64,000 nucleotides of DNA, taken from the IMG/VR virus record IMGVR_UViG_3300037067_006220, positions 1,873 through 65,872 of that record. One strand, written 5' to 3'. The stretch is from a virus (Duplodnaviria; Caudoviricetes). Numbering within the stretch: the first letter of the stretch is position 1; every line of letters starts with the position of its first letter. The position numbers and the translations under genes are program-made. Below, piece after piece: positions 1-64,000 of the stretch. The notes under the pieces are model-generated. The model was not told the DNA's origin. It searched no databases and worked only from the letters and a program-made list of their open reading frames with translations.

Positions 1-40
1 CTGCAAGTATTGCCAAGCAAATGAATGGGGGTAAGTAGTT

Positions 41-424
41 ATGGAAAGTACCGAAGACCAACTGGCGGAATTGGTGAAGCGGCAGGGAAAGAAGATTGAG
101 GAGCTAAGTAATAAGTTTACTTGTGACTCTTTGATAATATCTGCCAAAAATGAGGCCATTACCTCATTAAGTAATGAAAATGAAAAGCTTAGAGAGGAAA
201 TTAAGCTCCTGACTCACTTTGGTCCCAAAGAAACTTGTGTCCATCCAGACTGTATTGAGCGAAGAAATCTCAAGGCCGAGAACTCCTCCCTCTCCACACA
301 GGTTGAGAGATTGGAGGAAATGCTAAAGAGATGGACGCATGTAGATTATGTCCCTACGTCCAGTGCGATTATGTTGGATACACAGATGCTCCTCAATAAT
401 AAGAAGGCGAGGGATTCCAAATGA
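41..424 (+). CDS. hypothetical coiled-coil protein
   Basis: ATG ORF abutting the next gene (ATGA overlap). Confidence 0.65.
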   Translation: MESTEDQLAELVKRQGKKIEELSNKFTCDSLIISAKNEAITSLSNENEKLREEIKLLTHFGPKETCVHPDCIERRNLKAENSSLSTQVERLEEMLKRWTHVDYVPTSSAIMLDTQMLLNNKKARDSK

Positions 425-630
425 TAAATCTAACCGAAGCACAGGAATATCTTAGCGATATACCAGAAGCTAGAATCAAGTCGGAATGCCCCGACCTTCC
501 CGAAGCGATCTGGTTGCTTAGGGAGGCGGAATATATAATTACCGAGCTTCGCGAATTAGCCCCATACAGCAACGGCAAGCCGGTAGTGTTTGACTTAGCT
601 GATTTGTGGCTTTCGGAGGTGCAATTATGA
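421..630 (+). CDS. hypothetical protein
   Basis: ATGA overlaps at both ends. Confidence 0.65.
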   Translation: MINLTEAQEYLSDIPEARIKSECPDLPEAIWLLREAEYIITELRELAPYSNGKPVVFDLADLWLSEVQL

Positions 631-1031
631 AGTGCCCGAAGTGCGGGAGTGAAAACGATAAATATCTGGCATCCATAAAAACACACAAAGACTGTTATCA
701 ATGTTCTATTTGTGAATGTTATTGGACTGACTGGCAGCAAGCCATCATCGACCAACAGAAGGTGGAGATTAATAAATTAAATGATCGGATGGTACAGCGC
801 CGCCAAATAGCCCTGAATTTAGTTTCTCTTTATAAGGGTCACGAAAACGAACTCTCCCGCCTCCATGGAATCCTGCGGGAGATCATAAAGAATCCAGTTA
901 TGACTACCTCAGTTAAAACCTTATTAGAAATCCAAAGCATCTATTGTACCCGCAGTCTTATGGCTGCTTATAAGAAAGGGTTTTCTGATGCTGCCGAGAT
1001 CGCACGGAAAGGGCTTGGGAAATGTGGCTAG
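627..1031 (+). CDS. Zn-ribbon protein (CPKC...CSIC)
   Basis: Start moved to ATG 627 (GGAGG SD at 615-619); two CxxC pairs. Confidence 0.65.
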   Translation: MKCPKCGSENDKYLASIKTHKDCYQCSICECYWTDWQQAIIDQQKVEINKLNDRMVQRRQIALNLVSLYKGHENELSRLHGILREIIKNPVMTTSVKTLLEIQSIYCTRSLMAAYKKGFSDAAEIARKGLGKCG

Positions 1032-1096
1032 ACGATGAGGGCATGTATTACAAAATATGTATTGCTGGCAAGGATAAGAAAAAGGAAAGGACTGAA

Positions 1097-1354
1097 ATGA
1101 AATGTTCTAAATGCGGAGCCACTAAACTTAAGGTCATCAAGGAAACAACTTTCTGCTGTATGTCATGCGGCAGGGTGATTAGACCCTCGCAACCGTCTGG
1201 AATTGAATCCCTCCGATCCCGCTTGAAGGACGCGGAGGATGCACTGAGGGAAATATCCGATAGGGCAGACTTTCAATCTGGTGATTTTGAGAGAGCATCT
1301 GCGTTTACTGCAAAAGCCTACTTCGCCAAATATCCCGACGCGGAAAAGGAGTAA
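1097..1354 (+). CDS. Zn-ribbon protein (CSKC...CMSC)
   Basis: AAAGG SD before ATG 1097; alternative start 1022. Confidence 0.6.
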   Translation: MKCSKCGATKLKVIKETTFCCMSCGRVIRPSQPSGIESLRSRLKDAEDALREISDRADFQSGDFERASAFTAKAYFAKYPDAEKE

Positions 1355-1355
1355 C

Positions 1356-1583
1356 ATGATTACCAAAAAGTCTTTGTTTTATTGTTTAATTGTTTGCTTC
1401 TGGATGGCATTTTGGATAGGAGCCGCAGTTCAAATTGTGGGACAACCCCCATCTATGAAACCGAACGAAACGTTTGGTTATGGTATTGTTGCCTTCGTAG
1501 TTATATTTATTGCAATACCACTATATTGCGGCTTTATGATTGGTTGTGAGATTGGAAAGGGAAATCATAATACCAGTCATTAG
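1356..1583 (+). CDS. small two-TM membrane protein
   Basis: ATG 1356 right after upstream stop; two hydrophobic stretches. Confidence 0.65.
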   Translation: MITKKSLFYCLIVCFWMAFWIGAAVQIVGQPPSMKPNETFGYGIVAFVVIFIAIPLYCGFMIGCEIGKGNHNTSH

Positions 1584-1604
1584 CAAGCAGGAAGCTTAAA
1601 TGTT

Positions 1605-1679
1605 ATGGGTTACATGATATTAAGTTTTTGCATACTTATAACGATACTATTTATCATATATCTTAAACGAATGGACTAA
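1605..1679 (+). CDS. 24-aa hydrophobic peptide MGYMILSFCILITILFIIYLKRMD
   Basis: Translated by hand; fills the gap in a tightly packed operon. Confidence 0.4.
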   Translation: MGYMILSFCILITILFIIYLKRMD

Positions 1680-1694
1680 TAGGTTATTACGCTT

Positions 1695-1766
1695 ATGGAA
1701 TGGATCATGTTTATTGTGGAAGTGTTTGTGCACGTAGGCAGGGCAGTGAAGGGGTTATTTAAGTGA
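1695..1766 (+). CDS. 23-aa peptide MEWIMFIVEVFVHVGRAVKGLFK
   Basis: Translated by hand; AGGT SD; stop overlaps GTG of next gene. Confidence 0.4.
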   Translation: MEWIMFIVEVFVHVGRAVKGLFK

Positions 1767-2047
1767 AAACACGGGTGGTGAATGTCCGATATGAAAAATG
1801 TGAAATTTACTGCGGACGTGGCTCAAAACTAGGCAATCCATTTACACATTCGAGCTTAGCAAACACGAAAGCGTTATATCAAGTAGCTACCCGTGATGAA
1901 GCGGTAGATTGCCATCATTTATGGTTTCTAGCACAACCTGAATTAATGGCATGCTTACCGGAATTAAAAGGACACGTACTTGGCTGTTATTGCAAGCCTG
2001 AACGATGCCATTGTGATACGATAGCGGCATTGGCGGATTTAACATAA
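1763..2047 (+). CDS. DUF4326-family protein
   Basis: IYCGRGSKLGNPF and LGCYCKPERCHCD motifs. Confidence 0.8.
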   Translation: MKTRVVNVRYEKCEIYCGRGSKLGNPFTHSSLANTKALYQVATRDEAVDCHHLWFLAQPELMACLPELKGHVLGCYCKPERCHCDTIAALADLT

Positions 2048-2061
2048 AGTGGTTATCTTAA

Positions 2062-3468
2062 ATGAATTGTCCAAACGGTTTTAAGTGCATCGGTGGTGAT
2101 GGGCCAGTAAACGCTGAAATTATGTGCGTCGGTGAGGCACCAGGAAAAGTGGAAAGCTATACTAATATCCCACTGACCGGACCTACAGGCTTAGAGTTTA
2201 ATCAAACGTACTTGCCGTTAGCCGGACTGAAGCGTGAAAATGTGTACGTAACAAATACGGTTAAGCATACCAGCACTATAAATAGGAAGCCGACTGAAGC
2301 TGATATTAAAATGTGCGTGGAGTGTAAGCTTCGAAGTGAACTATTAAAAGTCAAACCCGAAATAGTAATTCTTATGGGTGCAACTGCATGTAGTCTTATA
2401 AGCGACATTGACTTGGATACAAGCCATGGTGTGCCGTTTCAAGGTGAGTTATTTGGCTGGGAATACATAATTGTCCCCATGTGGCATCCGGCGCTCGGGC
2501 TGCATAAAACCAATGCGATGACCGATTTGATTGATGACTGGACTAAATTTGGTGAATGGCTTAAGTGGCGTGAAGCGGACAGCCTAGGTGTGCTTGTGGA
2601 TAACGGACCATATCCAATTGATAATCAGTTCTTTTTTAGGGACTATCAGCTTATTAAGTCAGTACGTGATATAGCCGAATATTTTGACGATGCTGGTGGG
2701 TATCCTAAATTAATTGGTGTCGATACTGAATCCCATGGCTCGGTAGACTTCAGTGTGCAATTCAGTTTGGCTCCTGGATCAGCCCGTATGGTGCTTTGTG
2801 AAGACTTAGGGCTTATGGATGAATGGCAGGCATGGATGAACGAAGCACTCGTGTGTAATAGTGAAATCGTGCTTCATAATGCCCCTGCGGATATACCAGT
2901 ATTGAATCGTTTGGGTTTAAGTGAGTTTCCATACCGTGATACCATGCAGGAAGCGTATCAGCTTTGTAGGTATCCTCAAGCATTAAAAGCACTTAGCTAC
3001 AGGCTTTTAGGCCGTAAGCGCAAATCATGGTCTGAAACAGTAACTCCACCAAGCAAGCTCGTATTGCAGCAATGGTTATTAGAATCAATAACTTACGCTG
3101 AAAATAACCTAACATACTGCGAAAAACGCTGGAGTAAGTCAGGTAAACCTATTAAGCCAAAAGTGCACGTGTCGCCGGTCGAAAAGGCACTGAAATCGTT
3201 GCTAGGACACTCCATAAGCTCCGAAAGCTACGATGTATGGGGTAAGTTAAGGGAGAGGGTGAGTTCGGCTGACTTGGGGCTGCTGGAGGAAGTTTTGGGG
3301 CAAGAAGTGCCAGTGAAAGGTATAAAATATTGCAGTCTTGAAGAACAGTTGTACTATTCTGCCAGTGATGCGGACGATACGCTTGCGTTGGCATTGGAAT
3401 TCGAGCGGATCAGAAGTTTAGGCGTAGACGTGAATGAGGATGACTACGATGCTGTACGGCGGGATTAA
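2062..3468 (+). CDS. Family-4 uracil-DNA glycosylase domain fused to PolA-type 3'-5' exonuclease domain
   Basis: GEAPG and WHPA UDG motifs; ExoI GVDTES, ExoII HNAPAD, ExoIII YSASD. Confidence 0.85.
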   Translation: MNCPNGFKCIGGDGPVNAEIMCVGEAPGKVESYTNIPLTGPTGLEFNQTYLPLAGLKRENVYVTNTVKHTSTINRKPTEADIKMCVECKLRSELLKVKPEIVILMGATACSLISDIDLDTSHGVPFQGELFGWEYIIVPMWHPALGLHKTNAMTDLIDDWTKFGEWLKWREADSLGVLVDNGPYPIDNQFFFRDYQLIKSVRDIAEYFDDAGGYPKLIGVDTESHGSVDFSVQFSLAPGSARMVLCEDLGLMDEWQAWMNEALVCNSEIVLHNAPADIPVLNRLGLSEFPYRDTMQEAYQLCRYPQALKALSYRLLGRKRKSWSETVTPPSKLVLQQWLLESITYAENNLTYCEKRWSKSGKPIKPKVHVSPVEKALKSLLGHSISSESYDVWGKLRERVSSADLGLLEEVLGQEVPVKGIKYCSLEEQLYYSASDADDTLALALEFERIRSLGVDVNEDDYDAVRRD

Positions 3469-4897
3469 GCTTCCGGGTTGTCCCGATTTTGAAAACGTCC
3501 GCAAACTCGATTTATTGCCGATGCCCGCGTTGATGGAGATGATGAAGTATGGGTTCGCTATCGACCGCGACCACATGCACGTGATTGGTGACAAGCTTGC
3601 TGTGGAAATGGCCGAATTAAAACTGGAGATTTGCAGCTACATACCCGAAAGCAAACTTGAAGAATTCATAGCCAAAAGCAATTTAGACGACGACTCGGCT
3701 ATGAATGTAGACTCTAATCAGCAGCTATGTGAGTTGTTATTTAATACGCTCAATATTGGTCACGGGCGGGAGCTTAAACGTACTAAAAGCGGTACGCATA
3801 TAAGTACCGGACGGCGGCAATTGGAAAAGTTGCGTATCGACCATCCCGTGATCGGAAAGGTGTTGAATTATCGTGAGTGCGCGAAACTCAAAAATACATA
3901 TGCCGACAACCTTCCAAGCATGGCTGTCTTACATCCAGCGGGAAGGAATTGTAATATCTGTGGATTGCACCATCATGCCGACACATACCGGATACACACG
4001 CAAATACTCAGCACTCGTACTGCCACCGGGCGCTATGCCAGCAAAGACCCTAATTTACAAAACATCCCAATCCGATCTCTCCTTGGAGCAGCTATACGGG
4101 CAGGATTCGTAGCGACCCCTGGGTGCGTGTTGCTGTCGGTTGATTACAGCCAGATAGAATTACGTATGCTGGCATTTGTAGCATGCGTGAAAAAACTAAT
4201 CGAAGTGTTTTTGCATAATGGCGACCCGCATACCGTCACAGCTATGGAAGCGTTCGGCATAACGGAAGCCCAAGTGAACGCGGACAAGATACGCTATAGG
4301 AACCCTAGTAAGAATGTAAATTTTGCCGTGGTATTCGGTGAGACAGCTTTGGGATTATTTGAGCAGCTAGTAGCTGATAGTTACGGCAAGGCTGGTATTC
4401 CGGTGCCTGAGTGGTTGACGCTTGAATGGTGTGAGGAATTTTTACGCAAATGGTTCGATATATATACTGAAGTGCGCGAATACATGGAGCTTCAAGCATA
4501 TAGAAGCTACCGTTACGGCATGGTGTGGGACATGGTAGGTAGGATACGTTTAGTGCCGGAAGTCAAGAGTGTCCATAAACGTATTGTAGCTGCTGGGTTA
4601 CGCCAAGCTGGTAACATGCCGATACAAGGGCTTGCGAGTGAATTGATTAAGCTGGCGATTGCGGAGATTCAGGAATTTGTTATAACTGAAGTCCGCTCGC
4701 AAGGCATACATTGCATACCGTTGCTCACGGTGCATGATGAAGTCATATACGAAATCGACGAATCATGGGGTGGGGTGATTAAGGAAATAGTGGAAGGCAT
4801 TATGGGTAATGTGTTGATTGACAAAGACACAGGTGAAGATTATTGTACAGTGCCGATTAAGGCAGAAGGTAAAATTATGCAACGGTGGGAAAAGTAA
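3449..4897 (+). CDS. polA: DNA polymerase family A, polymerase domain
   Basis: Motif A DYSQIELR, motif B KNVNFAVVFG, motif C HDE; GAGG SD supports ATG 3449. Confidence 0.95.
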   Translation: MLYGGIKLPGCPDFENVRKLDLLPMPALMEMMKYGFAIDRDHMHVIGDKLAVEMAELKLEICSYIPESKLEEFIAKSNLDDDSAMNVDSNQQLCELLFNTLNIGHGRELKRTKSGTHISTGRRQLEKLRIDHPVIGKVLNYRECAKLKNTYADNLPSMAVLHPAGRNCNICGLHHHADTYRIHTQILSTRTATGRYASKDPNLQNIPIRSLLGAAIRAGFVATPGCVLLSVDYSQIELRMLAFVACVKKLIEVFLHNGDPHTVTAMEAFGITEAQVNADKIRYRNPSKNVNFAVVFGETALGLFEQLVADSYGKAGIPVPEWLTLEWCEEFLRKWFDIYTEVREYMELQAYRSYRYGMVWDMVGRIRLVPEVKSVHKRIVAAGLRQAGNMPIQGLASELIKLAIAEIQEFVITEVRSQGIHCIPLLTVHDEVIYEIDESWGGVIKEIVEGIMGNVLIDKDTGEDYCTVPIKAEGKIMQRWEK

Positions 4898-4898
4898 C

Positions 4899-5174
4899 AT
4901 GGCGGATTCTCAATCGGTCAGAGCGCGTAGGATGCGTCATAAACATAGGGCGGCATTAATTCAGCTTATGGGTGGAGAGTGTGTATTATGCCATACGACT
5001 GAAGACCTTGAATTCGACCACCCGCATGGTAGAGATTGGGGTGATCCTAAACATGTAGGAAGTACAGCAAGAATTAAGAGATATGAAAAAGAATATGCGG
5101 AAGGGAAATTAAGACTATTGTGTTCGGACTGCAATAAACGCACACCACCGGATCGTGAGGATGTACCTTTTTAA
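4899..5174 (+). CDS. HNH endonuclease
   Basis: CVLC...LEFDH...LLCSDCN; start at ATG 4899 after pol stop. Confidence 0.8.
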   Translation: MADSQSVRARRMRHKHRAALIQLMGGECVLCHTTEDLEFDHPHGRDWGDPKHVGSTARIKRYEKEYAEGKLRLLCSDCNKRTPPDREDVPF

Positions 5175-6124
5175 ATAAGCTTCTCATATAATGGATTCCC
5201 TGCTAATTCAGCTTCAGGATTTAAGCTAAAACACAATTCTTGATGTGGGCATACATACGGGCTATCACATGAGCCACGTGACATAGGAAGTTCATACCAC
5301 GGTACAGTATAATTGCTTAATATACCCATAAGTTCATAATTCAAATCACGCTTTAAGTTCAACACATGCACATCGGACGGCTCGGTAATATTAATATGCT
5401 GCACTAAATTATCAAGTACATTATCTTCTAACATCTGATCGACCCATGCGCTTGCATCCATGTCGATATCATCGGCAAAATAGATAGGCTTCCAATTGTC
5501 CGATAATCCATTACCGGACTTTTTTTGGAACTTATACATATTCATAGCTGGTGACTTGTATGCTTTACACCATGGCGATACATGGTGGTCGTGATCGCGG
5601 CGACCGATAGATACCATGTGTAAAGTCATAGGCATACCGCTTAAAGCTAAGTCGGCAAAAAGTTCCCATGAGTGGGTTTCGGTAGTGATCGTATCGTCAT
5701 TAATATAATCCACAAACCGCCACCTATGCAATACGCCTGAATCATCCGCTTGCGATAAAAACATCCATGAAAAGTCAGCACCATACGCAAGCTTAGCGGG
5801 TTTTTTAAGCGTCAACAATATAACTCGGCTAAGATATTCGATTTGGGTTTTAATCATGGCTGCATAGTCCATGGCAAGTTTGTAGGTATTGACACCTTCT
5901 ACTTGTAATAAGCCGGGTTGCTTGACGTTTTGCAAGAACGTATTTACAGCGTTCATGGTTACAAGCTGCTTTTCGACGCCGGTAGAAAGTGCCATGATTG
6001 CGCTTCGCATGGTAGCGGAAAATAGCGTATTGGGGTGCCAAAGTAAGTAGCGGTATTGACGCTCAAGCTGGTAGCGGCGTTTGCATTTTTGCCATAAGCT
6101 GATTGAGTGTCCGTTTATAAGCAT
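5171..6124 (-). CDS. Cas4/AddB-like PD-(D/E)XK-fold protein, probably degenerate
   Basis: N-terminal SISLWQKCKRRY plus C-terminal CDSPYVCPHQELC (1+3 Cys Fe-S staple pattern). Confidence 0.55.
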   Translation of the reverse strand: MLINGHSISLWQKCKRRYQLERQYRYLLWHPNTLFSATMRSAIMALSTGVEKQLVTMNAVNTFLQNVKQPGLLQVEGVNTYKLAMDYAAMIKTQIEYLSRVILLTLKKPAKLAYGADFSWMFLSQADDSGVLHRWRFVDYINDDTITTETHSWELFADLALSGMPMTLHMVSIGRRDHDHHVSPWCKAYKSPAMNMYKFQKKSGNGLSDNWKPIYFADDIDMDASAWVDQMLEDNVLDNLVQHINITEPSDVHVLNLKRDLNYELMGILSNYTVPWYELPMSRGSCDSPYVCPHQELCFSLNPEAELAGNPLYEKLI

Positions 6125-6138
6125 AGGAGCTTATATTA

Positions 6139-8343
6139 TCATTCTTTTTCACGATTTGCAATCATGCCGGTAGCAAGCGGGCGGGCGGATTTAGCAGCAA
6201 CCGCAGAAGGTGATATTTTGCGCTTAGTACCTAACTTGGCAGGGGTGATATTAAGCTTCACACTTGGGGGTGCTTGGAAGTTTTCATAAGTGCGATAAAT
6301 TTGTAGCTGTTTGGTTAAGCTTTCTTGGGCAGCTAAAAGCTGTGAACGCAATTCAGCAGGCAGCTTAGGGTCTTTTAAGCGTTTGGTAATGTCAGCAAGT
6401 GTTTTGACGGCTATAGCTGGATCGGTGGTACGCATGACACCAGGACCGGAAATATTTAATTGTCCTATTTCACGCGGCGGTTCAGCGTATGTCCATTGAG
6501 ATTCAGTAACAGTTTCAGGGCCGGTAAATGCACGTTCTGGTAAGGCTGCTTGTGTAGAGCCTAACTGGTCGGCACGTGCTTTGGAGGGTGTCATTTTACC
6601 ACGAACGCGCTCAGGAATAGTTTCAGCGGTCACGCCTAATTGCTGGCGCTGACGGAAATGGCTTGTTCCTTCAGGCGGCGGTTGGGGTCCAAGGGGTTCA
6701 TGGCGCTTATATGGGACTTCTTTGGTGCCAGCGTAATTTTTAATAGAACCTGATACTTTGGTTTCGGATAAGTTTTCGAGTACGTTATTACCGGATGGCA
6801 GGGTGAATTCAAACTTTCCAGCTGGTGAAAAATTACCCGTAGTAGAAGGTAATTGACGATTTATTGGTGTACGAAATCCCGTACCTACTTCCAATCCGAG
6901 CTGTTCAGGTACAAAGTCGGGAGCAATATCACCAAGGGCTTGTTTAAATAACTGATTAAACTCACCCATAGGAGAAAGTTCCATGTTTAATAGTCTACGT
7001 GCGACATGAGTTTTATATAATGATCCTGATTTAACTCGGCTGAAATACCCTTTAGCCGCCCATTTTGCTTGCTCAGGCACTATTTTAAAATACGTGGTTG
7101 CCACTCCATCACGCATGATAATTGCAGCAGATTCACGAGTTCCAAGTTCAGCAATATTACTGGCACCCCGAGACTCCAAGTATGGGTACAAGTGCTGCCG
7201 TATTGCATCGCCTAATTCACGATAAGCTGAAACAACATGGGCTGGGGCTTCTATTTGTGCTGCTTGAGAACTACTTAATAGTTTACTGGTTTCGTGATTC
7301 GCATAAACTTTTAGCTCATTTAATTCTCGTACTGTAGGAGGTTTGGTTTCTACTTTATCAATAAGTTTTTGCAATGCACCCGCAGCAGCGTCGTCTAGAG
7401 TGTTGCTAAGTTCATTTTTTAAAGTAGCTACGATAGCATCACGAACTTCAGGTACTTTATCGGAGGCATAAATATTAACAATACCGTCGATAGGCTTTTG
7501 CATATTTTTAACGGCAAGATCCGTTACATCAAGAGCAGCTTTTCCGCCGGGTTTGATACGGCCCATAGGATCGGACTTATTCCATTTTTCAGTTGCTGCG
7601 AATATATCAGGAGATATATTAAGTTGTTTTGCTGCTTGCTGAAGTGCTGGACGGTTTATAATTGCAGCACCCGTCATTACGTCTACGTTATCAGGCATGT
7701 GTATTGGTGATATCCCAGCAGCCTTTAAAGGCTTGAAAGTTGGACGGATCGCGCTAGGATCTATTAAAGCTGTAGCTGATTCGGCAGACTTTAAATTTAA
7801 AGTGTTATTTGGTATACGTTTTGTAGCTTTACCAATACCACCAAGTAAAAATCCGACAAGCGGTATACCAGCGTATGCTATCATTGCTGGTAATATTGAA
7901 CCGCTTTCAGCCATGATTTGTTTAGCACGATCTGGATCACCATCCATCAACGCAGCAGTCGTATCGGCAAATCGTTGCATGACTGGTTTATCGGTAGGTT
8001 CTAGCATTTGCTGCTTGATAGGTTCGGTAATCATGTTCGGCGGGGGTGTGTAGTCACCGCGCATCATGTCTACAGCACCACGCATGCCTTTGATGGCTGC
8101 TACGGGCGTAAGTGTTTCGATGGCACCTTTAGCAAGCTTACCGGCTTGGCTAATAGCTTCCTTGCCGGTTTCATAAGCTGTACCAAGTAAACTTTTCTCC
8201 ATGGGCGGGTTAGCATGCGGTGCTATACCAGGTCCAGGTACGGGGTGTAGGTATTCATGCACAGCTTTATCCATTACATCATCGGGCGTGTCGTCGGGAA
8301 AACGTAATACATCACCGTTTGCTAATCGGGCTTCTCGGGGCAT
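6139..8343 (-). CDS. putative internal virion/ejection protein
   Basis: Last large gene of tail block, Ala/Pro-rich, position typical of podovirus ejection genes. Confidence 0.6.
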   Translation of the reverse strand: MPREARLANGDVLRFPDDTPDDVMDKAVHEYLHPVPGPGIAPHANPPMEKSLLGTAYETGKEAISQAGKLAKGAIETLTPVAAIKGMRGAVDMMRGDYTPPPNMITEPIKQQMLEPTDKPVMQRFADTTAALMDGDPDRAKQIMAESGSILPAMIAYAGIPLVGFLLGGIGKATKRIPNNTLNLKSAESATALIDPSAIRPTFKPLKAAGISPIHMPDNVDVMTGAAIINRPALQQAAKQLNISPDIFAATEKWNKSDPMGRIKPGGKAALDVTDLAVKNMQKPIDGIVNIYASDKVPEVRDAIVATLKNELSNTLDDAAAGALQKLIDKVETKPPTVRELNELKVYANHETSKLLSSSQAAQIEAPAHVVSAYRELGDAIRQHLYPYLESRGASNIAELGTRESAAIIMRDGVATTYFKIVPEQAKWAAKGYFSRVKSGSLYKTHVARRLLNMELSPMGEFNQLFKQALGDIAPDFVPEQLGLEVGTGFRTPINRQLPSTTGNFSPAGKFEFTLPSGNNVLENLSETKVSGSIKNYAGTKEVPYKRHEPLGPQPPPEGTSHFRQRQQLGVTAETIPERVRGKMTPSKARADQLGSTQAALPERAFTGPETVTESQWTYAEPPREIGQLNISGPGVMRTTDPAIAVKTLADITKRLKDPKLPAELRSQLLAAQESLTKQLQIYRTYENFQAPPSVKLNITPAKLGTKRKISPSAVAAKSARPLATGMIANREKE

Positions 8344-8354
8344 AATGGATAGTC

Positions 8355-10757
8355 CTATTTACGTTTGCCGTTTGCGTCGTATTCGATCACTTTTGGTTTA
8401 GAAGAATTATCCACGCTTGGTGGTTGTCCAATACCGCCGCGTGCAAGCCGTGACATTTCGCTGACTTGGGACTTATAATGTTCGACTTCATTTTGTGGAA
8501 ACATGCCTCTTACAGTAGTCCTTGCACCACCCCATATGTCTTCAGCAAGCTTAGTCAACATGCCATAAAATTGCTTATCGTCGTGGACGTTAATGCCTAA
8601 TATCGGTAGTTCTTGCTGGATTGCTTTGACAGAAAATTCATATGCACCAGCGCCGGTGAGCATACGTAAGCCAACAAGATTAGAGTATGCATTTATAGTA
8701 GCCGTATATGCTGCATGTTCAGCCGGATCAGTCGGTATAATTTCCTGCATCTGGTTTACTTTAGCTGCTACAAGTGCTTGAGGAATGTCAGCATAAGTTT
8801 TTAATAAGTTCACTAATGACCCGTGAGTTTTTTCGTCTTGATCCATAGAGTCAAGCGTGGCTTTTACGGCCTTGCCGACACGTTGAGCGGAGTCAGGCTT
8901 ACTAGCCATGCTGGCATATGCTTTAAGCGGCACAAAATCTGGCTGGGACGGGTCGCCGAAGATCTGGTTACTGGCTTCACGTATAGCCACGATGCGCTTT
9001 TGCTGTGTGTTGTATATGGTTGTCGGCATCCCACCAATAGCGCGAGTACCCGATGGTAGGGGAGTATTGGATGCAGCAATTTGTTCAGCCTTGGTAGTTG
9101 GCTTGACTGGCGACGTAGGTGCGGGTTGACCAGATACAGCAGGAGTGGTAGTAGGAACAGTAGTAGGTGTACCAGCAGGAACACCAGTAGGTATATTAGC
9201 TGGAGTATTAGCTGGAGTATTAGCTGGAGTATTAGCGGGCTGCTCGCTTCTTCCTGGTAAAGCTGGCATAACTGTAGCACGACCGCCGACAAGTGTTTGT
9301 GCAACTGGCTGACCTTCAGGTGTCATAGTGATTTGTTCGCGGCTTGTAGTGCGTGGCAAAGTGCTGGTAGCTTGACCGAGTACATTACCAGCAGAGGGGT
9401 CAGTTATATCGTACTGGTTTTTGCCAATTATTCTACCACTAATATCTTTGGTGGTTTGGGTTTGCTGTGCGGCATTATAATAATGTTTACTTCCCGCTAC
9501 CCAATGCTGAATTTTCAAGCTGGGGTCCATTTTATCAAGCGGCATGTCGTTTCCGTCTTGATCTTTGAATTCCGCACCCCAATCGTTACGAGCTTTGATA
9601 GCTTCCTTGACGGACATTTCGCCTTTGGATACAGGCCGGAATACTTTTTCTTGGACAGGCTCAGTAGACTTTAAATCCGTGGGTTCTGTAGCCCCAGCGG
9701 GCAATACCATGACATGTTTAAAGCCGTCTTTGCCGTCGTAAGTGCCGAGAACTTTTAAAGCAGACGGAAGTATTTGCTTACCGGCTGCAATATTGTATAA
9801 AGTGTTATCATCGGCATTAGGCAGCTTGGTTCGCCAGTAATCCATAGATTCAGCTATAGCTTCACGGTTGATTTTAGCGGAACGATTTACGTTGCCTGAT
9901 TTGGCAAATAATTCAGCAGTCGCGCTTGGGGGTGGGGCTATAGGATTATTAGATTTGGGGAATGAATAATATCGTCCGTCCTTTTTTATAATTTGATATC
10001 CAGCTTGATCTTCTCCTTCTTCAGTTTTAGCCCAAGTAGGATGATTATGACCTTTCAACAGTAGACCCGTACTTGGGTCTCGGCTGGGCCAATGTCCGGT
10101 GTCGTCGGGGCCGAGTCCAGCAGCAATCGCAGACTGCGTATCATAACTTGATCCTTCGGGATCAAATTTAGTTCCTTTAGGGGCGGTTGTTTTAATTTCT
10201 GGAGCAGCAGGCACAACCGCATTAGAAGATTCTTCTGCTCCAGTCATAGGGTTTGCGTTTGTACTAGACTCTACACTCGGCGGTGGTGCAATAGGCCCAA
10301 TGCTTGTAGGTTGACCCATAGTAGGTGATAGTGGACCTGAACCGACAAATCCGGTAGTAGATGCAGTTGCATTAGCTTGTGTAGTTTGTGCGGACGGCAT
10401 CGGCGGCATAGGGCTGGTAGCAGGTTGTTTGTCGGATGCTACAGCAGCCATTTGCTGTTGAGCCTGTTGCTGACCTTGCTGCTGTGTTTGTTTTTGGCTG
10501 CCACGAATATGTTCATATAACTGGCGAATTTTGTCATGGGCTGCTTTAACAATAGTGCCAGAACGTTTAGTAAGCGATAACCCTTCTATTTCTTTAAGCA
10601 CCTTATCTACTTCATCAGGTGTTAAGTTCGGGGTTTCTTCTAAATGCTTGTAAAGTGCCTTAGCACGTTCTTGCTTTAAAGCAGCATCTAGTTGATCCTC
10701 ACGTGCCAGCCTAGGGCTGATGACGTTATACAATCCAGAAATTAACCCTTCACTCAT
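8355..10757 (-). CDS. putative internal virion/ejection protein, Gln/Pro/Thr-rich
   Basis: Position, low complexity, PANT repeats. Confidence 0.6.
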   Translation of the reverse strand: MSEGLISGLYNVISPRLAREDQLDAALKQERAKALYKHLEETPNLTPDEVDKVLKEIEGLSLTKRSGTIVKAAHDKIRQLYEHIRGSQKQTQQQGQQQAQQQMAAVASDKQPATSPMPPMPSAQTTQANATASTTGFVGSGPLSPTMGQPTSIGPIAPPPSVESSTNANPMTGAEESSNAVVPAAPEIKTTAPKGTKFDPEGSSYDTQSAIAAGLGPDDTGHWPSRDPSTGLLLKGHNHPTWAKTEEGEDQAGYQIIKKDGRYYSFPKSNNPIAPPPSATAELFAKSGNVNRSAKINREAIAESMDYWRTKLPNADDNTLYNIAAGKQILPSALKVLGTYDGKDGFKHVMVLPAGATEPTDLKSTEPVQEKVFRPVSKGEMSVKEAIKARNDWGAEFKDQDGNDMPLDKMDPSLKIQHWVAGSKHYYNAAQQTQTTKDISGRIIGKNQYDITDPSAGNVLGQATSTLPRTTSREQITMTPEGQPVAQTLVGGRATVMPALPGRSEQPANTPANTPANTPANIPTGVPAGTPTTVPTTTPAVSGQPAPTSPVKPTTKAEQIAASNTPLPSGTRAIGGMPTTIYNTQQKRIVAIREASNQIFGDPSQPDFVPLKAYASMASKPDSAQRVGKAVKATLDSMDQDEKTHGSLVNLLKTYADIPQALVAAKVNQMQEIIPTDPAEHAAYTATINAYSNLVGLRMLTGAGAYEFSVKAIQQELPILGINVHDDKQFYGMLTKLAEDIWGGARTTVRGMFPQNEVEHYKSQVSEMSRLARGGIGQPPSVDNSSKPKVIEYDANGKRK
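9194..9236. repeat. 12-bp coding tandem repeat TATTAGCTGGAG x3.6 (PANT peptide)
   Basis: Read directly. Confidence 0.9.
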
Positions 10758-10765
10758 ATTGGCAC

Positions 10766-11374
10766 CTATAAGAACATCAAGCCTAGTCCTATGGCTTGTC
10801 CGATTTGATCCATCATATTATTGTTTTGGCTGGTGCTTTGCTGGCGTGCGTTCGTAGCCGAATCGAGTATACTTTTAACGGCATCCTCAGATAATCCAAT
10901 AGCACGCAAACCAGATTCCATTTGCTGTAGTCCTATATCGGCTTGGGCTTTGGCAGTTGTAGTCAATCCTTGTGCAGCGGCAGGACGGGTGGCGAATATA
11001 GCATTATTGATATCCGTCATGCGTTGAGTTTCGGCGTCCTGCAAGCTTGCGTTCGTGCCACCACCACGACTCGTACCAAACGCTCCTTCTTTAGCACGTT
11101 GAGCGGCACTAGCTTCATTTATAGCGTTTATTTCCGGTGCCGCCGCCGCCATTTGTGCTGGTCGTGAACCGGATAATATGCCCGTCCAGTATTGCTTTAC
11201 GGCATCCAAGCTGCCTAAACCAGTTTGAGTATTGGCGGTGCCTAAATTAACTTGGGACTTTCCAAGCGGAGTAGTGTACTTAAATATATCCTTAGCCATT
11301 CCTTGGCCGGATTTCATAGTCGCATAGTCAGCTTTTGCATCACTCCCGCCACCACCACCGAATAAGAAACCCAT
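10766..11374 (-). CDS. putative pilot/ejection protein
   Basis: Gly-rich N-terminus MGFLFGGGGGS, Ala/Gln-rich body, follows GNAT gene. Confidence 0.6.
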   Translation of the reverse strand: MGFLFGGGGGSDAKADYATMKSGQGMAKDIFKYTTPLGKSQVNLGTANTQTGLGSLDAVKQYWTGILSGSRPAQMAAAAPEINAINEASAAQRAKEGAFGTSRGGGTNASLQDAETQRMTDINNAIFATRPAAAQGLTTTAKAQADIGLQQMESGLRAIGLSEDAVKSILDSATNARQQSTSQNNNMMDQIGQAIGLGLMFL

Positions 11375-11399
11375 GATGAATACTCCTTAAGCACACATT

Positions 11400-11765
11400 T
11401 TAGAGCTTAATATATACGGGGGATGCTATTTGCTTCATGCCCCGTGCAATGCAAATTTGTTCAGCAATCGGGTCGTCGGCAATGCTGATAAATCCGCGTA
11501 TGCCACAATCACCAACGAACGCAAACATATCGTCGATAAGCTTATTGGCAAGTTCACTGTCATTACCGCGATAGGTACGATCCACATACAATGGTTCTAG
11601 GTGCGGAACTAGCTGCAAAACCAAAAATCCTACTAGCCTATCACCATCATATGCAGCACGCACGCGGGTAGTTTCGCGGTTCAAAGTTGGTAAGTTCCGC
11701 GCAATCATAATCGGGTCAAGTGCGGAAATTTGCTCGTTGTCAAGCCACTTATAGGTCAGTTCCAT
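11400..11765 (-). CDS. GNAT-fold acetyltransferase-like protein
   Basis: LVGF...LEPLYVDRTYRG motif A; typical position before ejection genes. Confidence 0.65.
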   Translation of the reverse strand: MELTYKWLDNEQISALDPIMIARNLPTLNRETTRVRAAYDGDRLVGFLVLQLVPHLEPLYVDRTYRGNDSELANKLIDDMFAFVGDCGIRGFISIADDPIAEQICIARGMKQIASPVYIKL

Positions 11766-11787
11766 AATCTAATTTATCTCCCATCAT

Positions 11788-12204
11788 TTAAAAAATTAAC
11801 CCAGTCACCAATACCCCTTCGTTATCATGGTCACCGTCCACCCAATAACGATACAAGCTAAGTTTGTTTTCTACCATTGGGGCTGCTGAAATTATTAACG
11901 TCTGCCCCGGTGCTATAACGGCTACAATTGTGCCATAATCGTCACGATCACCATGGTCACGGACGATATAGACATTTCGTGTATTCGGTGTCATACCACC
12001 CATTTTGCCTGGATGCACGCCTTGAAATATTAGCTGCTGATAGCGCGGCGTATATTCAAGCGCACCCGGTACGGTTGGTGATTCAGGTGCATTGATATTG
12101 CCAGCGTCGATAAGCGAAGTTAGTCTTACTGGCGTACCAGCCATGACGACTTCAATATATCCTGCGGGCCAATCCGGGCCGTTAATGTCCTTAAGCACTG
12201 TCAT
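11788..12204 (-). CDS. virion-associated protein, paralog of 12204-12623
   Basis: Shared GTPV, NVYIVR, DDYGTIVAV, PGQTL, YRY blocks. Confidence 0.75.
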   Translation of the reverse strand: MTVLKDINGPDWPAGYIEVVMAGTPVRLTSLIDAGNINAPESPTVPGALEYTPRYQQLIFQGVHPGKMGGMTPNTRNVYIVRDHGDRDDYGTIVAVIAPGQTLIISAAPMVENKLSLYRYWVDGDHDNEGVLVTGLIF

Positions 12205-12623
12205 TAGAATGCAAACCCCGTAACAAGTGCTGCGTCATCGTTTACATCGGAATCCAAAAGGTATCTGTACGGGCTGAACACATTTCTTACACTTGGGGCC
12301 GATGCTAAAAATAACGTCTGCCCTGGCTGCAATACGGCAACTATAGTTCCGTAATCATCATGGTCACCACCTTGACGGACAATATAAACATTGCCAGTAT
12401 TAAGCTGCAACCCATGTGCGGCTGCCTTGAAGCCTTGGAACATGATTTGCTGAAACCGTATGGTGCCATACTCATATACAGTGCCAGTCAAGTTACCAGC
12501 ATTCGGGTTATTTTTGCCAGTAGGGTCAATCAGCGATGTGATATCCACTGGCGTACCAGCGGCGGGTACGACAATTAAACCCAATGGAAAATCAGGGCCA
12601 TGAACATCAGCTAAGACAGCCAT
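12204..12623 (-). CDS. virion-associated protein, paralog of 11788-12204
   Basis: As above; TAATG stop/start overlap. Confidence 0.75.
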   Translation of the reverse strand: MAVLADVHGPDFPLGLIVVPAAGTPVDITSLIDPTGKNNPNAGNLTGTVYEYGTIRFQQIMFQGFKAAAHGLQLNTGNVYIVRQGGDHDDYGTIVAVLQPGQTLFLASAPSVRNVFSPYRYLLDSDVNDDAALVTGFAF

Positions 12624-12685
12624 ATAAATACCTCCAAGGCTATAGTACTATATTTGAGACTAAAATTAAACCAGCTAAATTGCAG

Positions 12686-13807
12686 CTAAATTATCCGATA
12701 CGTAAAACTAAACCACATATCACGGCTTGAAGTATCTACAGCAACCCACTCCATTTGCGCTCGGTTAGCAGCGGCATCGGCATAAATCGCAGCGCCCATA
12801 CCAGCCACAAGCGGGCAAAATGCAACTCCACCGCAATCTTCGAGCGCACCGAAATTCGACGCTATAGGAAGTGCTATACCAAGTTGCGCTGCACCCGCTG
12901 CCGTAGGATCAATATTCACCATACCTGAAACAGTCACTACTGAACCGACACGCATATACTGGCACTGGTACGCGGATGAAGCAGCGATATTTAGGACATT
13001 AGTTATAGCTGGTGTATATACTCCTGAAGCAAGTAGCGTAGTCACAACTCCACGGACAGTCATGGAAGCATCGGGTATTAAGTAAGCCCATGCAGCGCCG
13101 CCCCAGCGATACATTTGAAAATCGTCCGTGCCATAAAACAAAAATCCTACATCACCAGCAGCCAAAGCAGGACGGGTATCGGGTATTATGGTGCCGGACA
13201 TGACGCCGCCAAACCACACCCATACGCCAGCTTCAACTATGTATGTGCAGTTTTGGTCGGTGGCATAATAAAGCAGCCCATTGTCAATTGCTGCAACTGC
13301 TGGTCTGGTAGCATACGTGCCTTGCTGAACGAGTGCCGCTGCTCTAAGTGCCATCCATGCAGTGCCAGTCCATACGTAAAATATTTGTGTGGCTGAGTCA
13401 ATGAATATGAATCCGGCATCACGTATGGCTAAATCAGTCGGGCGGCTGGTTAATACAGCAGTCATTACAGCGACCAGCAAACTCCAGCCCGTGACTCCAG
13501 CTAAGTCTTTGGCGACAATATAAAACGCATTGCGGTCTATTTCATAAAAGGTTGTGCCGATAATCGGCAACACGGCAGAGTTTGCAGTTAGCCGTACTGC
13601 ATGAGTATCGACCATTGTAGCGGGAACTGAAGATGTACTAGAAGCTGCTACGGACGGTATTGAAGTTTTAACAGTAGCGGTTTGTGCGGCTAATACACGA
13701 GCCCGCAAGAACACAAGATTGTCATATACATTTCTTAGTACATCGTCCACAGGCGAAGGTATCAGGTGGCGTATATTAGGCTGCTGTAACCCCGGTATAT
13801 TCTCCAT
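12686..13807 (-). CDS. tail fibre protein
   Basis: Three RP-x-G-x-(F/Y)-x-D-x-Y-x-W repeats and a fibre-type C-terminal domain (YMRVGSVVTVSG). Confidence 0.7.
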   Translation of the reverse strand: MENIPGLQQPNIRHLIPSPVDDVLRNVYDNLVFLRARVLAAQTATVKTSIPSVAASSTSSVPATMVDTHAVRLTANSAVLPIIGTTFYEIDRNAFYIVAKDLAGVTGWSLLVAVMTAVLTSRPTDLAIRDAGFIFIDSATQIFYVWTGTAWMALRAAALVQQGTYATRPAVAAIDNGLLYYATDQNCTYIVEAGVWVWFGGVMSGTIIPDTRPALAAGDVGFLFYGTDDFQMYRWGGAAWAYLIPDASMTVRGVVTTLLASGVYTPAITNVLNIAASSAYQCQYMRVGSVVTVSGMVNIDPTAAGAAQLGIALPIASNFGALEDCGGVAFCPLVAGMGAAIYADAAANRAQMEWVAVDTSSRDMWFSFTYRII

Positions 13808-13809
13808 GA

Positions 13810-16800
13810 TTATTGTCCGTCACCGATCGGCTTAGTAATGTCTTTGAATACCATGCACATATCCTGCCTGCCCCACGGTGCTACATGGATTTCCCACTCA
13901 TCAAAATACGGTTGCCAAAGTGCAGCACACGAAGCCGAAAAGAAATATAATAATGCTTTGTTGGCGGTGAAAGTAAATAAAGTTTTCCTATATGCCCCGC
14001 CTGTAGACGGTAATGTGATAACTGTGGGCGCATACCCATCGTAAGCTGTAATGGTTAAAGTCACCGCTGCTGTAGCGCGATAAGCAACCAGCATTTTCCA
14101 TATACTTTTATAGCCTTTAATGCCAAACCCCATGCCTTCAGGTTGCCAATTATAAAGTGCTATAGGTAGGATTTCATATAACGGCTGAGCTAAAAATAAA
14201 TTAGTCGGGCTGGCTGGAAGTGTATCAGTCCACGATATATAAAGTCCTAAATATTTGGCGGTCGCGTTTACGTTTACTGGCGTCCGTGTGCGTATGAGTG
14301 CTGCTGGTATATTTGTGACTGCTGCTATGGCTGTAGCATCGGATACAGGAGTCACGCTGATGCCGGAACTTGGTATGGCATCAAGCAGTACATCATTCCA
14401 TAATATATTACCACGTGCATCTCCTCCATTATATTCGGCAGTGCCAAGCTTAGCAGTAATATTAGTACCATTGTCATTTACTAAGTCTTGCTGCTTGCCG
14501 ACGACACCCGTATTGAAGCCTTGGATCAGCATCGGATAAAGTGTATTCGGTGTTAATAATGTCCCTTCTTGCTGCTCAACACCGTAATGTACTGAACAAG
14601 GCACATCGTATTCATCCAAACACCATGCTTTAAGTTTGGTATCATATACAAGCGTGTGATAAGCACCAGTAGTGTCTTGATAGTCGAAGTATACAAAGCC
14701 ATTTGCACCACCAAGCCGAAACGTGGATGCCCGTTTATAGTCTGGTGCATAAATAGTGTTGCCTTGATAAATTAAGTTCTGTCCTGCCACACCTTCATGG
14801 GGGAATAGATTATATAAATCCATATCTGTTACCGATTCGCCCGTGCTTCCATCGGTTACCCAAATGCCGTCTTTGGCTACAAACCATAAAAGCTTCCCGT
14901 CAGCATAATGCCCGTATGGTGCAGCTAACCCGCGTCCGATTTGACGTTCAACAGCATAATATCTTTGTGGTGTATCGAACGCTGGATTCAATGCCCACCA
15001 CCGTTTTGAACTGGCTATTAAGCTGGAGCCGCCGACAATATCGCCACCAAGCAGCGGTTCAGAAGGTGTAGTAAGTTCAAGATTATAGCTATCTGGTGCT
15101 GAGTCGGGGTCGTGTTCTTTTATAAAATATACCGTACCCGGTCTTAATGGATCACCACACCCGAATATATCCCCTTGGGTATTCGGACCCCATAAATAAG
15201 GTAATATTTGTCGGGCTAAATTAGGCTCTAAAATTTGCAACGACGCTGGTATGTTATAGCCTGAGTTCTCGATAATTTCAAAACGATACGCATAATAAAA
15301 TGCTGCCGGTGGTGCAGCAAGCGTTATAGCTACAGGGCGATTGCGTAATGTGAATGAACCTAATCCATTAATGTCTATAAGCGTCCCCGGCAACCAACGT
15401 ATTATTGTAGCGGGTGCGGGATTCGTAAATGCGGCTGCTGAAGAATAAGTCACTATTATACAAGTTCCTAGACATTGTATGCTTGTAGTTACTCCAGCTG
15501 CAATACCAGTCGTGGCACTATATGGCAAATCTACAGACGGCCATGGTTCGTAGTTATTGGTTTCAAGTATGTCCCCACCAACCGCAGCGGTATCGAATAC
15601 ATTATCTGTAAACACAACTGGAGTGCCGGAATTAGCAACTGACCCTATCCATTGCCATGATGTGATCGTGCCGCCGTAACGGTATACGTCGAATACATCC
15701 GCTTGAGGATCAATTATCGTATCCGTCATTTCGACACGGACTGATTGGCGTCTTGGTGATACACCGTATCGTGTGATTGGCGAACGGTTGCCTTTAGCTC
15801 CAGTAAGCTTATTGCGCCCACGAAAGCAATACTGATACGTGACATTATTTCCTACGTCGGGCTGGCCACCGCCGATTAAGCAAAATGACGATATAGCTAT
15901 GTTCACGGTATCGGTGGATTGAACACTGATACGCACGCCCTGGCAATTGGCAAGTGAACGTGAGTTATCGTTACCAACGCGAATTAATGAACGTATAGGT
16001 ATCATTAATGTGGCACGCGGCAAGGCTGGCAATGGTGTCAAGCTAGTGATCGTTTGCGTGATCGCACTCGCTTGCTGCAACCATGCCATGTATGCTTGAT
16101 ATTGGGCAACTTGCTCCGGTGTAGCCGAATTTATAGCATTATACAAATCCACCCCAGTAGGCATCGACGAAGGCAAAAGTGATGTAGAAGGAGCGGGGCC
16201 GAGATAATTAATAGAAGTCTGTATGCTTTCCTGCTGTTCAGGAGTCAGCATTAAATCGGTACGCTTAGCAGCAATCGCGGAAAACATCAAATTACTTATA
16301 TCAAATGTCGTATATAGCGTGTCAGTCACATAATCCGCACCGCCGTTTTTAATATCGAATGTAATGGTGCCTTGTACTAAACGGCTGATGTTATCTACTT
16401 GAATACCAAGCACAATATAGTCGTCGGATTGTGCCAATGAAGTGGAAGGTGCTAGTACGGATGCAAACGGGTTTGTGGCAAGTGGTTTGGTAAGTGTACC
16501 TATACCGGGGCCAGTAAGCACAGATGTTATGTCGGCTGACGATATGACTTGGGCAACCACGGTAGCGTTAATAGCGCTTACGGCAATAGAGGGCAATCCG
16601 GTGATTATTTCAGCGGCAGCATGTGTGCCAATGGTAGAGGTTTCAATTGCAATAGTACCATCAGGGCCGGTTGTGACTGATAATACTAGGCATGTTTCAG
16701 CACCAGCGGACAACGCTATAAGCGATCCACGGCGTAAGTTTGCGTTCGGTATTTGAGAAGGTACGATAATGCAACGACCCGTGACACCAGTAAAATAGTA

Positions 16801-17559
16801 TATTGACTTAATCGTAATCGTTGCGCCAGTCTGTATTGGCGGAAACACATCTTCAACAATTGTATTGAAGCTGCCGCCAGTAGACTTGACCATGTTTACC
16901 AGCATACCAACTTGGTAGCTTTTATTAGTAGCTACCTGCACATACCACCGTATTGAATTACTTGCGGGATCGGTAAATACGGCGGTAGCGATATCGGATA
17001 ACCTGACCGCGTTCGCCGGTACTCCAGCAGTTCCACCTTGCGCCCACGTAGCCGCTAATCCAGTGAAGTCGTAAAAGTTTAACGATAACGGCGATGCTTC
17101 TGGTGGGGATTGAGGTTCACGGATACCGACTTTGTATTGTGTGACTACGTTTAAAGTATCCGGTGCGGAGAATTTTTGATAATCGTTAGGGCTTGCTATA
17201 TACATCCACGATTGCGGTGACTGATTCGGGCGATACGGTATCATGCATACGCCTTGAGCTGAACCAGTGAGTGAGCCGACGACTAAACCATTATCTAAAT
17301 ATATAGCATTGTTTGAACGCCGAGCTAATATCCGTGGTAAGTCGTCAGTTGATAAAGTAGCGTACGCACGTATATCAGTTACCAAGCCGTTTGCTGTGAA
17401 TAATTGTGTATATCCCGGCCTTGTACGAATACTTTGTCCCGCCATGCCACGTATATTAACAGCAAGACGGTATTTAGTATTTGCCAATGCATCCAGCGGG
17501 TCGTTTGTATTCATGCCACCAAACTGAAATCTTAATTCCTTTGAGCGTGTGAACGGCAT
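13810..17559 (-). CDS. large tail protein (nozzle/tail tubular B-like)
   Basis: 1249 aa beta-rich; starts with FQFGGMNT; tail block position. Confidence 0.65.
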   Translation of the reverse strand: MPFTRSKELRFQFGGMNTNDPLDALANTKYRLAVNIRGMAGQSIRTRPGYTQLFTANGLVTDIRAYATLSTDDLPRILARRSNNAIYLDNGLVVGSLTGSAQGVCMIPYRPNQSPQSWMYIASPNDYQKFSAPDTLNVVTQYKVGIREPQSPPEASPLSLNFYDFTGLAATWAQGGTAGVPANAVRLSDIATAVFTDPASNSIRWYVQVATNKSYQVGMLVNMVKSTGGSFNTIVEDVFPPIQTGATITIKSIYYFTGVTGRCIIVPSQIPNANLRRGSLIALSAGAETCLVLSVTTGPDGTIAIETSTIGTHAAAEIITGLPSIAVSAINATVVAQVISSADITSVLTGPGIGTLTKPLATNPFASVLAPSTSLAQSDDYIVLGIQVDNISRLVQGTITFDIKNGGADYVTDTLYTTFDISNLMFSAIAAKRTDLMLTPEQQESIQTSINYLGPAPSTSLLPSSMPTGVDLYNAINSATPEQVAQYQAYMAWLQQASAITQTITSLTPLPALPRATLMIPIRSLIRVGNDNSRSLANCQGVRISVQSTDTVNIAISSFCLIGGGQPDVGNNVTYQYCFRGRNKLTGAKGNRSPITRYGVSPRRQSVRVEMTDTIIDPQADVFDVYRYGGTITSWQWIGSVANSGTPVVFTDNVFDTAAVGGDILETNNYEPWPSVDLPYSATTGIAAGVTTSIQCLGTCIIVTYSSAAAFTNPAPATIIRWLPGTLIDINGLGSFTLRNRPVAITLAAPPAAFYYAYRFEIIENSGYNIPASLQILEPNLARQILPYLWGPNTQGDIFGCGDPLRPGTVYFIKEHDPDSAPDSYNLELTTPSEPLLGGDIVGGSSLIASSKRWWALNPAFDTPQRYYAVERQIGRGLAAPYGHYADGKLLWFVAKDGIWVTDGSTGESVTDMDLYNLFPHEGVAGQNLIYQGNTIYAPDYKRASTFRLGGANGFVYFDYQDTTGAYHTLVYDTKLKAWCLDEYDVPCSVHYGVEQQEGTLLTPNTLYPMLIQGFNTGVVGKQQDLVNDNGTNITAKLGTAEYNGGDARGNILWNDVLLDAIPSSGISVTPVSDATAIAAVTNIPAALIRTRTPVNVNATAKYLGLYISWTDTLPASPTNLFLAQPLYEILPIALYNWQPEGMGFGIKGYKSIWKMLVAYRATAAVTLTITAYDGYAPTVITLPSTGGAYRKTLFTFTANKALLYFFSASCAALWQPYFDEWEIHVAPWGRQDMCMVFKDITKPIGDGQ

Positions 17560-17561
17560 GA

Positions 17562-18887
17562 TTAAGACTCCGTAGGTATAAGTTCGGCAAGGGGCGTGCT
17601 TGTGGGTTGAGCAGTAGTGAGCGATTGCATACTGGTAAGTACGTATTCGTTGATTGCAGCCAAACGTGAATTGTACGCGGTGGCTTGTTTCATAAATGAA
17701 TTAAACAATGGCATGGTGGCTAAAAACTCACCCCCGCCAAGCTTGAATGCAGCTACATGCTGTGCATAGCCAAGTACGGTTTCCAAGTCCTGACGGCCAA
17801 GTTGAATAAAATCGGTATCAAGCGTCGGCACAGGTGCGTTACGAATTATATCAACGGTAATTGAATATATGCCGTCAGCAATTGGGTTTACAGCAACTAA
17901 GTTCTGTCCAATTAGCAATAAGTCACGTGGGACTGTAGCTGTCACATTATGCCAATTAACATCATAAATATCATAATCCAATACTGCTGACGGTATTTTC
18001 GGCACACCCTGAAGCTCCCATTGAACGGCATGTTTATGCTCGGCTGCTACTTTAACGCCATGCTCGTATCTAGCTAAAGCGTACTGCCCACGTATAGGAT
18101 CAAATGATTCTCCTTCACGCAATAATAAATCCGCCAATGCACCCCAGCCAGCTATCCATGAAGAGTTATTCGGCAAATTAATTAAATCTGTCGGGTCAGT
18201 AGGGTCAAGTGCGCTCGGTGTACGGACAATCACTAATTCGAGTGAACCAATATCGTTTGGCGGCGGTATGACTTGCATAACAAGCGGTGGTGTTGCTAGT
18301 ATGCTAAATACCCCCGGTAATCCCGGCGTCAATGACCATGCAGGATCATATGCGGTAGTATTGTATTCATAGTTTTCAAACATACTATTACGCAATCCAG
18401 CAACGTCTTTCCATACGGCACGCAGGATATTTATTACATTATCCGGCAATTGCTCACGGCTAATCGGCGGTGCAGCAGCAGGCATGTTATAAGCTATAAG
18501 CACTGAGCCTGTATCGACCAAGAACTGATTGCGGCGATTTTGCAATGCAGTAGTTATATCAGCTAATGTAAACATGCTCGTACCAGTCCATGCGGCGGGT
18601 GTTGCTGGTTCAAGCAACATATACTGCATGGCGCTTACAGCTTGCTGAGTAGTAACCGTCATGCCTAAGAGCGCCGGTAATTCAGTATGTAAGTTGTAAA
18701 ATAAACTTCCCGCTGCCGTATTAAACACTCCACGATCCCGCCAATAACCAGTCAACATTTGCCATGTATATAAGGAATTAATTATTAGTCCACTTAATTC
18801 TATATCTGACCAAAACAGCTTACTGCTGTCGCGTAATCTGGCAGCTAGTTGATCCTTTGCTTGTAGGAATGTAGTATGAGTATACAT
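17562..18887 (-). CDS. head-tail adaptor/tail tube-like protein
   Basis: N-terminal FWSDIEL...IN motif typical of adaptor proteins; position. Confidence 0.55.
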   Translation of the reverse strand: MYTHTTFLQAKDQLAARLRDSSKLFWSDIELSGLIINSLYTWQMLTGYWRDRGVFNTAAGSLFYNLHTELPALLGMTVTTQQAVSAMQYMLLEPATPAAWTGTSMFTLADITTALQNRRNQFLVDTGSVLIAYNMPAAAPPISREQLPDNVINILRAVWKDVAGLRNSMFENYEYNTTAYDPAWSLTPGLPGVFSILATPPLVMQVIPPPNDIGSLELVIVRTPSALDPTDPTDLINLPNNSSWIAGWGALADLLLREGESFDPIRGQYALARYEHGVKVAAEHKHAVQWELQGVPKIPSAVLDYDIYDVNWHNVTATVPRDLLLIGQNLVAVNPIADGIYSITVDIIRNAPVPTLDTDFIQLGRQDLETVLGYAQHVAAFKLGGGEFLATMPLFNSFMKQATAYNSRLAAINEYVLTSMQSLTTAQPTSTPLAELIPTES

Positions 18888-18889
18888 AA

Positions 18890-21370
18890 TTAAGTATTGT
18901 CACTTCTAGCTAACTCGTACCATTTACCATCAGGTTTACAAATCAATGTTAAAGTATCAGTTGCCGACATATTGAAATTTACACTACCGGATAAAAATAT
19001 ATTAGTCCCGTCTGTTATCGTAATGCCATGTTCGGCAACGATAGTAATTGTTTGACCAGTATAACCATTAGTGAAATTAGTGATAGCCGTAACGCCCCCA
19101 GTAAGAAAAAGACTGTTATTTAATACTGACGGAGTTGCAGCATCATCCAAAGTCACAAAAGATGGAACAGGTTCTTCTAAATACTCGGCTGATATAAGTG
19201 GGAACCCACCTACGTACGCTTGCACATTGGTAACTAGGAACGAAGCTCCAGTTGCACTTGTGGAGGCATGATTCAGACCTATGCTTGCTCCTGGTGATAT
19301 ACCACCAATCCATGCAGAGTATAAATACCACCCATTACCGTAATCTACTTTAGGCTGCATTATATAACCATGCGCCCCAGTAATAGAAAAACTTAACACG
19401 CAATCAACTGATGGTTTTACTAGAACCGTAACAAAAAAATCATGTATATATGGTTCTATGGTTTGGTGTATACCCCTAAGCGCACCAGTAACTACATTTG
19501 TTACTGTCATCGCATATTTAGAACCAAAATCATTATTAGTTACTTGAGTGGTTATTATATTTGCGTTTACTCCCCAATGAGTAATCCCATAACGAAAACT
19601 TCCATTTTGAACCATATTGGCGAAGGTTCCATTTCCGTTATTATTAACCCCGCCACCGAATTCCCCAGAACCTTGGACTGTCACCCCATCAGCTTCAAGG
19701 TCATCATACGCAAGTGTTTGCTGATGGTGCTGAGCGCCATCAAGACTAATAACACGGAACGCTAACGGTTTTGACATTCCAATAAATCCCCCTCCTCCTA
19801 TGCCTTCCGACCGCGCACCATTTAAGGCAACAGATCCACCAGCATAGACTTGCTGTATAATTGCCGGATTATTGCTTTCAATTGATACCCCATTAAGTTC
19901 TAATGTTCCGTCAACACGTATATTATAAGAACCAACACCCGTAGCAGTATCGCTATGTGTGTACTCACCTCCATTGATAGTTACGCAAGTCATAGTTGCC
20001 AAGGTGGTATCAACATTATGAATATTATTGATGATAAAACAGTCTGTAAGGGATATGAATTGTGATTGGGTTCCCGTCCCGTGGATTCCATATTCAAAGT
20101 TTGAAATCATACAATCATTGACTGTAGAATACTGCAAATTCCGTGCATTAATCGCAGCCCCGGCATTACCAGTACCAAGTGCGGTTACCGTTCGATCACC
20201 ATTGAGTCTTAAGCGTTCCCAGACTACTTTTATCGGGGCATGGTATGCATATAATCCATATGTAAGGTCTGGGTAAAATAAATCTATATGGCTGGATGGA
20301 TTGAATTGAATAATGGTTGAAATCCCTTCACCGACGAATCGTTTGCTAGTAGAGTATTTTAATGTACTTGTTACTAAATACATTGTTCTTTGAAATCTTA
20401 CTGTTCCTCCACCATAAATTGTAGGCATCGTGGTAATTGCACTTGTAGCGTTATACAATCCCATGGAATCAATGGCAGCTTGGATTGCAGAAGTCATGTC
20501 AGTCACGCCGGGGGTAGTGTTATTTGCCCACCATTCTGGATAAACTTCATCAACGTACTTATTGCCTGTAAAAACCTTTGTGCCTGCCCCAGCAAATCTC
20601 TGGCTTATAGAGCCTTCTTGGATGCCTGTAAGTGTAAGGGTTTTACCTGTAGCTACCGAAAATACCCCACCTTCCCACGATATACGAGCTGTTAATGCCA
20701 AGTCTCCTGCAATAAGATATATTCCAGATGGGATACGTAATGTTCCCGATGATCCTGCTTCAGTATTTGCGGCCAATACTGCTGCTGTTACATCTACTAA
20801 AGCTGTACCCGCGCGTATATCAGCTATCTGTGCCGGAGTCATATAATCCATCACGTTTACGGATAGGTCTATAAATCGGTCATGGACTGTACGAGATGTA
20901 GCACTAGTACCAGAACCTTTGTAGCCGACCATAGCATCGCCTAAAGCTGCATTGCTTGTATCAGCTAAGTCGGTTTTGAATTGGTTACTATCAAAATTAG
21001 TGATATCACCAATAGTAAACGGCACGGTAATGCCAGTGCCAGAAAATCGCACATCGTATCGGCCATCGTCTAAATACACATACCATGAGCCATCAGCGGA
21101 TGAAGTAAACGAGCAAGGTTTGGCGGTGCCTGCATTATCGGCATAGCAGTTTACAAGTGGGACTCCTGTTACCGCGTCGTATAAAGTAACCGTAGCACCT
21201 GGAAAGCTGCCTTGCACTTTCTTGGCTATAGTACCTATACCACCAGTAATCGTAAGTGTCGTATTGCCTTGTTCGACGTAGCCTTGAAGTTTGGCACGGG
21301 CGGATACATATGGTGTAAATAATACAAACCACAATGCAAATAACGTTAATATATGAAGTCTTAATCGCAT
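18890..21370 (-). CDS. tailspike-type beta-helix depolymerase with CBM-like domain and N-terminal signal peptide
   Basis: VGYKGSG..RTVHD..VNVMDY, DMTSAIQAAID, NMVQNGSF..W motifs; hydrophobic N-terminus. Confidence 0.8.
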   Translation of the reverse strand: MRLRLHILTLFALWFVLFTPYVSARAKLQGYVEQGNTTLTITGGIGTIAKKVQGSFPGATVTLYDAVTGVPLVNCYADNAGTAKPCSFTSSADGSWYVYLDDGRYDVRFSGTGITVPFTIGDITNFDSNQFKTDLADTSNAALGDAMVGYKGSGTSATSRTVHDRFIDLSVNVMDYMTPAQIADIRAGTALVDVTAAVLAANTEAGSSGTLRIPSGIYLIAGDLALTARISWEGGVFSVATGKTLTLTGIQEGSISQRFAGAGTKVFTGNKYVDEVYPEWWANNTTPGVTDMTSAIQAAIDSMGLYNATSAITTMPTIYGGGTVRFQRTMYLVTSTLKYSTSKRFVGEGISTIIQFNPSSHIDLFYPDLTYGLYAYHAPIKVVWERLRLNGDRTVTALGTGNAGAAINARNLQYSTVNDCMISNFEYGIHGTGTQSQFISLTDCFIINNIHNVDTTLATMTCVTINGGEYTHSDTATGVGSYNIRVDGTLELNGVSIESNNPAIIQQVYAGGSVALNGARSEGIGGGGFIGMSKPLAFRVISLDGAQHHQQTLAYDDLEADGVTVQGSGEFGGGVNNNGNGTFANMVQNGSFRYGITHWGVNANIITTQVTNNDFGSKYAMTVTNVVTGALRGIHQTIEPYIHDFFVTVLVKPSVDCVLSFSITGAHGYIMQPKVDYGNGWYLYSAWIGGISPGASIGLNHASTSATGASFLVTNVQAYVGGFPLISAEYLEEPVPSFVTLDDAATPSVLNNSLFLTGGVTAITNFTNGYTGQTITIVAEHGITITDGTNIFLSGSVNFNMSATDTLTLICKPDGKWYELARSDNT

Positions 21371-21663
21371 TTTACACCTGCCATGACTATTGCTAAATCA
21401 ATACGGTCTTGACGTTCTAAAGGAAACTGCTTGGTCATAAGAGAAAATACTTGGTGCTTTTTATATTCATACGATTGCTGGTTGTTACCCAAAGCCACGG
21501 CACTTATTGCCATACGAGCCGAAACAATTAAGGTTTGTAGTTTATCGTCAATATAAAAAACATGCTCCAAACCAAGTTTAGACAATAATACTTGCATGTC
21601 TGGAACCAGCTTTTTAAGTATGCCGATAACGATAAAAACGCAAATCTTTTTCATATGTCCCAT
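21361..21663 (-). CDS. hypothetical protein
   Basis: ATG ORF in late operon. Confidence 0.6.
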   Translation of the reverse strand: MGHMKKICVFIVIGILKKLVPDMQVLLSKLGLEHVFYIDDKLQTLIVSARMAISAVALGNNQQSYEYKKHQVFSLMTKQFPLERQDRIDLAIVMAGVKCD

Positions 21664-21665
21664 AA

Positions 21666-21806
21666 CTACACCACCCCTGATTTTATATGCTGTGATAAGT
21701 AATAGTCAATAAATGACTGTACTGCAACTATGGGTCCAATCCCACCTAATTGTGGCCAATAACGCTGCGTGAAGAATCTGGCACAAAAATACCTTTTAGG
21801 AAACAT
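21666..21806 (-). CDS. 46-aa protein MFPKRYFCARFFTQRYWPQLGG..., missed by ORF track
   Basis: Translated by hand; fills the gap and overlaps upstream stop. Confidence 0.6.
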   Translation of the reverse strand: MFPKRYFCARFFTQRYWPQLGGIGPIVAVQSFIDYYLSQHIKSGVV

Positions 21807-22785
21807 CTATCGCCACCGCCGATCTATTACCGTCACTATCTACTGTGGCAGTAATACGGTTTTTACTATCGGCTACTGCATTGCGAATAACAACTGTGGT
21901 GGTCGCGGCACCGCTTAGCTTGCCTGCAAGAGCAGCGGCCTCAAGCCTTTGTGCTTGTCTTGGAGTTAAACCAACTTCGATTGCATTAGCTCGATCTAAA
22001 TAAGCATCGGCTATTTCGTTTGCTGCATCCGTTGCCAATGCTGCTGCGTCAATAGCGCCAGCCGCAAAGGATGTATTTTGAATACCGCCGATATCAACAC
22101 TAACCGATGGGGTCGCCGCATTGAGACTGGTTTTTTGTAATGCAGTAAAGTCGTGATTACTTTCCGTTTTAACATTCACATCCGGCACACCAAGATTTAT
22201 AAGTGTCACTGGGTCTTGACCAGCAGCGTAACCACCGATGGTTGCATTGGGGATTGACGAAGCCGCAATACTTTGTCCGGCTGTAAGATCCACTGTCTGA
22301 TTCAATTTGGTGCCGTTCTGTGTTGGAAGTCCACCGTTTGTGCCAGGGACAGCGTTTGGTAGTGCTGTCATCCCCATACGGACTGAATCTTGCGGGTCAT
22401 ATCGTACTAGTTCAATTTCATACTCCCTTTCTAAAAGGTTAGCCGCGCCAATAGCAGATATGCTTAACATTCTTGCATTGGCAACGGAGAATCTTGCATC
22501 AGCGAATTGAAACTCGTATAAACCCGGATGGTTTGTTGCATCGACTTCTGCAAATCGGCACTTAGTTGCAGTAGGTGCAGCATATGTTCCAAGTGTGGCG
22601 ATTGTTTCAATCGTGCTGCCTGCAACGGTATAAGTGGTTGCAGCAGCTTCCACGTCGCAGATAGTCGAAATAATGAGTCCCACGCTGGCCGATGAAAGTC
22701 CTGTCAATCCTTGTCCGGTATCGCTTCTGCGAAGTTTAAACCGAAGGACATTCGAGTTGTTGTCAAAGTATATTTGTCGATCCAT
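21796..22785 (-). CDS. putative virion structural protein
   Basis: Ala/Thr-rich, late operon. Confidence 0.65.
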   Translation of the reverse strand: MDRQIYFDNNSNVLRFKLRRSDTGQGLTGLSSASVGLIISTICDVEAAATTYTVAGSTIETIATLGTYAAPTATKCRFAEVDATNHPGLYEFQFADARFSVANARMLSISAIGAANLLEREYEIELVRYDPQDSVRMGMTALPNAVPGTNGGLPTQNGTKLNQTVDLTAGQSIAASSIPNATIGGYAAGQDPVTLINLGVPDVNVKTESNHDFTALQKTSLNAATPSVSVDIGGIQNTSFAAGAIDAAALATDAANEIADAYLDRANAIEVGLTPRQAQRLEAAALAGKLSGAATTTVVIRNAVADSKNRITATVDSDGNRSAVAIDVS

Positions 22786-24386
22786 TAATAGCCTCGCAGT
22801 CCTTCGAGAAGTACATAAGGAGGAGCGTTAAATAGCCAGCCTGAGCCAGCCCCGTTGTTGTTGACACTATTACCCCCAGCCCACCATTTACAGTTTGTTC
22901 CTGCCGCTACAGAGCGTTGGATGTTCAGGTAATCTCCGCGCATGCCACCATTGGTAGGGCCGGTAAGTTGAAATGTCCCCGCTCCATCCACTGTATCGAG
23001 GGTTTTTAGTTGTCCCGACGAACCAGAGACTTGCCAGTCTGCAATAGTTTGAGTTGTGGACTTTGTGAATTTGATGCTGTGTGCTTCTGTGCCATCGTCT
23101 TTGAGTTGGGCGAAGGTGTTTGAGCCGGTTATATTAAATTCGCCTGTGCCGGAACCTGGGGAAAGCCAGAGATCTTTCAAACTCTTACCTGCGGCAGCGA
23201 TTGTTTTTAAGATTGCACTAGTGTCTATGAGTTTTATCGTCCCCCCGGATATAGTGACAGATGTTCCGGAGGATTGAATCCTGAAAGCGTTTGTTGTATT
23301 GACATTATCAGGACCTGTTATTGTAGTCGTCCCACTTATTTTAGTAAAAATAGATACAGTCGTAAATACAAGGGCCGCAGTAGTTAAATTGCTAGTCCCT
23401 TGTGCAAATGTTCCATTTAGAACCTGAAAATATGAAGTCGTAGCGAAAGCATCTTGTAATGAATAGACTCCGGAAGGAGCACTGAGCTGAAATTGTTTTG
23501 CCCATACATTCCCCGCACTCGTCAGCGTGTAACTTCCTCTTCCCTCAAATATGTAAGTCTGCGTACTCGCCGTCAAAATCATCCCTGTCGTGGCCGTGTG
23601 CAGCGCAATGCCGCCAAACACACTTGCTATCGTGTTGGTCGTCAATGTGGGAATATTGGCAACTGGATGAATCCCGTCAACACCTCTGAATGTGAATTCA
23701 GGAATCCTCGGCATGTCCTGAGTGATCGTCATACTCACTGCGCCGAATGACAAATCATCGAAGATGGCGAAATCCTGAATCAGCGGAATACGTCCTGCTC
23801 CACCGCTGCCGCCTGTGCCGAGATACCAGTTGCCTACGGTGGACCAGTTGTTTGCTGCACCCGACGCCTTGTACCAAAACAGATTTATTCCAGCGGGGAA
23901 CGTGATGCCGCTGCAACCTGTTAATACTGTGCCGCCTCCAATATCAATCTGGGCTGAAAGGTCTACGGCAGGGGACATTGTAATATCTTTGAAATCAATA
24001 TTTGACCAGACTGGGATTCCGCTATTTGTAATTGTTCGTGAGGTTCCTATAGTTCCTGAGCAAAGCAACAAACGGTTTATTGCTGAATTGCCCCCTATAT
24101 TTGGAGTCCCTGCACTAGTCATATTACCAGACAAGGACAGGCTTCTAGTCTTATTGGCATCAGTAGTGACAGTCACGTTTCCCACAGCCGGAGCGCCTAA
24201 TGTTAATGTTTTACAAATCGCTGAGGCGTTAATAGTTATAGTATAGGAATTTGCATCTGAAGAAGCATCCGTGATTACATCATCCGAAGTTGTAGGTACA
24301 GCTGCACCCCCAGCACCACCAGATGCAGTATCCCAGTGTGCTGTATCATTCCAATTCCCAGATCCTAATACCCAATAGCGGGCCAT
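22785..24386 (-). CDS. beta-solenoid-like virion/adhesin protein with duplicated W-G-rich motif
   Basis: YWVLGSGNWNDTAHW..GGAGG..P and FWYKASG..NWSTVGNW..GGSGGAG..P repeats. Confidence 0.6.
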   Translation of the reverse strand: MARYWVLGSGNWNDTAHWDTASGGAGGAAVPTTSDDVITDASSDANSYTITINASAICKTLTLGAPAVGNVTVTTDANKTRSLSLSGNMTSAGTPNIGGNSAINRLLLCSGTIGTSRTITNSGIPVWSNIDFKDITMSPAVDLSAQIDIGGGTVLTGCSGITFPAGINLFWYKASGAANNWSTVGNWYLGTGGSGGAGRIPLIQDFAIFDDLSFGAVSMTITQDMPRIPEFTFRGVDGIHPVANIPTLTTNTIASVFGGIALHTATTGMILTASTQTYIFEGRGSYTLTSAGNVWAKQFQLSAPSGVYSLQDAFATTSYFQVLNGTFAQGTSNLTTAALVFTTVSIFTKISGTTTITGPDNVNTTNAFRIQSSGTSVTISGGTIKLIDTSAILKTIAAAGKSLKDLWLSPGSGTGEFNITGSNTFAQLKDDGTEAHSIKFTKSTTQTIADWQVSGSSGQLKTLDTVDGAGTFQLTGPTNGGMRGDYLNIQRSVAAGTNCKWWAGGNSVNNNGAGSGWLFNAPPYVLLEGLRGY

Positions 24387-24426
24387 TGTAGTTTAGCTTT
24401 CTTAGTAATATTTATACTACTTCTTC

Positions 24427-25395
24427 CTATAAACCTGGGTAAGCTCTACCAGCAAGCGAATTATAATACATGAAAATATTACCATATGCACTAAATCTAC
24501 GCACCACAAACCAGTTATCTACTATTTCACGATCCTGTTTGCGGTATTCATGAAATAGGCGTTTATATTCAGCATCCGACGAACCAATAAGAAACTTGAA
24601 ATCCGGCCCGCCTTTGGACATGGCATCTTTGCGTGATTCTGCCCACCGATATGCATAGCTTGTAGCACGCTCGATAACCATTTCTTCGCCGATTTGTGGT
24701 GGAAGTTCATCGGTGTCATTGATTAAATCGGGCATTTTGCGTATGCCGTAAAGCTGATATACGGCATTATATTGCGGCACTCCCCAAAGCTCATACATAG
24801 GATATTGGTAAGTAGTCGATAGAGGATTAGTGTCTAAACGGTACATTACCACATCAGTAGGAATACCATACCACGAACGCATTGGGTCCATCATATCAAG
24901 CTGCTCACGGGTTTTATCAAGTAATAAATCAGTGAAAGTGGGTATATTACGCACCGATATCCAAAGTAAGTGATCTTGGTATGGTGCTGCGTAGTAGCAT
25001 TGAAATATTTGATATATGCTGCTTACGGCGGACGGCTCACCGTACAGCCGGTCAAGCGTCAATACCGGGCTAGTCCAATCAAGGATGTTATATATGGTTT
25101 GTCCGGCAATACGAAATTGCCTTTGCTGAATTGTCGAATACGGTGTCACAGCAGCCGTAATAGCAGCAGCGGCGGCAGCATTAAAAGTAACTGTATTGGT
25201 GCCCTGTGCTACAGTAGCTAGTCCGGTTGTAACAAGCGGTGGGGTAATCCAGTTTGGACCTTCATACAACTGAAAGGACCATAAGTTTTGCCGCCGTACA
25301 TCACGCCATGCGCGGTTGATTAGCTTTTTGGCATAAGGTACAGGGAGTTTGGGGACCATGCCAAGGAGTTCTGTGAACATTGAGCTGAAGGACAT
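24427..25395 (-). CDS. head-tail connector / tail tubular A-like protein
   Basis: KKLINRAWRDV..WSF N-terminus; DELPP motif near C-terminus; position. Confidence 0.6.
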   Translation of the reverse strand: MSFSSMFTELLGMVPKLPVPYAKKLINRAWRDVRRQNLWSFQLYEGPNWITPPLVTTGLATVAQGTNTVTFNAAAAAAITAAVTPYSTIQQRQFRIAGQTIYNILDWTSPVLTLDRLYGEPSAVSSIYQIFQCYYAAPYQDHLLWISVRNIPTFTDLLLDKTREQLDMMDPMRSWYGIPTDVVMYRLDTNPLSTTYQYPMYELWGVPQYNAVYQLYGIRKMPDLINDTDELPPQIGEEMVIERATSYAYRWAESRKDAMSKGGPDFKFLIGSSDAEYKRLFHEYRKQDREIVDNWFVVRRFSAYGNIFMYYNSLAGRAYPGL

Positions 25396-25417
25396 GATCG
25401 CCTCATTATATTAGACC

Positions 25418-25543
25418 TTACTTGGAAACTTTCTTGCCGAGCTTTTTAGCAAGGGCTTTCTTTAAAAACCCTTTGCCGTGCGCTTTGCTTTCCATATCCG
25501 GTGTTTCGGACTTCTCGGAATGTTTCATGTCGGCTTTTTTCAT
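25418..25543 (-). CDS. 41-aa Lys-rich protein, missed by ORF track
   Basis: MKKADMKHSEK...KKALAKKLGKKVSK; TGATG overlap. Confidence 0.6.
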   Translation of the reverse strand: MKKADMKHSEKSETPDMESKAHGKGFLKKALAKKLGKKVSK

Positions 25544-25740
25544 CACTTACCTCGAATGCGTTTGGACGTATTTTTGGGGCTACCTTTATGCTTAGGTAGC
25601 CCCTTTGTTTTGGTAGATGCGAATTTGGACAATTCAGCTTTAGACATTTTCAGCATGCCCTTGTTTTTGGCAAACAGCTTGCTAGGTTCATGTTCAGCAA
25701 TCGCCATAGCTGTCTGTTGTGCCTTCGATACACTAGGCAT
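25543..25740 (-). CDS. DUF3008-like small basic protein
   Basis: MPSVSKAQQ...MSKAELSKFASTKTKGLP pattern. Confidence 0.65.
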   Translation of the reverse strand: MPSVSKAQQTAMAIAEHEPSKLFAKNKGMLKMSKAELSKFASTKTKGLPKHKGSPKNTSKRIRGK

Positions 25741-25745
25741 GACCG

Positions 25746-25931
25746 CTAATCCTCGGATGCCCACTCAGGCTTTTCACAAGGCATCATGGTACGGCCATCA
25801 CGGTATTCACGATGATCTTGCAGGTGTTTGCCTACAGGCATATCGTGAGTCTTGCTGGTGTCGATACCATCACGATCAACGGATATTGGATATGAATCAG
25901 GTGGTGATGGTACATTAGCATTTTTAGCCAT
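25746..25931 (-). CDS. hypothetical protein
   Basis: Packed ATG ORF. Confidence 0.6.
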   Translation of the reverse strand: MAKNANVPSPPDSYPISVDRDGIDTSKTHDMPVGKHLQDHREYRDGRTMMPCEKPEWASED

Positions 25932-25938
25932 AATTTAC

Positions 25939-26316
25939 CTATACGAAAATCATCAGCAATCTGACGACTTCCGCCGACAAGTCAGCTGGTCCAACTACTT
26001 CCACGCCGGTCGCGGTCGTGTACCATTTAAGCACTAAGCTTGCAGCGGCATCATCCGGTGCGGTAGCTGGTAACGATACGGTAACGAAGTATGTACCTGA
26101 TAACGACAACGCTACCACGACAAGCTGACCATTGACAGTCGTAAGCTGCTTATTCAGCACTTCAACCAAGTCAATCCCGCCTTGGCCGAACTGACTTGCT
26201 GTAAGTGTTTCATGAGCAGCAGCAGTATATGCGGCTGAGCCTTTCATATCCACAATGGATATCTTTTTGCTGCCTTGGTAAATCGGATATCCCGGCAGTA
26301 CGGCTTTGATAGGCAT
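25939..26316 (-). CDS. putative virion protein
   Basis: Head module position, GGAGG SD. Confidence 0.65.
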   Translation of the reverse strand: MPIKAVLPGYPIYQGSKKISIVDMKGSAAYTAAAHETLTASQFGQGGIDLVEVLNKQLTTVNGQLVVVALSLSGTYFVTVSLPATAPDDAAASLVLKWYTTATGVEVVGPADLSAEVVRLLMIFV

Positions 26317-26356
26317 TATGATACCTCCACAATATTACACGATATTACGTTCTAAG

Positions 26357-28132
26357 TTACGGACGCGCCGTTGTGTAATGCACAACCGTACCGCAAACTT
26401 GAGCGACGGTAGCTGAAGCAGCCGTTTGGTTAATAAGCACCTGCCAAGACAACCGAGTATTATCGACTTCTACGGCATACGGTGTGCCAAACACAATACC
26501 TTCGTTATAGCACTGTCCGGTAGTAGTAACCGCACCAGGAGTCGCATGGTCCGTACCTGGAGTCACGGTAAGCGCACCACCTATGGCAGCCACAGTACCA
26601 GCGGCGGCACCACCAGGAGCGGGATAAGTAACCGAAACTGGAGCTACGGTGCCAATAGATGTAGGTGCTGTGGTTTGGTAGCCGTACAGTACATTGATAC
26701 CATTAATTATAATCCCTTGACCAGCAGTTAATCTACTAGGCGGGGTGAAGTCACAAACTATATCGGTCACATTGGCAGCAGCCGTGGTAGTAAGCTGAAG
26801 CACACTATTACCGGATGCAGCACGAACCATTGACGGAGCGGACAATGCACCGGAAGTAGCCGGATTAGCCGCGAATGTGCCTGTAGTAAGTGCCATGGAA
26901 CACATTTCCGGCCCGACGAAATAATAACCGTCAGTCGGTTGTGTGCCGTCCCAAATCAAGTTATTGGTGGCATTGACAGTAAGGCCGATATTAGCGCCTC
27001 CAGCTTGGTTACGCCAATTAATAGATTCCGCGTTGCCTAAACGGATTGCCCCGGCTGTAGCAGGAGCACCAGCAGCACTGGATACGTAGGTATTATTGGC
27101 AAGTATTTGGGCATTGGTAGAATTGGTATATGCCAATGTAGCTGCCCCACCTGGATCGGGAATATTGATAGCCCTAGCTGCACCCAATGCAACAGGTGTA
27201 AAGGTAAACGCATTAGTTGCAGCAGTACCCAAAACAATTGATCCAAACGGTAATAGAGCAGTACCCACGGACGATCCACCAGCAGCAGCGGAGTGAATAT
27301 CCGTGGTGATAACCGGCGTAGTCAAAGCAGGGCTGGTCATCGTTTGAACACCAGTCCATGTTTGAGCAATGTCCCTGAACGGAATGGTTGCTGTAGCAGC
27401 ACCAGGATCAGGTAGAGTAATAACCCTTCCAGCCAGCAACGCGGATTCTATTGTGGATGCACCCGTGGCACCTTGCAAGCCAAATGCCAACTGTTTAGTA
27501 GTTACAGTCGGGTCGGCAAATGCGAATGCTCCAGTTGCGCTTGGATCGGACAGCATTAGCGGTCTAGCACCAGCAGTAGCAAGCGGAACGATACGAATAT
27601 TGTTGGTCGCGGCGGTACCTAGATATGCACTTCTCCATGGTAAAAGCGCCGTGCCTAAATCCAATGTACCCGCAGCACTAGGGGCAGGACCAACGGAAAA
27701 CGACGTTAACGGCCCTAATGCTTGCGTGTATACAGTGCCGGACTGATTAGGAAACGCGATACGTGTAACAGCCGTCCCGTTAGTTTCAATCATTGCCAGC
27801 AACACATTACCAGCGGCACCAGCAGTCGCTAATGTTTGCGTAACTGCTGGCGCTCCACCAGCGTTCGTCACATATAAAAAGTTACATGCAGCAAATGTAG
27901 GCGACACGCAACTGGTTTGTGCAGCAGCAACCGCAGTAGAAGCCGCAGCCGTAACTGTAGCCGCGTGACCGCCGCTTAGTACAGTACCACCTGTGTTTTT
28001 GACGAATAAGGTACTGCAATCGGTAGCGACGCATGCAATTCTGGGTTGCTGAATATCCTGTGTAATTGCAAATACCGCCAGCAGCAGAACTATAGACAGA
28101 ATCGCCAACGGCACAAAAATTTTAGTTCTCAT
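26357..28132 (-). CDS. Ala/Thr-rich fibre/decoration-like protein with N-terminal signal peptide
   Basis: GGGAGG SD; hydrophobic N-terminus; internal GTALLP..LGTAATN and R-I-x-LPDP repeats. Confidence 0.7.
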   Translation of the reverse strand: MRTKIFVPLAILSIVLLLAVFAITQDIQQPRIACVATDCSTLFVKNTGGTVLSGGHAATVTAAASTAVAAAQTSCVSPTFAACNFLYVTNAGGAPAVTQTLATAGAAGNVLLAMIETNGTAVTRIAFPNQSGTVYTQALGPLTSFSVGPAPSAAGTLDLGTALLPWRSAYLGTAATNNIRIVPLATAGARPLMLSDPSATGAFAFADPTVTTKQLAFGLQGATGASTIESALLAGRVITLPDPGAATATIPFRDIAQTWTGVQTMTSPALTTPVITTDIHSAAAGGSSVGTALLPFGSIVLGTAATNAFTFTPVALGAARAINIPDPGGAATLAYTNSTNAQILANNTYVSSAAGAPATAGAIRLGNAESINWRNQAGGANIGLTVNATNNLIWDGTQPTDGYYFVGPEMCSMALTTGTFAANPATSGALSAPSMVRAASGNSVLQLTTTAAANVTDIVCDFTPPSRLTAGQGIIINGINVLYGYQTTAPTSIGTVAPVSVTYPAPGGAAAGTVAAIGGALTVTPGTDHATPGAVTTTGQCYNEGIVFGTPYAVEVDNTRLSWQVLINQTAASATVAQVCGTVVHYTTARP

Positions 28133-28320
28133 TATGTCCTCCCGTATGCTTCAGGCCAACGGTTTTTACAAAATTCAATTCCATAAGTGGACTCAACACG
28201 TTTGCGTGAGTCCGGGTTAGCAATAATCGCGTTCGCAGCCATATGCCGCCCACGTTCTTTAGCGGTGAATATTTCATCCGGCGTCATAACGATATCCGGT
28301 ATGGTGAATTTAGTACCCAT
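28132..28320 (-). CDS. hypothetical protein
   Basis: Packed ORF, TAATG overlap. Confidence 0.6.
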   Translation of the reverse strand: MGTKFTIPDIVMTPDEIFTAKERGRHMAANAIIANPDSRKRVESTYGIEFCKNRWPEAYGRT

Positions 28321-28322
28321 GT

Positions 28323-28988
28323 CTACCACCGGAAATTACGGCACAGTGGGATATTGATCGGAATACCGATTCCCGCTGCAACCGGAACGCCTTCAGCAAC
28401 ACCGGCGTAGTTTTTGAGCATGCTGCCGACTTGCGTAAACGACGGATTTCCACCACCGTCAAGCACATCGAACACACCCGGTTCGCCTGCTCCAGCCTCA
28501 GCCAGATACACAGCGCAACCATTTGCGGGTATGCCGGTGAATACGGCTTTCATGCGGACAAACACTTTTCCGGCTTGCTGAATCCACCAGGAATTACCGG
28601 CAGTAAGCGTATTGATGTATACGCCCGCAAACATAGCAACTCCCTGTGCGCCGGATTCGTCCGGGGTGACTTGGAATAGCTTGTTTGCTACAGCAGTATC
28701 CCAAAAACACGCTTTGCCACGTGTGGCAGCGGCAACCGCACCGGATTTGGTGGTGACATACTGATATAACCCACCGTAAAGTGTACCGATGGAAGTATCG
28801 CTAAGTGCAAGGGCATCTTCTTCACCAATGATAATCCTATCACCGGGGCGATCCTGACCACCTTGATTAGCGCCAACATTACTTGGGACGCCTGTAATTT
28901 CGCCGCCGATAACCGACATACCGGCACCGGCATTGAAGTAACGTACCGGCCCTAGTTGCTGAGCCTGTTTAGACCATGAGGAAGGCAT
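28323..28988 (-). CDS. capsid cement/decoration-like protein
   Basis: Directly downstream of MCP; Gly/Ala-rich, WWIQQAG motif. Confidence 0.65.
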   Translation of the reverse strand: MPSSWSKQAQQLGPVRYFNAGAGMSVIGGEITGVPSNVGANQGGQDRPGDRIIIGEEDALALSDTSIGTLYGGLYQYVTTKSGAVAAATRGKACFWDTAVANKLFQVTPDESGAQGVAMFAGVYINTLTAGNSWWIQQAGKVFVRMKAVFTGIPANGCAVYLAEAGAGEPGVFDVLDGGGNPSFTQVGSMLKNYAGVAEGVPVAAGIGIPINIPLCRNFRW

Positions 28989-29055
28989 GATTTAATCTCC
29001 TTTGTTTATCTAAGTTCTTATAAGGCTGAAAAACCTATAAGTACTTTATTTTCAA

Positions 29056-30195
29056 CTAAAAACCCGCACCATAGCCGTGGCAATTATCACGCGGCGAGGG
29101 ACAATAAAAATTGATCCCTGCTTTCAGGAACATGACGATCAAATCAGGATTCGTTTGTGTCCTGATAGGCGGCGTGAAGTTGAAATTATACTCTTCGTCA
29201 GTCGTCGGGCGAATCTTCCATCCAGCAGTACGGAAGAAGAATATGACTTCACCAGGATTGATCGTAACACCAGCCGGTAGATTGCTGATGCTGCTCGGTG
29301 CCGGTGACGACGTAAACGCGGCAGGCTGAATAGCTGTAGTTTGCGATAATCCAGACGGCAGAATTTGACCGTACTTGGTAGACGGACAAAGTTTATCGAC
29401 ATGGATGTAGGAATTCAAAAACTTCAGCCCTACAAGCCCAATGCTGGCGTCTTTTTCTTGTGCAAAGTTCTGCTTGGGTTCCTGGCGTTCGAGCAAGTAG
29501 CTGTACAGCGCCTTATTACACACGCCGATTTCCGGCTCCTGCACGCAATTCAGGTACATTTCGACGATGGATTTATAGCTGATTTGCCCGGTATTTCCAA
29601 GCTGGTCGCCAAACCAAATCGGAATGGAATTCAGCACATTGCCGATAACGCCATTACGAAGCTGCCCGCCATAATACGGGAAGTAATTGCCATCCCATGA
29701 GGATGTAATACCATCATTCATGGCTTCAGCGGCACCGTTGATAAACACCACGCGGTTATCACCAACTCCACTCGGGGCTGCTTGTCCATGACGATAAAAG
29801 TCAATACCTAAATCGGTATTGAGTGCTTGAACGGCATTGGACATATATAGATCGGCAAGTTTGACTCTTGCAGCAGGACCACTGTTTACTACATTGGTTT
29901 GCCACAAGTTCATAGGAACTTGCTCAACATACAGCTTGGGTGTGAATGCGGTAGCTGCAAGGATTTGCTTCTGAATCACCGTTACATCGCTACCGGGGGC
30001 AATAGCGCCACCTGAAACGCGGTTATATTGAAACGGCTCTTGCATAATCGTACCGCCGAGATATTCGTCAAGCGCACCGGAAGCGCGAAGTTTGCGCTGT
30101 AGAGAGCCTTCAACGAAGAATTCGTCGTATACGATATCCTGAGCCATGTCAGCCAAAGTTGAAGCTGAAATCTGATCAAAAGTGGGATCGGCCAT
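29056..30195 (-). CDS. major capsid protein (HK97 fold)
   Basis: 379 aa after scaffold; DEYLGGTIMQEPFQY E-loop-like segment; strong AGGAG SD. Confidence 0.85.
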   Translation of the reverse strand: MADPTFDQISASTLADMAQDIVYDEFFVEGSLQRKLRASGALDEYLGGTIMQEPFQYNRVSGGAIAPGSDVTVIQKQILAATAFTPKLYVEQVPMNLWQTNVVNSGPAARVKLADLYMSNAVQALNTDLGIDFYRHGQAAPSGVGDNRVVFINGAAEAMNDGITSSWDGNYFPYYGGQLRNGVIGNVLNSIPIWFGDQLGNTGQISYKSIVEMYLNCVQEPEIGVCNKALYSYLLERQEPKQNFAQEKDASIGLVGLKFLNSYIHVDKLCPSTKYGQILPSGLSQTTAIQPAAFTSSPAPSSISNLPAGVTINPGEVIFFFRTAGWKIRPTTDEEYNFNFTPPIRTQTNPDLIVMFLKAGINFYCPSPRDNCHGYGAGF

Positions 30196-30273
30196 ATCAA
30201 ATCTCCTATTAATAAAATACCGTTACTTCACATGGCTTCGGAGTCTTTTAACGACCGACCCTTAGCCGCACAG

Positions 30274-31146
30274 CTATTGCACAGATTGCTGCAACACCTT
30301 CGTACTGAACTTACTCACTCGTTCACTTGCACGACCCTCGCCGGACTTTTCCCACGGGCGGTTAGTGTCGGTAAGAGGTTTGCCATCAGCGGAAACTGTA
30401 CGATTTGTAAATGGGTTTCTTGATGGCTGCATGGTAGCCGTCATCGGGTTTCCGCCAAGCGATGCAAGCCGGGTACGTTCTTCAAGCCGGATAGCATCAT
30501 CGTGCTTTTTGGACTCTTCAGCGGCAAGTTCGCTTCTACGGGCGTCTACATTATTGTCCTTTTCCCAGAACTCACGCAGGCTGCCGTTGAACATGCGGCT
30601 ATTGACGGCTTCTTTATACTTTTTGCGTAATGCACCAATACCACCCGGTAGACGTTTGCCGAATAAGTCCTGGTGGTCGGCTACAATGTCTTGGGCCATT
30701 TCGATTGCATCACCTACGCCTTCGTAGGCTTTGCCGAATTGCTCAACGGTGACATACTTGCCGTTTGCATCAGTCGGGCTTGGAGCGGGATTGGGGTTAG
30801 GATTTGGATTAGGATTTGGGTTAAGGTTTTCGTTTGCTGGCGGTTTATACACACCCGCATCCGCTAACGATTGCAGCCTTGCTTCAGCGGCAGCGGCCTT
30901 AGCTTGAGCTTCAGCAGCAGCTTGAACTAATTTATCGGTTTGCGGTACACAAGTTTCATTGTACCATTTAGTGTCGCCGTCGATGATTTGCTGCTTTTTG
31001 GTAACGTCGGCTTGAAGTGTTTCGATTTGGGCTAGTTCGGTTTCAATAGCGGACGCAAAACGAGGGTTAGAAACTAAAGTCTCCATACCCTTGATTTCTT
31101 CGTCGGTATATCCGGCCTTTTTGAGTATATCTATCATTTTAGGCAT
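30274..31146 (-). CDS. capsid scaffolding protein
   Basis: Helical, Ala/Glu-rich, NP repeats, upstream of MCP. Confidence 0.7.
   Translation of the reverse strand: MPKMIDILKKAGYTDEEIKGMETLVSNPRFASAIETELAQIETLQADVTKKQQIIDGDTKWYNETCVPQTDKLVQAAAEAQAKAAAAEARLQSLADAGVYKPPANENLNPNPNPNPNPNPAPSPTDANGKYVTVEQFGKAYEGVGDAIEMAQDIVADHQDLFGKRLPGGIGALRKKYKEAVNSRMFNGSLREFWEKDNNVDARRSELAAEESKKHDDAIRLEERTRLASLGGNPMTATMQPSRNPFTNRTVSADGKPLTDTNRPWEKSGEGRASERVSKFSTKVLQQSVQ
30788..30832. repeat. coding hexamer repeat giving (NP)n
   Basis: NPNPNPNPNP in translation. Confidence 0.85.
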
Positions 31147-31169
31147 ATGTTTATTTTCCCCTTGCACGT

Positions 31170-31454
31170 TTATACAGGCGGGGCTGCTACTGGTGTAGGC
31201 GGCAACGCTTGTACGATTTTAAGCTGAAGCTGAGATACTAATTCGTTGATTTGGTCAATGATCGGTCCAGTAGTAGGAAAGTTGCTTCCTATGTTTCTGG
31301 CACTTCGGCTGATATTGTTGATATCGTTTAGCACGCTGAGTGCTGGTGATTCAGGTTGACCGGGTACGGAGGATGTTGGCGGGGCAGGCATATTGCCGCT
31401 ATTTCCACCAAACTCATTCACTGGTCCCGCACCCGGTAAAGCTGGCATACCCAT
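31170..31454 (-). CDS. small Pro-rich protein
   Basis: Position upstream of scaffold. Confidence 0.6.
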   Translation of the reverse strand: MGMPALPGAGPVNEFGGNSGNMPAPPTSSVPGQPESPALSVLNDINNISRSARNIGSNFPTTGPIIDQINELVSQLQLKIVQALPPTPVAAPPV

Positions 31455-31471
31455 AAGATTGCTGCGCTTTC

Positions 31472-31612
31472 CTACGCTTTCAACGATTTCTTCGGCGCTT
31501 TGGTGGACTTTTTGCCAAACGTGTCGGCTTTGTAATCACCTTTGAGCTTAAGCCCCGGTCCCTTTTGAGTCCCGCCGAGTTTGGTTCCCTGTGTGAATTT
31601 GCTTCCCTTCAT
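31472..31612 (-). CDS. 46-aa Lys/Gly-rich protein, missed by ORF track
   Basis: MKGSKFTQGTKLGG...KKSLKA; GAAAGGA SD. Confidence 0.6.
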   Translation of the reverse strand: MKGSKFTQGTKLGGTQKGPGLKLKGDYKADTFGKKSTKAPKKSLKA

Positions 31613-31654
31613 AAAAGTCGTCCTTTCAAATAATCGGTTTGCCCCAAAACACCC

Positions 31655-31674
31655 TATAAGGTGATCACCTTATA
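31655..31674. promoter_or_regulatory. perfect 20-bp palindrome TATAAGGTGATCACCTTATA
   Basis: Read directly; intergenic upstream of capsid operon. Confidence 0.6.
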
Positions 31675-31684
31675 AACGCCAAAA

Positions 31685-31738
31685 GGCCCGATACAAGCAA
31701 GTAAGTGGATGGGACACTCACAAACTTTGTATCGGGCC
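31685..31738 (-). terminator. hairpin with 12-bp arms GGCCCGATACAA/TTGTATCGGGCC, 30-nt loop, T4 tail on minus strand
   Basis: Read directly; terminator or attenuator role is inferred. Confidence 0.45.
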
Positions 31739-31880
31739 AGTTGGCTGGGCGGCAAGGGGATGCGCCTGTCTTAAAAAATCTCCGTCGCCCTCAAACCTAG
31801 TTCCCTACTACAGTACTACAGTCAGTATGAATAGTGGATTAATACGGTGGGGTTTGTCAAGAAGTATTTAGTAAATATTT

Positions 31881-32102
31881 TTATTTAACTTTTTGGCTAT
31901 CCACACAATTGATAGTTCCTATGCTACCGCAGTTAAAGTCTAATGTAACGCTACCAGTAAACTTACTATCATGTAACTGTTTTAAAAGTATTGCTATCTG
32001 CCCCATAAGCACACGGAATCCGGCATGGGTGGCTACTTGAAAAGTTTGCTGACGTACCATGCGCTGTGTGGTTGATTGCGGGTTATAGCTTACGGATGCC
32101 AT
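31881..32102 (-). CDS. hypothetical protein
   Basis: ATG 32102 just after portal stop. Confidence 0.55.
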   Translation of the reverse strand: MASVSYNPQSTTQRMVRQQTFQVATHAGFRVLMGQIAILLKQLHDSKFTGSVTLDFNCGSIGTINCVDSQKVK

Positions 32103-32106
32103 AATA

Positions 32107-34197
32107 TTATGTACCGGATTCAGATATCGTACTTCTTGTGCCACCATCTTTTTGCAAAAGTTTTGGACTCTGTTGACCACTTGGCGGTCTGCCTTCGCTT
32201 GTAGGCGCACCAGCTAAATTAGCAGCCGCATTGTCAATTGCTGGGGTAGTACCCACACCAGTAGACATTAAACTGTCTACAAGCTGCTTCATGCCGATAG
32301 CATGTTCAGCCACACGCGCTTGTTCGTTCCAATACCGATCCCATACTGTATTGCCATCAGGTTTGTTGCCGAAATTGGACACATTGCAGGATTCAGCGAT
32401 AGTACGGGAGTCAATTTGGATACCAGCTTTACGGAGTTGTATAAGCAATAGCTTATGGGACATTTGCGTAATTTCATGTGCTGAATGTGGTGTTAAGTAA
32501 AAGTGTAAGTTTTCCGCAAACATCCGAGCGCGTTGCAGACGGCTATATATTGAACTGCCGTTTCTGTCTTCATCAGGCATATGTGAAGGCACTAAACTGG
32601 TGGGGTCATAATCAAGCGTGCTGCGTGTGATGCCATCCGCGCCGACGTACTCCATAAGCCGCTTGGTGTCGTAATATTGCATGACATGATACTTGGTTTG
32701 ATGCCCTACACGCGATAACGAATTTTCTACATTGCGGGTTATGTCTTGTACGATCGGTCCATCCGCTTCGACAAGTTTTTCGTAATCGTTTACACCGCCG
32801 CCAAGCGCACGGGCTTTCGCTAAAGCTAATACATCACGTATGGCTTGCTGATAGTCCATAGTTTCTTCAAGGTGGGTGATATATTGTGGTGTCGCAGGAT
32901 CAACACGGCGGTAGGATTCAGGTAATACATCCTGAAATGGGCGTTCAGTAAGTTGCCCGTCGAAACCACACCTTGTACGTGGCTTCATCGGGTCAAATGT
33001 TCTAGCCTCGTTGCGGTTGACCGCGTTTATGTCATAAGCTAACGCTGGATCAAGTGCAGCAGCATGTTTGTCCATGACACCACGTTCAAGTTCATCTATG
33101 GATTTTTGTATTTGCCAGCCACCGTTTACTAACGCAAATCCTATTGCTTCCCATGCCCATGAGTCCAAGCAAAATGGGATGGCTGGAAATTCACCATGCC
33201 AGTCGAACGAAGGGCCATCGTACATGACAACATTTTCAGAAGATATAATCAGCCGCCTATACGGATACATGCGGGCATCATTTTCATCGGCTTTTTTGTA
33301 AATCACACTTCCGTCTTTATGGCGTCCAATCGGGATATCCGAATTTAACGACGGTACTGTATAGCACCATGATGCATCGGCAGGTTGACCCATAGCGATT
33401 GATTTGCCGGTGGTATTTATGGCTAAGTCAATAATGTATGTGTACCGGATCGGTATATACATTTCGCTTAAACTTCTGGCTTCGTTTTGTCCCCATTTGC
33501 CGAACATGCGGCGTATTACATTGCCTTTTGCAGCACGGCGGATTTCCGGTGCATACCAGTACCGCGATGAAGTAGGAGTCAGGCGGTCTTGAAATTTAGG
33601 AAACATCCCGTGAGCCATAGCGATAGGTAATTCGTCCAATATAGTTATCGCGTAGGCTTCTTGCCAGTCATTATTAGATGGTAACTGCACAGGCAATACG
33701 CTGGGTGCGCCGTAAGTAAGAAATGTTAAATCACCTGTGCGCTTGGTGCCGTACATGGATTTTCTAAATACCGGCCTTAGCCAGCCTGTGCATGTAGCCG
33801 CCGACCATTGCATAGCGGACTTTATAGCGGTATCTAATCCACGTTCTAAATATAATGCCTGGGTTACTTTGTTCATCATTTCGCATTCAGCAGTGAATGC
33901 ATTATTGCTTGTATTATAGCCCCAAATCGGACGCACGTTACTTACAGCACCGACGATTTCACGGATGTTGCGTTTTAAGCGGCCAGTAGACATTTGTGAT
34001 CGGTAGCTGGGTGATGGATTCGCGGGGGATTTACCAGCTAGTATGTCAAAAGCGGTTTTCATATCCGCATAGCCGCGTTGCTCTTTTAGCCATGAAGAAC
34101 CTTCTTCAACAGCGGAATTTAGCCAACTTAATTTGGTGTCTTCTTTGGCATCGGCTCTTGGAATCTGCCACTCTTTTAATTTGGTTTCTTGGGCCAT
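32107..34197 (-). CDS. portal protein
   Basis: 696 aa between TerL and scaffold; helical; YRRLII...WHGEFP wing-like motif. Confidence 0.85.
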   Translation of the reverse strand: MAQETKLKEWQIPRADAKEDTKLSWLNSAVEEGSSWLKEQRGYADMKTAFDILAGKSPANPSPSYRSQMSTGRLKRNIREIVGAVSNVRPIWGYNTSNNAFTAECEMMNKVTQALYLERGLDTAIKSAMQWSAATCTGWLRPVFRKSMYGTKRTGDLTFLTYGAPSVLPVQLPSNNDWQEAYAITILDELPIAMAHGMFPKFQDRLTPTSSRYWYAPEIRRAAKGNVIRRMFGKWGQNEARSLSEMYIPIRYTYIIDLAINTTGKSIAMGQPADASWCYTVPSLNSDIPIGRHKDGSVIYKKADENDARMYPYRRLIISSENVVMYDGPSFDWHGEFPAIPFCLDSWAWEAIGFALVNGGWQIQKSIDELERGVMDKHAAALDPALAYDINAVNRNEARTFDPMKPRTRCGFDGQLTERPFQDVLPESYRRVDPATPQYITHLEETMDYQQAIRDVLALAKARALGGGVNDYEKLVEADGPIVQDITRNVENSLSRVGHQTKYHVMQYYDTKRLMEYVGADGITRSTLDYDPTSLVPSHMPDEDRNGSSIYSRLQRARMFAENLHFYLTPHSAHEITQMSHKLLLIQLRKAGIQIDSRTIAESCNVSNFGNKPDGNTVWDRYWNEQARVAEHAIGMKQLVDSLMSTGVGTTPAIDNAAANLAGAPTSEGRPPSGQQSPKLLQKDGGTRSTISESGT

Positions 34198-34211
34198 AAT
34201 ATATTACCCCT

Positions 34212-34766
34212 TTACCCACCCGCGCACGTAAAACACAACTTGCTATCCTTCATGCGTCTAAACTGCCCACACTTCACACAAGTATCATCCTTCATTTCAG
34301 GAACAGATTCAACTGAATCCTTTATATGGTTAAGGTTGTCGTTTTCACGCAAGCTGAAATAGCAATCCCGGTGCAAGTTAAATTCTTTTTGCCATTTGTC
34401 GCGTTTTTCTTCACGCAGCATGAGATAGTTTTTAATAAAGTCTCTTTCCCATGGGTGCGTGCTGCCGGATACCATACGAGACATTAAACGTTGTCTAACA
34501 CTTGAACGAACTTTGATAGCTAATTGTTCATCATGTTCTTGGGCTTGCTGACCGACTTTGTATTCCCAGTCTTGAATTTTGTGCTGGAGTTTGTCGATTT
34601 CACGCAATGTTGTGGCTTCTTTATATTCAAAGCCACGGCGGGCCATTTCGGGTTTTATGTGATATGCGGTTTCGTCAGTTGGCGGAAGTGCGATTTCGCC
34701 AGTGGTATAGTTTTCAAAGTACGTGATGGGTTGCAATGTACCAAGTGTACGATATGTGACTGCCAT
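34212..34766 (-). CDS. hypothetical protein with C-terminal CxxC...CxxC
   Basis: CVKC...CFTC. Confidence 0.7.
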   Translation of the reverse strand: MAVTYRTLGTLQPITYFENYTTGEIALPPTDETAYHIKPEMARRGFEYKEATTLREIDKLQHKIQDWEYKVGQQAQEHDEQLAIKVRSSVRQRLMSRMVSGSTHPWERDFIKNYLMLREEKRDKWQKEFNLHRDCYFSLRENDNLNHIKDSVESVPEMKDDTCVKCGQFRRMKDSKLCFTCAGG

Positions 34767-34770
34767 AAGC

Positions 34771-34923
34771 TTATATCCCCCTGCGTTTAAGTTCCAGCTT
34801 AATTAAATCGAATAGCTCGTTGCGTGAAAACGGGTTTTCGATCCAATCCTGAAGCTGCTTGATTTGCTTGTCGGTTTTGGAAGTTAGCATGTTGACTAAA
34901 ATCATTTTGACATATGCACTCAT
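34771..34923 (-). CDS. 50-aa protein, missed by ORF track
   Basis: MSAYVKMILVN...LKRRGI; AAGGGG SD. Confidence 0.55.
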   Translation of the reverse strand: MSAYVKMILVNMLTSKTDKQIKQLQDWIENPFSRNELFDLIKLELKRRGI

Positions 34924-34954
34924 AATTTTAGCATCCCCTTGTTAAGTATTATTT

Positions 34955-35671
34955 TCACCATACGAACTTTGACACCGTATACACAGCAAGTTTACCATAA
35001 TCTATTATGTGTTTATACCACGGTTTTGGTTTGGTGATTTCGTTTGTGAACTTCGATAAGTCTTCCGTAAGTTTGGATATATTTTTGCTTGTTTCAGCGC
35101 CATTTTCAGCCACTTTTTCAATACTCCTACCCATGCCGACCCATCTATTAAAAAGGCAATCGGAATTATGATCACAATCCAAAAATAATGGTGATGCTTC
35201 ATTTACTTGTGACATGACACTTGCCATTGGAGCCGTTAATGTTGCAATATTTGAATTTAGCGTGGACATATTTGCAGCCAAATCAGCTTCAGTTTTGGTA
35301 AGCTGCATATCAAGCGTGCTATTTGCTTCAAGCAATCGTGCGTTTAAGTCAGCTTGTATGCTTGCAGCACGGCTATCGGCTACCAATATGCTAAAACGCA
35401 AATCAGCACGGGTTTTAGTTAATTCAGACGATAAAGTTTTTCGTGTGGCTGATAATTCATTAGATACTAAATTCCGTGTTTCGGCTAATTGCTGTGTTAT
35501 AATAGTCGCGCTTGTAGTTTGCCACTCACGGGATTGTTCGCGGATTAAAGTATCAAGCTGATTTGGCAGTTTGCCTACAATATCAATGCATACGAATGCC
35601 AAAATAGTCAAAGCCAAGAACCATATTATTTTTGCTACCGCGTAAGCAATATCATATGAGTCTCTTTGCAT
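34955..35671 (-). CDS. N-terminally anchored membrane protein with long coiled coil (i-spanin-like?)
   Basis: TM at about aa 10-32, heptad-rich body. Confidence 0.55.
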   Translation of the reverse strand: MQRDSYDIAYAVAKIIWFLALTILAFVCIDIVGKLPNQLDTLIREQSREWQTTSATIITQQLAETRNLVSNELSATRKTLSSELTKTRADLRFSILVADSRAASIQADLNARLLEANSTLDMQLTKTEADLAANMSTLNSNIATLTAPMASVMSQVNEASPLFLDCDHNSDCLFNRWVGMGRSIEKVAENGAETSKNISKLTEDLSKFTNEITKPKPWYKHIIDYGKLAVYTVSKFVW

Positions 35672-35683
35672 AACTCACCCTTG

Positions 35684-37927
35684 CTAATAGCTAAGTTCCA
35701 GTATTTCTTCCAATGTAGCTTCCCGTATGCCACCTTGATTCGTATTGACTATTTGCCCGTTATACGTATTCAGCATCAATTTCGGCAATGACTCACCCAC
35801 ACGCGATTGCTTCTTGCTTCGGTCGGCTAAAGTATCCATGTCATGCATAATAAATGTACTGATACCTGCTGCAAAAATACAGTCATCGTTGCTTTCGCTG
35901 CTGTGTTCTTCCTTAACTTTAACTTGGCCAGTACTACTTATTGTTTTATGAACTTCAAATTCCCTGCATTCTTCAATCGTCCATGGAGAGTTTAGTATGT
36001 ACCATTGGTTTTGGACGACATATATAAAGTTGCCTACTAAAATTGGTCTACTCCAGCCAGTAGTAAACCAGCCTTGTTTATTAGTAAGCTGCTTTAGTGC
36101 GTTCCGACTATCATAACGGCCAAAATTAAAAAATCTCCCAGCCGGATATCCAAGTCGCTTCATTTCTTTTTGGCATACATCACCAACCGCTGTCAATTGC
36201 TCAATACCTACCAGTGGATAGTTATTGATTTCTTTATTTGGGTTAGTGAAATATAAGCATATTGGCATCACATACGCAAATGCTTCCACGTGGCCGACTG
36301 TATTACTACGCCATTCAGCTACCTGAATATCCGCTATTGGCCCATCACCGCGTTCGGTTACACATATGGCGCTGTAATCGTAACCTTGGCCGGTGCCAGT
36401 ATCCACGCCGACACCATATGCGCGGGAAGCAATATTATTAACTTCAAATGGCTGCCTAAAGCTGGGCTGTTTAAACACAAATAATACATCATTGATATAT
36501 TCTAATTCTTCACGCTTGCCGGAAGGGTTTTCATAAAGCTCGTACTTTAACGGCACTAATTCCCACTTGTATGTATCACCTTGATTGGAAGTATGTACTA
36601 TTGGTATACGGGGTTTTGAAGTATCAATATCGTCTAATTTTGGTTCATGTTTATCTTCTATGCTTTGTCCGGTAATACCATATACGTCGTATTTTTGCAC
36701 GCGGTTTTGGTGGCATACTTCAATGGTTTCCTGGCCGAATACATTGTCATAACTTGCGATCATAGCTTCAACGTCGTCACAAGCGACTTCCTGCTGGAGA
36801 CTTGACATATTGCCGGAACCCAGTGCTTCCGTATACAAACAATGATAAAACCATTGCTGGTCAATTGGCATGATCCAGTCAGTACCAAAATAGTCACCGA
36901 GTAGTGGATCGTTACGGATGAATAATTCGGCTTTGATGATTTGACTTAGTACTTTATCTTTTGGTTTCCACTCGAACGGTACTGGATGTGTGCTGATCCA
37001 CGTGCGGGTAGGGTATATATCGTGGGCGCAGGGCCATGAAAAGAAAATTGGTGTAAGTCTTGATAAACCATCGTTTCGGTGTTCCTTTGCGTATCTATAT
37101 TTGTCCGCAAACCAGCCTGTTTTACCAGAAAATGAGGACTCTATATTTCCAAATACTTTTGGACTTGCATGTGTAGCACGCATAAGCGATGCTTCTATTT
37201 GTTCTTCTGGACGCGGTATGTGGGCAGCCTCTGAAACGTGCCATACTGTACGTGTACCACCACGACCCAAACCAACTCGCTGCTGGCCTTTTTGCTTTGC
37301 GCTTGTAGCTCCATGCTGGATGCTTACACGGGAATTTAAACTTTCAAATTCCAATAATCCAGGCACACTTTCTACACGACGGCTGCTTTTTGGCTTTATC
37401 CACCATTGCAAGTTATCGTAGGCAAATAGGATTTTCTTGCCCATTTCTTCCGACTTGATTCGGTCAGCGGACGCGGTAAGTGCGTTTGTGTCTTTATGAA
37501 AAAATACCCGGTGTCCAATAAGCAGTTCGATAATCGTGGTAACGAATTGCTGACGGCCTTTGCCGATGATAATTTCAATGGCTGCATGTTTGGCTTCAAG
37601 TTCGGATATTACGTGGAAGTAGATTTTTTGTGTATCGCGGAATTTATACCGTACATTAGTGTCATTTTCATCGCTCAAGTGTGCGTAACGGGTTAAGTAG
37701 TATGCAGCATCACATGTGCAAAGTACTTTTTCGTTGACTATGAAACGGTATTCATTTTGCTTTAAGTCACGGCTGAAATATAGCTGGCCGGCAGCGTTAT
37801 ACTTTTCCCACTGCTTTAAGTATTCGGTGAATTTGTCTACTTCGTCAGTGGAGTGATATTCGGGCTTCCAGCCTAATGTTTGGGCTGCTATAGCTAAGCG
37901 TTCATCAACGATACTTTTTGCATACAT
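35684..37927 (-). CDS. terL: terminase large subunit
   Basis: KGRQQ..T ATPase motif, HVSE Walker B, IESS coupling motif, GVDTGTG nuclease, terminal DD. Confidence 0.9.
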   Translation of the reverse strand: MYAKSIVDERLAIAAQTLGWKPEYHSTDEVDKFTEYLKQWEKYNAAGQLYFSRDLKQNEYRFIVNEKVLCTCDAAYYLTRYAHLSDENDTNVRYKFRDTQKIYFHVISELEAKHAAIEIIIGKGRQQFVTTIIELLIGHRVFFHKDTNALTASADRIKSEEMGKKILFAYDNLQWWIKPKSSRRVESVPGLLEFESLNSRVSIQHGATSAKQKGQQRVGLGRGGTRTVWHVSEAAHIPRPEEQIEASLMRATHASPKVFGNIESSFSGKTGWFADKYRYAKEHRNDGLSRLTPIFFSWPCAHDIYPTRTWISTHPVPFEWKPKDKVLSQIIKAELFIRNDPLLGDYFGTDWIMPIDQQWFYHCLYTEALGSGNMSSLQQEVACDDVEAMIASYDNVFGQETIEVCHQNRVQKYDVYGITGQSIEDKHEPKLDDIDTSKPRIPIVHTSNQGDTYKWELVPLKYELYENPSGKREELEYINDVLFVFKQPSFRQPFEVNNIASRAYGVGVDTGTGQGYDYSAICVTERGDGPIADIQVAEWRSNTVGHVEAFAYVMPICLYFTNPNKEINNYPLVGIEQLTAVGDVCQKEMKRLGYPAGRFFNFGRYDSRNALKQLTNKQGWFTTGWSRPILVGNFIYVVQNQWYILNSPWTIEECREFEVHKTISSTGQVKVKEEHSSESNDDCIFAAGISTFIMHDMDTLADRSKKQSRVGESLPKLMLNTYNGQIVNTNQGGIREATLEEILELSY

Positions 37928-37928
37928 T

Positions 37929-38744
37929 TTATGAAGCCTTTAACATCGCAGCTATTGAAGCTGGCCTAGCCCATAGGCGCTGAAATCTAGCCCAAGATTT
38001 ATCACGAAGACCGTTTTTATCACGGTATAGCATTGCCATAGGAAAGAAGCCTAACTTAGCTACCGCACGACACCGGGATTCAGCTTTTATTTGTGTGTCA
38101 CCTTTATATCCCATCAGCACGAACGCCCGAAGCGTAGTCCGTGTAAATCCAGCTTCAGTCAAAAGTTTCGATGCTGCTACAAGCGGCTCATATTTTTTAG
38201 GGGAGTCATAAGCAAAGAACATTTGTGCAGGTTTCAAATCGACTAATAAATCCACATGCCATGGCTTTAATAACGCTGCTTCAAACCCACCCGTAAATTG
38301 CACGGGATTAGTTTCTTGTTCAAGCATTTTAAATACTGCCCGTATATGTGACTCAGAACATGCTAGTAAGTTATCATCTAATACATTCCACCCATGGACT
38401 ATTGGCAATTCACGTGCCTTTTGACCTTCACGTTTCCACACGCTACAAAACCAGCAACGATTCGGGCACCCACGGGAAGTAATCGTGTAACCAGTCTTAA
38501 CATACATCCCCCGCTCAAAATTACCCCCTCGTTCTTCAAAGGCTGGACCACCGATTTTAACAGGTGCAATACGTTGCCATAATGTAGCTAATCGTTCAGC
38601 TTCAGGAATATCATAAGTAAATATAGTAGAAATATGGACTTCATCAACATCGGGTATTTTACCTTTTGGGGGTTCCCCCACAAATGACAAACTATCTACT
38701 GGAGTGGCTTTAGTTCGACTGGGAAATACCCTGATAATTTTCAT
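37929..38744 (-). CDS. radical SAM protein
   Basis: SRGCPNRCWFC (CxxxCxxC), DDNLL, FTGG; ATGA overlap with upstream gene. Confidence 0.9.
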   Translation of the reverse strand: MKIIRVFPSRTKATPVDSLSFVGEPPKGKIPDVDEVHISTIFTYDIPEAERLATLWQRIAPVKIGGPAFEERGGNFERGMYVKTGYTITSRGCPNRCWFCSVWKREGQKARELPIVHGWNVLDDNLLACSESHIRAVFKMLEQETNPVQFTGGFEAALLKPWHVDLLVDLKPAQMFFAYDSPKKYEPLVAASKLLTEAGFTRTTLRAFVLMGYKGDTQIKAESRCRAVAKLGFFPMAMLYRDKNGLRDKSWARFQRLWARPASIAAMLKAS

Positions 38745-39571
38745 AAGTCTACTTCCCATTCGCTTCCATTTTCCGTTCGATCCGGTACGCTATCATTGAT
38801 AACCAATCCATCAGCCAATTCAGGAATTTCAACAATATTTCCAATGGCACTACCAGGATCAATATCATTATCATTATCAATAATATCGTCGTTAGCTTCA
38901 ACTTCCTCAATAGCTTCAGTAATTTGTCTCGCACTACTATTCCTCCCATCACCAATACTCAATCGTTCGTTAAACCGATCCGTGATTTCGCCCATGATAG
39001 CATCAATTTTATTCAAGCTTCCGATGCTTACCGATTGCTGCCGATTATCTGTATTTACATCACCTTGCACGTTGACTACCTGTGTTTTGGGTATCGGCGC
39101 ATAGCCTTCGTGCTGCATGATCATTTTGCGGTCTTCCCATTGTTTAGGCTTGACGGCAAGTTTTATGGCTTTTTGTAATATGACCGGCTTGGCGGCTTTA
39201 CTTAATAATGCTGCTACTGCATCGGATTGCTCAAAACATGCTCCGGTAACTAATTCTAACACGCGCTTAGTGGATAAACCACTAGCGGCACAGAAGGCTT
39301 CAAAAGGCAGGAGTTTGCGTATAGAGATCCCCAATGAATCGTAAACCTGGAGCCATTTTTGGGCATCTGATTCATTGGAACCTCTAAGAAACTCAATTGC
39401 TTGATCCACTTTTCCCGGTAGGTTTCGCAATATATGTGTAATTTTTGGTAATCGGTTGCATTCATTTTCGGTAATGCCGAGTTTTTCATAAGCTTCCGCT
39501 ATACGTGTGGAATGACTTTTGCCGGGGATCGCTGGTATTTTGGGCCGAGTTCGTGTTGATATACGTGGCAC
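38741..39571 (-). CDS. putative terminase small subunit
   Basis: Position upstream of TerL; basic N-terminus, acidic C-terminus. Confidence 0.5.
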   Translation of the reverse strand: MPRISTRTRPKIPAIPGKSHSTRIAEAYEKLGITENECNRLPKITHILRNLPGKVDQAIEFLRGSNESDAQKWLQVYDSLGISIRKLLPFEAFCAASGLSTKRVLELVTGACFEQSDAVAALLSKAAKPVILQKAIKLAVKPKQWEDRKMIMQHEGYAPIPKTQVVNVQGDVNTDNRQQSVSIGSLNKIDAIMGEITDRFNERLSIGDGRNSSARQITEAIEEVEANDDIIDNDNDIDPGSAIGNIVEIPELADGLVINDSVPDRTENGSEWEVDL

Positions 39572-39573
39572 AA

Positions 39574-39831
39574 TTATTTAGCCTTTCGTACTTTAGATTT
39601 TCGCTTAGCTACTCTTGCGGCCATTAGGGTATTAATAAATGCACAAATCTCACCTAAACAGCCTATATCAAAACAGGTTTCTTCAGAAGGATAGAACACA
39701 TATTTCCGCCATGCCCCAAACCATTTAATAAGTCCAAGTGGACGGTGCATATCAAGTTTAGAATAGATCCTATAGATATCAGTAAGACCCGTTGATGAAA
39801 ATAACTCGAATTTTAAATATTCCCCTTGCAT
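39574..39831 (-). CDS. hypothetical phage protein (KWFGAWRKY motif)
   Basis: Packed ORF with SD. Confidence 0.7.
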   Translation of the reverse strand: MQGEYLKFELFSSTGLTDIYRIYSKLDMHRPLGLIKWFGAWRKYVFYPSEETCFDIGCLGEICAFINTLMAARVAKRKSKVRKAK

Positions 39832-39844
39832 GATAACTTCCCCC

Positions 39845-40102
39845 TTAAGTTTCCTCTATTCGGCTAATTAATCCAGCCTCGATATCGTCCTCGTAGCGTT
39901 TGTTTAATTCTTCCACGGTCGGTGTTTCAAGCTCCACAAGTTTGCGTGTTACAGCTTTTGCTTTAGGTTCTAATCGCCTATATTCAGGATGCTCCAGCCG
40001 TAAGCGTGATTCTGATAAATCGTTAGCACGTTTAAGTTCGAATGCGATGTGCTTTAAGTAAATTAATATACGCGGACTTGCAAATATCTTGGGCAGCTTC
40101 AT
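39845..40102 (-). CDS. hypothetical protein
   Basis: AGGTG SD. Confidence 0.65.
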   Translation of the reverse strand: MKLPKIFASPRILIYLKHIAFELKRANDLSESRLRLEHPEYRRLEPKAKAVTRKLVELETPTVEELNKRYEDDIEAGLISRIEET

Positions 40103-40267
40103 AATTCACCTGCTTTTTGGGACGGTGGCATGCTTAAAGCTATCGGCAATCTTGTAAGCATGTCTTGGACCACCGTCCCGCAGCAAGCAGCAGGCAGGAA
40201 AGTACAGCAGTCGGTATTGCGGTGGTTTGTTGCAGTCACTATTTACTCCGATTAATTATACTAAACG

Positions 40268-40795
40268 CTAAAATCTGAATGTCAATGCAAACGCCGGATT
40301 CACTTGCCATTGAGCTACTTTGTTTACTGGGTTTTCGGCATATTTCCATGTGCCAAAGACCGCTAATCCGACAATATCTTTGTATATGAATTTATGCACG
40401 CCACCGCCAGCTTTAAGCATGAGCGAGCTTATATCGTCGGTTTGCTGTAGACCCGGTTCGCCAAGGCCAAATAACGCATATCCTTTATACGTAAATAGCC
40501 GATAAAGCAATCCTGAGCTAAAGTCAGCTTGTAAATCTTTGTCACCGGCTATATGTATATTGCCCATACCCGCTGGAACCATGCCGATTGAAGTTTCAGT
40601 AATGTTATATGCACGGCTGGATTCATCACCGAGCTTAATTACTACTCCAGCGAGTCCTTTGACTTGCGAGCCGTCAAAATACCCACCGCCCGTGAAAGCG
40701 AATCGGTTGAAGTCGTGTGTTTGCGCGAATATCGGCAAACTTGTAAATGCAATAATCAAAGACAAAGCTGCAAAAATCATAATGATACGTTTCAT
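40268..40795 (-). CDS. exported beta-barrel-like outer-membrane protein
   Basis: Signal peptide ending IFA-Q; alternating hydrophobic strands; C-terminal FALTFRF beta-signal. Confidence 0.65.
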   Translation of the reverse strand: MKRIIMIFAALSLIIAFTSLPIFAQTHDFNRFAFTGGGYFDGSQVKGLAGVVIKLGDESSRAYNITETSIGMVPAGMGNIHIAGDKDLQADFSSGLLYRLFTYKGYALFGLGEPGLQQTDDISSLMLKAGGGVHKFIYKDIVGLAVFGTWKYAENPVNKVAQWQVNPAFALTFRF

Positions 40796-41061
40796 TTTAC
40801 ATCCCCCGTAGGTTGAGTTGTAATCGTTGTGGTATTGGTAGTGGTATTCGTACTTCCACCAGTACCATTTGTTATAAGTCCGATATTGCGGATCATATTA
40901 GAAAATACGTTATTGCCAAGCAATAATAGCAAACCACCAATTGCCCCGGTAGTAAACATGTCATGCCATGTGCTTATCGTTATCAGCCAGCCGCCGACCG
41001 TAATGCACATGCTCATAAGGAACAGTAAACGGTTTTTATTGTCTAACCATGTAGTAGTCAT
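40792..41061 (-). CDS. putative holin (2 TM)
   Basis: Two hydrophobic helices; adjacent to lysozyme. Confidence 0.55.
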   Translation of the reverse strand: MTTTWLDNKNRLLFLMSMCITVGGWLITISTWHDMFTTGAIGGLLLLLGNNVFSNMIRNIGLITNGTGGSTNTTTNTTTITTQPTGDVK

Positions 41062-41073
41062 AATGAGTACCTT

Positions 41074-41526
41074 TTAACCTTTCCATGTTCCAGTTCTAAA
41101 CATGTCGGCCAGTTCAATTGCACGGCTCGGTACTTGCTCAGCGTAAATACTGTTTAACAATTCACTTGATGCTGTAGTATAATCGTTTGCTTTTAAAGCT
41201 GCAAGCATTTTTTTGAACTTGCTTATACCGCCGATGCCGATGTTAAAGCATAAATCTACTAATGCAGCAAAGCGAATATCATCAAGTGTAATTTTTTGGC
41301 CGTGTAAATATAACTCTGTATTACTGCATGCTTCAGCAAAATCAATTTCAAAATACCATCGCGCTTGATCGGTTGTAATAATTTCAGGTATGTCTTCATT
41401 GTGGGCGGATAAATTATGACCCCATCCAATAGTTTGAAATCCACGAGAGTCTGCATAAGGAGTCAAACGTAATCCTTCATGGCGTTGAAGTATTGACCGC
41501 AATTTAGCCATATTTTCAGGAGTCAT
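41074..41526 (-). CDS. lysozyme (GH24, T4-like) endolysin
   Basis: HEGLRLTPYAD...TIGWGH catalytic E/D/T motif. Confidence 0.93.
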   Translation of the reverse strand: MTPENMAKLRSILQRHEGLRLTPYADSRGFQTIGWGHNLSAHNEDIPEIITTDQARWYFEIDFAEACSNTELYLHGQKITLDDIRFAALVDLCFNIGIGGISKFKKMLAALKANDYTTASSELLNSIYAEQVPSRAIELADMFRTGTWKG

Positions 41527-41537
41527 AGCTTATTACC

Positions 41538-41861
41538 TTATCCGCCATATTCCGTTGGTCGCTTACCGCCGTTTTTGACCATTTCATATACACGCACATC
41601 AAGCGTATTTATAGTAACCGCGAATTGCTTAAGTGTTGTGTCGATGCTTTTTAAAGTAGCCGCGTGTTCTAGACATGCTTTATGCGGGGTCAAGTCGCTT
41701 GTATGGTTCGATAACGCGACTTCTACTTTGGCTATGCTATCATGGTCTGATTCCTGCTTTTGCTCCATGGTAGATTGACTCTTGCCGGATTTATGAAATA
41801 CCATAATTACCATACCGGCTATCATCAGCGCGTTCAGCACAACAGTAATCCAATCGGACAT
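41538..41861 (-). CDS. single-TM coiled-coil protein (holin/antiholin-like)
   Basis: N-terminal TM upstream of lysozyme. Confidence 0.55.
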   Translation of the reverse strand: MSDWITVVLNALMIAGMVIMVFHKSGKSQSTMEQKQESDHDSIAKVEVALSNHTSDLTPHKACLEHAATLKSIDTTLKQFAVTINTLDVRVYEMVKNGGKRPTEYGG

Positions 41862-41874
41862 GGGGAGCCTCGTT

Positions 41875-42192
41875 TCAAGAAGGAGTGGGAAATTGAATCA
41901 ACTTGTCTTTTTGATTTTCGGCATCCCCGTTGTCATCCCCCTCACTATTCGCCCCGGTATCTTGTATATGCTTATCCATATTTCCTACTACATACACGCC
42001 GCAATGATTTTGCACAATAGGCATGCTGATGATTACTTGCAATACTACTTGCGGAGGCACATTTTGCTGACCAGGGATGATCATTTTGGAATCAATAATG
42101 TTTACTATTTCCGCAGCAAACATCCCATTCATCGGCACATGCACTAGCTGCCCCACGTGTATATTGCGTCCTGTTTGATCCATCGGCGGCAT
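41875..42192 (-). CDS. hypothetical protein
   Basis: ATG ORF with SD. Confidence 0.6.
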   Translation of the reverse strand: MPPMDQTGRNIHVGQLVHVPMNGMFAAEIVNIIDSKMIIPGQQNVPPQVVLQVIISMPIVQNHCGVYVVGNMDKHIQDTGANSEGDDNGDAENQKDKLIQFPTPS

Positions 42193-42230
42193 AATATATT
42201 ACCTATCCTTCCCCTTTGACGTTTAGATAT

Positions 42231-42425
42231 TTAAATATTCATGTCTTGCATGAGCATAATCAAATCATCCTGTGCAAGCTTAATATCTACAACCCGCACG
42301 TACAGCACTTGAGCTTTACGGCATTTGTGGCATCCACATAAACTACCATGGGTATTAGATGGCTGTATTTTAGCGGTATGTTTCGGCCAAAATCGCATAT
42401 GTATATCAGCTATGGTAATATTCAT
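42231..42425 (-). CDS. hypothetical protein (CGCHKC)
   Basis: Packed ORF. Confidence 0.5.
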   Translation of the reverse strand: MNITIADIHMRFWPKHTAKIQPSNTHGSLCGCHKCRKAQVLYVRVVDIKLAQDDLIMLMQDMNI

Positions 42426-42427
42426 GC

Positions 42428-42913
42428 TTACAAATCCACTTCCATCGCCGTGAGTTCTTTATCGACAGTGCCATTATCGGGATTTACATCGGCTTCGGTT
42501 AAACCGGCTGACTCAGCAGTGTAATTAAGTTCTTGGGTTTTTTGTTTACCGTCTGAAGGGTCGATGGCGATTTTGTTAATCGGAAGTTTGTGCTTCAAGC
42601 GTTCAAGATTGGGGTTGTCGATTTTGCGTGTACGCTGACGACCAAGCTTTACTGCTTCTTCGGTTACATTTTTGACGGGTGCTGTTACGATTTGCGGATG
42701 AGCTTTGGTGGGTTGAGGGCGGATATTGATTACATGCTCTGGATATGCTGGATTATCCAGCAATAGTTTTACTGTAATCACGGTACTTACTCTACCATAG
42801 CTCATGTACTCTTTAAGCATGCCATCCATAGACAGCATGCGTGCAATATCGGCTTGAATAATTTGCTGCAATTCGGTGCCGTTCAGCGGTTTGTTCGGTA
42901 TTGTTTCAGCCAT
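42428..42913 (-). CDS. hypothetical protein
   Basis: GGGGA SD. Confidence 0.7.
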   Translation of the reverse strand: MAETIPNKPLNGTELQQIIQADIARMLSMDGMLKEYMSYGRVSTVITVKLLLDNPAYPEHVINIRPQPTKAHPQIVTAPVKNVTEEAVKLGRQRTRKIDNPNLERLKHKLPINKIAIDPSDGKQKTQELNYTAESAGLTEADVNPDNGTVDKELTAMEVDL

Positions 42914-42957
42914 AAATTCACATCCCCTTGTGGTAAGAAATATTTGTCATTTGCAAT

Positions 42958-43194
42958 TTACTTTTTTCGCAATGCGTTCACTTCTTCAAGAAACTCTTCA
43001 TCCGTCAACCACGGATAGTCTAATTGATACTTAGCTATAATAGCCCATGTTATGCCATGACGTAAAGCTACTTTTATTCGGTCAGCATGAACGAACTTAA
43101 CAGTATCTACAGGTATGTGTAATAATTCCCCTCTACTCCACTTCTGCCTCAGCCTAAACTTTACCCCACACTCCCACACCGCCCAACGCTTCAT
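42958..43194 (-). CDS. hypothetical protein (start uncertain; ORF extends to 43317)
   Basis: Overlaps upstream HTH gene. Confidence 0.45.
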   Translation of the reverse strand: MKRWAVWECGVKFRLRQKWSRGELLHIPVDTVKFVHADRIKVALRHGITWAIIAKYQLDYPWLTDEEFLEEVNALRKK

Positions 43195-43546
43195 AATCCG
43201 CTTTTCGTCTAGGGACGACTTTCGAGCTTCGGTAGCCGAGTGCTTGTTTTGTGTGTTTGTAGCCGCCATACTTTTCATATACTTTGACTTCCTTCCCCCA
43301 AGGATATTTAGAACCAAAGCGTTTTACAAGATAATGATAATGCACTAATTCTTCATCGAATGCATGCTCCATAAGACGTATGCGCCGAATAGTTCTTACA
43401 TTAGGTTCTAATTCACCTTTTTCAAGCCTTCTAAGCGTTACGTTCGGTACTCCTAGCACACGGGCGAATTTATTAGGCAAATATCGTATGGCGATACGAA
43501 GTTGGAATATGCGGACTTTCCAGGGTATGAGTATTTTGTCGTCCAT
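43154..43546 (-). CDS. XRE-like HTH protein
   Basis: FARVLGVPNVTLRRLEKGELEP. Confidence 0.65.
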   Translation of the reverse strand: MDDKILIPWKVRIFQLRIAIRYLPNKFARVLGVPNVTLRRLEKGELEPNVRTIRRIRLMEHAFDEELVHYHYLVKRFGSKYPWGKEVKVYEKYGGYKHTKQALGYRSSKVVPRRKADYEALGGVGVWGKV

Positions 43547-43561
43547 AAATATCAACGTACT

Positions 43562-43822
43562 TTAAATATTACCCTTACCCATACGCACACTTGGCGGATA
43601 TACAGACGGTCGTTGTGGCTGAAGCGGCTGATTGAACGTCAACTGACACAACCATAAATTTCCATGTATAAATATTTGCCACCGCTCAACCCATGTGAGT
43701 TTCCAACGACTAAGTACTGTACCGTCGTCGCATTTCACGGCTGGTAAAGGAAGATATTCGGGCTGATCTTTAGCAAAAATAACTTCTGGCACTCCAGCAA
43801 TGACTGGCGAGATTGGTTTCAT
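43562..43822 (-). CDS. conserved-looking hypothetical phage protein
   Basis: AKDQPEYLPLPA...W.LT..ER motif. Confidence 0.7.
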   Translation of the reverse strand: MKPISPVIAGVPEVIFAKDQPEYLPLPAVKCDDGTVLSRWKLTWVERWQIFIHGNLWLCQLTFNQPLQPQRPSVYPPSVRMGKGNI

Positions 43823-43826
43823 ATAG

Positions 43827-44189
43827 CTATCCCTTCATCCTCACGCTTGGCGGAGGCTCGATACCGGACCTATTAACACGTTCTACTTCTATGTGAGTTT
43901 GTATTTTGACTCTTGCACGTTTGCGTGCTTTGACTTTTGCAGGTGCTATAAGTTTGCCGCTTCGTGGACGGTCATAATATGCACTATGGCACTTGCTACA
44001 GCTTTTTGGTACATCGCCTGCTACCTTAGTCCTCCACTCATGTCCGCAACGCATGCAGCGAAATTCATACCCGTTATCGGGATGCACATAATCCTTATGA
44101 TGCGTTCGCTTGCATACTTCACAATTTATTAATTCATCTGGCTGCATAATAATTTCACACTTAAATATTTTCAGTGGGCATGGACTCAC
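43827..44189 (-). CDS. multi-CxxC Zn-finger protein
   Basis: CEVC, CMRCGHEW, CSKCHS. Confidence 0.7.
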   Translation of the reverse strand: MSPCPLKIFKCEIIMQPDELINCEVCKRTHHKDYVHPDNGYEFRCMRCGHEWRTKVAGDVPKSCSKCHSAYYDRPRSGKLIAPAKVKARKRARVKIQTHIEVERVNRSGIEPPPSVRMKG

Positions 44190-44275
44190 TCTACCCCCCG
44201 GTTGAGAAAGCCGAGCTTAAGTAAAGCAACCGACTTTCATATGAATCCATACCCACTGTTCCGCACATGCTACAT

Positions 44276-44305
44276 ACACTAACACATCCACTTATTTATT
44301 GTCAA
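44276..44305 (-). promoter_or_regulatory. sigma70-like promoter TTGACA-N18-TAGTGT with extended TG
   Basis: Read on minus strand. Confidence 0.55.
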
Positions 44306-44723
44306 GCTCTTTATTAAAGCTCAACCTGATTACTTCATCATCGGCATTTATATTAAAGCTAACTGACTGATTATCGGCTACCTTATTATTCGTCGGCGCA
44401 ACTGGCTTAACCGGCACCGTGAACGCTACTATATTGCTGCCATTGCTGTATTCACGTATGTTATCCGGTGCACCATCATTATATGCAAAGCACTGTGCCT
44501 GACGATTGCCAGAAGTAATATTAAGTACCGTGCATGTTTTAGCTGCCGCCGCACCACAGTCATAAGTTTGTATGACCATATTGCTCATGTCCATAATTCG
44601 CATTTCAAACCCAGTCGGCATGGGCGTACCATAATCCCATATGAATGGCACATCAGCTGCATGGCTACATGCTACAAAACAAGCAATGAGTAATATCGGC
44701 AATAACCAGATAAGTTTCTTCAT
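44292..44723 (-). CDS. exported fibronectin type III-like protein (possible lipoprotein)
   Basis: Signal peptide with LIAC; W...GF...FAYN...S..SN FN3 pattern. Confidence 0.65.
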   Translation of the reverse strand: MKKLIWLLPILLIACFVACSHAADVPFIWDYGTPMPTGFEMRIMDMSNMVIQTYDCGAAAAKTCTVLNITSGNRQAQCFAYNDGAPDNIREYSNGSNIVAFTVPVKPVAPTNNKVADNQSVSFNINADDEVIRLSFNKELDNK

Positions 44724-44749
44724 AAATTCATCCTTTCGTGTTAGCGGGC

Positions 44750-44778
44750 ATATTAGCTTATGTGTATGTGTTTGTCAA
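44750..44778 (-). promoter_or_regulatory. sigma70-like promoter TTGACA-N17-TAATAT
   Basis: Near-consensus; heads the leftward block. Confidence 0.7.
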
Positions 44779-44784
44779 GCTATT

Positions 44785-44980
44785 TATAGGATATTGCATT
44801 AGTGTATTTTAGTATTTATTTTTTTTAATGGTCATGGGGGAAATCAAGCTCTTGCATTCAGCTTAAAGCTATTTGCGACAACTCGACTACTAGCTAGGAC
44901 AATAGACTAATACATACACATACAAGCATATAGCATATATAGGATATTGCATAGGCTTATGTAGGTATAGGATATTGCAT
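44785..44980. repeat. three exact copies of TATAGGATATTGCAT (44785, 44938, 44966)
   Basis: Read directly. Confidence 0.85.
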
Positions 44981-45276
44981 ATGTAGTTAGATGCTAATAT
45001 ATAATGATGTAGTTGATAATGTAAGCATTTGCCGACTTATGTAAACTAGATAATATATTTGTGTATGTGTAAGTGTATATATTGCAATGGTTTACAGCAA
45101 TAGTGTAAAATATCCCGACAGTAGGTGTAAAATGTAAAGTGTTGATAATAAAGCAGTTATGGGCTAGGTGTCGGTAGAGTTTACATTATCATAAAGTGTT
45201 CAATATCGGACACTTATATGTAAGTGTATGTAGTAGCTGAGGTTAGATGCTAACAGACTAAAGTATATAAATTGGT

Positions 45277-45555
45277 ATGAAAGTTGCATACATATATGGT
45301 ACTATGACAAACCAAAACAGAGTAAAAAAAGACAATAACATAGATAATGAATTTGAACCTGTATCTGCTAATGGATTCCATCCACTAAGCGGATTGCTTA
45401 ATAATGGCAGTGCGCCTACCTGTCCATCATGTAAGCATAAGAACGCTATGCTGTATGACAGAACTCACAATTATGAGTTAGTAGAATCTGTATATAAATG
45501 TAGAGATTGCGGGTTCTTAGTCATATATGATATCCATGGAAATAGAGTAGGCTAA
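45277..45555 (+). CDS. Zn-ribbon protein
   Basis: CPSC...CRDCG. Confidence 0.6.
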   Translation: MKVAYIYGTMTNQNRVKKDNNIDNEFEPVSANGFHPLSGLLNNGSAPTCPSCKHKNAMLYDRTHNYELVESVYKCRDCGFLVIYDIHGNRVG

Positions 45556-45556
45556 C

Positions 45557-45793
45557 ATGTTAACTAACGCATACGCTACTCAGCCTACAAACCGACCAAA
45601 CCACAAGCCCCAGCCATTACCACAAGCTATAGCCGGTTATGCGGTTTATCAACGTATCGGCTATAGCGCCCGGCGTGTTATGACTTACCACGGCTACGAT
45701 GCTAAAGGCATGGCGGACAGGCTTGTGATTACGCTCAATCAGCACAATTGCCTACCTGGATATCATGCATTTTGTGAGGCGATATATGAATGA
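45557..45793 (+). CDS. hypothetical protein
   Basis: ATG ORF. Confidence 0.5.
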   Translation: MLTNAYATQPTNRPNHKPQPLPQAIAGYAVYQRIGYSARRVMTYHGYDAKGMADRLVITLNQHNCLPGYHAFCEAIYE

Positions 45794-45796
45794 TCT

Positions 45797-45893
45797 ATGT
45801 AACTTATAAGCATGTAACTTATAACATACAGTGTCACTTATAAGAGTGTAATTTATACCTGACAAATGTAACTTATAAGAGTGTAATTTATAA
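45797..45893. repeat. six copies of RTGTMAYTTATA(A) at 45797, 45812, 45831, 45846, 45866, 45881
   Basis: Read directly; three pairs, 15 nt apart within each pair. Confidence 0.85.
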
Positions 45894-46070
45894 ATGACAT
45901 TGACAAGTATAAATACCCTTGCATATGTGTCCTTTATAAATTACATGGTCTGTTAAAGGTTACTGTACAAAAAATTGACAGTTAACTGTAAACTTTATTG
46001 ACAGTTACTAATTACCATAACTCAGCCAGCTATATGACGATATTATATAATAAAATAGTTGCTTTAGTAG

Positions 46071-46099
46071 TTGACTTATGGTAATTATAAGGCTATATT
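46071..46099 (+). promoter_or_regulatory. sigma70-like promoter TTGACT-N17-TATATT
   Basis: Near-consensus, upstream of early genes. Confidence 0.7.
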
Positions 46100-46142
46100 T
46101 AACGTATTAGCTTACTAATGTAGTATTTTGAAAGGTTGGGTT

Positions 46143-46376
46143 ATGCAAACCGAAAACAAACTAAAATATATCCTGGATAGCTGGATAGTCACGAATACGT
46201 GCGATGCACCACTATATTATAGTGCTACTGGATATGGTAGTAAAATCCCGACTGATTATACAGTATTTGATGGCAAACGTAATCGTCGGGTGTATGCAAT
46301 ATGTTATAGCAATTGCGCGTCTCATTACGTGCTTGTAAAAGGCGAACAGTTGTTTATACAGGATTATCGATTTTAG
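46143..46376 (+). CDS. early hypothetical phage protein (ATGYGSKIPT motif)
   Basis: GAAAGG SD. Confidence 0.7.
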   Translation: MQTENKLKYILDSWIVTNTCDAPLYYSATGYGSKIPTDYTVFDGKRNRRVYAICYSNCASHYVLVKGEQLFIQDYRF

Positions 46377-46422
46377 TAATATCTTGCAACTAACTTTAAC
46401 TTGCTTATGGAGGAATAGCATT

Positions 46423-46980
46423 ATGCAAACCCAGAATGATATGCAAGCACAAGGTATTGATTACGGTAATGGTCTGACGAATATTGATAAATCAACCGGT
46501 ATAAGGTTCGGTGTTATCAATGCTAATGAATTAGCATACTGGTATGATGAAAGCGAAGCGGACTATGGTAAGCCCAGCTGTCCGGAATGCGGCAACGAAG
46601 TTAAGACCGCAAAGGGAGAGTATTGCAGATATAAACATGCAAAATATGAGTGTGATGATTTTGTCTGCCATACTTGCAAGTATGTATTCGGAAGCGAATC
46701 CGCATATGCCGAAAGCCCAATAGCCAATACGTATGATAAGGATGGCTATATAGCTAGTCAATCCAGCGACGATTGCGATATTTTTGTTATTAAAAGCCTG
46801 TATTATACACGTGCTAAATTTTGCAGTCCGTGTGCGCCAGGAGCTTGTTATTTAATGGATGCATGTGATCATGGCGCTAAAGCTTATTGCTTTGGACATG
46901 ATTGGTTTGAAAATAACATAGCACCCTACCCAGTCTATAGTATTGAAACCGATGAATTGATTGAACCTGGAAAGGATTAA
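46423..46980 (+). CDS. Cys-rich early protein
   Basis: GGAGGA SD; CPEC, CHTC, CSPC. Confidence 0.75.
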   Translation: MQTQNDMQAQGIDYGNGLTNIDKSTGIRFGVINANELAYWYDESEADYGKPSCPECGNEVKTAKGEYCRYKHAKYECDDFVCHTCKYVFGSESAYAESPIANTYDKDGYIASQSSDDCDIFVIKSLYYTRAKFCSPCAPGACYLMDACDHGAKAYCFGHDWFENNIAPYPVYSIETDELIEPGKD

Positions 46981-47191
46981 GCTATAAGTAAGCTATAAGA
47001 ATGTTTTGATAGCATAACAGGTAATAAGTAAGCTATTAGCTTCTAAGCTTTAATACCTGCAATGCTATTTAACCATTTTTAAGAAAGGATATAAAGCGTA
47101 GATATACATTATAACTGTGATTGAGTAACACCGACCCGGCGGCAACCGGGACGCGATCCCCGGCGCGAGACCGGCGGAAGAGAGATCTAAA

Positions 47192-47491
47192 ATGGCTAAA
47201 ATCAATAGTGTATCAGGGAGATTGCAAACACGATACAACTCATGGACAATAACTGAGGGCCATACGGCTACATTCACCCTAGACGATTTTGAATCGTGGT
47301 GGCTGGCAGCAAAAACTAGAGAGGATAAATTATCCCCCACTGATATGCAGGCATTGTACGACAACTTCCTATACCTAGCCGAGTCCGAGGAGCGCGAAAT
47401 AACTCATACTGCCAGCGAGTTACGGAGCATTATCCGGTCCTGTGCCGACGAGTGGAATGCTCGTATTGATAGGGAGGCCAACAATTCGTAG
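47192..47491 (+). CDS. hypothetical protein
   Basis: ATG ORF. Confidence 0.65.
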   Translation: MAKINSVSGRLQTRYNSWTITEGHTATFTLDDFESWWLAAKTREDKLSPTDMQALYDNFLYLAESEEREITHTASELRSIIRSCADEWNARIDREANNS

Positions 47492-47628
47492 CAAGGTTTG
47501 TTCTTGGGGTGATATTGTGGAACGTGGTAATTACGATTAGCATGATTAGGTGGTTTTTAAGGTAGTTTTAAGCAATTAGGCAATTAAGCCTAAACCATTT
47601 AAAATTGAAAGGACACAGGTATAAGTAT

Positions 47629-48570
47629 ATGACACGCGAAAAACATGTATATAAAACCGATGAAATAGCTCACCTATGGGCAAACCAGACTCAAAATGAT
47701 GCAAGAAACCCACAAGGGAATCTGTTTTTTGAAGGCAATACGCTTTACAGCTATCGGCATAGTTGGAGGGTTGGAGTTATTGTAACAAATGATAATGGCA
47801 ATAAGGCTGTAGTGATTAATAGTGATACTTATAGTGTTACTACATCTAAACATACAAGCGATGCAAGGTACGCAAGCCGGCATCATATGGTGCAATTTAC
47901 TTTACCATTGGGCGATTACCAACCCAATTATAAAGAGGCTCAAGCATGCTTTAATGGGTGGTATCAAAAGCAAATTGGTTTATTGCTGGCTAAAGCGAAA
48001 CGCGCACGTGAAAATAAGTCGCGTTTGGTGGCTCAAGCTGAAAACTTGAAAACGGAAGCTAATAGCTTTGCTAAGTTTTTCGGGCTTACTAGCAGAATCA
48101 AAGATGATCGCGGCATGAGTCAATTGTTGAAGGATGCTGAAGAACAATTAGCAAAGGACCGTGAAAAACGCAAAGAACGTGATAGGTTAGAACGGATTGC
48201 ACAAGCTGCAAGGAATAAAGAATTACAGGATAATTTGATAGCTTGGAAAGCTGGGGAAAGTATCAATACATATCAGCTGCCACGTGAAGAATTTGCCAGC
48301 TTAAGAATTAAAAATGATAACATCGAAACTTCTATGGGCGCAGTAGTGCCGGTAAAGCATGCATTGATATTGTATCGGTTCATGCTCAAGCTTAAAACGG
48401 ATGGGAAAACATGGCAAACTAACGGCCATACGTTCCATATAGGCATTTATAGCGTGAGCAAAATCGACGCTGATGGAACTTTGCATGCGGGCTGTCATGT
48501 TATCAGCTGGGCTGAGGTGGAACGTATTGGCAAGCTATTAGAAGCTTATTGGCAAGCTATTAGAAGCTAA
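47629..48570 (+). CDS. early hypothetical phage protein
   Basis: Long ORF with SD. Confidence 0.8.
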   Translation: MTREKHVYKTDEIAHLWANQTQNDARNPQGNLFFEGNTLYSYRHSWRVGVIVTNDNGNKAVVINSDTYSVTTSKHTSDARYASRHHMVQFTLPLGDYQPNYKEAQACFNGWYQKQIGLLLAKAKRARENKSRLVAQAENLKTEANSFAKFFGLTSRIKDDRGMSQLLKDAEEQLAKDREKRKERDRLERIAQAARNKELQDNLIAWKAGESINTYQLPREEFASLRIKNDNIETSMGAVVPVKHALILYRFMLKLKTDGKTWQTNGHTFHIGIYSVSKIDADGTLHAGCHVISWAEVERIGKLLEAYWQAIRS

Positions 48571-48595
48571 TGTAGTTTAAGCTGATAGCAGAACA

Positions 48596-48649
48596 AAGGC
48601 AACCATATGCTATTAATAGATTACTAGTTAAGGCACTTATGGTTGCCTT
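48596..48649 (+). other. intergenic hairpin AAGGCAACCATA-N30-TATGGTTGCCTT
   Basis: Perfect 12-bp arms read directly. Confidence 0.6.
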
Positions 48650-48703
48650 GATTGTACTATCAGAATATTGAATTAACTGTATTTAACTTTGTAGGATATA
48701 GTT

Positions 48704-49009
48704 ATGTTTTACATTTGCACAAAGTACGGCGATCAATACCATGTTAATGACAAGGGTGAAATTATCCGATTAGATCAAAAGGACTTTAAACCAAGTGGTA
48801 GCTGGTTATTGCTTGGTTTAAGGCATACTACCTGCACACAGTCTTTTGTGCCATTTGATAAAATTAAGCATTGGCTAACAAGCAAGCCAGAACTGCTTTT
48901 CAAAAATGGCAATCCACAGTGGGCAATTGAAGACTTAGATTATGGTATTCGCCGTACTTGGGGCAATACAGAATACCATGGAATAGCAAGCATATGTTTT
49001 ATTGACTAG
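48704..49009 (+). CDS. hypothetical protein
   Basis: AGGA SD. Confidence 0.7.
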   Translation: MFYICTKYGDQYHVNDKGEIIRLDQKDFKPSGSWLLLGLRHTTCTQSFVPFDKIKHWLTSKPELLFKNGNPQWAIEDLDYGIRRTWGNTEYHGIASICFID

Positions 49010-49069
49010 CTATAAAGGGTTTTTATTGCTTTTAATGGTTAAATCTTGAAAGGAATAGGTAATATAGTT

Positions 49070-49309
49070 ATGCCTGAAGACAAAAATGATTTTACTACAG
49101 CTATGCAAGCGCGGGAATATTATAACGTATATCGGCGATATTTCAAGCAACCTGGGCACAAGCGGCTGATATTAGCCCATGTCCATATTGATGAAGCCCA
49201 AGCCCATTGCAATAACCCGGAAACAAGCTCAAGCACCTGTACCACAAGCGGGTGTAAGTTGCGGACTAAACGCATGGGGCCATGGTTCGATAGCTATGAG
49301 AAGGAATAG
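49070..49309 (+). CDS. hypothetical phage protein (EAQAHCNNPETSS motif)
   Basis: SD and ATG 49070. Confidence 0.7.
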   Translation: MPEDKNDFTTAMQAREYYNVYRRYFKQPGHKRLILAHVHIDEAQAHCNNPETSSSTCTTSGCKLRTKRMGPWFDSYEKE

Positions 49310-49385
49310 GCGCTCATAAGTAGCCACAAGCGGAATAAACAAGGTTTACATTAAGGTGATTATACCTTAACAAGGAAGGATAGCC

Positions 49386-50084
49386 ATGTATAAACGAGTA
49401 GATGAGTATAATATTAGTAAGTCGTCTGTATTGGCCTATTTTAAAGGCAATGACAAATCTGGCTACCATGTAAGCCCGCCGTGGTTGAGGCTATTTAAAT
49501 ATCCAGTAATACATGAGGCTGTAATCCGCGATGAAACCATCGTCGAAACTATTAACAGACTTAAAAAAGATATTGATAAAAGCATTTTGAAGTCGGAACC
49601 TAACCGTAAAGGCAAGAAGTATATTGGCGCATATATTGATAATTATGCTTGCGTATCGACGGATGGCTACAGAGCTTTGCTTGTAAGGCACGCGGACAAA
49701 ACTAATATAGTTTGGACTATCTGCGAGCTTCCGGCAAGTAATACGGAATATGTAGCGTTGAATGATCCGACAATTATGGCAGGTATTCAAAGGCTTACTA
49801 TAGTTACAAAAGATAATCCAACACCAGCTATAAAACTTGCCTGGAACCATAAAACACATAAGCTTGTATTATCCACGAGTAGCCATGATTTTGATTTTGA
49901 AGGTACTGAAACATACGACTATACGGGCAACACTTCCGGCGAAGTATGTTTGGCCCCGAAGTATCTGCTTTCGGTGCTGGGCAGTTGGCCGATACGCATG
50001 TACGTAAAAAGCCCGGTTGAGCCGGTAATATTTGGTATGAAGGGTGGGGAATTTTACTACGTGTTAATGCCTATACGGCCATAA
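49386..50084 (+). CDS. partial DNA polymerase III beta-clamp-like protein
   Basis: STDGYRAL (cf. DnaN ATDGHRL), PKYLLSVL, C-terminal YYVLMPIRP. Confidence 0.65.
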   Translation: MYKRVDEYNISKSSVLAYFKGNDKSGYHVSPPWLRLFKYPVIHEAVIRDETIVETINRLKKDIDKSILKSEPNRKGKKYIGAYIDNYACVSTDGYRALLVRHADKTNIVWTICELPASNTEYVALNDPTIMAGIQRLTIVTKDNPTPAIKLAWNHKTHKLVLSTSSHDFDFEGTETYDYTGNTSGEVCLAPKYLLSVLGSWPIRMYVKSPVEPVIFGMKGGEFYYVLMPIRP

Positions 50085-50128
50085 AGGTATAATTTAGGTT
50101 AGCATTTTAAACGAAAGGATAAAGTATT

Positions 50129-50308
50129 ATGTACGGTTATCGTGCTGTAGAGCTTATAGTAGGCAAAGAATACGGTATCGAGTTAGATGCTAATGTTATC
50201 AAACGAGGCTTAGCTAGCTGGCAGGAAGCTGAAGACTTAGCCGACATGCTTAATAAAGCGTATGCGAACGCACTTGAAACTATTAAAAGCAAAATAGCTG
50301 AGCTATAA
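50129..50308 (+). CDS. 59-aa hypothetical protein, missed by ORF track
   Basis: Translated by hand (MYGYRAVEL...KIAEL); GAAAGGA SD. Confidence 0.65.
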   Translation: MYGYRAVELIVGKEYGIELDANVIKRGLASWQEAEDLADMLNKAYANALETIKSKIAEL

Positions 50309-50320
50309 AAAAGTAACATG

Positions 50321-50488
50321 GTATTAATTTCATATACCTGTATCTAAAGCTAGCTTAGAACAATAGTAGTTTGTAGATATATATAAAGTATAACCATATA
50401 TATTGAAGCTGAACAACTTTTTTAATATATATCTATTTATTACTATTGTTCTAAGCTAGCTTTAGATACAGGTATATGAAATTAATAC
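50321..50488. repeat. perfect 48-bp inverted repeat (50321-50368 / 50441-50488) with an inner 11-bp stem
   Basis: Arms verified base by base. Confidence 0.95.
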
Positions 50489-50491
50489 TTC

Positions 50492-50521
50492 TTGACTATT
50501 TTATAGTCCTTATGTTAAGTT
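50492..50521 (+). promoter_or_regulatory. sigma70-like promoter TTGACT-N18-TAAGTT with extended TG
   Basis: Begins 3 nt after the inverted repeat. Confidence 0.55.
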
Positions 50522-50546
50522 ATGTCTTTGGAGGTATTTAAGTATT

Positions 50547-50918
50547 ATGTCACAACTACCGAAAGTCGGCGATAAGTGGGCATGCTTGGAAGTGATCGGC
50601 AGAGATAAGATCGAAAATGAAGAAAATGAATTAGGTTACGGGCGTTTTATTGCCTGCGTTGAATTGCAATGTGAATGCGGTAAGGTATTCCGTGTGCCGG
50701 GCTTTGGATGGAAGGGTAAAAATATTATGCGTGATTGTGGCTGCGGAACATATATAAATACAGCTAGGACAGTCGTATTCAGTGTTAATATCCGTCAAGA
50801 CTATCGGGAAGCGATCGCGCGCATGGCTACAGACAATCAAATTAAAGAAAGCGAAGCCATGCGGATAATTATTGAGGCAGGCTTAGGCACGCTTGGGTAT
50901 AGAAAGGAGCGCGTATGA
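50547..50918 (+). CDS. CxCG Zn-ribbon + ribbon-helix-helix DNA-binding protein (paralog A)
   Basis: QCECGKVF...DCGCG then VVFSVNI..YREAIARMA..SEAMR. Confidence 0.7.
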   Translation: MSQLPKVGDKWACLEVIGRDKIENEENELGYGRFIACVELQCECGKVFRVPGFGWKGKNIMRDCGCGTYINTARTVVFSVNIRQDYREAIARMATDNQIKESEAMRIIIEAGLGTLGYRKERV

Positions 50919-51298
50919 TACCGGAACTTCAGATCGGCATGAGTTGGAAGCATGTAAAGGTTATCAATAGTGGAAAGGAAACCCGCTATTGGGATAATGG
51001 AAATGGTATTGGATGGCATGAACCAGACCAAGAATACTTTGAAGCTCAATGTGATTGTGGCAAGGTATTCCGTATTTGGGCTGATGACTGGAAAGGTAAA
51101 AAGTACATACCCGATTGTGGTTGTGGTATTAGTTTAGCCGATGGTGAACATGTAGTAACAATGATATCAGCCAGCAATGCATGGCGGCAAAGCATGAAAA
51201 AATATGCAGCGGAAAACGGTATCAGCTTGAGCCGTGCGATTGTGGAATTGTCGGCAAACGCATTAAGAAAACATATTGAGGATAAAGCTAATGCTTAA
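50915..51298 (+). CDS. CxCG Zn-ribbon + ribbon-helix-helix DNA-binding protein (paralog B)
   Basis: QCDCGKVF...DCGCG then VVTMIS..YAAENGISLSRAIVEL. Confidence 0.7.
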   Translation: MIPELQIGMSWKHVKVINSGKETRYWDNGNGIGWHEPDQEYFEAQCDCGKVFRIWADDWKGKKYIPDCGCGISLADGEHVVTMISASNAWRQSMKKYAAENGISLSRAIVELSANALRKHIEDKANA

Positions 51299-51599
51299 TA
51301 TACCGGAATTGGTAAATTTGGTATTGGACTTAAAACTCGGTCAAAACACATATATAGTGGATTTTGATATTGTCGATATTGTAGTCAACCCTAATTTAGT
51401 TGTATTTCCCGCAGCTAACGGCTGTATGCATCATTGTTATAGGTATGCTATAACAGGGTTTAGAATAGCCCGCATGATGGTTCATATGTATGACTGTCCT
51501 GCTAAAAAAGCTTCTATGGATAAAATCCGTTATAAATTGCTAACTAGTAAGAAGGTGAAGGCCGAAATTGCTGATATAGTTTTTAAAGGAGCAAAGTGA
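51291..51599 (+). CDS. hypothetical protein
   Basis: Packed ORF. Confidence 0.55.
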   Translation: MLNIPELVNLVLDLKLGQNTYIVDFDIVDIVVNPNLVVFPAANGCMHHCYRYAITGFRIARMMVHMYDCPAKKASMDKIRYKLLTSKKVKAEIADIVFKGAK

Positions 51600-54196
51600 T
51601 GGGGAGAATTAAAATGCATTCGGAAAGTGCTGTAAGTAGTATGAGTGGCAAACAATATAATGTGCTTGGAAGCGATGAGCAAGTGGCTATATGGAAAGCA
51701 CTTGATAATAACCAAGAGCATATTATGGTTAATGCCGTAGCTGGAAGTGGTAAGTGTTTAGGTAAAAGTACACCGGTGTTATTGTATGACGGAAGGATTG
51801 TTCCAGTGGAAACTGTGAAAGCTGGGGACTGGCTTATGGGGCCGGACAGCCAACCACGTATCGTAATAACTACAAATAAAGGTATTGGACGATTGTATCG
51901 GATAACTCCCATCAAAGGCGATCCCTGGGTATGCAACGAAAACCATATTCTAACACTAGTAGGGACTAATCGCTTCAAAGGTCAAACTCGGGATGTTGCT
52001 TTGATGGACTACCGTAGTGAAAGCCGATGTTCACAAACGCAATGGAAACTTTGGCGTACGGGTGTAGAATGGAATGAAAACCGAACTTATGAAGTTGAGC
52101 CATACTTGGTCGGGCTGTGGCTTGGTGATGGCACGAAAACCGACACTGTTATTAGCACAAACGATGAAGAAATAATAAAATATCTTCGTAATTATGCCGA
52201 CGATCATGGCTTGTTGTGCAAAGTCAAAGCTGATCGTACTGTTAATAGTGTGGCTTTACGGATGAAAAACAAAACTGATAAAGGCACACACCAGCGAACG
52301 ATAGACTTCCCGCTTCGGCGCGTACTATTGGCAGGCTGTGTAAAAGATGGAGAAAAACGCATTCCGTTCAAATACCTGATAACGTCTATAGATCAAAGGC
52401 TAAAGTTGCTGGCCGGATTAATTGATTCAGACGGATATTTTGGTTGCGGCTCATACGAAATTGCAACCAAGTATATTGGGTTAGCTACTGACATTTTGTT
52501 CTTGGCTCGAAGTTTGGGCTTTGCTGCTTATATCAGTTTTAAAACCGTGCAATTGGACGAAGAACGCACAGTTGGGTATTATCGGATATCAATTTCTGGC
52601 GAACAGCTTGAATTAATTCCTGTTTTACTTCGTCGAAAAAAAGCTCCGTTACGAAAACAAATAAAGCGCACCAATATTACAGGTTTCACAATCGAAGGAA
52701 TTGGAGTGGGCGAGTATTATGGTTTTACGTTGACTGGTGATGGTAGATTCTTGCTTGGTGACTTTACCGTAACACACAATACTTGGACCATTGTAGAGTG
52801 GGCTAAGGCACAAACCAGCGGAAGGATCGCTTTGGTAGCATTTAATAAGCATATTGCTGATGAACTGAAGCTTAGATTAGGCAATAATAAGTTCGTCGAA
52901 CCTATGACGTATCACAGCTTGGGTTTTCGGCAAGTTAAAGCGGCATTCGGCGGCAAAGTGCAAGTCGATAACTACAAAGTCGATGGGATATTGGATAATA
53001 TTGCTTTACCAGGCTTTAGCGAAAATGACGAATGGAAAAGCAAACAAGTCAAATGGAAAATTAAAAAGCTTGTAAGTTTGGCTAAGCAGTACGCGGTACG
53101 TGACCGGGTGGAGCTTGAGCGGTTAGTGGATCACCATGACGTTGAGCTTAACGGCAATGAAGAAGTAGTGTATGAATACGTACCAAAAGTATTGGATGCG
53201 TGTAAAACTAATAAAAGTGTTGTGGACTTTGACGATATGGTTTGGCTGCCGAGTGAGCTTGGCTTGAGCAGCAAGCAATACGATGTAATGTGCGTGGATG
53301 AATTGCAGGATACGAATATTGTTCAGCAATATTTAGCGTTAAATACCGCTCATAGGATTGTTGGTATAGGCGACGAAAAACAGTCGATCTATGGATTTCG
53401 TGGAGCCGATGTAAACGGTATGGAGCGAATTAAAAATGAATTGAGCAAAACCTCAGCTGGTTGCATGAGTTTGCCACTGAATATTACCCGCCGATGCCCA
53501 AAAAGCCACGTAGAGCTTGCTAAACGTATTGTGCCGCAAATTACAGCCCTAGATACGGCGGACGTAGGGCTTGTGAGTACGCTTAAAGCTGAAGTTGCGG
53601 TCAATAGTATGCGTCCAGGGGATTTAGTGGTATGTAGAGTGAATGCGGAATTGCTTGGTGTAGCATATAAGTTACTTAAACGTGGCGTCAAAGCGGTAGT
53701 TAGGGGTAGGGATTTGGGTGCGGGTTTGGAAAAGTTAATTGACAAATGCATAAAGAAAGGTGCCAATGAAGATGTGCGTGATTTGCTTGATATTGCTGGT
53801 CAAATTACTAATCAAGAAACTGATAAGTATTTAGCTATACCGCATGGCCGGGGTGAAATGCGTGCGGCTAATGCACAAGACAGATACGGGTGTTTGTGTG
53901 AGCTTGCGGTGGATTGTAAAACAGTTAGCGAATTGCGGGGTGTAATTACACGGCTATTTGCGGACTTTGATGATAGTGGAAAACCGAATAATGCGGTAGT
54001 ATTGGGAACTATACATAGGACGAAAGGTTTAGAAGCTAACCGGGTGTTTGTGCTACGGGGCGATCTTATACCGCACCCGATGGCAAAGCAAAATTGGGAA
54101 TGTGTCCAGGAAATGAACGCTGCATATATAGCCGTCACGCGCTCGAAGTATGAGCTTATTTGGGTAGGGCAACCAAGCAGTTTATTTGTGGATTAA
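51596..54196 (+). CDS. SF1 (UvrD/Rep-like) helicase with intein
   Basis: AVAGSGK|T, DELQD, GDEKQSIYGFRG, RCP, TIHRTKGLE, YIAVTR. Confidence 0.92.
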   Translation: MMGRIKMHSESAVSSMSGKQYNVLGSDEQVAIWKALDNNQEHIMVNAVAGSGKCLGKSTPVLLYDGRIVPVETVKAGDWLMGPDSQPRIVITTNKGIGRLYRITPIKGDPWVCNENHILTLVGTNRFKGQTRDVALMDYRSESRCSQTQWKLWRTGVEWNENRTYEVEPYLVGLWLGDGTKTDTVISTNDEEIIKYLRNYADDHGLLCKVKADRTVNSVALRMKNKTDKGTHQRTIDFPLRRVLLAGCVKDGEKRIPFKYLITSIDQRLKLLAGLIDSDGYFGCGSYEIATKYIGLATDILFLARSLGFAAYISFKTVQLDEERTVGYYRISISGEQLELIPVLLRRKKAPLRKQIKRTNITGFTIEGIGVGEYYGFTLTGDGRFLLGDFTVTHNTWTIVEWAKAQTSGRIALVAFNKHIADELKLRLGNNKFVEPMTYHSLGFRQVKAAFGGKVQVDNYKVDGILDNIALPGFSENDEWKSKQVKWKIKKLVSLAKQYAVRDRVELERLVDHHDVELNGNEEVVYEYVPKVLDACKTNKSVVDFDDMVWLPSELGLSSKQYDVMCVDELQDTNIVQQYLALNTAHRIVGIGDEKQSIYGFRGADVNGMERIKNELSKTSAGCMSLPLNITRRCPKSHVELAKRIVPQITALDTADVGLVSTLKAEVAVNSMRPGDLVVCRVNAELLGVAYKLLKRGVKAVVRGRDLGAGLEKLIDKCIKKGANEDVRDLLDIAGQITNQETDKYLAIPHGRGEMRAANAQDRYGCLCELAVDCKTVSELRGVITRLFADFDDSGKPNNAVVLGTIHRTKGLEANRVFVLRGDLIPHPMAKQNWECVQEMNAAYIAVTRSKYELIWVGQPSSLFVD
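51755..52780 (+). mobile_element. 342-aa intein with LAGLIDADG homing endonuclease in the Walker A motif
   Basis: Starts CLGKST, ends VTHN before Thr+1; LAGLIDSDG motif. Confidence 0.93.
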
Positions 54197-54208
54197 TGGG
54201 GGGGGGGT

Positions 54209-54562
54209 ATGGCAGAATTAGGGTATTTATACCGTTATGAATCACACCGCTTTTCTAATGGCGTTGATGAATTTGATAACCCGTATTTTGGGTATGGTGT
54301 AGGGGTATATTTACATAAGTACCATATTTTACGCCGTACTCCTAAAGGGTGGCGTATAGAATATTATAATCCAAGAGGAAAATTTGTATTAGAGACTGCA
54401 CGAAAACGATTTGCCAGTCCTACGATAGCAGAAGCCAAAGAATCCTTCCGTCGTCGAAAGGCAGCATATTTAAGAATATTGAATGGATTTATTCAAGATA
54501 CGCACGTGGCATTAAGAAAAATAGAGGGCATGCGGGATAACCAGAACTTGGACGAGTCTTGA
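54209..54562 (+). CDS. hypothetical phage protein
   Basis: RRTPKGW...KRFASPT..EA..SF motif. Confidence 0.7.
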   Translation: MAELGYLYRYESHRFSNGVDEFDNPYFGYGVGVYLHKYHILRRTPKGWRIEYYNPRGKFVLETARKRFASPTIAEAKESFRRRKAAYLRILNGFIQDTHVALRKIEGMRDNQNLDES

Positions 54563-54566
54563 TATC

Positions 54567-54761
54567 ATGCGAAAAATCACACGCTATCAAAAAGACTGCC
54601 TAAATAAACAGCGCCACAAAAGCCGTGGAAGCGCAGAAGCACACGTAAGAAGTATAAGTAAGCGTTTGGGCAAAGAAACACTAATGCCGTATTTTTGTCC
54701 ATGGTGTCATTTTTGGCATGTGGGACACATACGGAAAACATGGAAGCAAATAAAGGTTTGA
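54567..54761 (+). CDS. small Zn-binding protein (YFCPWCHFWHVGH)
   Basis: CxxC...HxGH. Confidence 0.65.
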   Translation: MRKITRYQKDCLNKQRHKSRGSAEAHVRSISKRLGKETLMPYFCPWCHFWHVGHIRKTWKQIKV

Positions 54762-54786
54762 CATATCATTAAATAAGTGATACATA
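54758..54786 (+). promoter_or_regulatory. sigma70-like promoter TTGACA-N17-TACATA with extended TG
   Basis: Read directly. Confidence 0.65.
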
Positions 54787-54794
54787 TATCCACC

Positions 54795-55070
54795 ATGAAT
54801 ATTAAACCTTACAAGCGGACTACGAACCGTGGCACAAAGCCAAACACATTACCAGGATTAAATAGATCAGCACTCGCTAAAGATATCGGTATTAGCCGGG
54901 TATGTGTCAGCCGTGTGCTGGGTGGATATTGCAGGCCACGATTGGAAGCTGCCAGCAAAATAGCCAAAGCATTAAGCATGAGTTTGGATGGGTTATTTAA
55001 GATGCTGGAAGGCATTAAAGCCAAACGTAAAGCTAAATGCAAAGCTAAATGCAAAGCCAAACGTAAATAG
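54795..55070 (+). CDS. XRE-family HTH regulator with Lys/Ala repeat tail
   Basis: LNRSALAKDIGISRVCVSRVLGG; KAKRKAKCKAKCKAKRK. Confidence 0.75.
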   Translation: MNIKPYKRTTNRGTKPNTLPGLNRSALAKDIGISRVCVSRVLGGYCRPRLEAASKIAKALSMSLDGLFKMLEGIKAKRKAKCKAKCKAKRK

Positions 55071-55104
55071 CAAATAACATGCGGTAAGCGGTAAGGGGAT
55101 TGCC

Positions 55105-55230
55105 ATGAGGAATAATACTAAATACAGTGGTCCGTTGCTGCTTGTGGCATGGGTGGTGATGATTGTGGTTAGTTGGGCGCTCGTGACGGGTTTGTATTTG
55201 GTATGTAGTAAAATTAGTAAGTTATTTTAA
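55105..55230 (+). CDS. 41-aa single-TM protein
   Basis: Translated by hand; AAGGGG SD. Confidence 0.55.
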   Translation: MRNNTKYSGPLLLVAWVVMIVVSWALVTGLYLVCSKISKLF

Positions 55231-55305
55231 ATAGTTTATTGTAGGCTCCACGAATTAGCCCGCGTGGGTAAGCGTATAAGGCTATAAACGACCGTCCCAT
55301 TATTT

Positions 55306-55383
55306 AGCGGAGTGGCCTAGTATGGTTAAGGCACTTGTTTTGGGAACAAGGGATCGGGGGTTCAAATCCTCTCTCCGCTACCA
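55306..55383 (+). tRNA. tRNA-Pro(UGG)
   Basis: AGCGGAG/CTCCGCT acceptor, GCCT/AGGC D stem, CTTGT-TTTGGGA-ACAAG, TTCAAAT loop, encoded CCA. Confidence 0.92.
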
Positions 55384-55387
55384 GTTT

Positions 55388-55463
55388 GTACCCGTAGCTC
55401 AAAGGATAGAGCAGAAGTTCTCTAAACTTATGGCTGCAGGTTCGAGTCCTGCCGGGTACTCCA
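55388..55463 (+). tRNA. tRNA-Arg(UCU) with atypical anticodon loop
   Basis: GTACCCG/CGGGTAC acceptor, GCTC/GAGC D stem with A20, loop TCTCTAA, TTCGAGT, CCA. Confidence 0.85.
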
Positions 55464-55465
55464 AG

Positions 55466-55578
55466 TTTCCGTGGGTAAGGGGGGTTCATCGAATAGGAGC
55501 AAAATTAGGTGAGCACATTTTCTAAGTATAGGGAATGGATGGAGAGCTGCCTCGCTCAGAAATGATTGCCCACGGAAA
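55466..55578 (+). ncRNA. candidate 113-nt structured RNA
   Basis: Closing stem TTTCCGTGGGTAA/TTGCCCACGGAAA; nested TCAT/ATGA and TGAGC/GCTCA. Confidence 0.4.
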
Positions 55579-55671
55579 GAATTTAGTAAGTGTGTGTGCG
55601 TGTACTTATGTGTATGTGCAAGTATTTAATAAAATCAATGAACATTCAATTTTTTGGAGGAGTATAAGTAT

Positions 55672-56970
55672 ATGTCGAACGAACAAGTAACAGGAAATAA
55701 ACCTGAAACCGCGAATAAGTTAGCTGAGATCGCAGCTAAACGGGGAATTGACAAATCAGCGGCTAAAGAAAAGGTAACAAGCGAATTGCTCACGGAATCA
55801 ATGAAAATCGCAAATGCATCAGAAACCGAACCAAGCTCAACATCAACAACACCAGCACCGGCCACAAGTGCCAAATCGGATGCGTTCGTGGGCGATAACG
55901 GAGAGCAATTGATATATCTATTGCCCGAAGATATCGAAGTCCCCGATGAAACGATGGATGTAAGACCGTTTACAAATAAGTTCGGCGGCGGGGACAAGGA
56001 AACCGAAGCGATTGCGGCGATGGCTGCAAGCATGGAGAAGGTCGGGCAAATATTGCCAGTGCGTGTAAGGTATGGCACCAAAGGTCAGTACGTTTTGGTG
56101 GATGGCAGACGTAGAACTATGGCTATCGGCATGGTGAACGCCAGTAAAGCAAAAGGTCAAGAACTCATGCGCGTAGCATGTGTAGTTGGCAAAGACGACA
56201 TGACTAAAATGAGCAAAGTGCTGGGTAAAGCACATAGGCGTTCGATGATGGCGAATATTCATGCCGCAAGAATGAACCCGATGGACATGGCTGAAGACAT
56301 GCGAAGGCTGAGAGAACAATACAAGTGGGTGGGGAACCAGGGGACTAAAAATATTGCCGAATATTTGCAAGTCAGTCCAGCCACAGTTATTCAGTATGAA
56401 AAGTTCCTGAAGCTTGACAAAGAACATCAGGAGCAAATATATAATGGCACCATCAGCTTGGATGCCGCGTTTGCGCTTGTAAATGTCGTACCGGAAAAGC
56501 GTAATGAAGTGCTGGCGAAAGCGAAAGAATTGGACGAAAAAGAAAAAGAAGCTCATGCTGAAAAAGTGGTAGTGGCAGCTACAGAGCCAGCAAATACCAG
56601 CAAAACTTCACGCGCACCTAGGACCACTACTGCGTTAAAATCCCGGCATGTCAAAGAAGCTGCCCGACAAGTCGAAGGCGCTACCGAAAAGAAAACCTCA
56701 CGCAGCAAAAAGGAAATCGTCGAATTCATGGATGCGCTCGAAGGGCCGATCAGCGGGCATAGTGATGGTGTGCCACATAGATTTTTGCGTGAGTTTCATG
56801 CATATGCAGCCGGTGGGAGCAGCGATAAAAAGCTCGAAAAGCTTTGGCTTGAGCTTATTGAACGCGCACCTAAAGGCAGCACCAGGCCGGATACCAAACC
56901 AGTTAGCAGTAAGCTACCAGCCGAGCCGACAAGTAAGCCAGCAGCAAAGGCCACCAGTAAAAAGAAATAA
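55672..56970 (+). CDS. ParB-like protein (ParB N-terminal domain + HTH)
   Basis: GQILPV.VR...LVDGRRR; IAEYLQVSPATV; GGAGGAG SD. Confidence 0.85.
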   Translation: MSNEQVTGNKPETANKLAEIAAKRGIDKSAAKEKVTSELLTESMKIANASETEPSSTSTTPAPATSAKSDAFVGDNGEQLIYLLPEDIEVPDETMDVRPFTNKFGGGDKETEAIAAMAASMEKVGQILPVRVRYGTKGQYVLVDGRRRTMAIGMVNASKAKGQELMRVACVVGKDDMTKMSKVLGKAHRRSMMANIHAARMNPMDMAEDMRRLREQYKWVGNQGTKNIAEYLQVSPATVIQYEKFLKLDKEHQEQIYNGTISLDAAFALVNVVPEKRNEVLAKAKELDEKEKEAHAEKVVVAATEPANTSKTSRAPRTTTALKSRHVKEAARQVEGATEKKTSRSKKEIVEFMDALEGPISGHSDGVPHRFLREFHAYAAGGSSDKKLEKLWLELIERAPKGSTRPDTKPVSSKLPAEPTSKPAAKATSKKK

Positions 56971-57003
56971 ACAGTACCGTTAGCAGGTAGTTTGCAGAGT
57001 TTT

Positions 57004-58272
57004 ATGCGCGTGTTTGGGGGTACTGTGAAAGGTAAAACAGCTAGTAAACGGCTGGATGTAAGTAACTCACCACTAGGCAGACCGGATAGACCCATACATA
57101 TACTGGCGGGAAAGATACAAGAGTATGTATTTTTCCCGTCACCGGACCCGCTGTATGTAGTATTGGGGACATTAGCGGCAAACATGCTTAAAGGTGTCCC
57201 GGTATGGATAGTGCTTGTGGGACCACCAGCAAGTGGGAAAACGTTATTATTGGATATGCTATATATAAATCGCCAAGTTAGGCTGCCTAATCTACATACC
57301 GTGGACATGATAAAAGGCACTGGGGCGTTATTAAGCGGTGTAAATAAAAAGGACAAAACTAAGGATGCTACAGGCGGGTTATTGCAGCAGATCGGCAAAA
57401 AGGGCATATTGATTATTAAAGATTTTACTTCAATGATGAGCTTGCCACATGAAGTATTGATTGAAACTATCGGTGCATTCAGAAGGATTTATGATGGTGC
57501 ATGGGATAGGCCGGTAGGTAGTGACGGCGGCAAAGTACTTACATGGGACGGTAAGATCGGCATGCTGACAGCTTGCACGGGGGTTATTGATAGACACCAC
57601 CAGCTATTGAGCGAACTTGGCGAACGGTGGATGTATTATAGGTACGATGCATCCGATGGTTATGGCGAAACCAAAGCCGTGCTGGATAATACCGACCCCA
57701 AAGCAAGCATGTTATTGCTGCATGAGCTTATTAAGGAATTTCTGGATCATGTTGGTGTTAGCTGGGATGTAGACGGCATGGAAAGAAGAGAACTTAGTAG
57801 TTTAGAATCTAATAGGCTATTTAGTTTGGCCGCGTTTGCAGCAGCCAGTAGAAGTCCAGTCGGTAGGGATTGGCGGACTAAAGAAATAACCGATGTGCCG
57901 GAAACCGAGAAACCGACTAGATTAGCGGCTGCACTAGGACAATTGTATTTGGGGCTGGAAATTATTGGCTTGGACGATGTGGAACGCTGGCGGGTAGTAA
58001 GCAGGGTCGCGCTTGATTCAGTGCCAAGATTAAGAAGTATGATAATCAAGCATGCCATGAATGGTGGGGCATATAGTGTAGCAAGCTTAAAAGATATTAT
58101 CGGTTGCGGCAATAATACAATCCGTTGGGCATTTGAAGAAATGGAACGCCATGGGGTATTCGAGCAAGTAGAACGCGGCGATAGATTAGGCGATAAGGTA
58201 GGCAGCTGGAGGTTGACTCAATGGAGCCGGAAATGTTTGCGGCTTGGCTGGGAAGGGGAAGTGAGTAGGTAA
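57004..58272 (+). CDS. AAA+ ATPase (MCM-like helicase candidate) with C-terminal winged HTH
   Basis: GPPASGKT Walker A, ILIIKDF Walker B-like, LGERW. Confidence 0.75.
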   Translation: MRVFGGTVKGKTASKRLDVSNSPLGRPDRPIHILAGKIQEYVFFPSPDPLYVVLGTLAANMLKGVPVWIVLVGPPASGKTLLLDMLYINRQVRLPNLHTVDMIKGTGALLSGVNKKDKTKDATGGLLQQIGKKGILIIKDFTSMMSLPHEVLIETIGAFRRIYDGAWDRPVGSDGGKVLTWDGKIGMLTACTGVIDRHHQLLSELGERWMYYRYDASDGYGETKAVLDNTDPKASMLLLHELIKEFLDHVGVSWDVDGMERRELSSLESNRLFSLAAFAAASRSPVGRDWRTKEITDVPETEKPTRLAAALGQLYLGLEIIGLDDVERWRVVSRVALDSVPRLRSMIIKHAMNGGAYSVASLKDIIGCGNNTIRWAFEEMERHGVFEQVERGDRLGDKVGSWRLTQWSRKCLRLGWEGEVSR

Positions 58273-58318
58273 ATAAGTAAGTAAATAATTTCAATCCTGA
58301 TGGGGGATAAGTATAAAT

Positions 58319-58870
58319 ATGAAACTATATAAATTAACCGACCAGTTTTTTGAAACTAAAAATCACACTCTTTGGGGCGAAGGCATAACGCATGAAGCAG
58401 CTGAAGGCGATGGAAAGTTATGTAGTAAATATTGGCTACATGCGTATACCGATCCGATACTGGCTATAATGATGAATCCAACACATGCAAATATTAAAAA
58501 CCCTATCCTTTGGGAAGCTAAAGGCGAAATAGGTATATCGGATGGCACTAAAGTAGGCTGCAAGAAACTTACTACGATCAAACAGATACCATTGCCGGAA
58601 ATCAATACCGTGCAAAAGGTTGCGTTTGGTATATTGTGTGCTAAGCAAGTATGTAAAAATGTTAAGTGGAATATTTGGGCGGACAGGTGGCTGGATGGTA
58701 GCGACCGGACTAAAAAGTCTGCTTATGCTTATGCTGCTACTGCTACTGCTGCTGCTACTGCTGCTTATGCTTATGCTGCTGCTGCTTATGCTGCTGCTGC
58801 TTATGCTGCAAAAGCCCAAACCGTCATTGACTTCATTGCCCTTGCACACGCTGCGATGGAAATTAAATAA
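58319..58870 (+). CDS. phage protein with Ala/Tyr low-complexity C-terminus
   Basis: AYAYAATATAAATAAYAYAAAAYAAAAYAA. Confidence 0.8.
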   Translation: MKLYKLTDQFFETKNHTLWGEGITHEAAEGDGKLCSKYWLHAYTDPILAIMMNPTHANIKNPILWEAKGEIGISDGTKVGCKKLTTIKQIPLPEINTVQKVAFGILCAKQVCKNVKWNIWADRWLDGSDRTKKSAYAYAATATAAATAAYAYAAAAYAAAAYAAKAQTVIDFIALAHAAMEIK

Positions 58871-60552
58871 TGTCCACACTTGAGCAATTAGACGGATTGA
58901 CACCAAACGATTTAGGCTTTGATACAGCCGACTTCAAAAGCTTCCGTGTGAATCCGTCTACTGGGCAGCAAGTGCAATTGGAAGCTATTGAGTTTGGTGT
59001 GACATGCAGCAAAAGGTTTGTGGGTATAAATGCTGCAACGGGGCTGGGTAAGACACTTATAGCAGCCAGCATAGCCAAACTTACAGGCATGCGGACGGTA
59101 ATATTAACTGCTACCAAAGGACTTCAGGAGCAGTATAAAAATTCCCTTGGCAAATATGGGCTAGTGGATATCCGTGGCAGAAGCAATTACGAATGCAGCG
59201 ATTATGGGAATTTGAATTGCAAATCCGGTGCCAGCTTAGGATGTGCATGTGTCGGCGGAAACGGGTGTACTTATGAACGCGCGAGGGACAAAGCTAGAAA
59301 TGCGTTGATGGTGAGTGCCAATTATGCGTACTGGATGACAGCTAACGACAAAGCCAACGGTATTGAAAGGACTAACGAAGAAGCCATTTGGAAAGGCAAG
59401 AATCCGGTAGAGTTATTGGTATGCGACGAAGCACATATTGCACCTGACTGGCTTGAAAGCTACTTGAGTACTAAGATACACCAAAATGACCTAAAGCCGT
59501 ATGCCGATATCAAGCATATCGGCACTGATATGAAATCATGGAAGGATATTGCGTATCGTGCCGTGGAAGATTTGAATAATAAAATAGGTGATGAAAAGAT
59601 TAAGTTACTTAAACTTGGCAAGCATCGTGTTACGCCGAAAATGGTTAGTGACTTGCATACACTTGAAAGTTTGCAGCAAAAGTACGACCGCATAGCTAAA
59701 GCAGTAAGTGATGATTGGGTAATTGAGCTACACGAAGGCACAAGATATGGACGTGTATGGACATTTGATGTTATTTGGCCGGGCAGGTACGCAGAAAAGT
59801 ATTTATTTTGCGGTATGCCGAAAGTAATACTTATGAGTGCTACATTACGGCCAAAAACATTGGGGCTTTTAGGTATTAGTAAGGAAGTCAGTGAATTCCG
59901 TGAGTGGGATAGGATGTTTCCAGCAAATAGAAATCCTATATATAGCATACCAGCTAAGGGGGTGAGTGGTAATGAAATCCGCATTGATAGGCACACGAAC
60001 GAAAATGATATGCTTTCTTGGGTTGAGCATATTGACACTATTATTGATGGGCGTCTGGACCGTAAAGGTATCATCCAGACAGTCAGCTACCAACGGCAAG
60101 GATTTTTGTTTGCTCATAGTAGACACGGTAATATTATGGTGGGCAATACAGCGGACCCAGATAGCGATACAGCAATACAAGTCGCGGAAGAATTTAGAAA
60201 AAGTCCTGCTCCAAAGATATTGGTAAGTCCTAGTTTTAGCATGGGGTGGGACTTCCCCCGATCCGAATGTGAATATATTATAGTCGCCAAGATCCCCTTT
60301 AAACCACAACAGAGTAAAGTTATGAAAGCCCGCGAAAATAGAGACAAACAATATGGGGCTTATATGGCTATGCAAGAATTAATACAAAGTTGCGGGCGCG
60401 GAATGAGGAGTTTTGATGATCGGTGCGAAACTATCATAGTCGATGGTCATTTATCGTGGTTTTTGTATGCTAATAAAAGTTTGGCATGTAGTTGGTTTGT
60501 GAACGCAGTTAGGAAAGTTAATAGTATTCCGACTGCGCCTATTAAACTTTAA
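58870..60552 (+). CDS. DinG/XPD-like SF2 helicase
   Basis: AATGLGKT, Cys cluster, CDEAH, MSATL, QSCGRGMRSFDD. Confidence 0.88.
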   Translation: MSTLEQLDGLTPNDLGFDTADFKSFRVNPSTGQQVQLEAIEFGVTCSKRFVGINAATGLGKTLIAASIAKLTGMRTVILTATKGLQEQYKNSLGKYGLVDIRGRSNYECSDYGNLNCKSGASLGCACVGGNGCTYERARDKARNALMVSANYAYWMTANDKANGIERTNEEAIWKGKNPVELLVCDEAHIAPDWLESYLSTKIHQNDLKPYADIKHIGTDMKSWKDIAYRAVEDLNNKIGDEKIKLLKLGKHRVTPKMVSDLHTLESLQQKYDRIAKAVSDDWVIELHEGTRYGRVWTFDVIWPGRYAEKYLFCGMPKVILMSATLRPKTLGLLGISKEVSEFREWDRMFPANRNPIYSIPAKGVSGNEIRIDRHTNENDMLSWVEHIDTIIDGRLDRKGIIQTVSYQRQGFLFAHSRHGNIMVGNTADPDSDTAIQVAEEFRKSPAPKILVSPSFSMGWDFPRSECEYIIVAKIPFKPQQSKVMKARENRDKQYGAYMAMQELIQSCGRGMRSFDDRCETIIVDGHLSWFLYANKSLACSWFVNAVRKVNSIPTAPIKL

Positions 60553-60568
60553 CAGGGGGGATATAGAC

Positions 60569-60961
60569 ATGAATGATATTGATGATTTACAAAGAGAGGT
60601 AGCGAAGTTGAAGTTAGAATTTTCTAAAAAAGAAACTATTGCCACGGATACACAGGCACGGATACATGACCTTGAATCGAAAACTAAACATCTGTCATGT
60701 AGTATAGATAATCATCGGCTGCTTGTTGGTAATTTACAAGCTGATATAGAACGCACATTTGGTAGGATAGTTGCTTTGGAAGAACGCTTGAGTATATTTA
60801 TGAAGTTGACTGAAAACAAACCGGACGAACCTAAAGAGGTATCTCGATCCACGGCTGGTCATGTATCTACCAAGAATGGGTGTATTCGGGTGTATAGTGA
60901 AAACCCTAACCTTCGTGACCGTATTATTGAATTACTTAATAAATACGGTGCTGGTGAATAA
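60569..60961 (+). CDS. coiled-coil hypothetical protein
   Basis: GGGGG SD. Confidence 0.7.
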   Translation: MNDIDDLQREVAKLKLEFSKKETIATDTQARIHDLESKTKHLSCSIDNHRLLVGNLQADIERTFGRIVALEERLSIFMKLTENKPDEPKEVSRSTAGHVSTKNGCIRVYSENPNLRDRIIELLNKYGAGE

Positions 60962-60987
60962 TTCGTGATTTTTGTTGTATATTTTCA

Positions 60988-61017
60988 TTGACAGTACATT
61001 ACATACCGTGTTACTGT
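60988..61017 (+). promoter_or_regulatory. sigma70-like promoter TTGACA-N18-TACTGT with extended TG; overlapping ACAGTA/TACTGT inverted repeat
   Basis: Read directly. Confidence 0.55.
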
Positions 61018-61171
61018 AATACTTATCAAGGGGATGTGGAAATGGCAAGCCGAGCAGCAAGTAATTCAGCAATCAATTCAATTAGCTTTTCAGCCCGCCT
61101 TTCAAACATCCAAGAAGGTGGTCACTTTCAAGTGTGAATTCACATAAACATTTTCAAAGGAGTTTTTATTT

Positions 61172-62080
61172 ATGCCTCGTGTAAGCATGAAAAAGGAAGA
61201 CATGATGGGGGTGGGATTTTTCAAGGAAGGCAACGTGGAGATCGTGAAAGCGGTTTGCGCGGCCTACCAGTTCCCACCGAACAGCAAAACCGGCGTTCAA
61301 AGCGATCCGTTTCCGGCAGTAGTATTCAGCTTCGTTCAGCTTGGCGAAGATTGGTCTAGACCGGATGATGCCGAAACACAGGATTTGCCGATCCGCATTG
61401 GAAGTTTCGACAAAATCCGCCCTGGAAATTTGTCCGACCCCAATGACTTGGAAGCCGACCCTGAAGATTTGGGTTCCGAAGTCGGCACGGAAGGTAACAG
61501 CATTTACGGAGATGACGGCGCAAGGTTAGGATTTAATTGGCCCGCGTTCGTGGAAAGCTTGAAAAAGGCTGGGTTCAAGCCGAACATTATCGACCGTATC
61601 TACATGCCCGACTACAAGGGCATGAAGTGCCATCTGAAGCAAGTGGCAACCGGAAGCAAGTACGAAGACAAGATCACGCATGAGCAAAAGGACAGCATGA
61701 CTTGGGTTTGCACGGAAATCCAGACCTTCCCGTATGAAAAGAAAGCCCAAGCAGGCAAGGCAGGCAGCAAACCAGCAGCGGCAAGCACAAAGGCTGGTGT
61801 GAAAAATACGGCGTCCGAAGCCGACCCCAAGAGTGTTATATTGACGCTTTTGGCCGACCCGAGCGATCAATTCAAAAAGATGGTTCCTGCTGAAAAAGCC
61901 ATCAAGCGCCAAGTGTTCCAGGTGCAAATGATGCAGGAGCTTATACGCCGCAAAGTCCAGCCGGTCAGCGTCCACAGCCAAGTCAGCGCATGGTTGAAGG
62001 AAGACGAAAACTTGACGGCGCTGGCGGAAGAAGTTGGCTTTGCGGTTGACTTGGAAGCCGGAACCGTAATGTTTGCGTAA
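61172..62080 (+). CDS. putative highly expressed DNA-binding protein (SSB-like candidate)
   Basis: AAAGGAG SD, C-ending codon bias, beta-rich N-domain, Ala/Lys linker. Confidence 0.55.
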   Translation: MPRVSMKKEDMMGVGFFKEGNVEIVKAVCAAYQFPPNSKTGVQSDPFPAVVFSFVQLGEDWSRPDDAETQDLPIRIGSFDKIRPGNLSDPNDLEADPEDLGSEVGTEGNSIYGDDGARLGFNWPAFVESLKKAGFKPNIIDRIYMPDYKGMKCHLKQVATGSKYEDKITHEQKDSMTWVCTEIQTFPYEKKAQAGKAGSKPAAASTKAGVKNTASEADPKSVILTLLADPSDQFKKMVPAEKAIKRQVFQVQMMQELIRRKVQPVSVHSQVSAWLKEDENLTALAEEVGFAVDLEAGTVMFA

Positions 62081-62127
62081 AGGCAGCAAGGGGAGCATTC
62101 AATAATTAACAATTAACCATTAACCAT

Positions 62128-62161
62128 ATCGGGGGATAGCATAAGGGGACTATCTCCCGAT
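62128..62161 (+). terminator. hairpin ATCGGGGGATAG-N10-CTATCTCCCGAT
   Basis: 12 bp with one G-T; no U tract. Confidence 0.35.
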
Positions 62162-62184
62162 TAGACAAGCATGGGAAAGGGTAT

Positions 62185-62424
62185 ATGATATTTAGGTACA
62201 AAAATATACGTGAACATACAAAACTACGAGCTAAGCAAAATCCTATCATCGGCCCGGTTGATTTTAGCGTAAGGGTAAATGTATCCGACTCACGGCAAGT
62301 ACGTAGAAGGAAATTACGCTTGGAAGCCTTCAAGAGCATGACGGATATGTATTCGGGTGAATCGCGGAAGGTACGGAGAAGTATGGCGTTCGATGCAATA
62401 AGGAATGCTGCAAAAGTACAGTAG
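62185..62424 (+). CDS. basic hypothetical protein
   Basis: GAAAGGG SD. Confidence 0.6.
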   Translation: MIFRYKNIREHTKLRAKQNPIIGPVDFSVRVNVSDSRQVRRRKLRLEAFKSMTDMYSGESRKVRRSMAFDAIRNAAKVQ

Positions 62425-62430
62425 GTAATC

Positions 62431-63063
62431 ATGCAAATTATTGAACAAGTCGAAGTAAAATTAAATTGGGAAGATTTCAATAATTTGCATGTGCATCCGT
62501 ATCCGACGCACAAACGCAGCAAGGGCATACATGTAAGCGATATTTTAAGGAAAATTGCAATTAAGACACAGGTATTAAAAGAATCCGAAATTGAGGAAGA
62601 ATTCGCACCGTTAAGAGTATTTTTGGGCTTAGCTTGGGAGCAGCAATGCGTCAGGCTGTATAAGGGTATAAAATGGCAACCAGGTGAATTGAAACGTGAC
62701 GGCATAGCAGGGAGCCCGGATGGAGAGAGTATATGCCCTAATGATTATTATCCCCCAGCTTCGATGACAGACCAAGTTATCATTGAAGAATTCAAATACA
62801 CAGCTAAATCATGCCGTATACCAGGAAGCACACCCGATACAGTACGTGACATAACTCAAGACTGGCTGTGGCGCAATCAAGTCTTAGCATATATGGCAAT
62901 GCACCCCGATAAGCCTACATTAGTTAGGTGGCACATTTGTTATTGTAACGGGAATTATGTTTATCCGCTAACTGAAAAATATTACCGTTACTTGGTTCGC
63001 GCCACCCCACAAGAAATAGAAAATTGCTGGACGATGATAAAAAAGAATAAGTATTTGGTTTAA
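62431..63063 (+). CDS. PD-(D/E)XK exonuclease
   Basis: GIHVSD...G..WE...GSPDG...IEEFKYT. Confidence 0.8.
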   Translation: MQIIEQVEVKLNWEDFNNLHVHPYPTHKRSKGIHVSDILRKIAIKTQVLKESEIEEEFAPLRVFLGLAWEQQCVRLYKGIKWQPGELKRDGIAGSPDGESICPNDYYPPASMTDQVIIEEFKYTAKSCRIPGSTPDTVRDITQDWLWRNQVLAYMAMHPDKPTLVRWHICYCNGNYVYPLTEKYYRYLVRATPQEIENCWTMIKKNKYLV

Positions 63064-63080
63064 AATTTGGGAGTAATCTG

Positions 63081-63422
63081 ATGGGGATTACGATGGGGAT
63101 TACGAACGAGCAAATTAGCAAACTTCAAGACTTGCATGATAAACTAAGCAAGGAAATTTACCTTAACAGCTTAAAGCTTGCACCAGCCAAGCTTACATAT
63201 TGTCCGCTGCTTATATGCGACACATGCAAAAAATCCACCCAGCATAAATTCATCGGCAAAGAACATATATATCAAAATAAACTAGCTGGTGATAGGTTGA
63301 TGCACCAGTATACGTGTTTGGTTTGTGGCGGAAAACGGTTTTATGGTAATGAAATCACACCCGGCAAACCACCAAGGATAAGAAGAAAGAACTATTCCGT
63401 AAGAGGCAAGTACAAAAAGTAA
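63081..63422 (+). CDS. Zn-ribbon protein
   Basis: CDTC...CLVCG. Confidence 0.6.
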   Translation: MGITMGITNEQISKLQDLHDKLSKEIYLNSLKLAPAKLTYCPLLICDTCKKSTQHKFIGKEHIYQNKLAGDRLMHQYTCLVCGGKRFYGNEITPGKPPRIRRKNYSVRGKYKK

Positions 63423-63462
63423 GAAGTAAACAATTTAAAAAACGAAGGGACTCACAAATATT

Positions 63463-64000
63463 ATGGCAAAAACACAATCTACCCCCAGTACGGCTGTAGC
63501 AAAAGTATCCGAAAGTTCATTAACGAAACTTGTTAATAGCTTGGTTGCTCAAGCCAAGGCATTCGTTATTAAATGTAACGATGACTGCGAACGAGCAACG
63601 GAAATACAAGGCCGTTTTAAGGAAGCCCGCAAAACCGTCAAGGAAGTCCTGGGTGACCAAGTGGAAGCGGCACATCAGGCACATGTAGTAGCCAAAGCCA
63701 AGTTTAATCAATATGATAATCCATTGGCTGAAGGATATACGATTTTAGGTTCTAAAGTAGGTGATTACGTTCGGCAGCAGCAGGCACTTAAGGATGCTGA
63801 AGACAGAAGGTTGAAACTTGCAGCTGAACAAAAGGCTATCGAGGACGCCGAAGAATTACGCACCCAGCAGGCACAAAACTTGATGGAAGCTGGCAAAATT
63901 GACGAAGCTCAAGAACTTATTGATGCCCCGGTTGATATTGAGCCAGTCAAAGTTAGGTCGGCTGAAAGAACAGTATTTGTGCCTAAAGTGGACATGCGGA
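63463..64000 (+). CDS. helical hypothetical phage protein (runs off the window)
   Basis: Open frame from ATG 63463 (MAKTQSTP...), GAAGGGA SD. Confidence 0.75.
   Translation, partial: MAKTQSTPSTAVAKVSESSLTKLVNSLVAQAKAFVIKCNDDCERATEIQGRFKEARKTVKEVLGDQVEAAHQAHVVAKAKFNQYDNPLAEGYTILGSKVGDYVRQQQALKDAEDRRLKLAAEQKAIEDAEELRTQQAQNLMEAGKIDEAQELIDAPVDIEPVKVRSAERTVFVPKVDMR

Follow-up and report, generated by a model that had tools for sequence, protein, structure and literature searches.

What maintains a long, perfect inverted repeat in a phage genome, directly in front of a helicase operon? The question is raised by a 168-bp element in the DNA analysed here (the window, 64,000 nucleotides long and corresponding to bases 1873-65872 of a 65,872-bp IMG/VR virus record rated complete by CheckV). 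A sequence-only reading had described the element as a perfect inverted repeat gating a promoter and had named four options for its role: an origin or cruciform, an invertible 72-bp switch, a long dsRNA hairpin, or an operator array for two ribbon-helix-helix (RHH) proteins encoded just downstream.

The gene layout of the record is of the tailed-phage type. A minus-strand block of ~39 kb contains weak portal, capsid and terminase matches, and a plus-strand block from ~46 kb onwards carries the replication genes (a clamp-like fragment, a UvrD-like helicase with an intein, a ParB-like protein, a DEAD-box helicase and a split family-A polymerase). The 65.9-kb phage is novel. Neither blastn of 49300-51400 nor tblastn of P0003, a protein of a close relative, gave a match in 50,697 GenBank phage records, and because the region is without a GenBank phage match at DNA or protein level, the lineage is regarded as uncultured. 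DNA of the phage was present in a landfill metagenome (run X1, the likely source) and in an independent groundwater study (run X2); runs X3 and X4 contained next to nothing of the stretch.

Several other features of the genome were recorded. The family-A DNA polymerase is split into two overlapping ORFs (2062-3468 and 3434-4897; 468 and 487 aa), both matching consecutive parts of one PHROG polymerase profile; a frameshift or a sequencing error may lie behind this, or the split may be a programmed one. Genes for tRNA-Pro(TGG) and tRNA-Arg(TCT) are arranged in tandem at 55306-55463, where 1.1 kb of the replication block is non-coding. TATAGGATATTGCAT occurs three times (44785-44985) in the long run of non-coding DNA that separates the late block from the early one, and the three copies are candidate phage-specific promoters or operator sites. 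A 232-aa protein (49386-50084) matches only the last third of the sliding-clamp (processivity factor) PHROG profile and may be a truncated or highly diverged clamp.

By direct reading, the two 48-bp arms of the element are complementary at 48/48 positions (Table 1). The core opens with a 5x5 internal loop (50369-50373 / 50436-50440), in which 3/5 positions are still pairable (2 G:T, 1 T:A), and continues with an inner stem of 11 bp (50374-50384 / 50425-50435) and an AT-rich 40-nt loop (50385-50424). A repeat search extended the symmetry beyond the perfect arms, to 50303-50387 / 50422-50506 (85 nt, 87%, 34 nt between). The element mostly fills a 238-nt intergenic gap between the stop of the upstream ORF at 50308 and the start of the next gene at 50547, and reading of its flanks revealed no direct duplication that would mark a target site. 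The palindrome AAGCTAGCTT was found in both arms, and TTGACT (50492-50497) follows the end of the right arm after 3 nt. In all these respects (identical arms, internal loop, inner stem and AT-rich loop, a palindrome in each arm, intergenic position without target-site duplication, and distance to the -35 box) the description given by the sequence-only reading was confirmed.

Table 1. Positions of the inverted repeat, the candidate control sites and the neighbouring genes in the window.
Feature	Position	Strand	Remarks
Upstream 59-aa ORF	50129..50308	+	not conserved in relatives
Third AGCTAGCT	50212..50219	.	inside upstream 59-aa ORF, 136 bp from left-arm box
Outer imperfect extension of left arm	50303..50320	.	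pairs with 50489-50506; includes stop codon of upstream ORF
Left arm of perfect 48-bp inverted repeat	50321..50368	.	exact complement of 50441-50488
Sub-palindrome AAGCTAGCTT, left arm	50347..50356	.	candidate RHH recognition box
72-bp core (5x5 internal loop, inner stem, 40-nt loop)	50369..50440	.	18% GC
Right arm of perfect 48-bp inverted repeat	50441..50488	.	48/48 reverse complement of left arm
Sub-palindrome AAGCTAGCTT, right arm	50453..50462	.	candidate RHH recognition box; centre 106 bp from left copy
Outer imperfect extension of right arm	50489..50506	.	contains -35-like TTGACT
Candidate promoter TTGACT-18-TGtTAAGTT for Zn-RHH genes	50492..50521	+	weak by consensus
15-bp palindrome (6-3-6)	50494..50508	.	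overlaps -35 and spacer of candidate promoter
Zn-RHH paralogue A, 123 aa	50547..50918	+	N-terminal CxC...CxC zinc beta-domain, C-terminal ribbon-helix-helix
Zn-RHH paralogue B, 127 aa	50915..51298	+	more typical family member; overlaps A by ATGA
107-aa ORF between regulators and helicase	51276..51599	+	no family match
UvrD-like helicase with intein (Hint + LAGLIDADG)	51596..54196	+	conserved downstream partner of Zn-RHH gene

In size it exceeds every other inverted repeat of the window by a wide margin, the next-largest having arms of 28 nt. Folded as single-stranded DNA, the element reached -59.8 kcal/mol vs -14.7 +/- 2.8 for shuffled sequences (z = -16.2), and 0/200 shuffles were as good. 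A 32-mer of the arm matched at the two arm sites only, one per strand (0 expected from shuffles), and a blastn-short search of the genome with the arm turned up no additional partial copy, so that the element is single copy. The exact arm pattern had no match when searched in IMG/VR. GC content of the stem is 23%, and comparison of all 72-bp windows identified the core as the most AT-rich 72 bp of the 64 kb. A second intergenic inverted repeat is located at 48582-48663, just after a 321-aa gene (26-nt arms, 85%, 30 nt between); its mismatches are without strand bias.

Perfect palindromes attract general suspicion as fold-back chimeras formed during assembly or amplification, and nothing beyond this suspicion pointed to such an artefact here. 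Logan contigs of X1 and X2 show 0 differences across the two flanks, the arm and the core, and this letter-for-letter presence in an independent groundwater metagenome argues against an assembly artefact. Both flanks are unique and run on into normal genes; since the unique sequence differs between the two sides and the element occurs in two independent studies, a fold-back chimera was set aside. In X1 the 48-nt arm unitig had a depth of 49 vs 26-29 in the flanks (~2x), as expected because the arm sequence is present twice. Analogous repeats were moreover found in two other assemblies (see below). The chance of an artefact is therefore practically negligible. The Logan contigs were built with k = 31, which is shorter than the 48-bp arm, and the orientation of the core is thus invisible in them. 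Record 10 of run X2, a 1,113-nt contig at ~6x depth, aligned in pieces to 50307-51596 (end of the 59-aa ORF, zinc region of paralogue B, start of the helicase) with ~19% differences, and evidently represents a related phage in the same groundwater sample.

The genes downstream of the repeat are arranged in the order A, B, 107-aa ORF and UvrD-like helicase, and overlap or abut; all genes flanking the repeat are on the + strand. A and B are paralogues with 32% identity and have in common the pattern W...CxCG...GK..DCGCG and a C-terminal strand-helix-helix. The pair is kept in the two closest relatives (P0002 and P0154 on a 1,781-bp contig, P0003 and P0156 on a 66,958-bp contig). A profile search of 1.8 billion representatives yielded 231 related clusters at 50% identity, nearly all of 110-180 aa, and the family members whose sources were looked up were all unnamed or 'hypothetical'. 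Pfam and PHROGs gave nothing significant for A and B of the window; across 66 family members, zinc ribbons and RHH models recurred as weak matches.

In the AF2 monomer model (pLDDT 91.9), residues 73-123 superposed best on SvtR (VIA-align; Z 6.9, rmsd 1.1 A over 46 residues), and besides SvtR >40 RHH chains covered the same residues. Further superpositions were obtained with PutA-RHH, ArtA, TraM, NikR, omega, Arc, CopA and ORF56, Foldseek gave local probabilities of 0.97-0.99 for ORF56 and SvtR, and a search of the family profile against the PDB returned a run of RHH chains (E = 0.0014 to 1). Model, superpositions and PDB profile bear out the earlier assignment of two RHH proteins to this position: as modelled, with a strand-helix-helix fold of ~45 residues, A and B belong to the ribbon-helix-helix (RHH / MetJ-Arc-CopG) superfamily. 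Residues 4-69 (window 50547-50750) form a small zinc-bearing beta-domain; among solved folds, the RNA-polymerase-interacting domain of CarD and further barrels of the Tudor/KOW-like type come nearest to it (Z ~5). The superposition on the CarD domain is weak (Z 5.0, rmsd 2.3-2.7 over 51-53 residues) and hints that the zinc domain may contact RNA polymerase directly. The ESM Atlas returned unnamed clusters and sub-0.5 TM matches only, and structure neighbours of the zinc domain there include HNH-endonuclease-associated modules (TM below 0.5). The CarD-like and HNH-associated resemblances are leads only.

For comparison, three other loci encoding a family member were examined, of which L003 came from metagenome contigs and L004 and the record of L005 from viral contigs. 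The family search of genome contigs was without any related locus, and searches of viral contigs with P0081 and P0157 singly brought up L004 once more or no locus at all. L003, a groundwater contig of 1.9 kb, encodes a Zn-RHH protein with 28% identity, followed by a small ORF and the start of the same UvrD-like helicase. Directly upstream of the Zn-RHH gene it carries arms of 62 nt (699-760 / 856-917; 79% complementary, 95 nt between; fold z = -9.6), each with an 8-2-8 palindrome, and the repeat extends up to the ribosome-binding (Shine-Dalgarno) site. L005 belongs to an IMG/VR phage of 60.9 kb with a helicase of 50% identity; its single Zn-RHH gene encodes a protein 39-42% identical to paralogue B and is preceded at a distance of ~100 nt by a repeat with 24-nt arms (3706-3729 / 3797-3820; 96%) and an inner dyad centred on an (AT)n run (fold z = -7.1). 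As in the window, the RHH gene in L003 and L005 is promoter-proximal and co-directional with the replication gene. The intein insert of the window's helicase (Hint and LAGLIDADG homing-endonuclease domains at ~residues 54-395, between the N-terminal P-loop region and the helicase remainder) is absent from the helicases of L003, L005 and L006. In L004, a high-GC phage, the Zn-RHH gene precedes a 435-aa P-loop-like protein, not the UvrD-like helicase, and no inverted repeat was found upstream of it. Here, two direct copies of TATAAATT(T)GAAAAT (14-15 nt, at 2765-2815) are located just before the start codon, within the most AT-rich 60 bp of the locus.

The presence of an inverted repeat in relatives, on which the sequence-only reading had made its case depend, was thus found in L003 and L005. 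Large inverted repeats precede the Zn-RHH gene in 3/4 loci, vs 0/7 helicase-related loci without this gene, none of which has a comparable repeat upstream (Fisher p ~0.02). The position of the repeat is conserved across divergent phages, and the element is real and highly non-random. An AT-rich island precedes the Zn-RHH gene in every locus: it is the lowest-GC 72 bp in the window and ranks among the lowest-GC 60-mers as first in L003, second in L005 and first in L004. The repeats of the window, L003 and L005 have no k-mer of 8 or more in common, and the genes upstream of them are unrelated among the three loci; from this it follows that the repeat travels with the Zn-RHH gene. By sequence comparison, what is conserved is the architecture and its attachment to that gene.

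These observations bear on two mechanisms in which the repeat would have nothing to do with the regulators. The element might be a selfish or neutral palindromic insertion (MITE-like) or a plain terminator of the upstream genes, as could be suggested by a long hairpin that sits between genes and closely follows a stop codon. Against an insertion, it is a single copy with no related sequence elsewhere in the genome and no target-site duplication. A terminator would be expected to show a G+C-rich stem followed by a T-run, which is absent; the terminator scan was silent, the stem is AT-rich, and no T-run follows the repeat in L003 or L005. Since the repeat has moreover kept its place beside the Zn-RHH gene while the upstream genes differ, we consider either account very improbable. 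Perfect inverted arms around an asymmetrical core are also what would be expected of an invertible switch, the 72-bp segment being flipped by recombination between the 48-bp arms. PF00239 and PF00589 (serine and tyrosine recombinase) were without match in the 65.9-kb genome, with control genomes positive. DNA is stiff, and 72 bp is far below the length that lets two flanking sites synapse; the arms of L003, furthermore, are only 79% alike. On account of the missing recombinase and the very short segment, this option of the sequence-only reading was abandoned as exceedingly improbable. Two specialised sites were also considered and rejected. For a pac/cos site, the terminase genes are ~12 kb away on the other strand, and for a protelomerase target, a tyrosine-recombinase-like gene is missing and the palindrome does not run unbroken through the centre; packaging and telomere resolution are both unlikely roles.

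The arms and their surroundings contain abundant dyads. In the 64-kb window, AGCTAGCT has 3 matches (50212, 50348 and 50454; 0.91 expected), all within 250 bp, of which two are the arm boxes and the first is a possible auxiliary site. The spacings of 136 and 106 bp are near whole numbers of helical turns, the 106 bp between the arm boxes amounting to ~10 turns. One dyad overlaps the -35-like TTGACT of a candidate promoter that is weak by consensus and whose place differs between loci. Its candidate -10 (TGtTAAGTT, at 18-nt spacing) is the best found, under a consensus that may not be that of the host, and a stricter consensus promoter scan did not call the candidate promoter. The window has its best promoter candidate outside the repeat; in L003 and L005 the best one falls within the AT-rich centre. 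Of the earlier proposal that the repeat gates a promoter, the TTGACT is real, the best -10 is weak and the consensus scan silent, and gating is plausible. The sub-palindromes in the arms of the window and L003, together with the palindrome overlapping the -35, are operator-like candidates and speak for an operator.

By analogy with the control of repB by CopG, we tentatively read the repeat as a symmetrical operator/promoter platform that is bound by the Zn-RHH proteins and autoregulates the Zn-RHH-helicase operon. This is our preferred reading, to which we give somewhat less than an even chance; it takes up one of the four options of the sequence-only reading, favoured by the RHH fold and by the recurrence of the repeat with the gene, and we infer the binding itself as well as the boxes, the promoter and the sign of the regulation. 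As dimers and higher oligomers, RHH proteins attach to short dyads or repeats, and autoregulation is very common among them. In the proposed mechanism, the platform would flank the most easily melted stretch of the genome and adjoin or enclose the promoter of the operon formed by Zn-RHH gene, small ORF and helicase. RHH dimers (A, B or both) would sit on the AAGCTAGCTT boxes of each arm and the zinc domains would contact neighbouring DNA. With both arms occupied, and the AT-rich core possibly looped or bridged, the promoter would be shut, and the operon would autoregulate as CopG does for copG-repB.

Several points count against this operator reading. The 48-bp perfect arms are far longer than any RHH operator known to us needs. 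Because no motif is common to the three repeats, co-evolution of protein and DNA must be assumed. The place of the promoter is not conserved, and in L004 nothing more than short direct repeats accompanies the gene. An origin would suit the AT-rich core and the adjacent helicase equally well, and wobble pairs favour a hairpin of the sense strand. As the arm identity exceeds what a protein needs, it was attributed to template-switch (quasipalindrome) correction between the arms, an established property of quasipalindromes; perfect identity would be best explained in this way and not by base-by-base selection, and the less perfect arms of L003 are consistent with this view.

The repeat may alternatively be a replication origin or DNA-unwinding element, in which the AT-rich core melts, the arms hold an origin-binding protein and the helicase is loaded. 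The bound protein would perhaps be Zn-RHH, and negative supercoiling may drive the arms into a cruciform, by analogy with palindromic herpesvirus origins. With identical arms around the 72 bp of highest AT content in the 64-kb window, the element has the form of an origin (the form only), and the centres of the L003 and L005 repeats are the first and second most AT-rich 60-mers of their loci. The element is located in the replication module, directly upstream of the helicase operon with which it is conserved, its fold is very stable, and the replication module has no recognisable initiator gene elsewhere. AT-rich islands are equally typical of promoters, however, and RHH proteins are to our knowledge mainly repressors and centromere binders and not known as initiators. 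There is also a competing candidate at 45797-46090, which is iteron-like, dyad-rich and AT-rich and sits where the two transcription blocks diverge and the cumulative GC skew reaches its minimum. This region contains repeated 12-13-mers of the TGTAA(C/T)TTATAA type, at 45959-46008 a dyad around GTTAAC, and at 46009-46087 another inverted pair of 16 nt; it is a candidate alternative origin or early control region. On balance, we regard an origin at the repeat as a serious contender, if a rather unlikely one.

A related proposal, which we hold to be distinctly unlikely, combines elements of both readings in a structure-dependent replication control point, at which the AT-rich stretch would open under negative supercoiling and the arms would extrude as a cruciform. 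Extrusion would take the adjoining promoter out of its duplex form, and the extruded arms would be a substrate for the Zn-RHH protein and for helicase assembly. The result would be a palindromic origin/promoter switch resembling herpesvirus oriL, but in a bacteriophage and with a new Zn-ribbon-RHH family, the N-terminal domain of which is similar to the CarD domain (Z 5.0).

The repeat could also act as RNA. Read-through from upstream on the + strand would produce a hairpin of ~200 nt with a 48-bp perfect duplex, which would serve, where the early genes give way to the replication operon, as a 5'-UTR element or as a site of RNase III processing or of stability; we consider this reading unlikely. 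The sense fold is better than the antisense fold in 3/3 loci (-102.9 vs -96.0, -117.2 vs -96.3 and -50.7 vs -41.6 kcal/mol). Transition mismatches between the arms are mostly G:T on the + strand (G:T vs A:C, 13 vs 4 in L003 and 5 vs 3 in L005), the strand on which all flanking genes lie. In L003 the repeat ends at the Shine-Dalgarno site and must be transcribed unless the promoter is inside the repeat. The asymmetry is weak, however, given a G+T-rich + strand (estimated p ~0.09 for L003), and the window's own counts (5 vs 6) lack the bias, so that of the long dsRNA hairpin proposed earlier the wobble-pair argument stands only in weak form. From the candidate promoters that fall within the AT-rich centres in L003 and L005, one arm only would be transcribed. 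A search of Rfam found no family at the gathering threshold; the matches were to plant and animal miRNA-precursor models only (20-52 bits vs thresholds of 70-107), as generic long hairpins give. The link with the Zn-RHH gene, finally, is left unexplained by an RNA function.

RHH autoregulators at dyad operators are textbook knowledge. What is new at this locus is an uncharacterised protein family in which a zinc beta-domain is fused to RHH and which has not been described before. Its apparent tie to the helicase operon of environmental phages, and its seemingly consistent partnership with a very long inverted repeat around an extreme AT-rich centre, are likewise not described. If the proteins bind the arms, the locus would offer a defined cis/trans pair with which to ask how a phage genome keeps a long near-perfect palindrome and what use it makes of it. 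It would also give access to the control of replication in a phage lineage without a cultured member. Should the repeat prove to be an origin, it would be a rare example of the palindromic kind in tailed phages.

Among known systems, several resemble the locus in part. The RHH proteins MetJ, Arc and Mnt act on short palindromic boxes. The phage element is similar to MetJ met-boxes and Arc/Mnt operators in its 8-10-bp palindromic box (AGCTAGCT) repeated in helical phase; met-boxes are tandem and adjacent, whereas in the phage the spacings are 106 and 136 bp and the boxes form part of long identical arms. In the gal repressosome, the operators OE and OI, bound by a protein of the LacI/GalR family, are ~114 bp apart and enclose the promoters. 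Two identical sites ~10 turns apart flank an AT-rich bendable segment in both cases, in the phage one that may include the promoter or lie next to it, an analogy of mechanism only; the gal operators have no long inverted repeat and a different protein family, and looping in the phage is predicted.

Herpes simplex oriL and oriS consist of a long palindrome with an AT-rich centre and inverted binding sites and have an associated helicase, and cruciform extrusion has been proposed for palindromic herpesvirus origins. They belong to a eukaryotic virus with an unrelated origin-binding protein, and, unlike them, the putative phage origin has a core whose central 40 nt are not palindromic. RNase III sites of T7 are ~50-60 nt long with internal loops. 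Hairpins of this kind are, like the phage repeat, intergenic and placed between co-directional gene blocks; the phage stem is ~3x as long as a T7 site and perfectly paired, with transcription across it putative.

The parallel behind the preferred reading is the pMV158 system, where copG is the first gene of the copG-repB operon and CopG represses the only promoter of that operon (PMC5737340). CopG acts on a short pseudo-symmetric operator, and the phage element is a 168-bp repeat with 48-bp arms; the phage proteins differ from CopG by an extra N-terminal zinc beta-domain and by forming a paralogue pair, and the downstream gene is a UvrD-like helicase in the phage vs a Rep initiator in the CopG system. 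ORF56 and CopG-family chains are among the structural and sequence matches of the phage proteins. As in CopG / Pcr / copG-repB of pMV158, and also in ORF56-ORF904 of pRN1, a small RHH gene comes first and a replication gene after, and the phage locus would have in common with the CopG system a dyad-symmetrical target at the operon's own, in the phage putative, promoter and an autoregulatory circuit.
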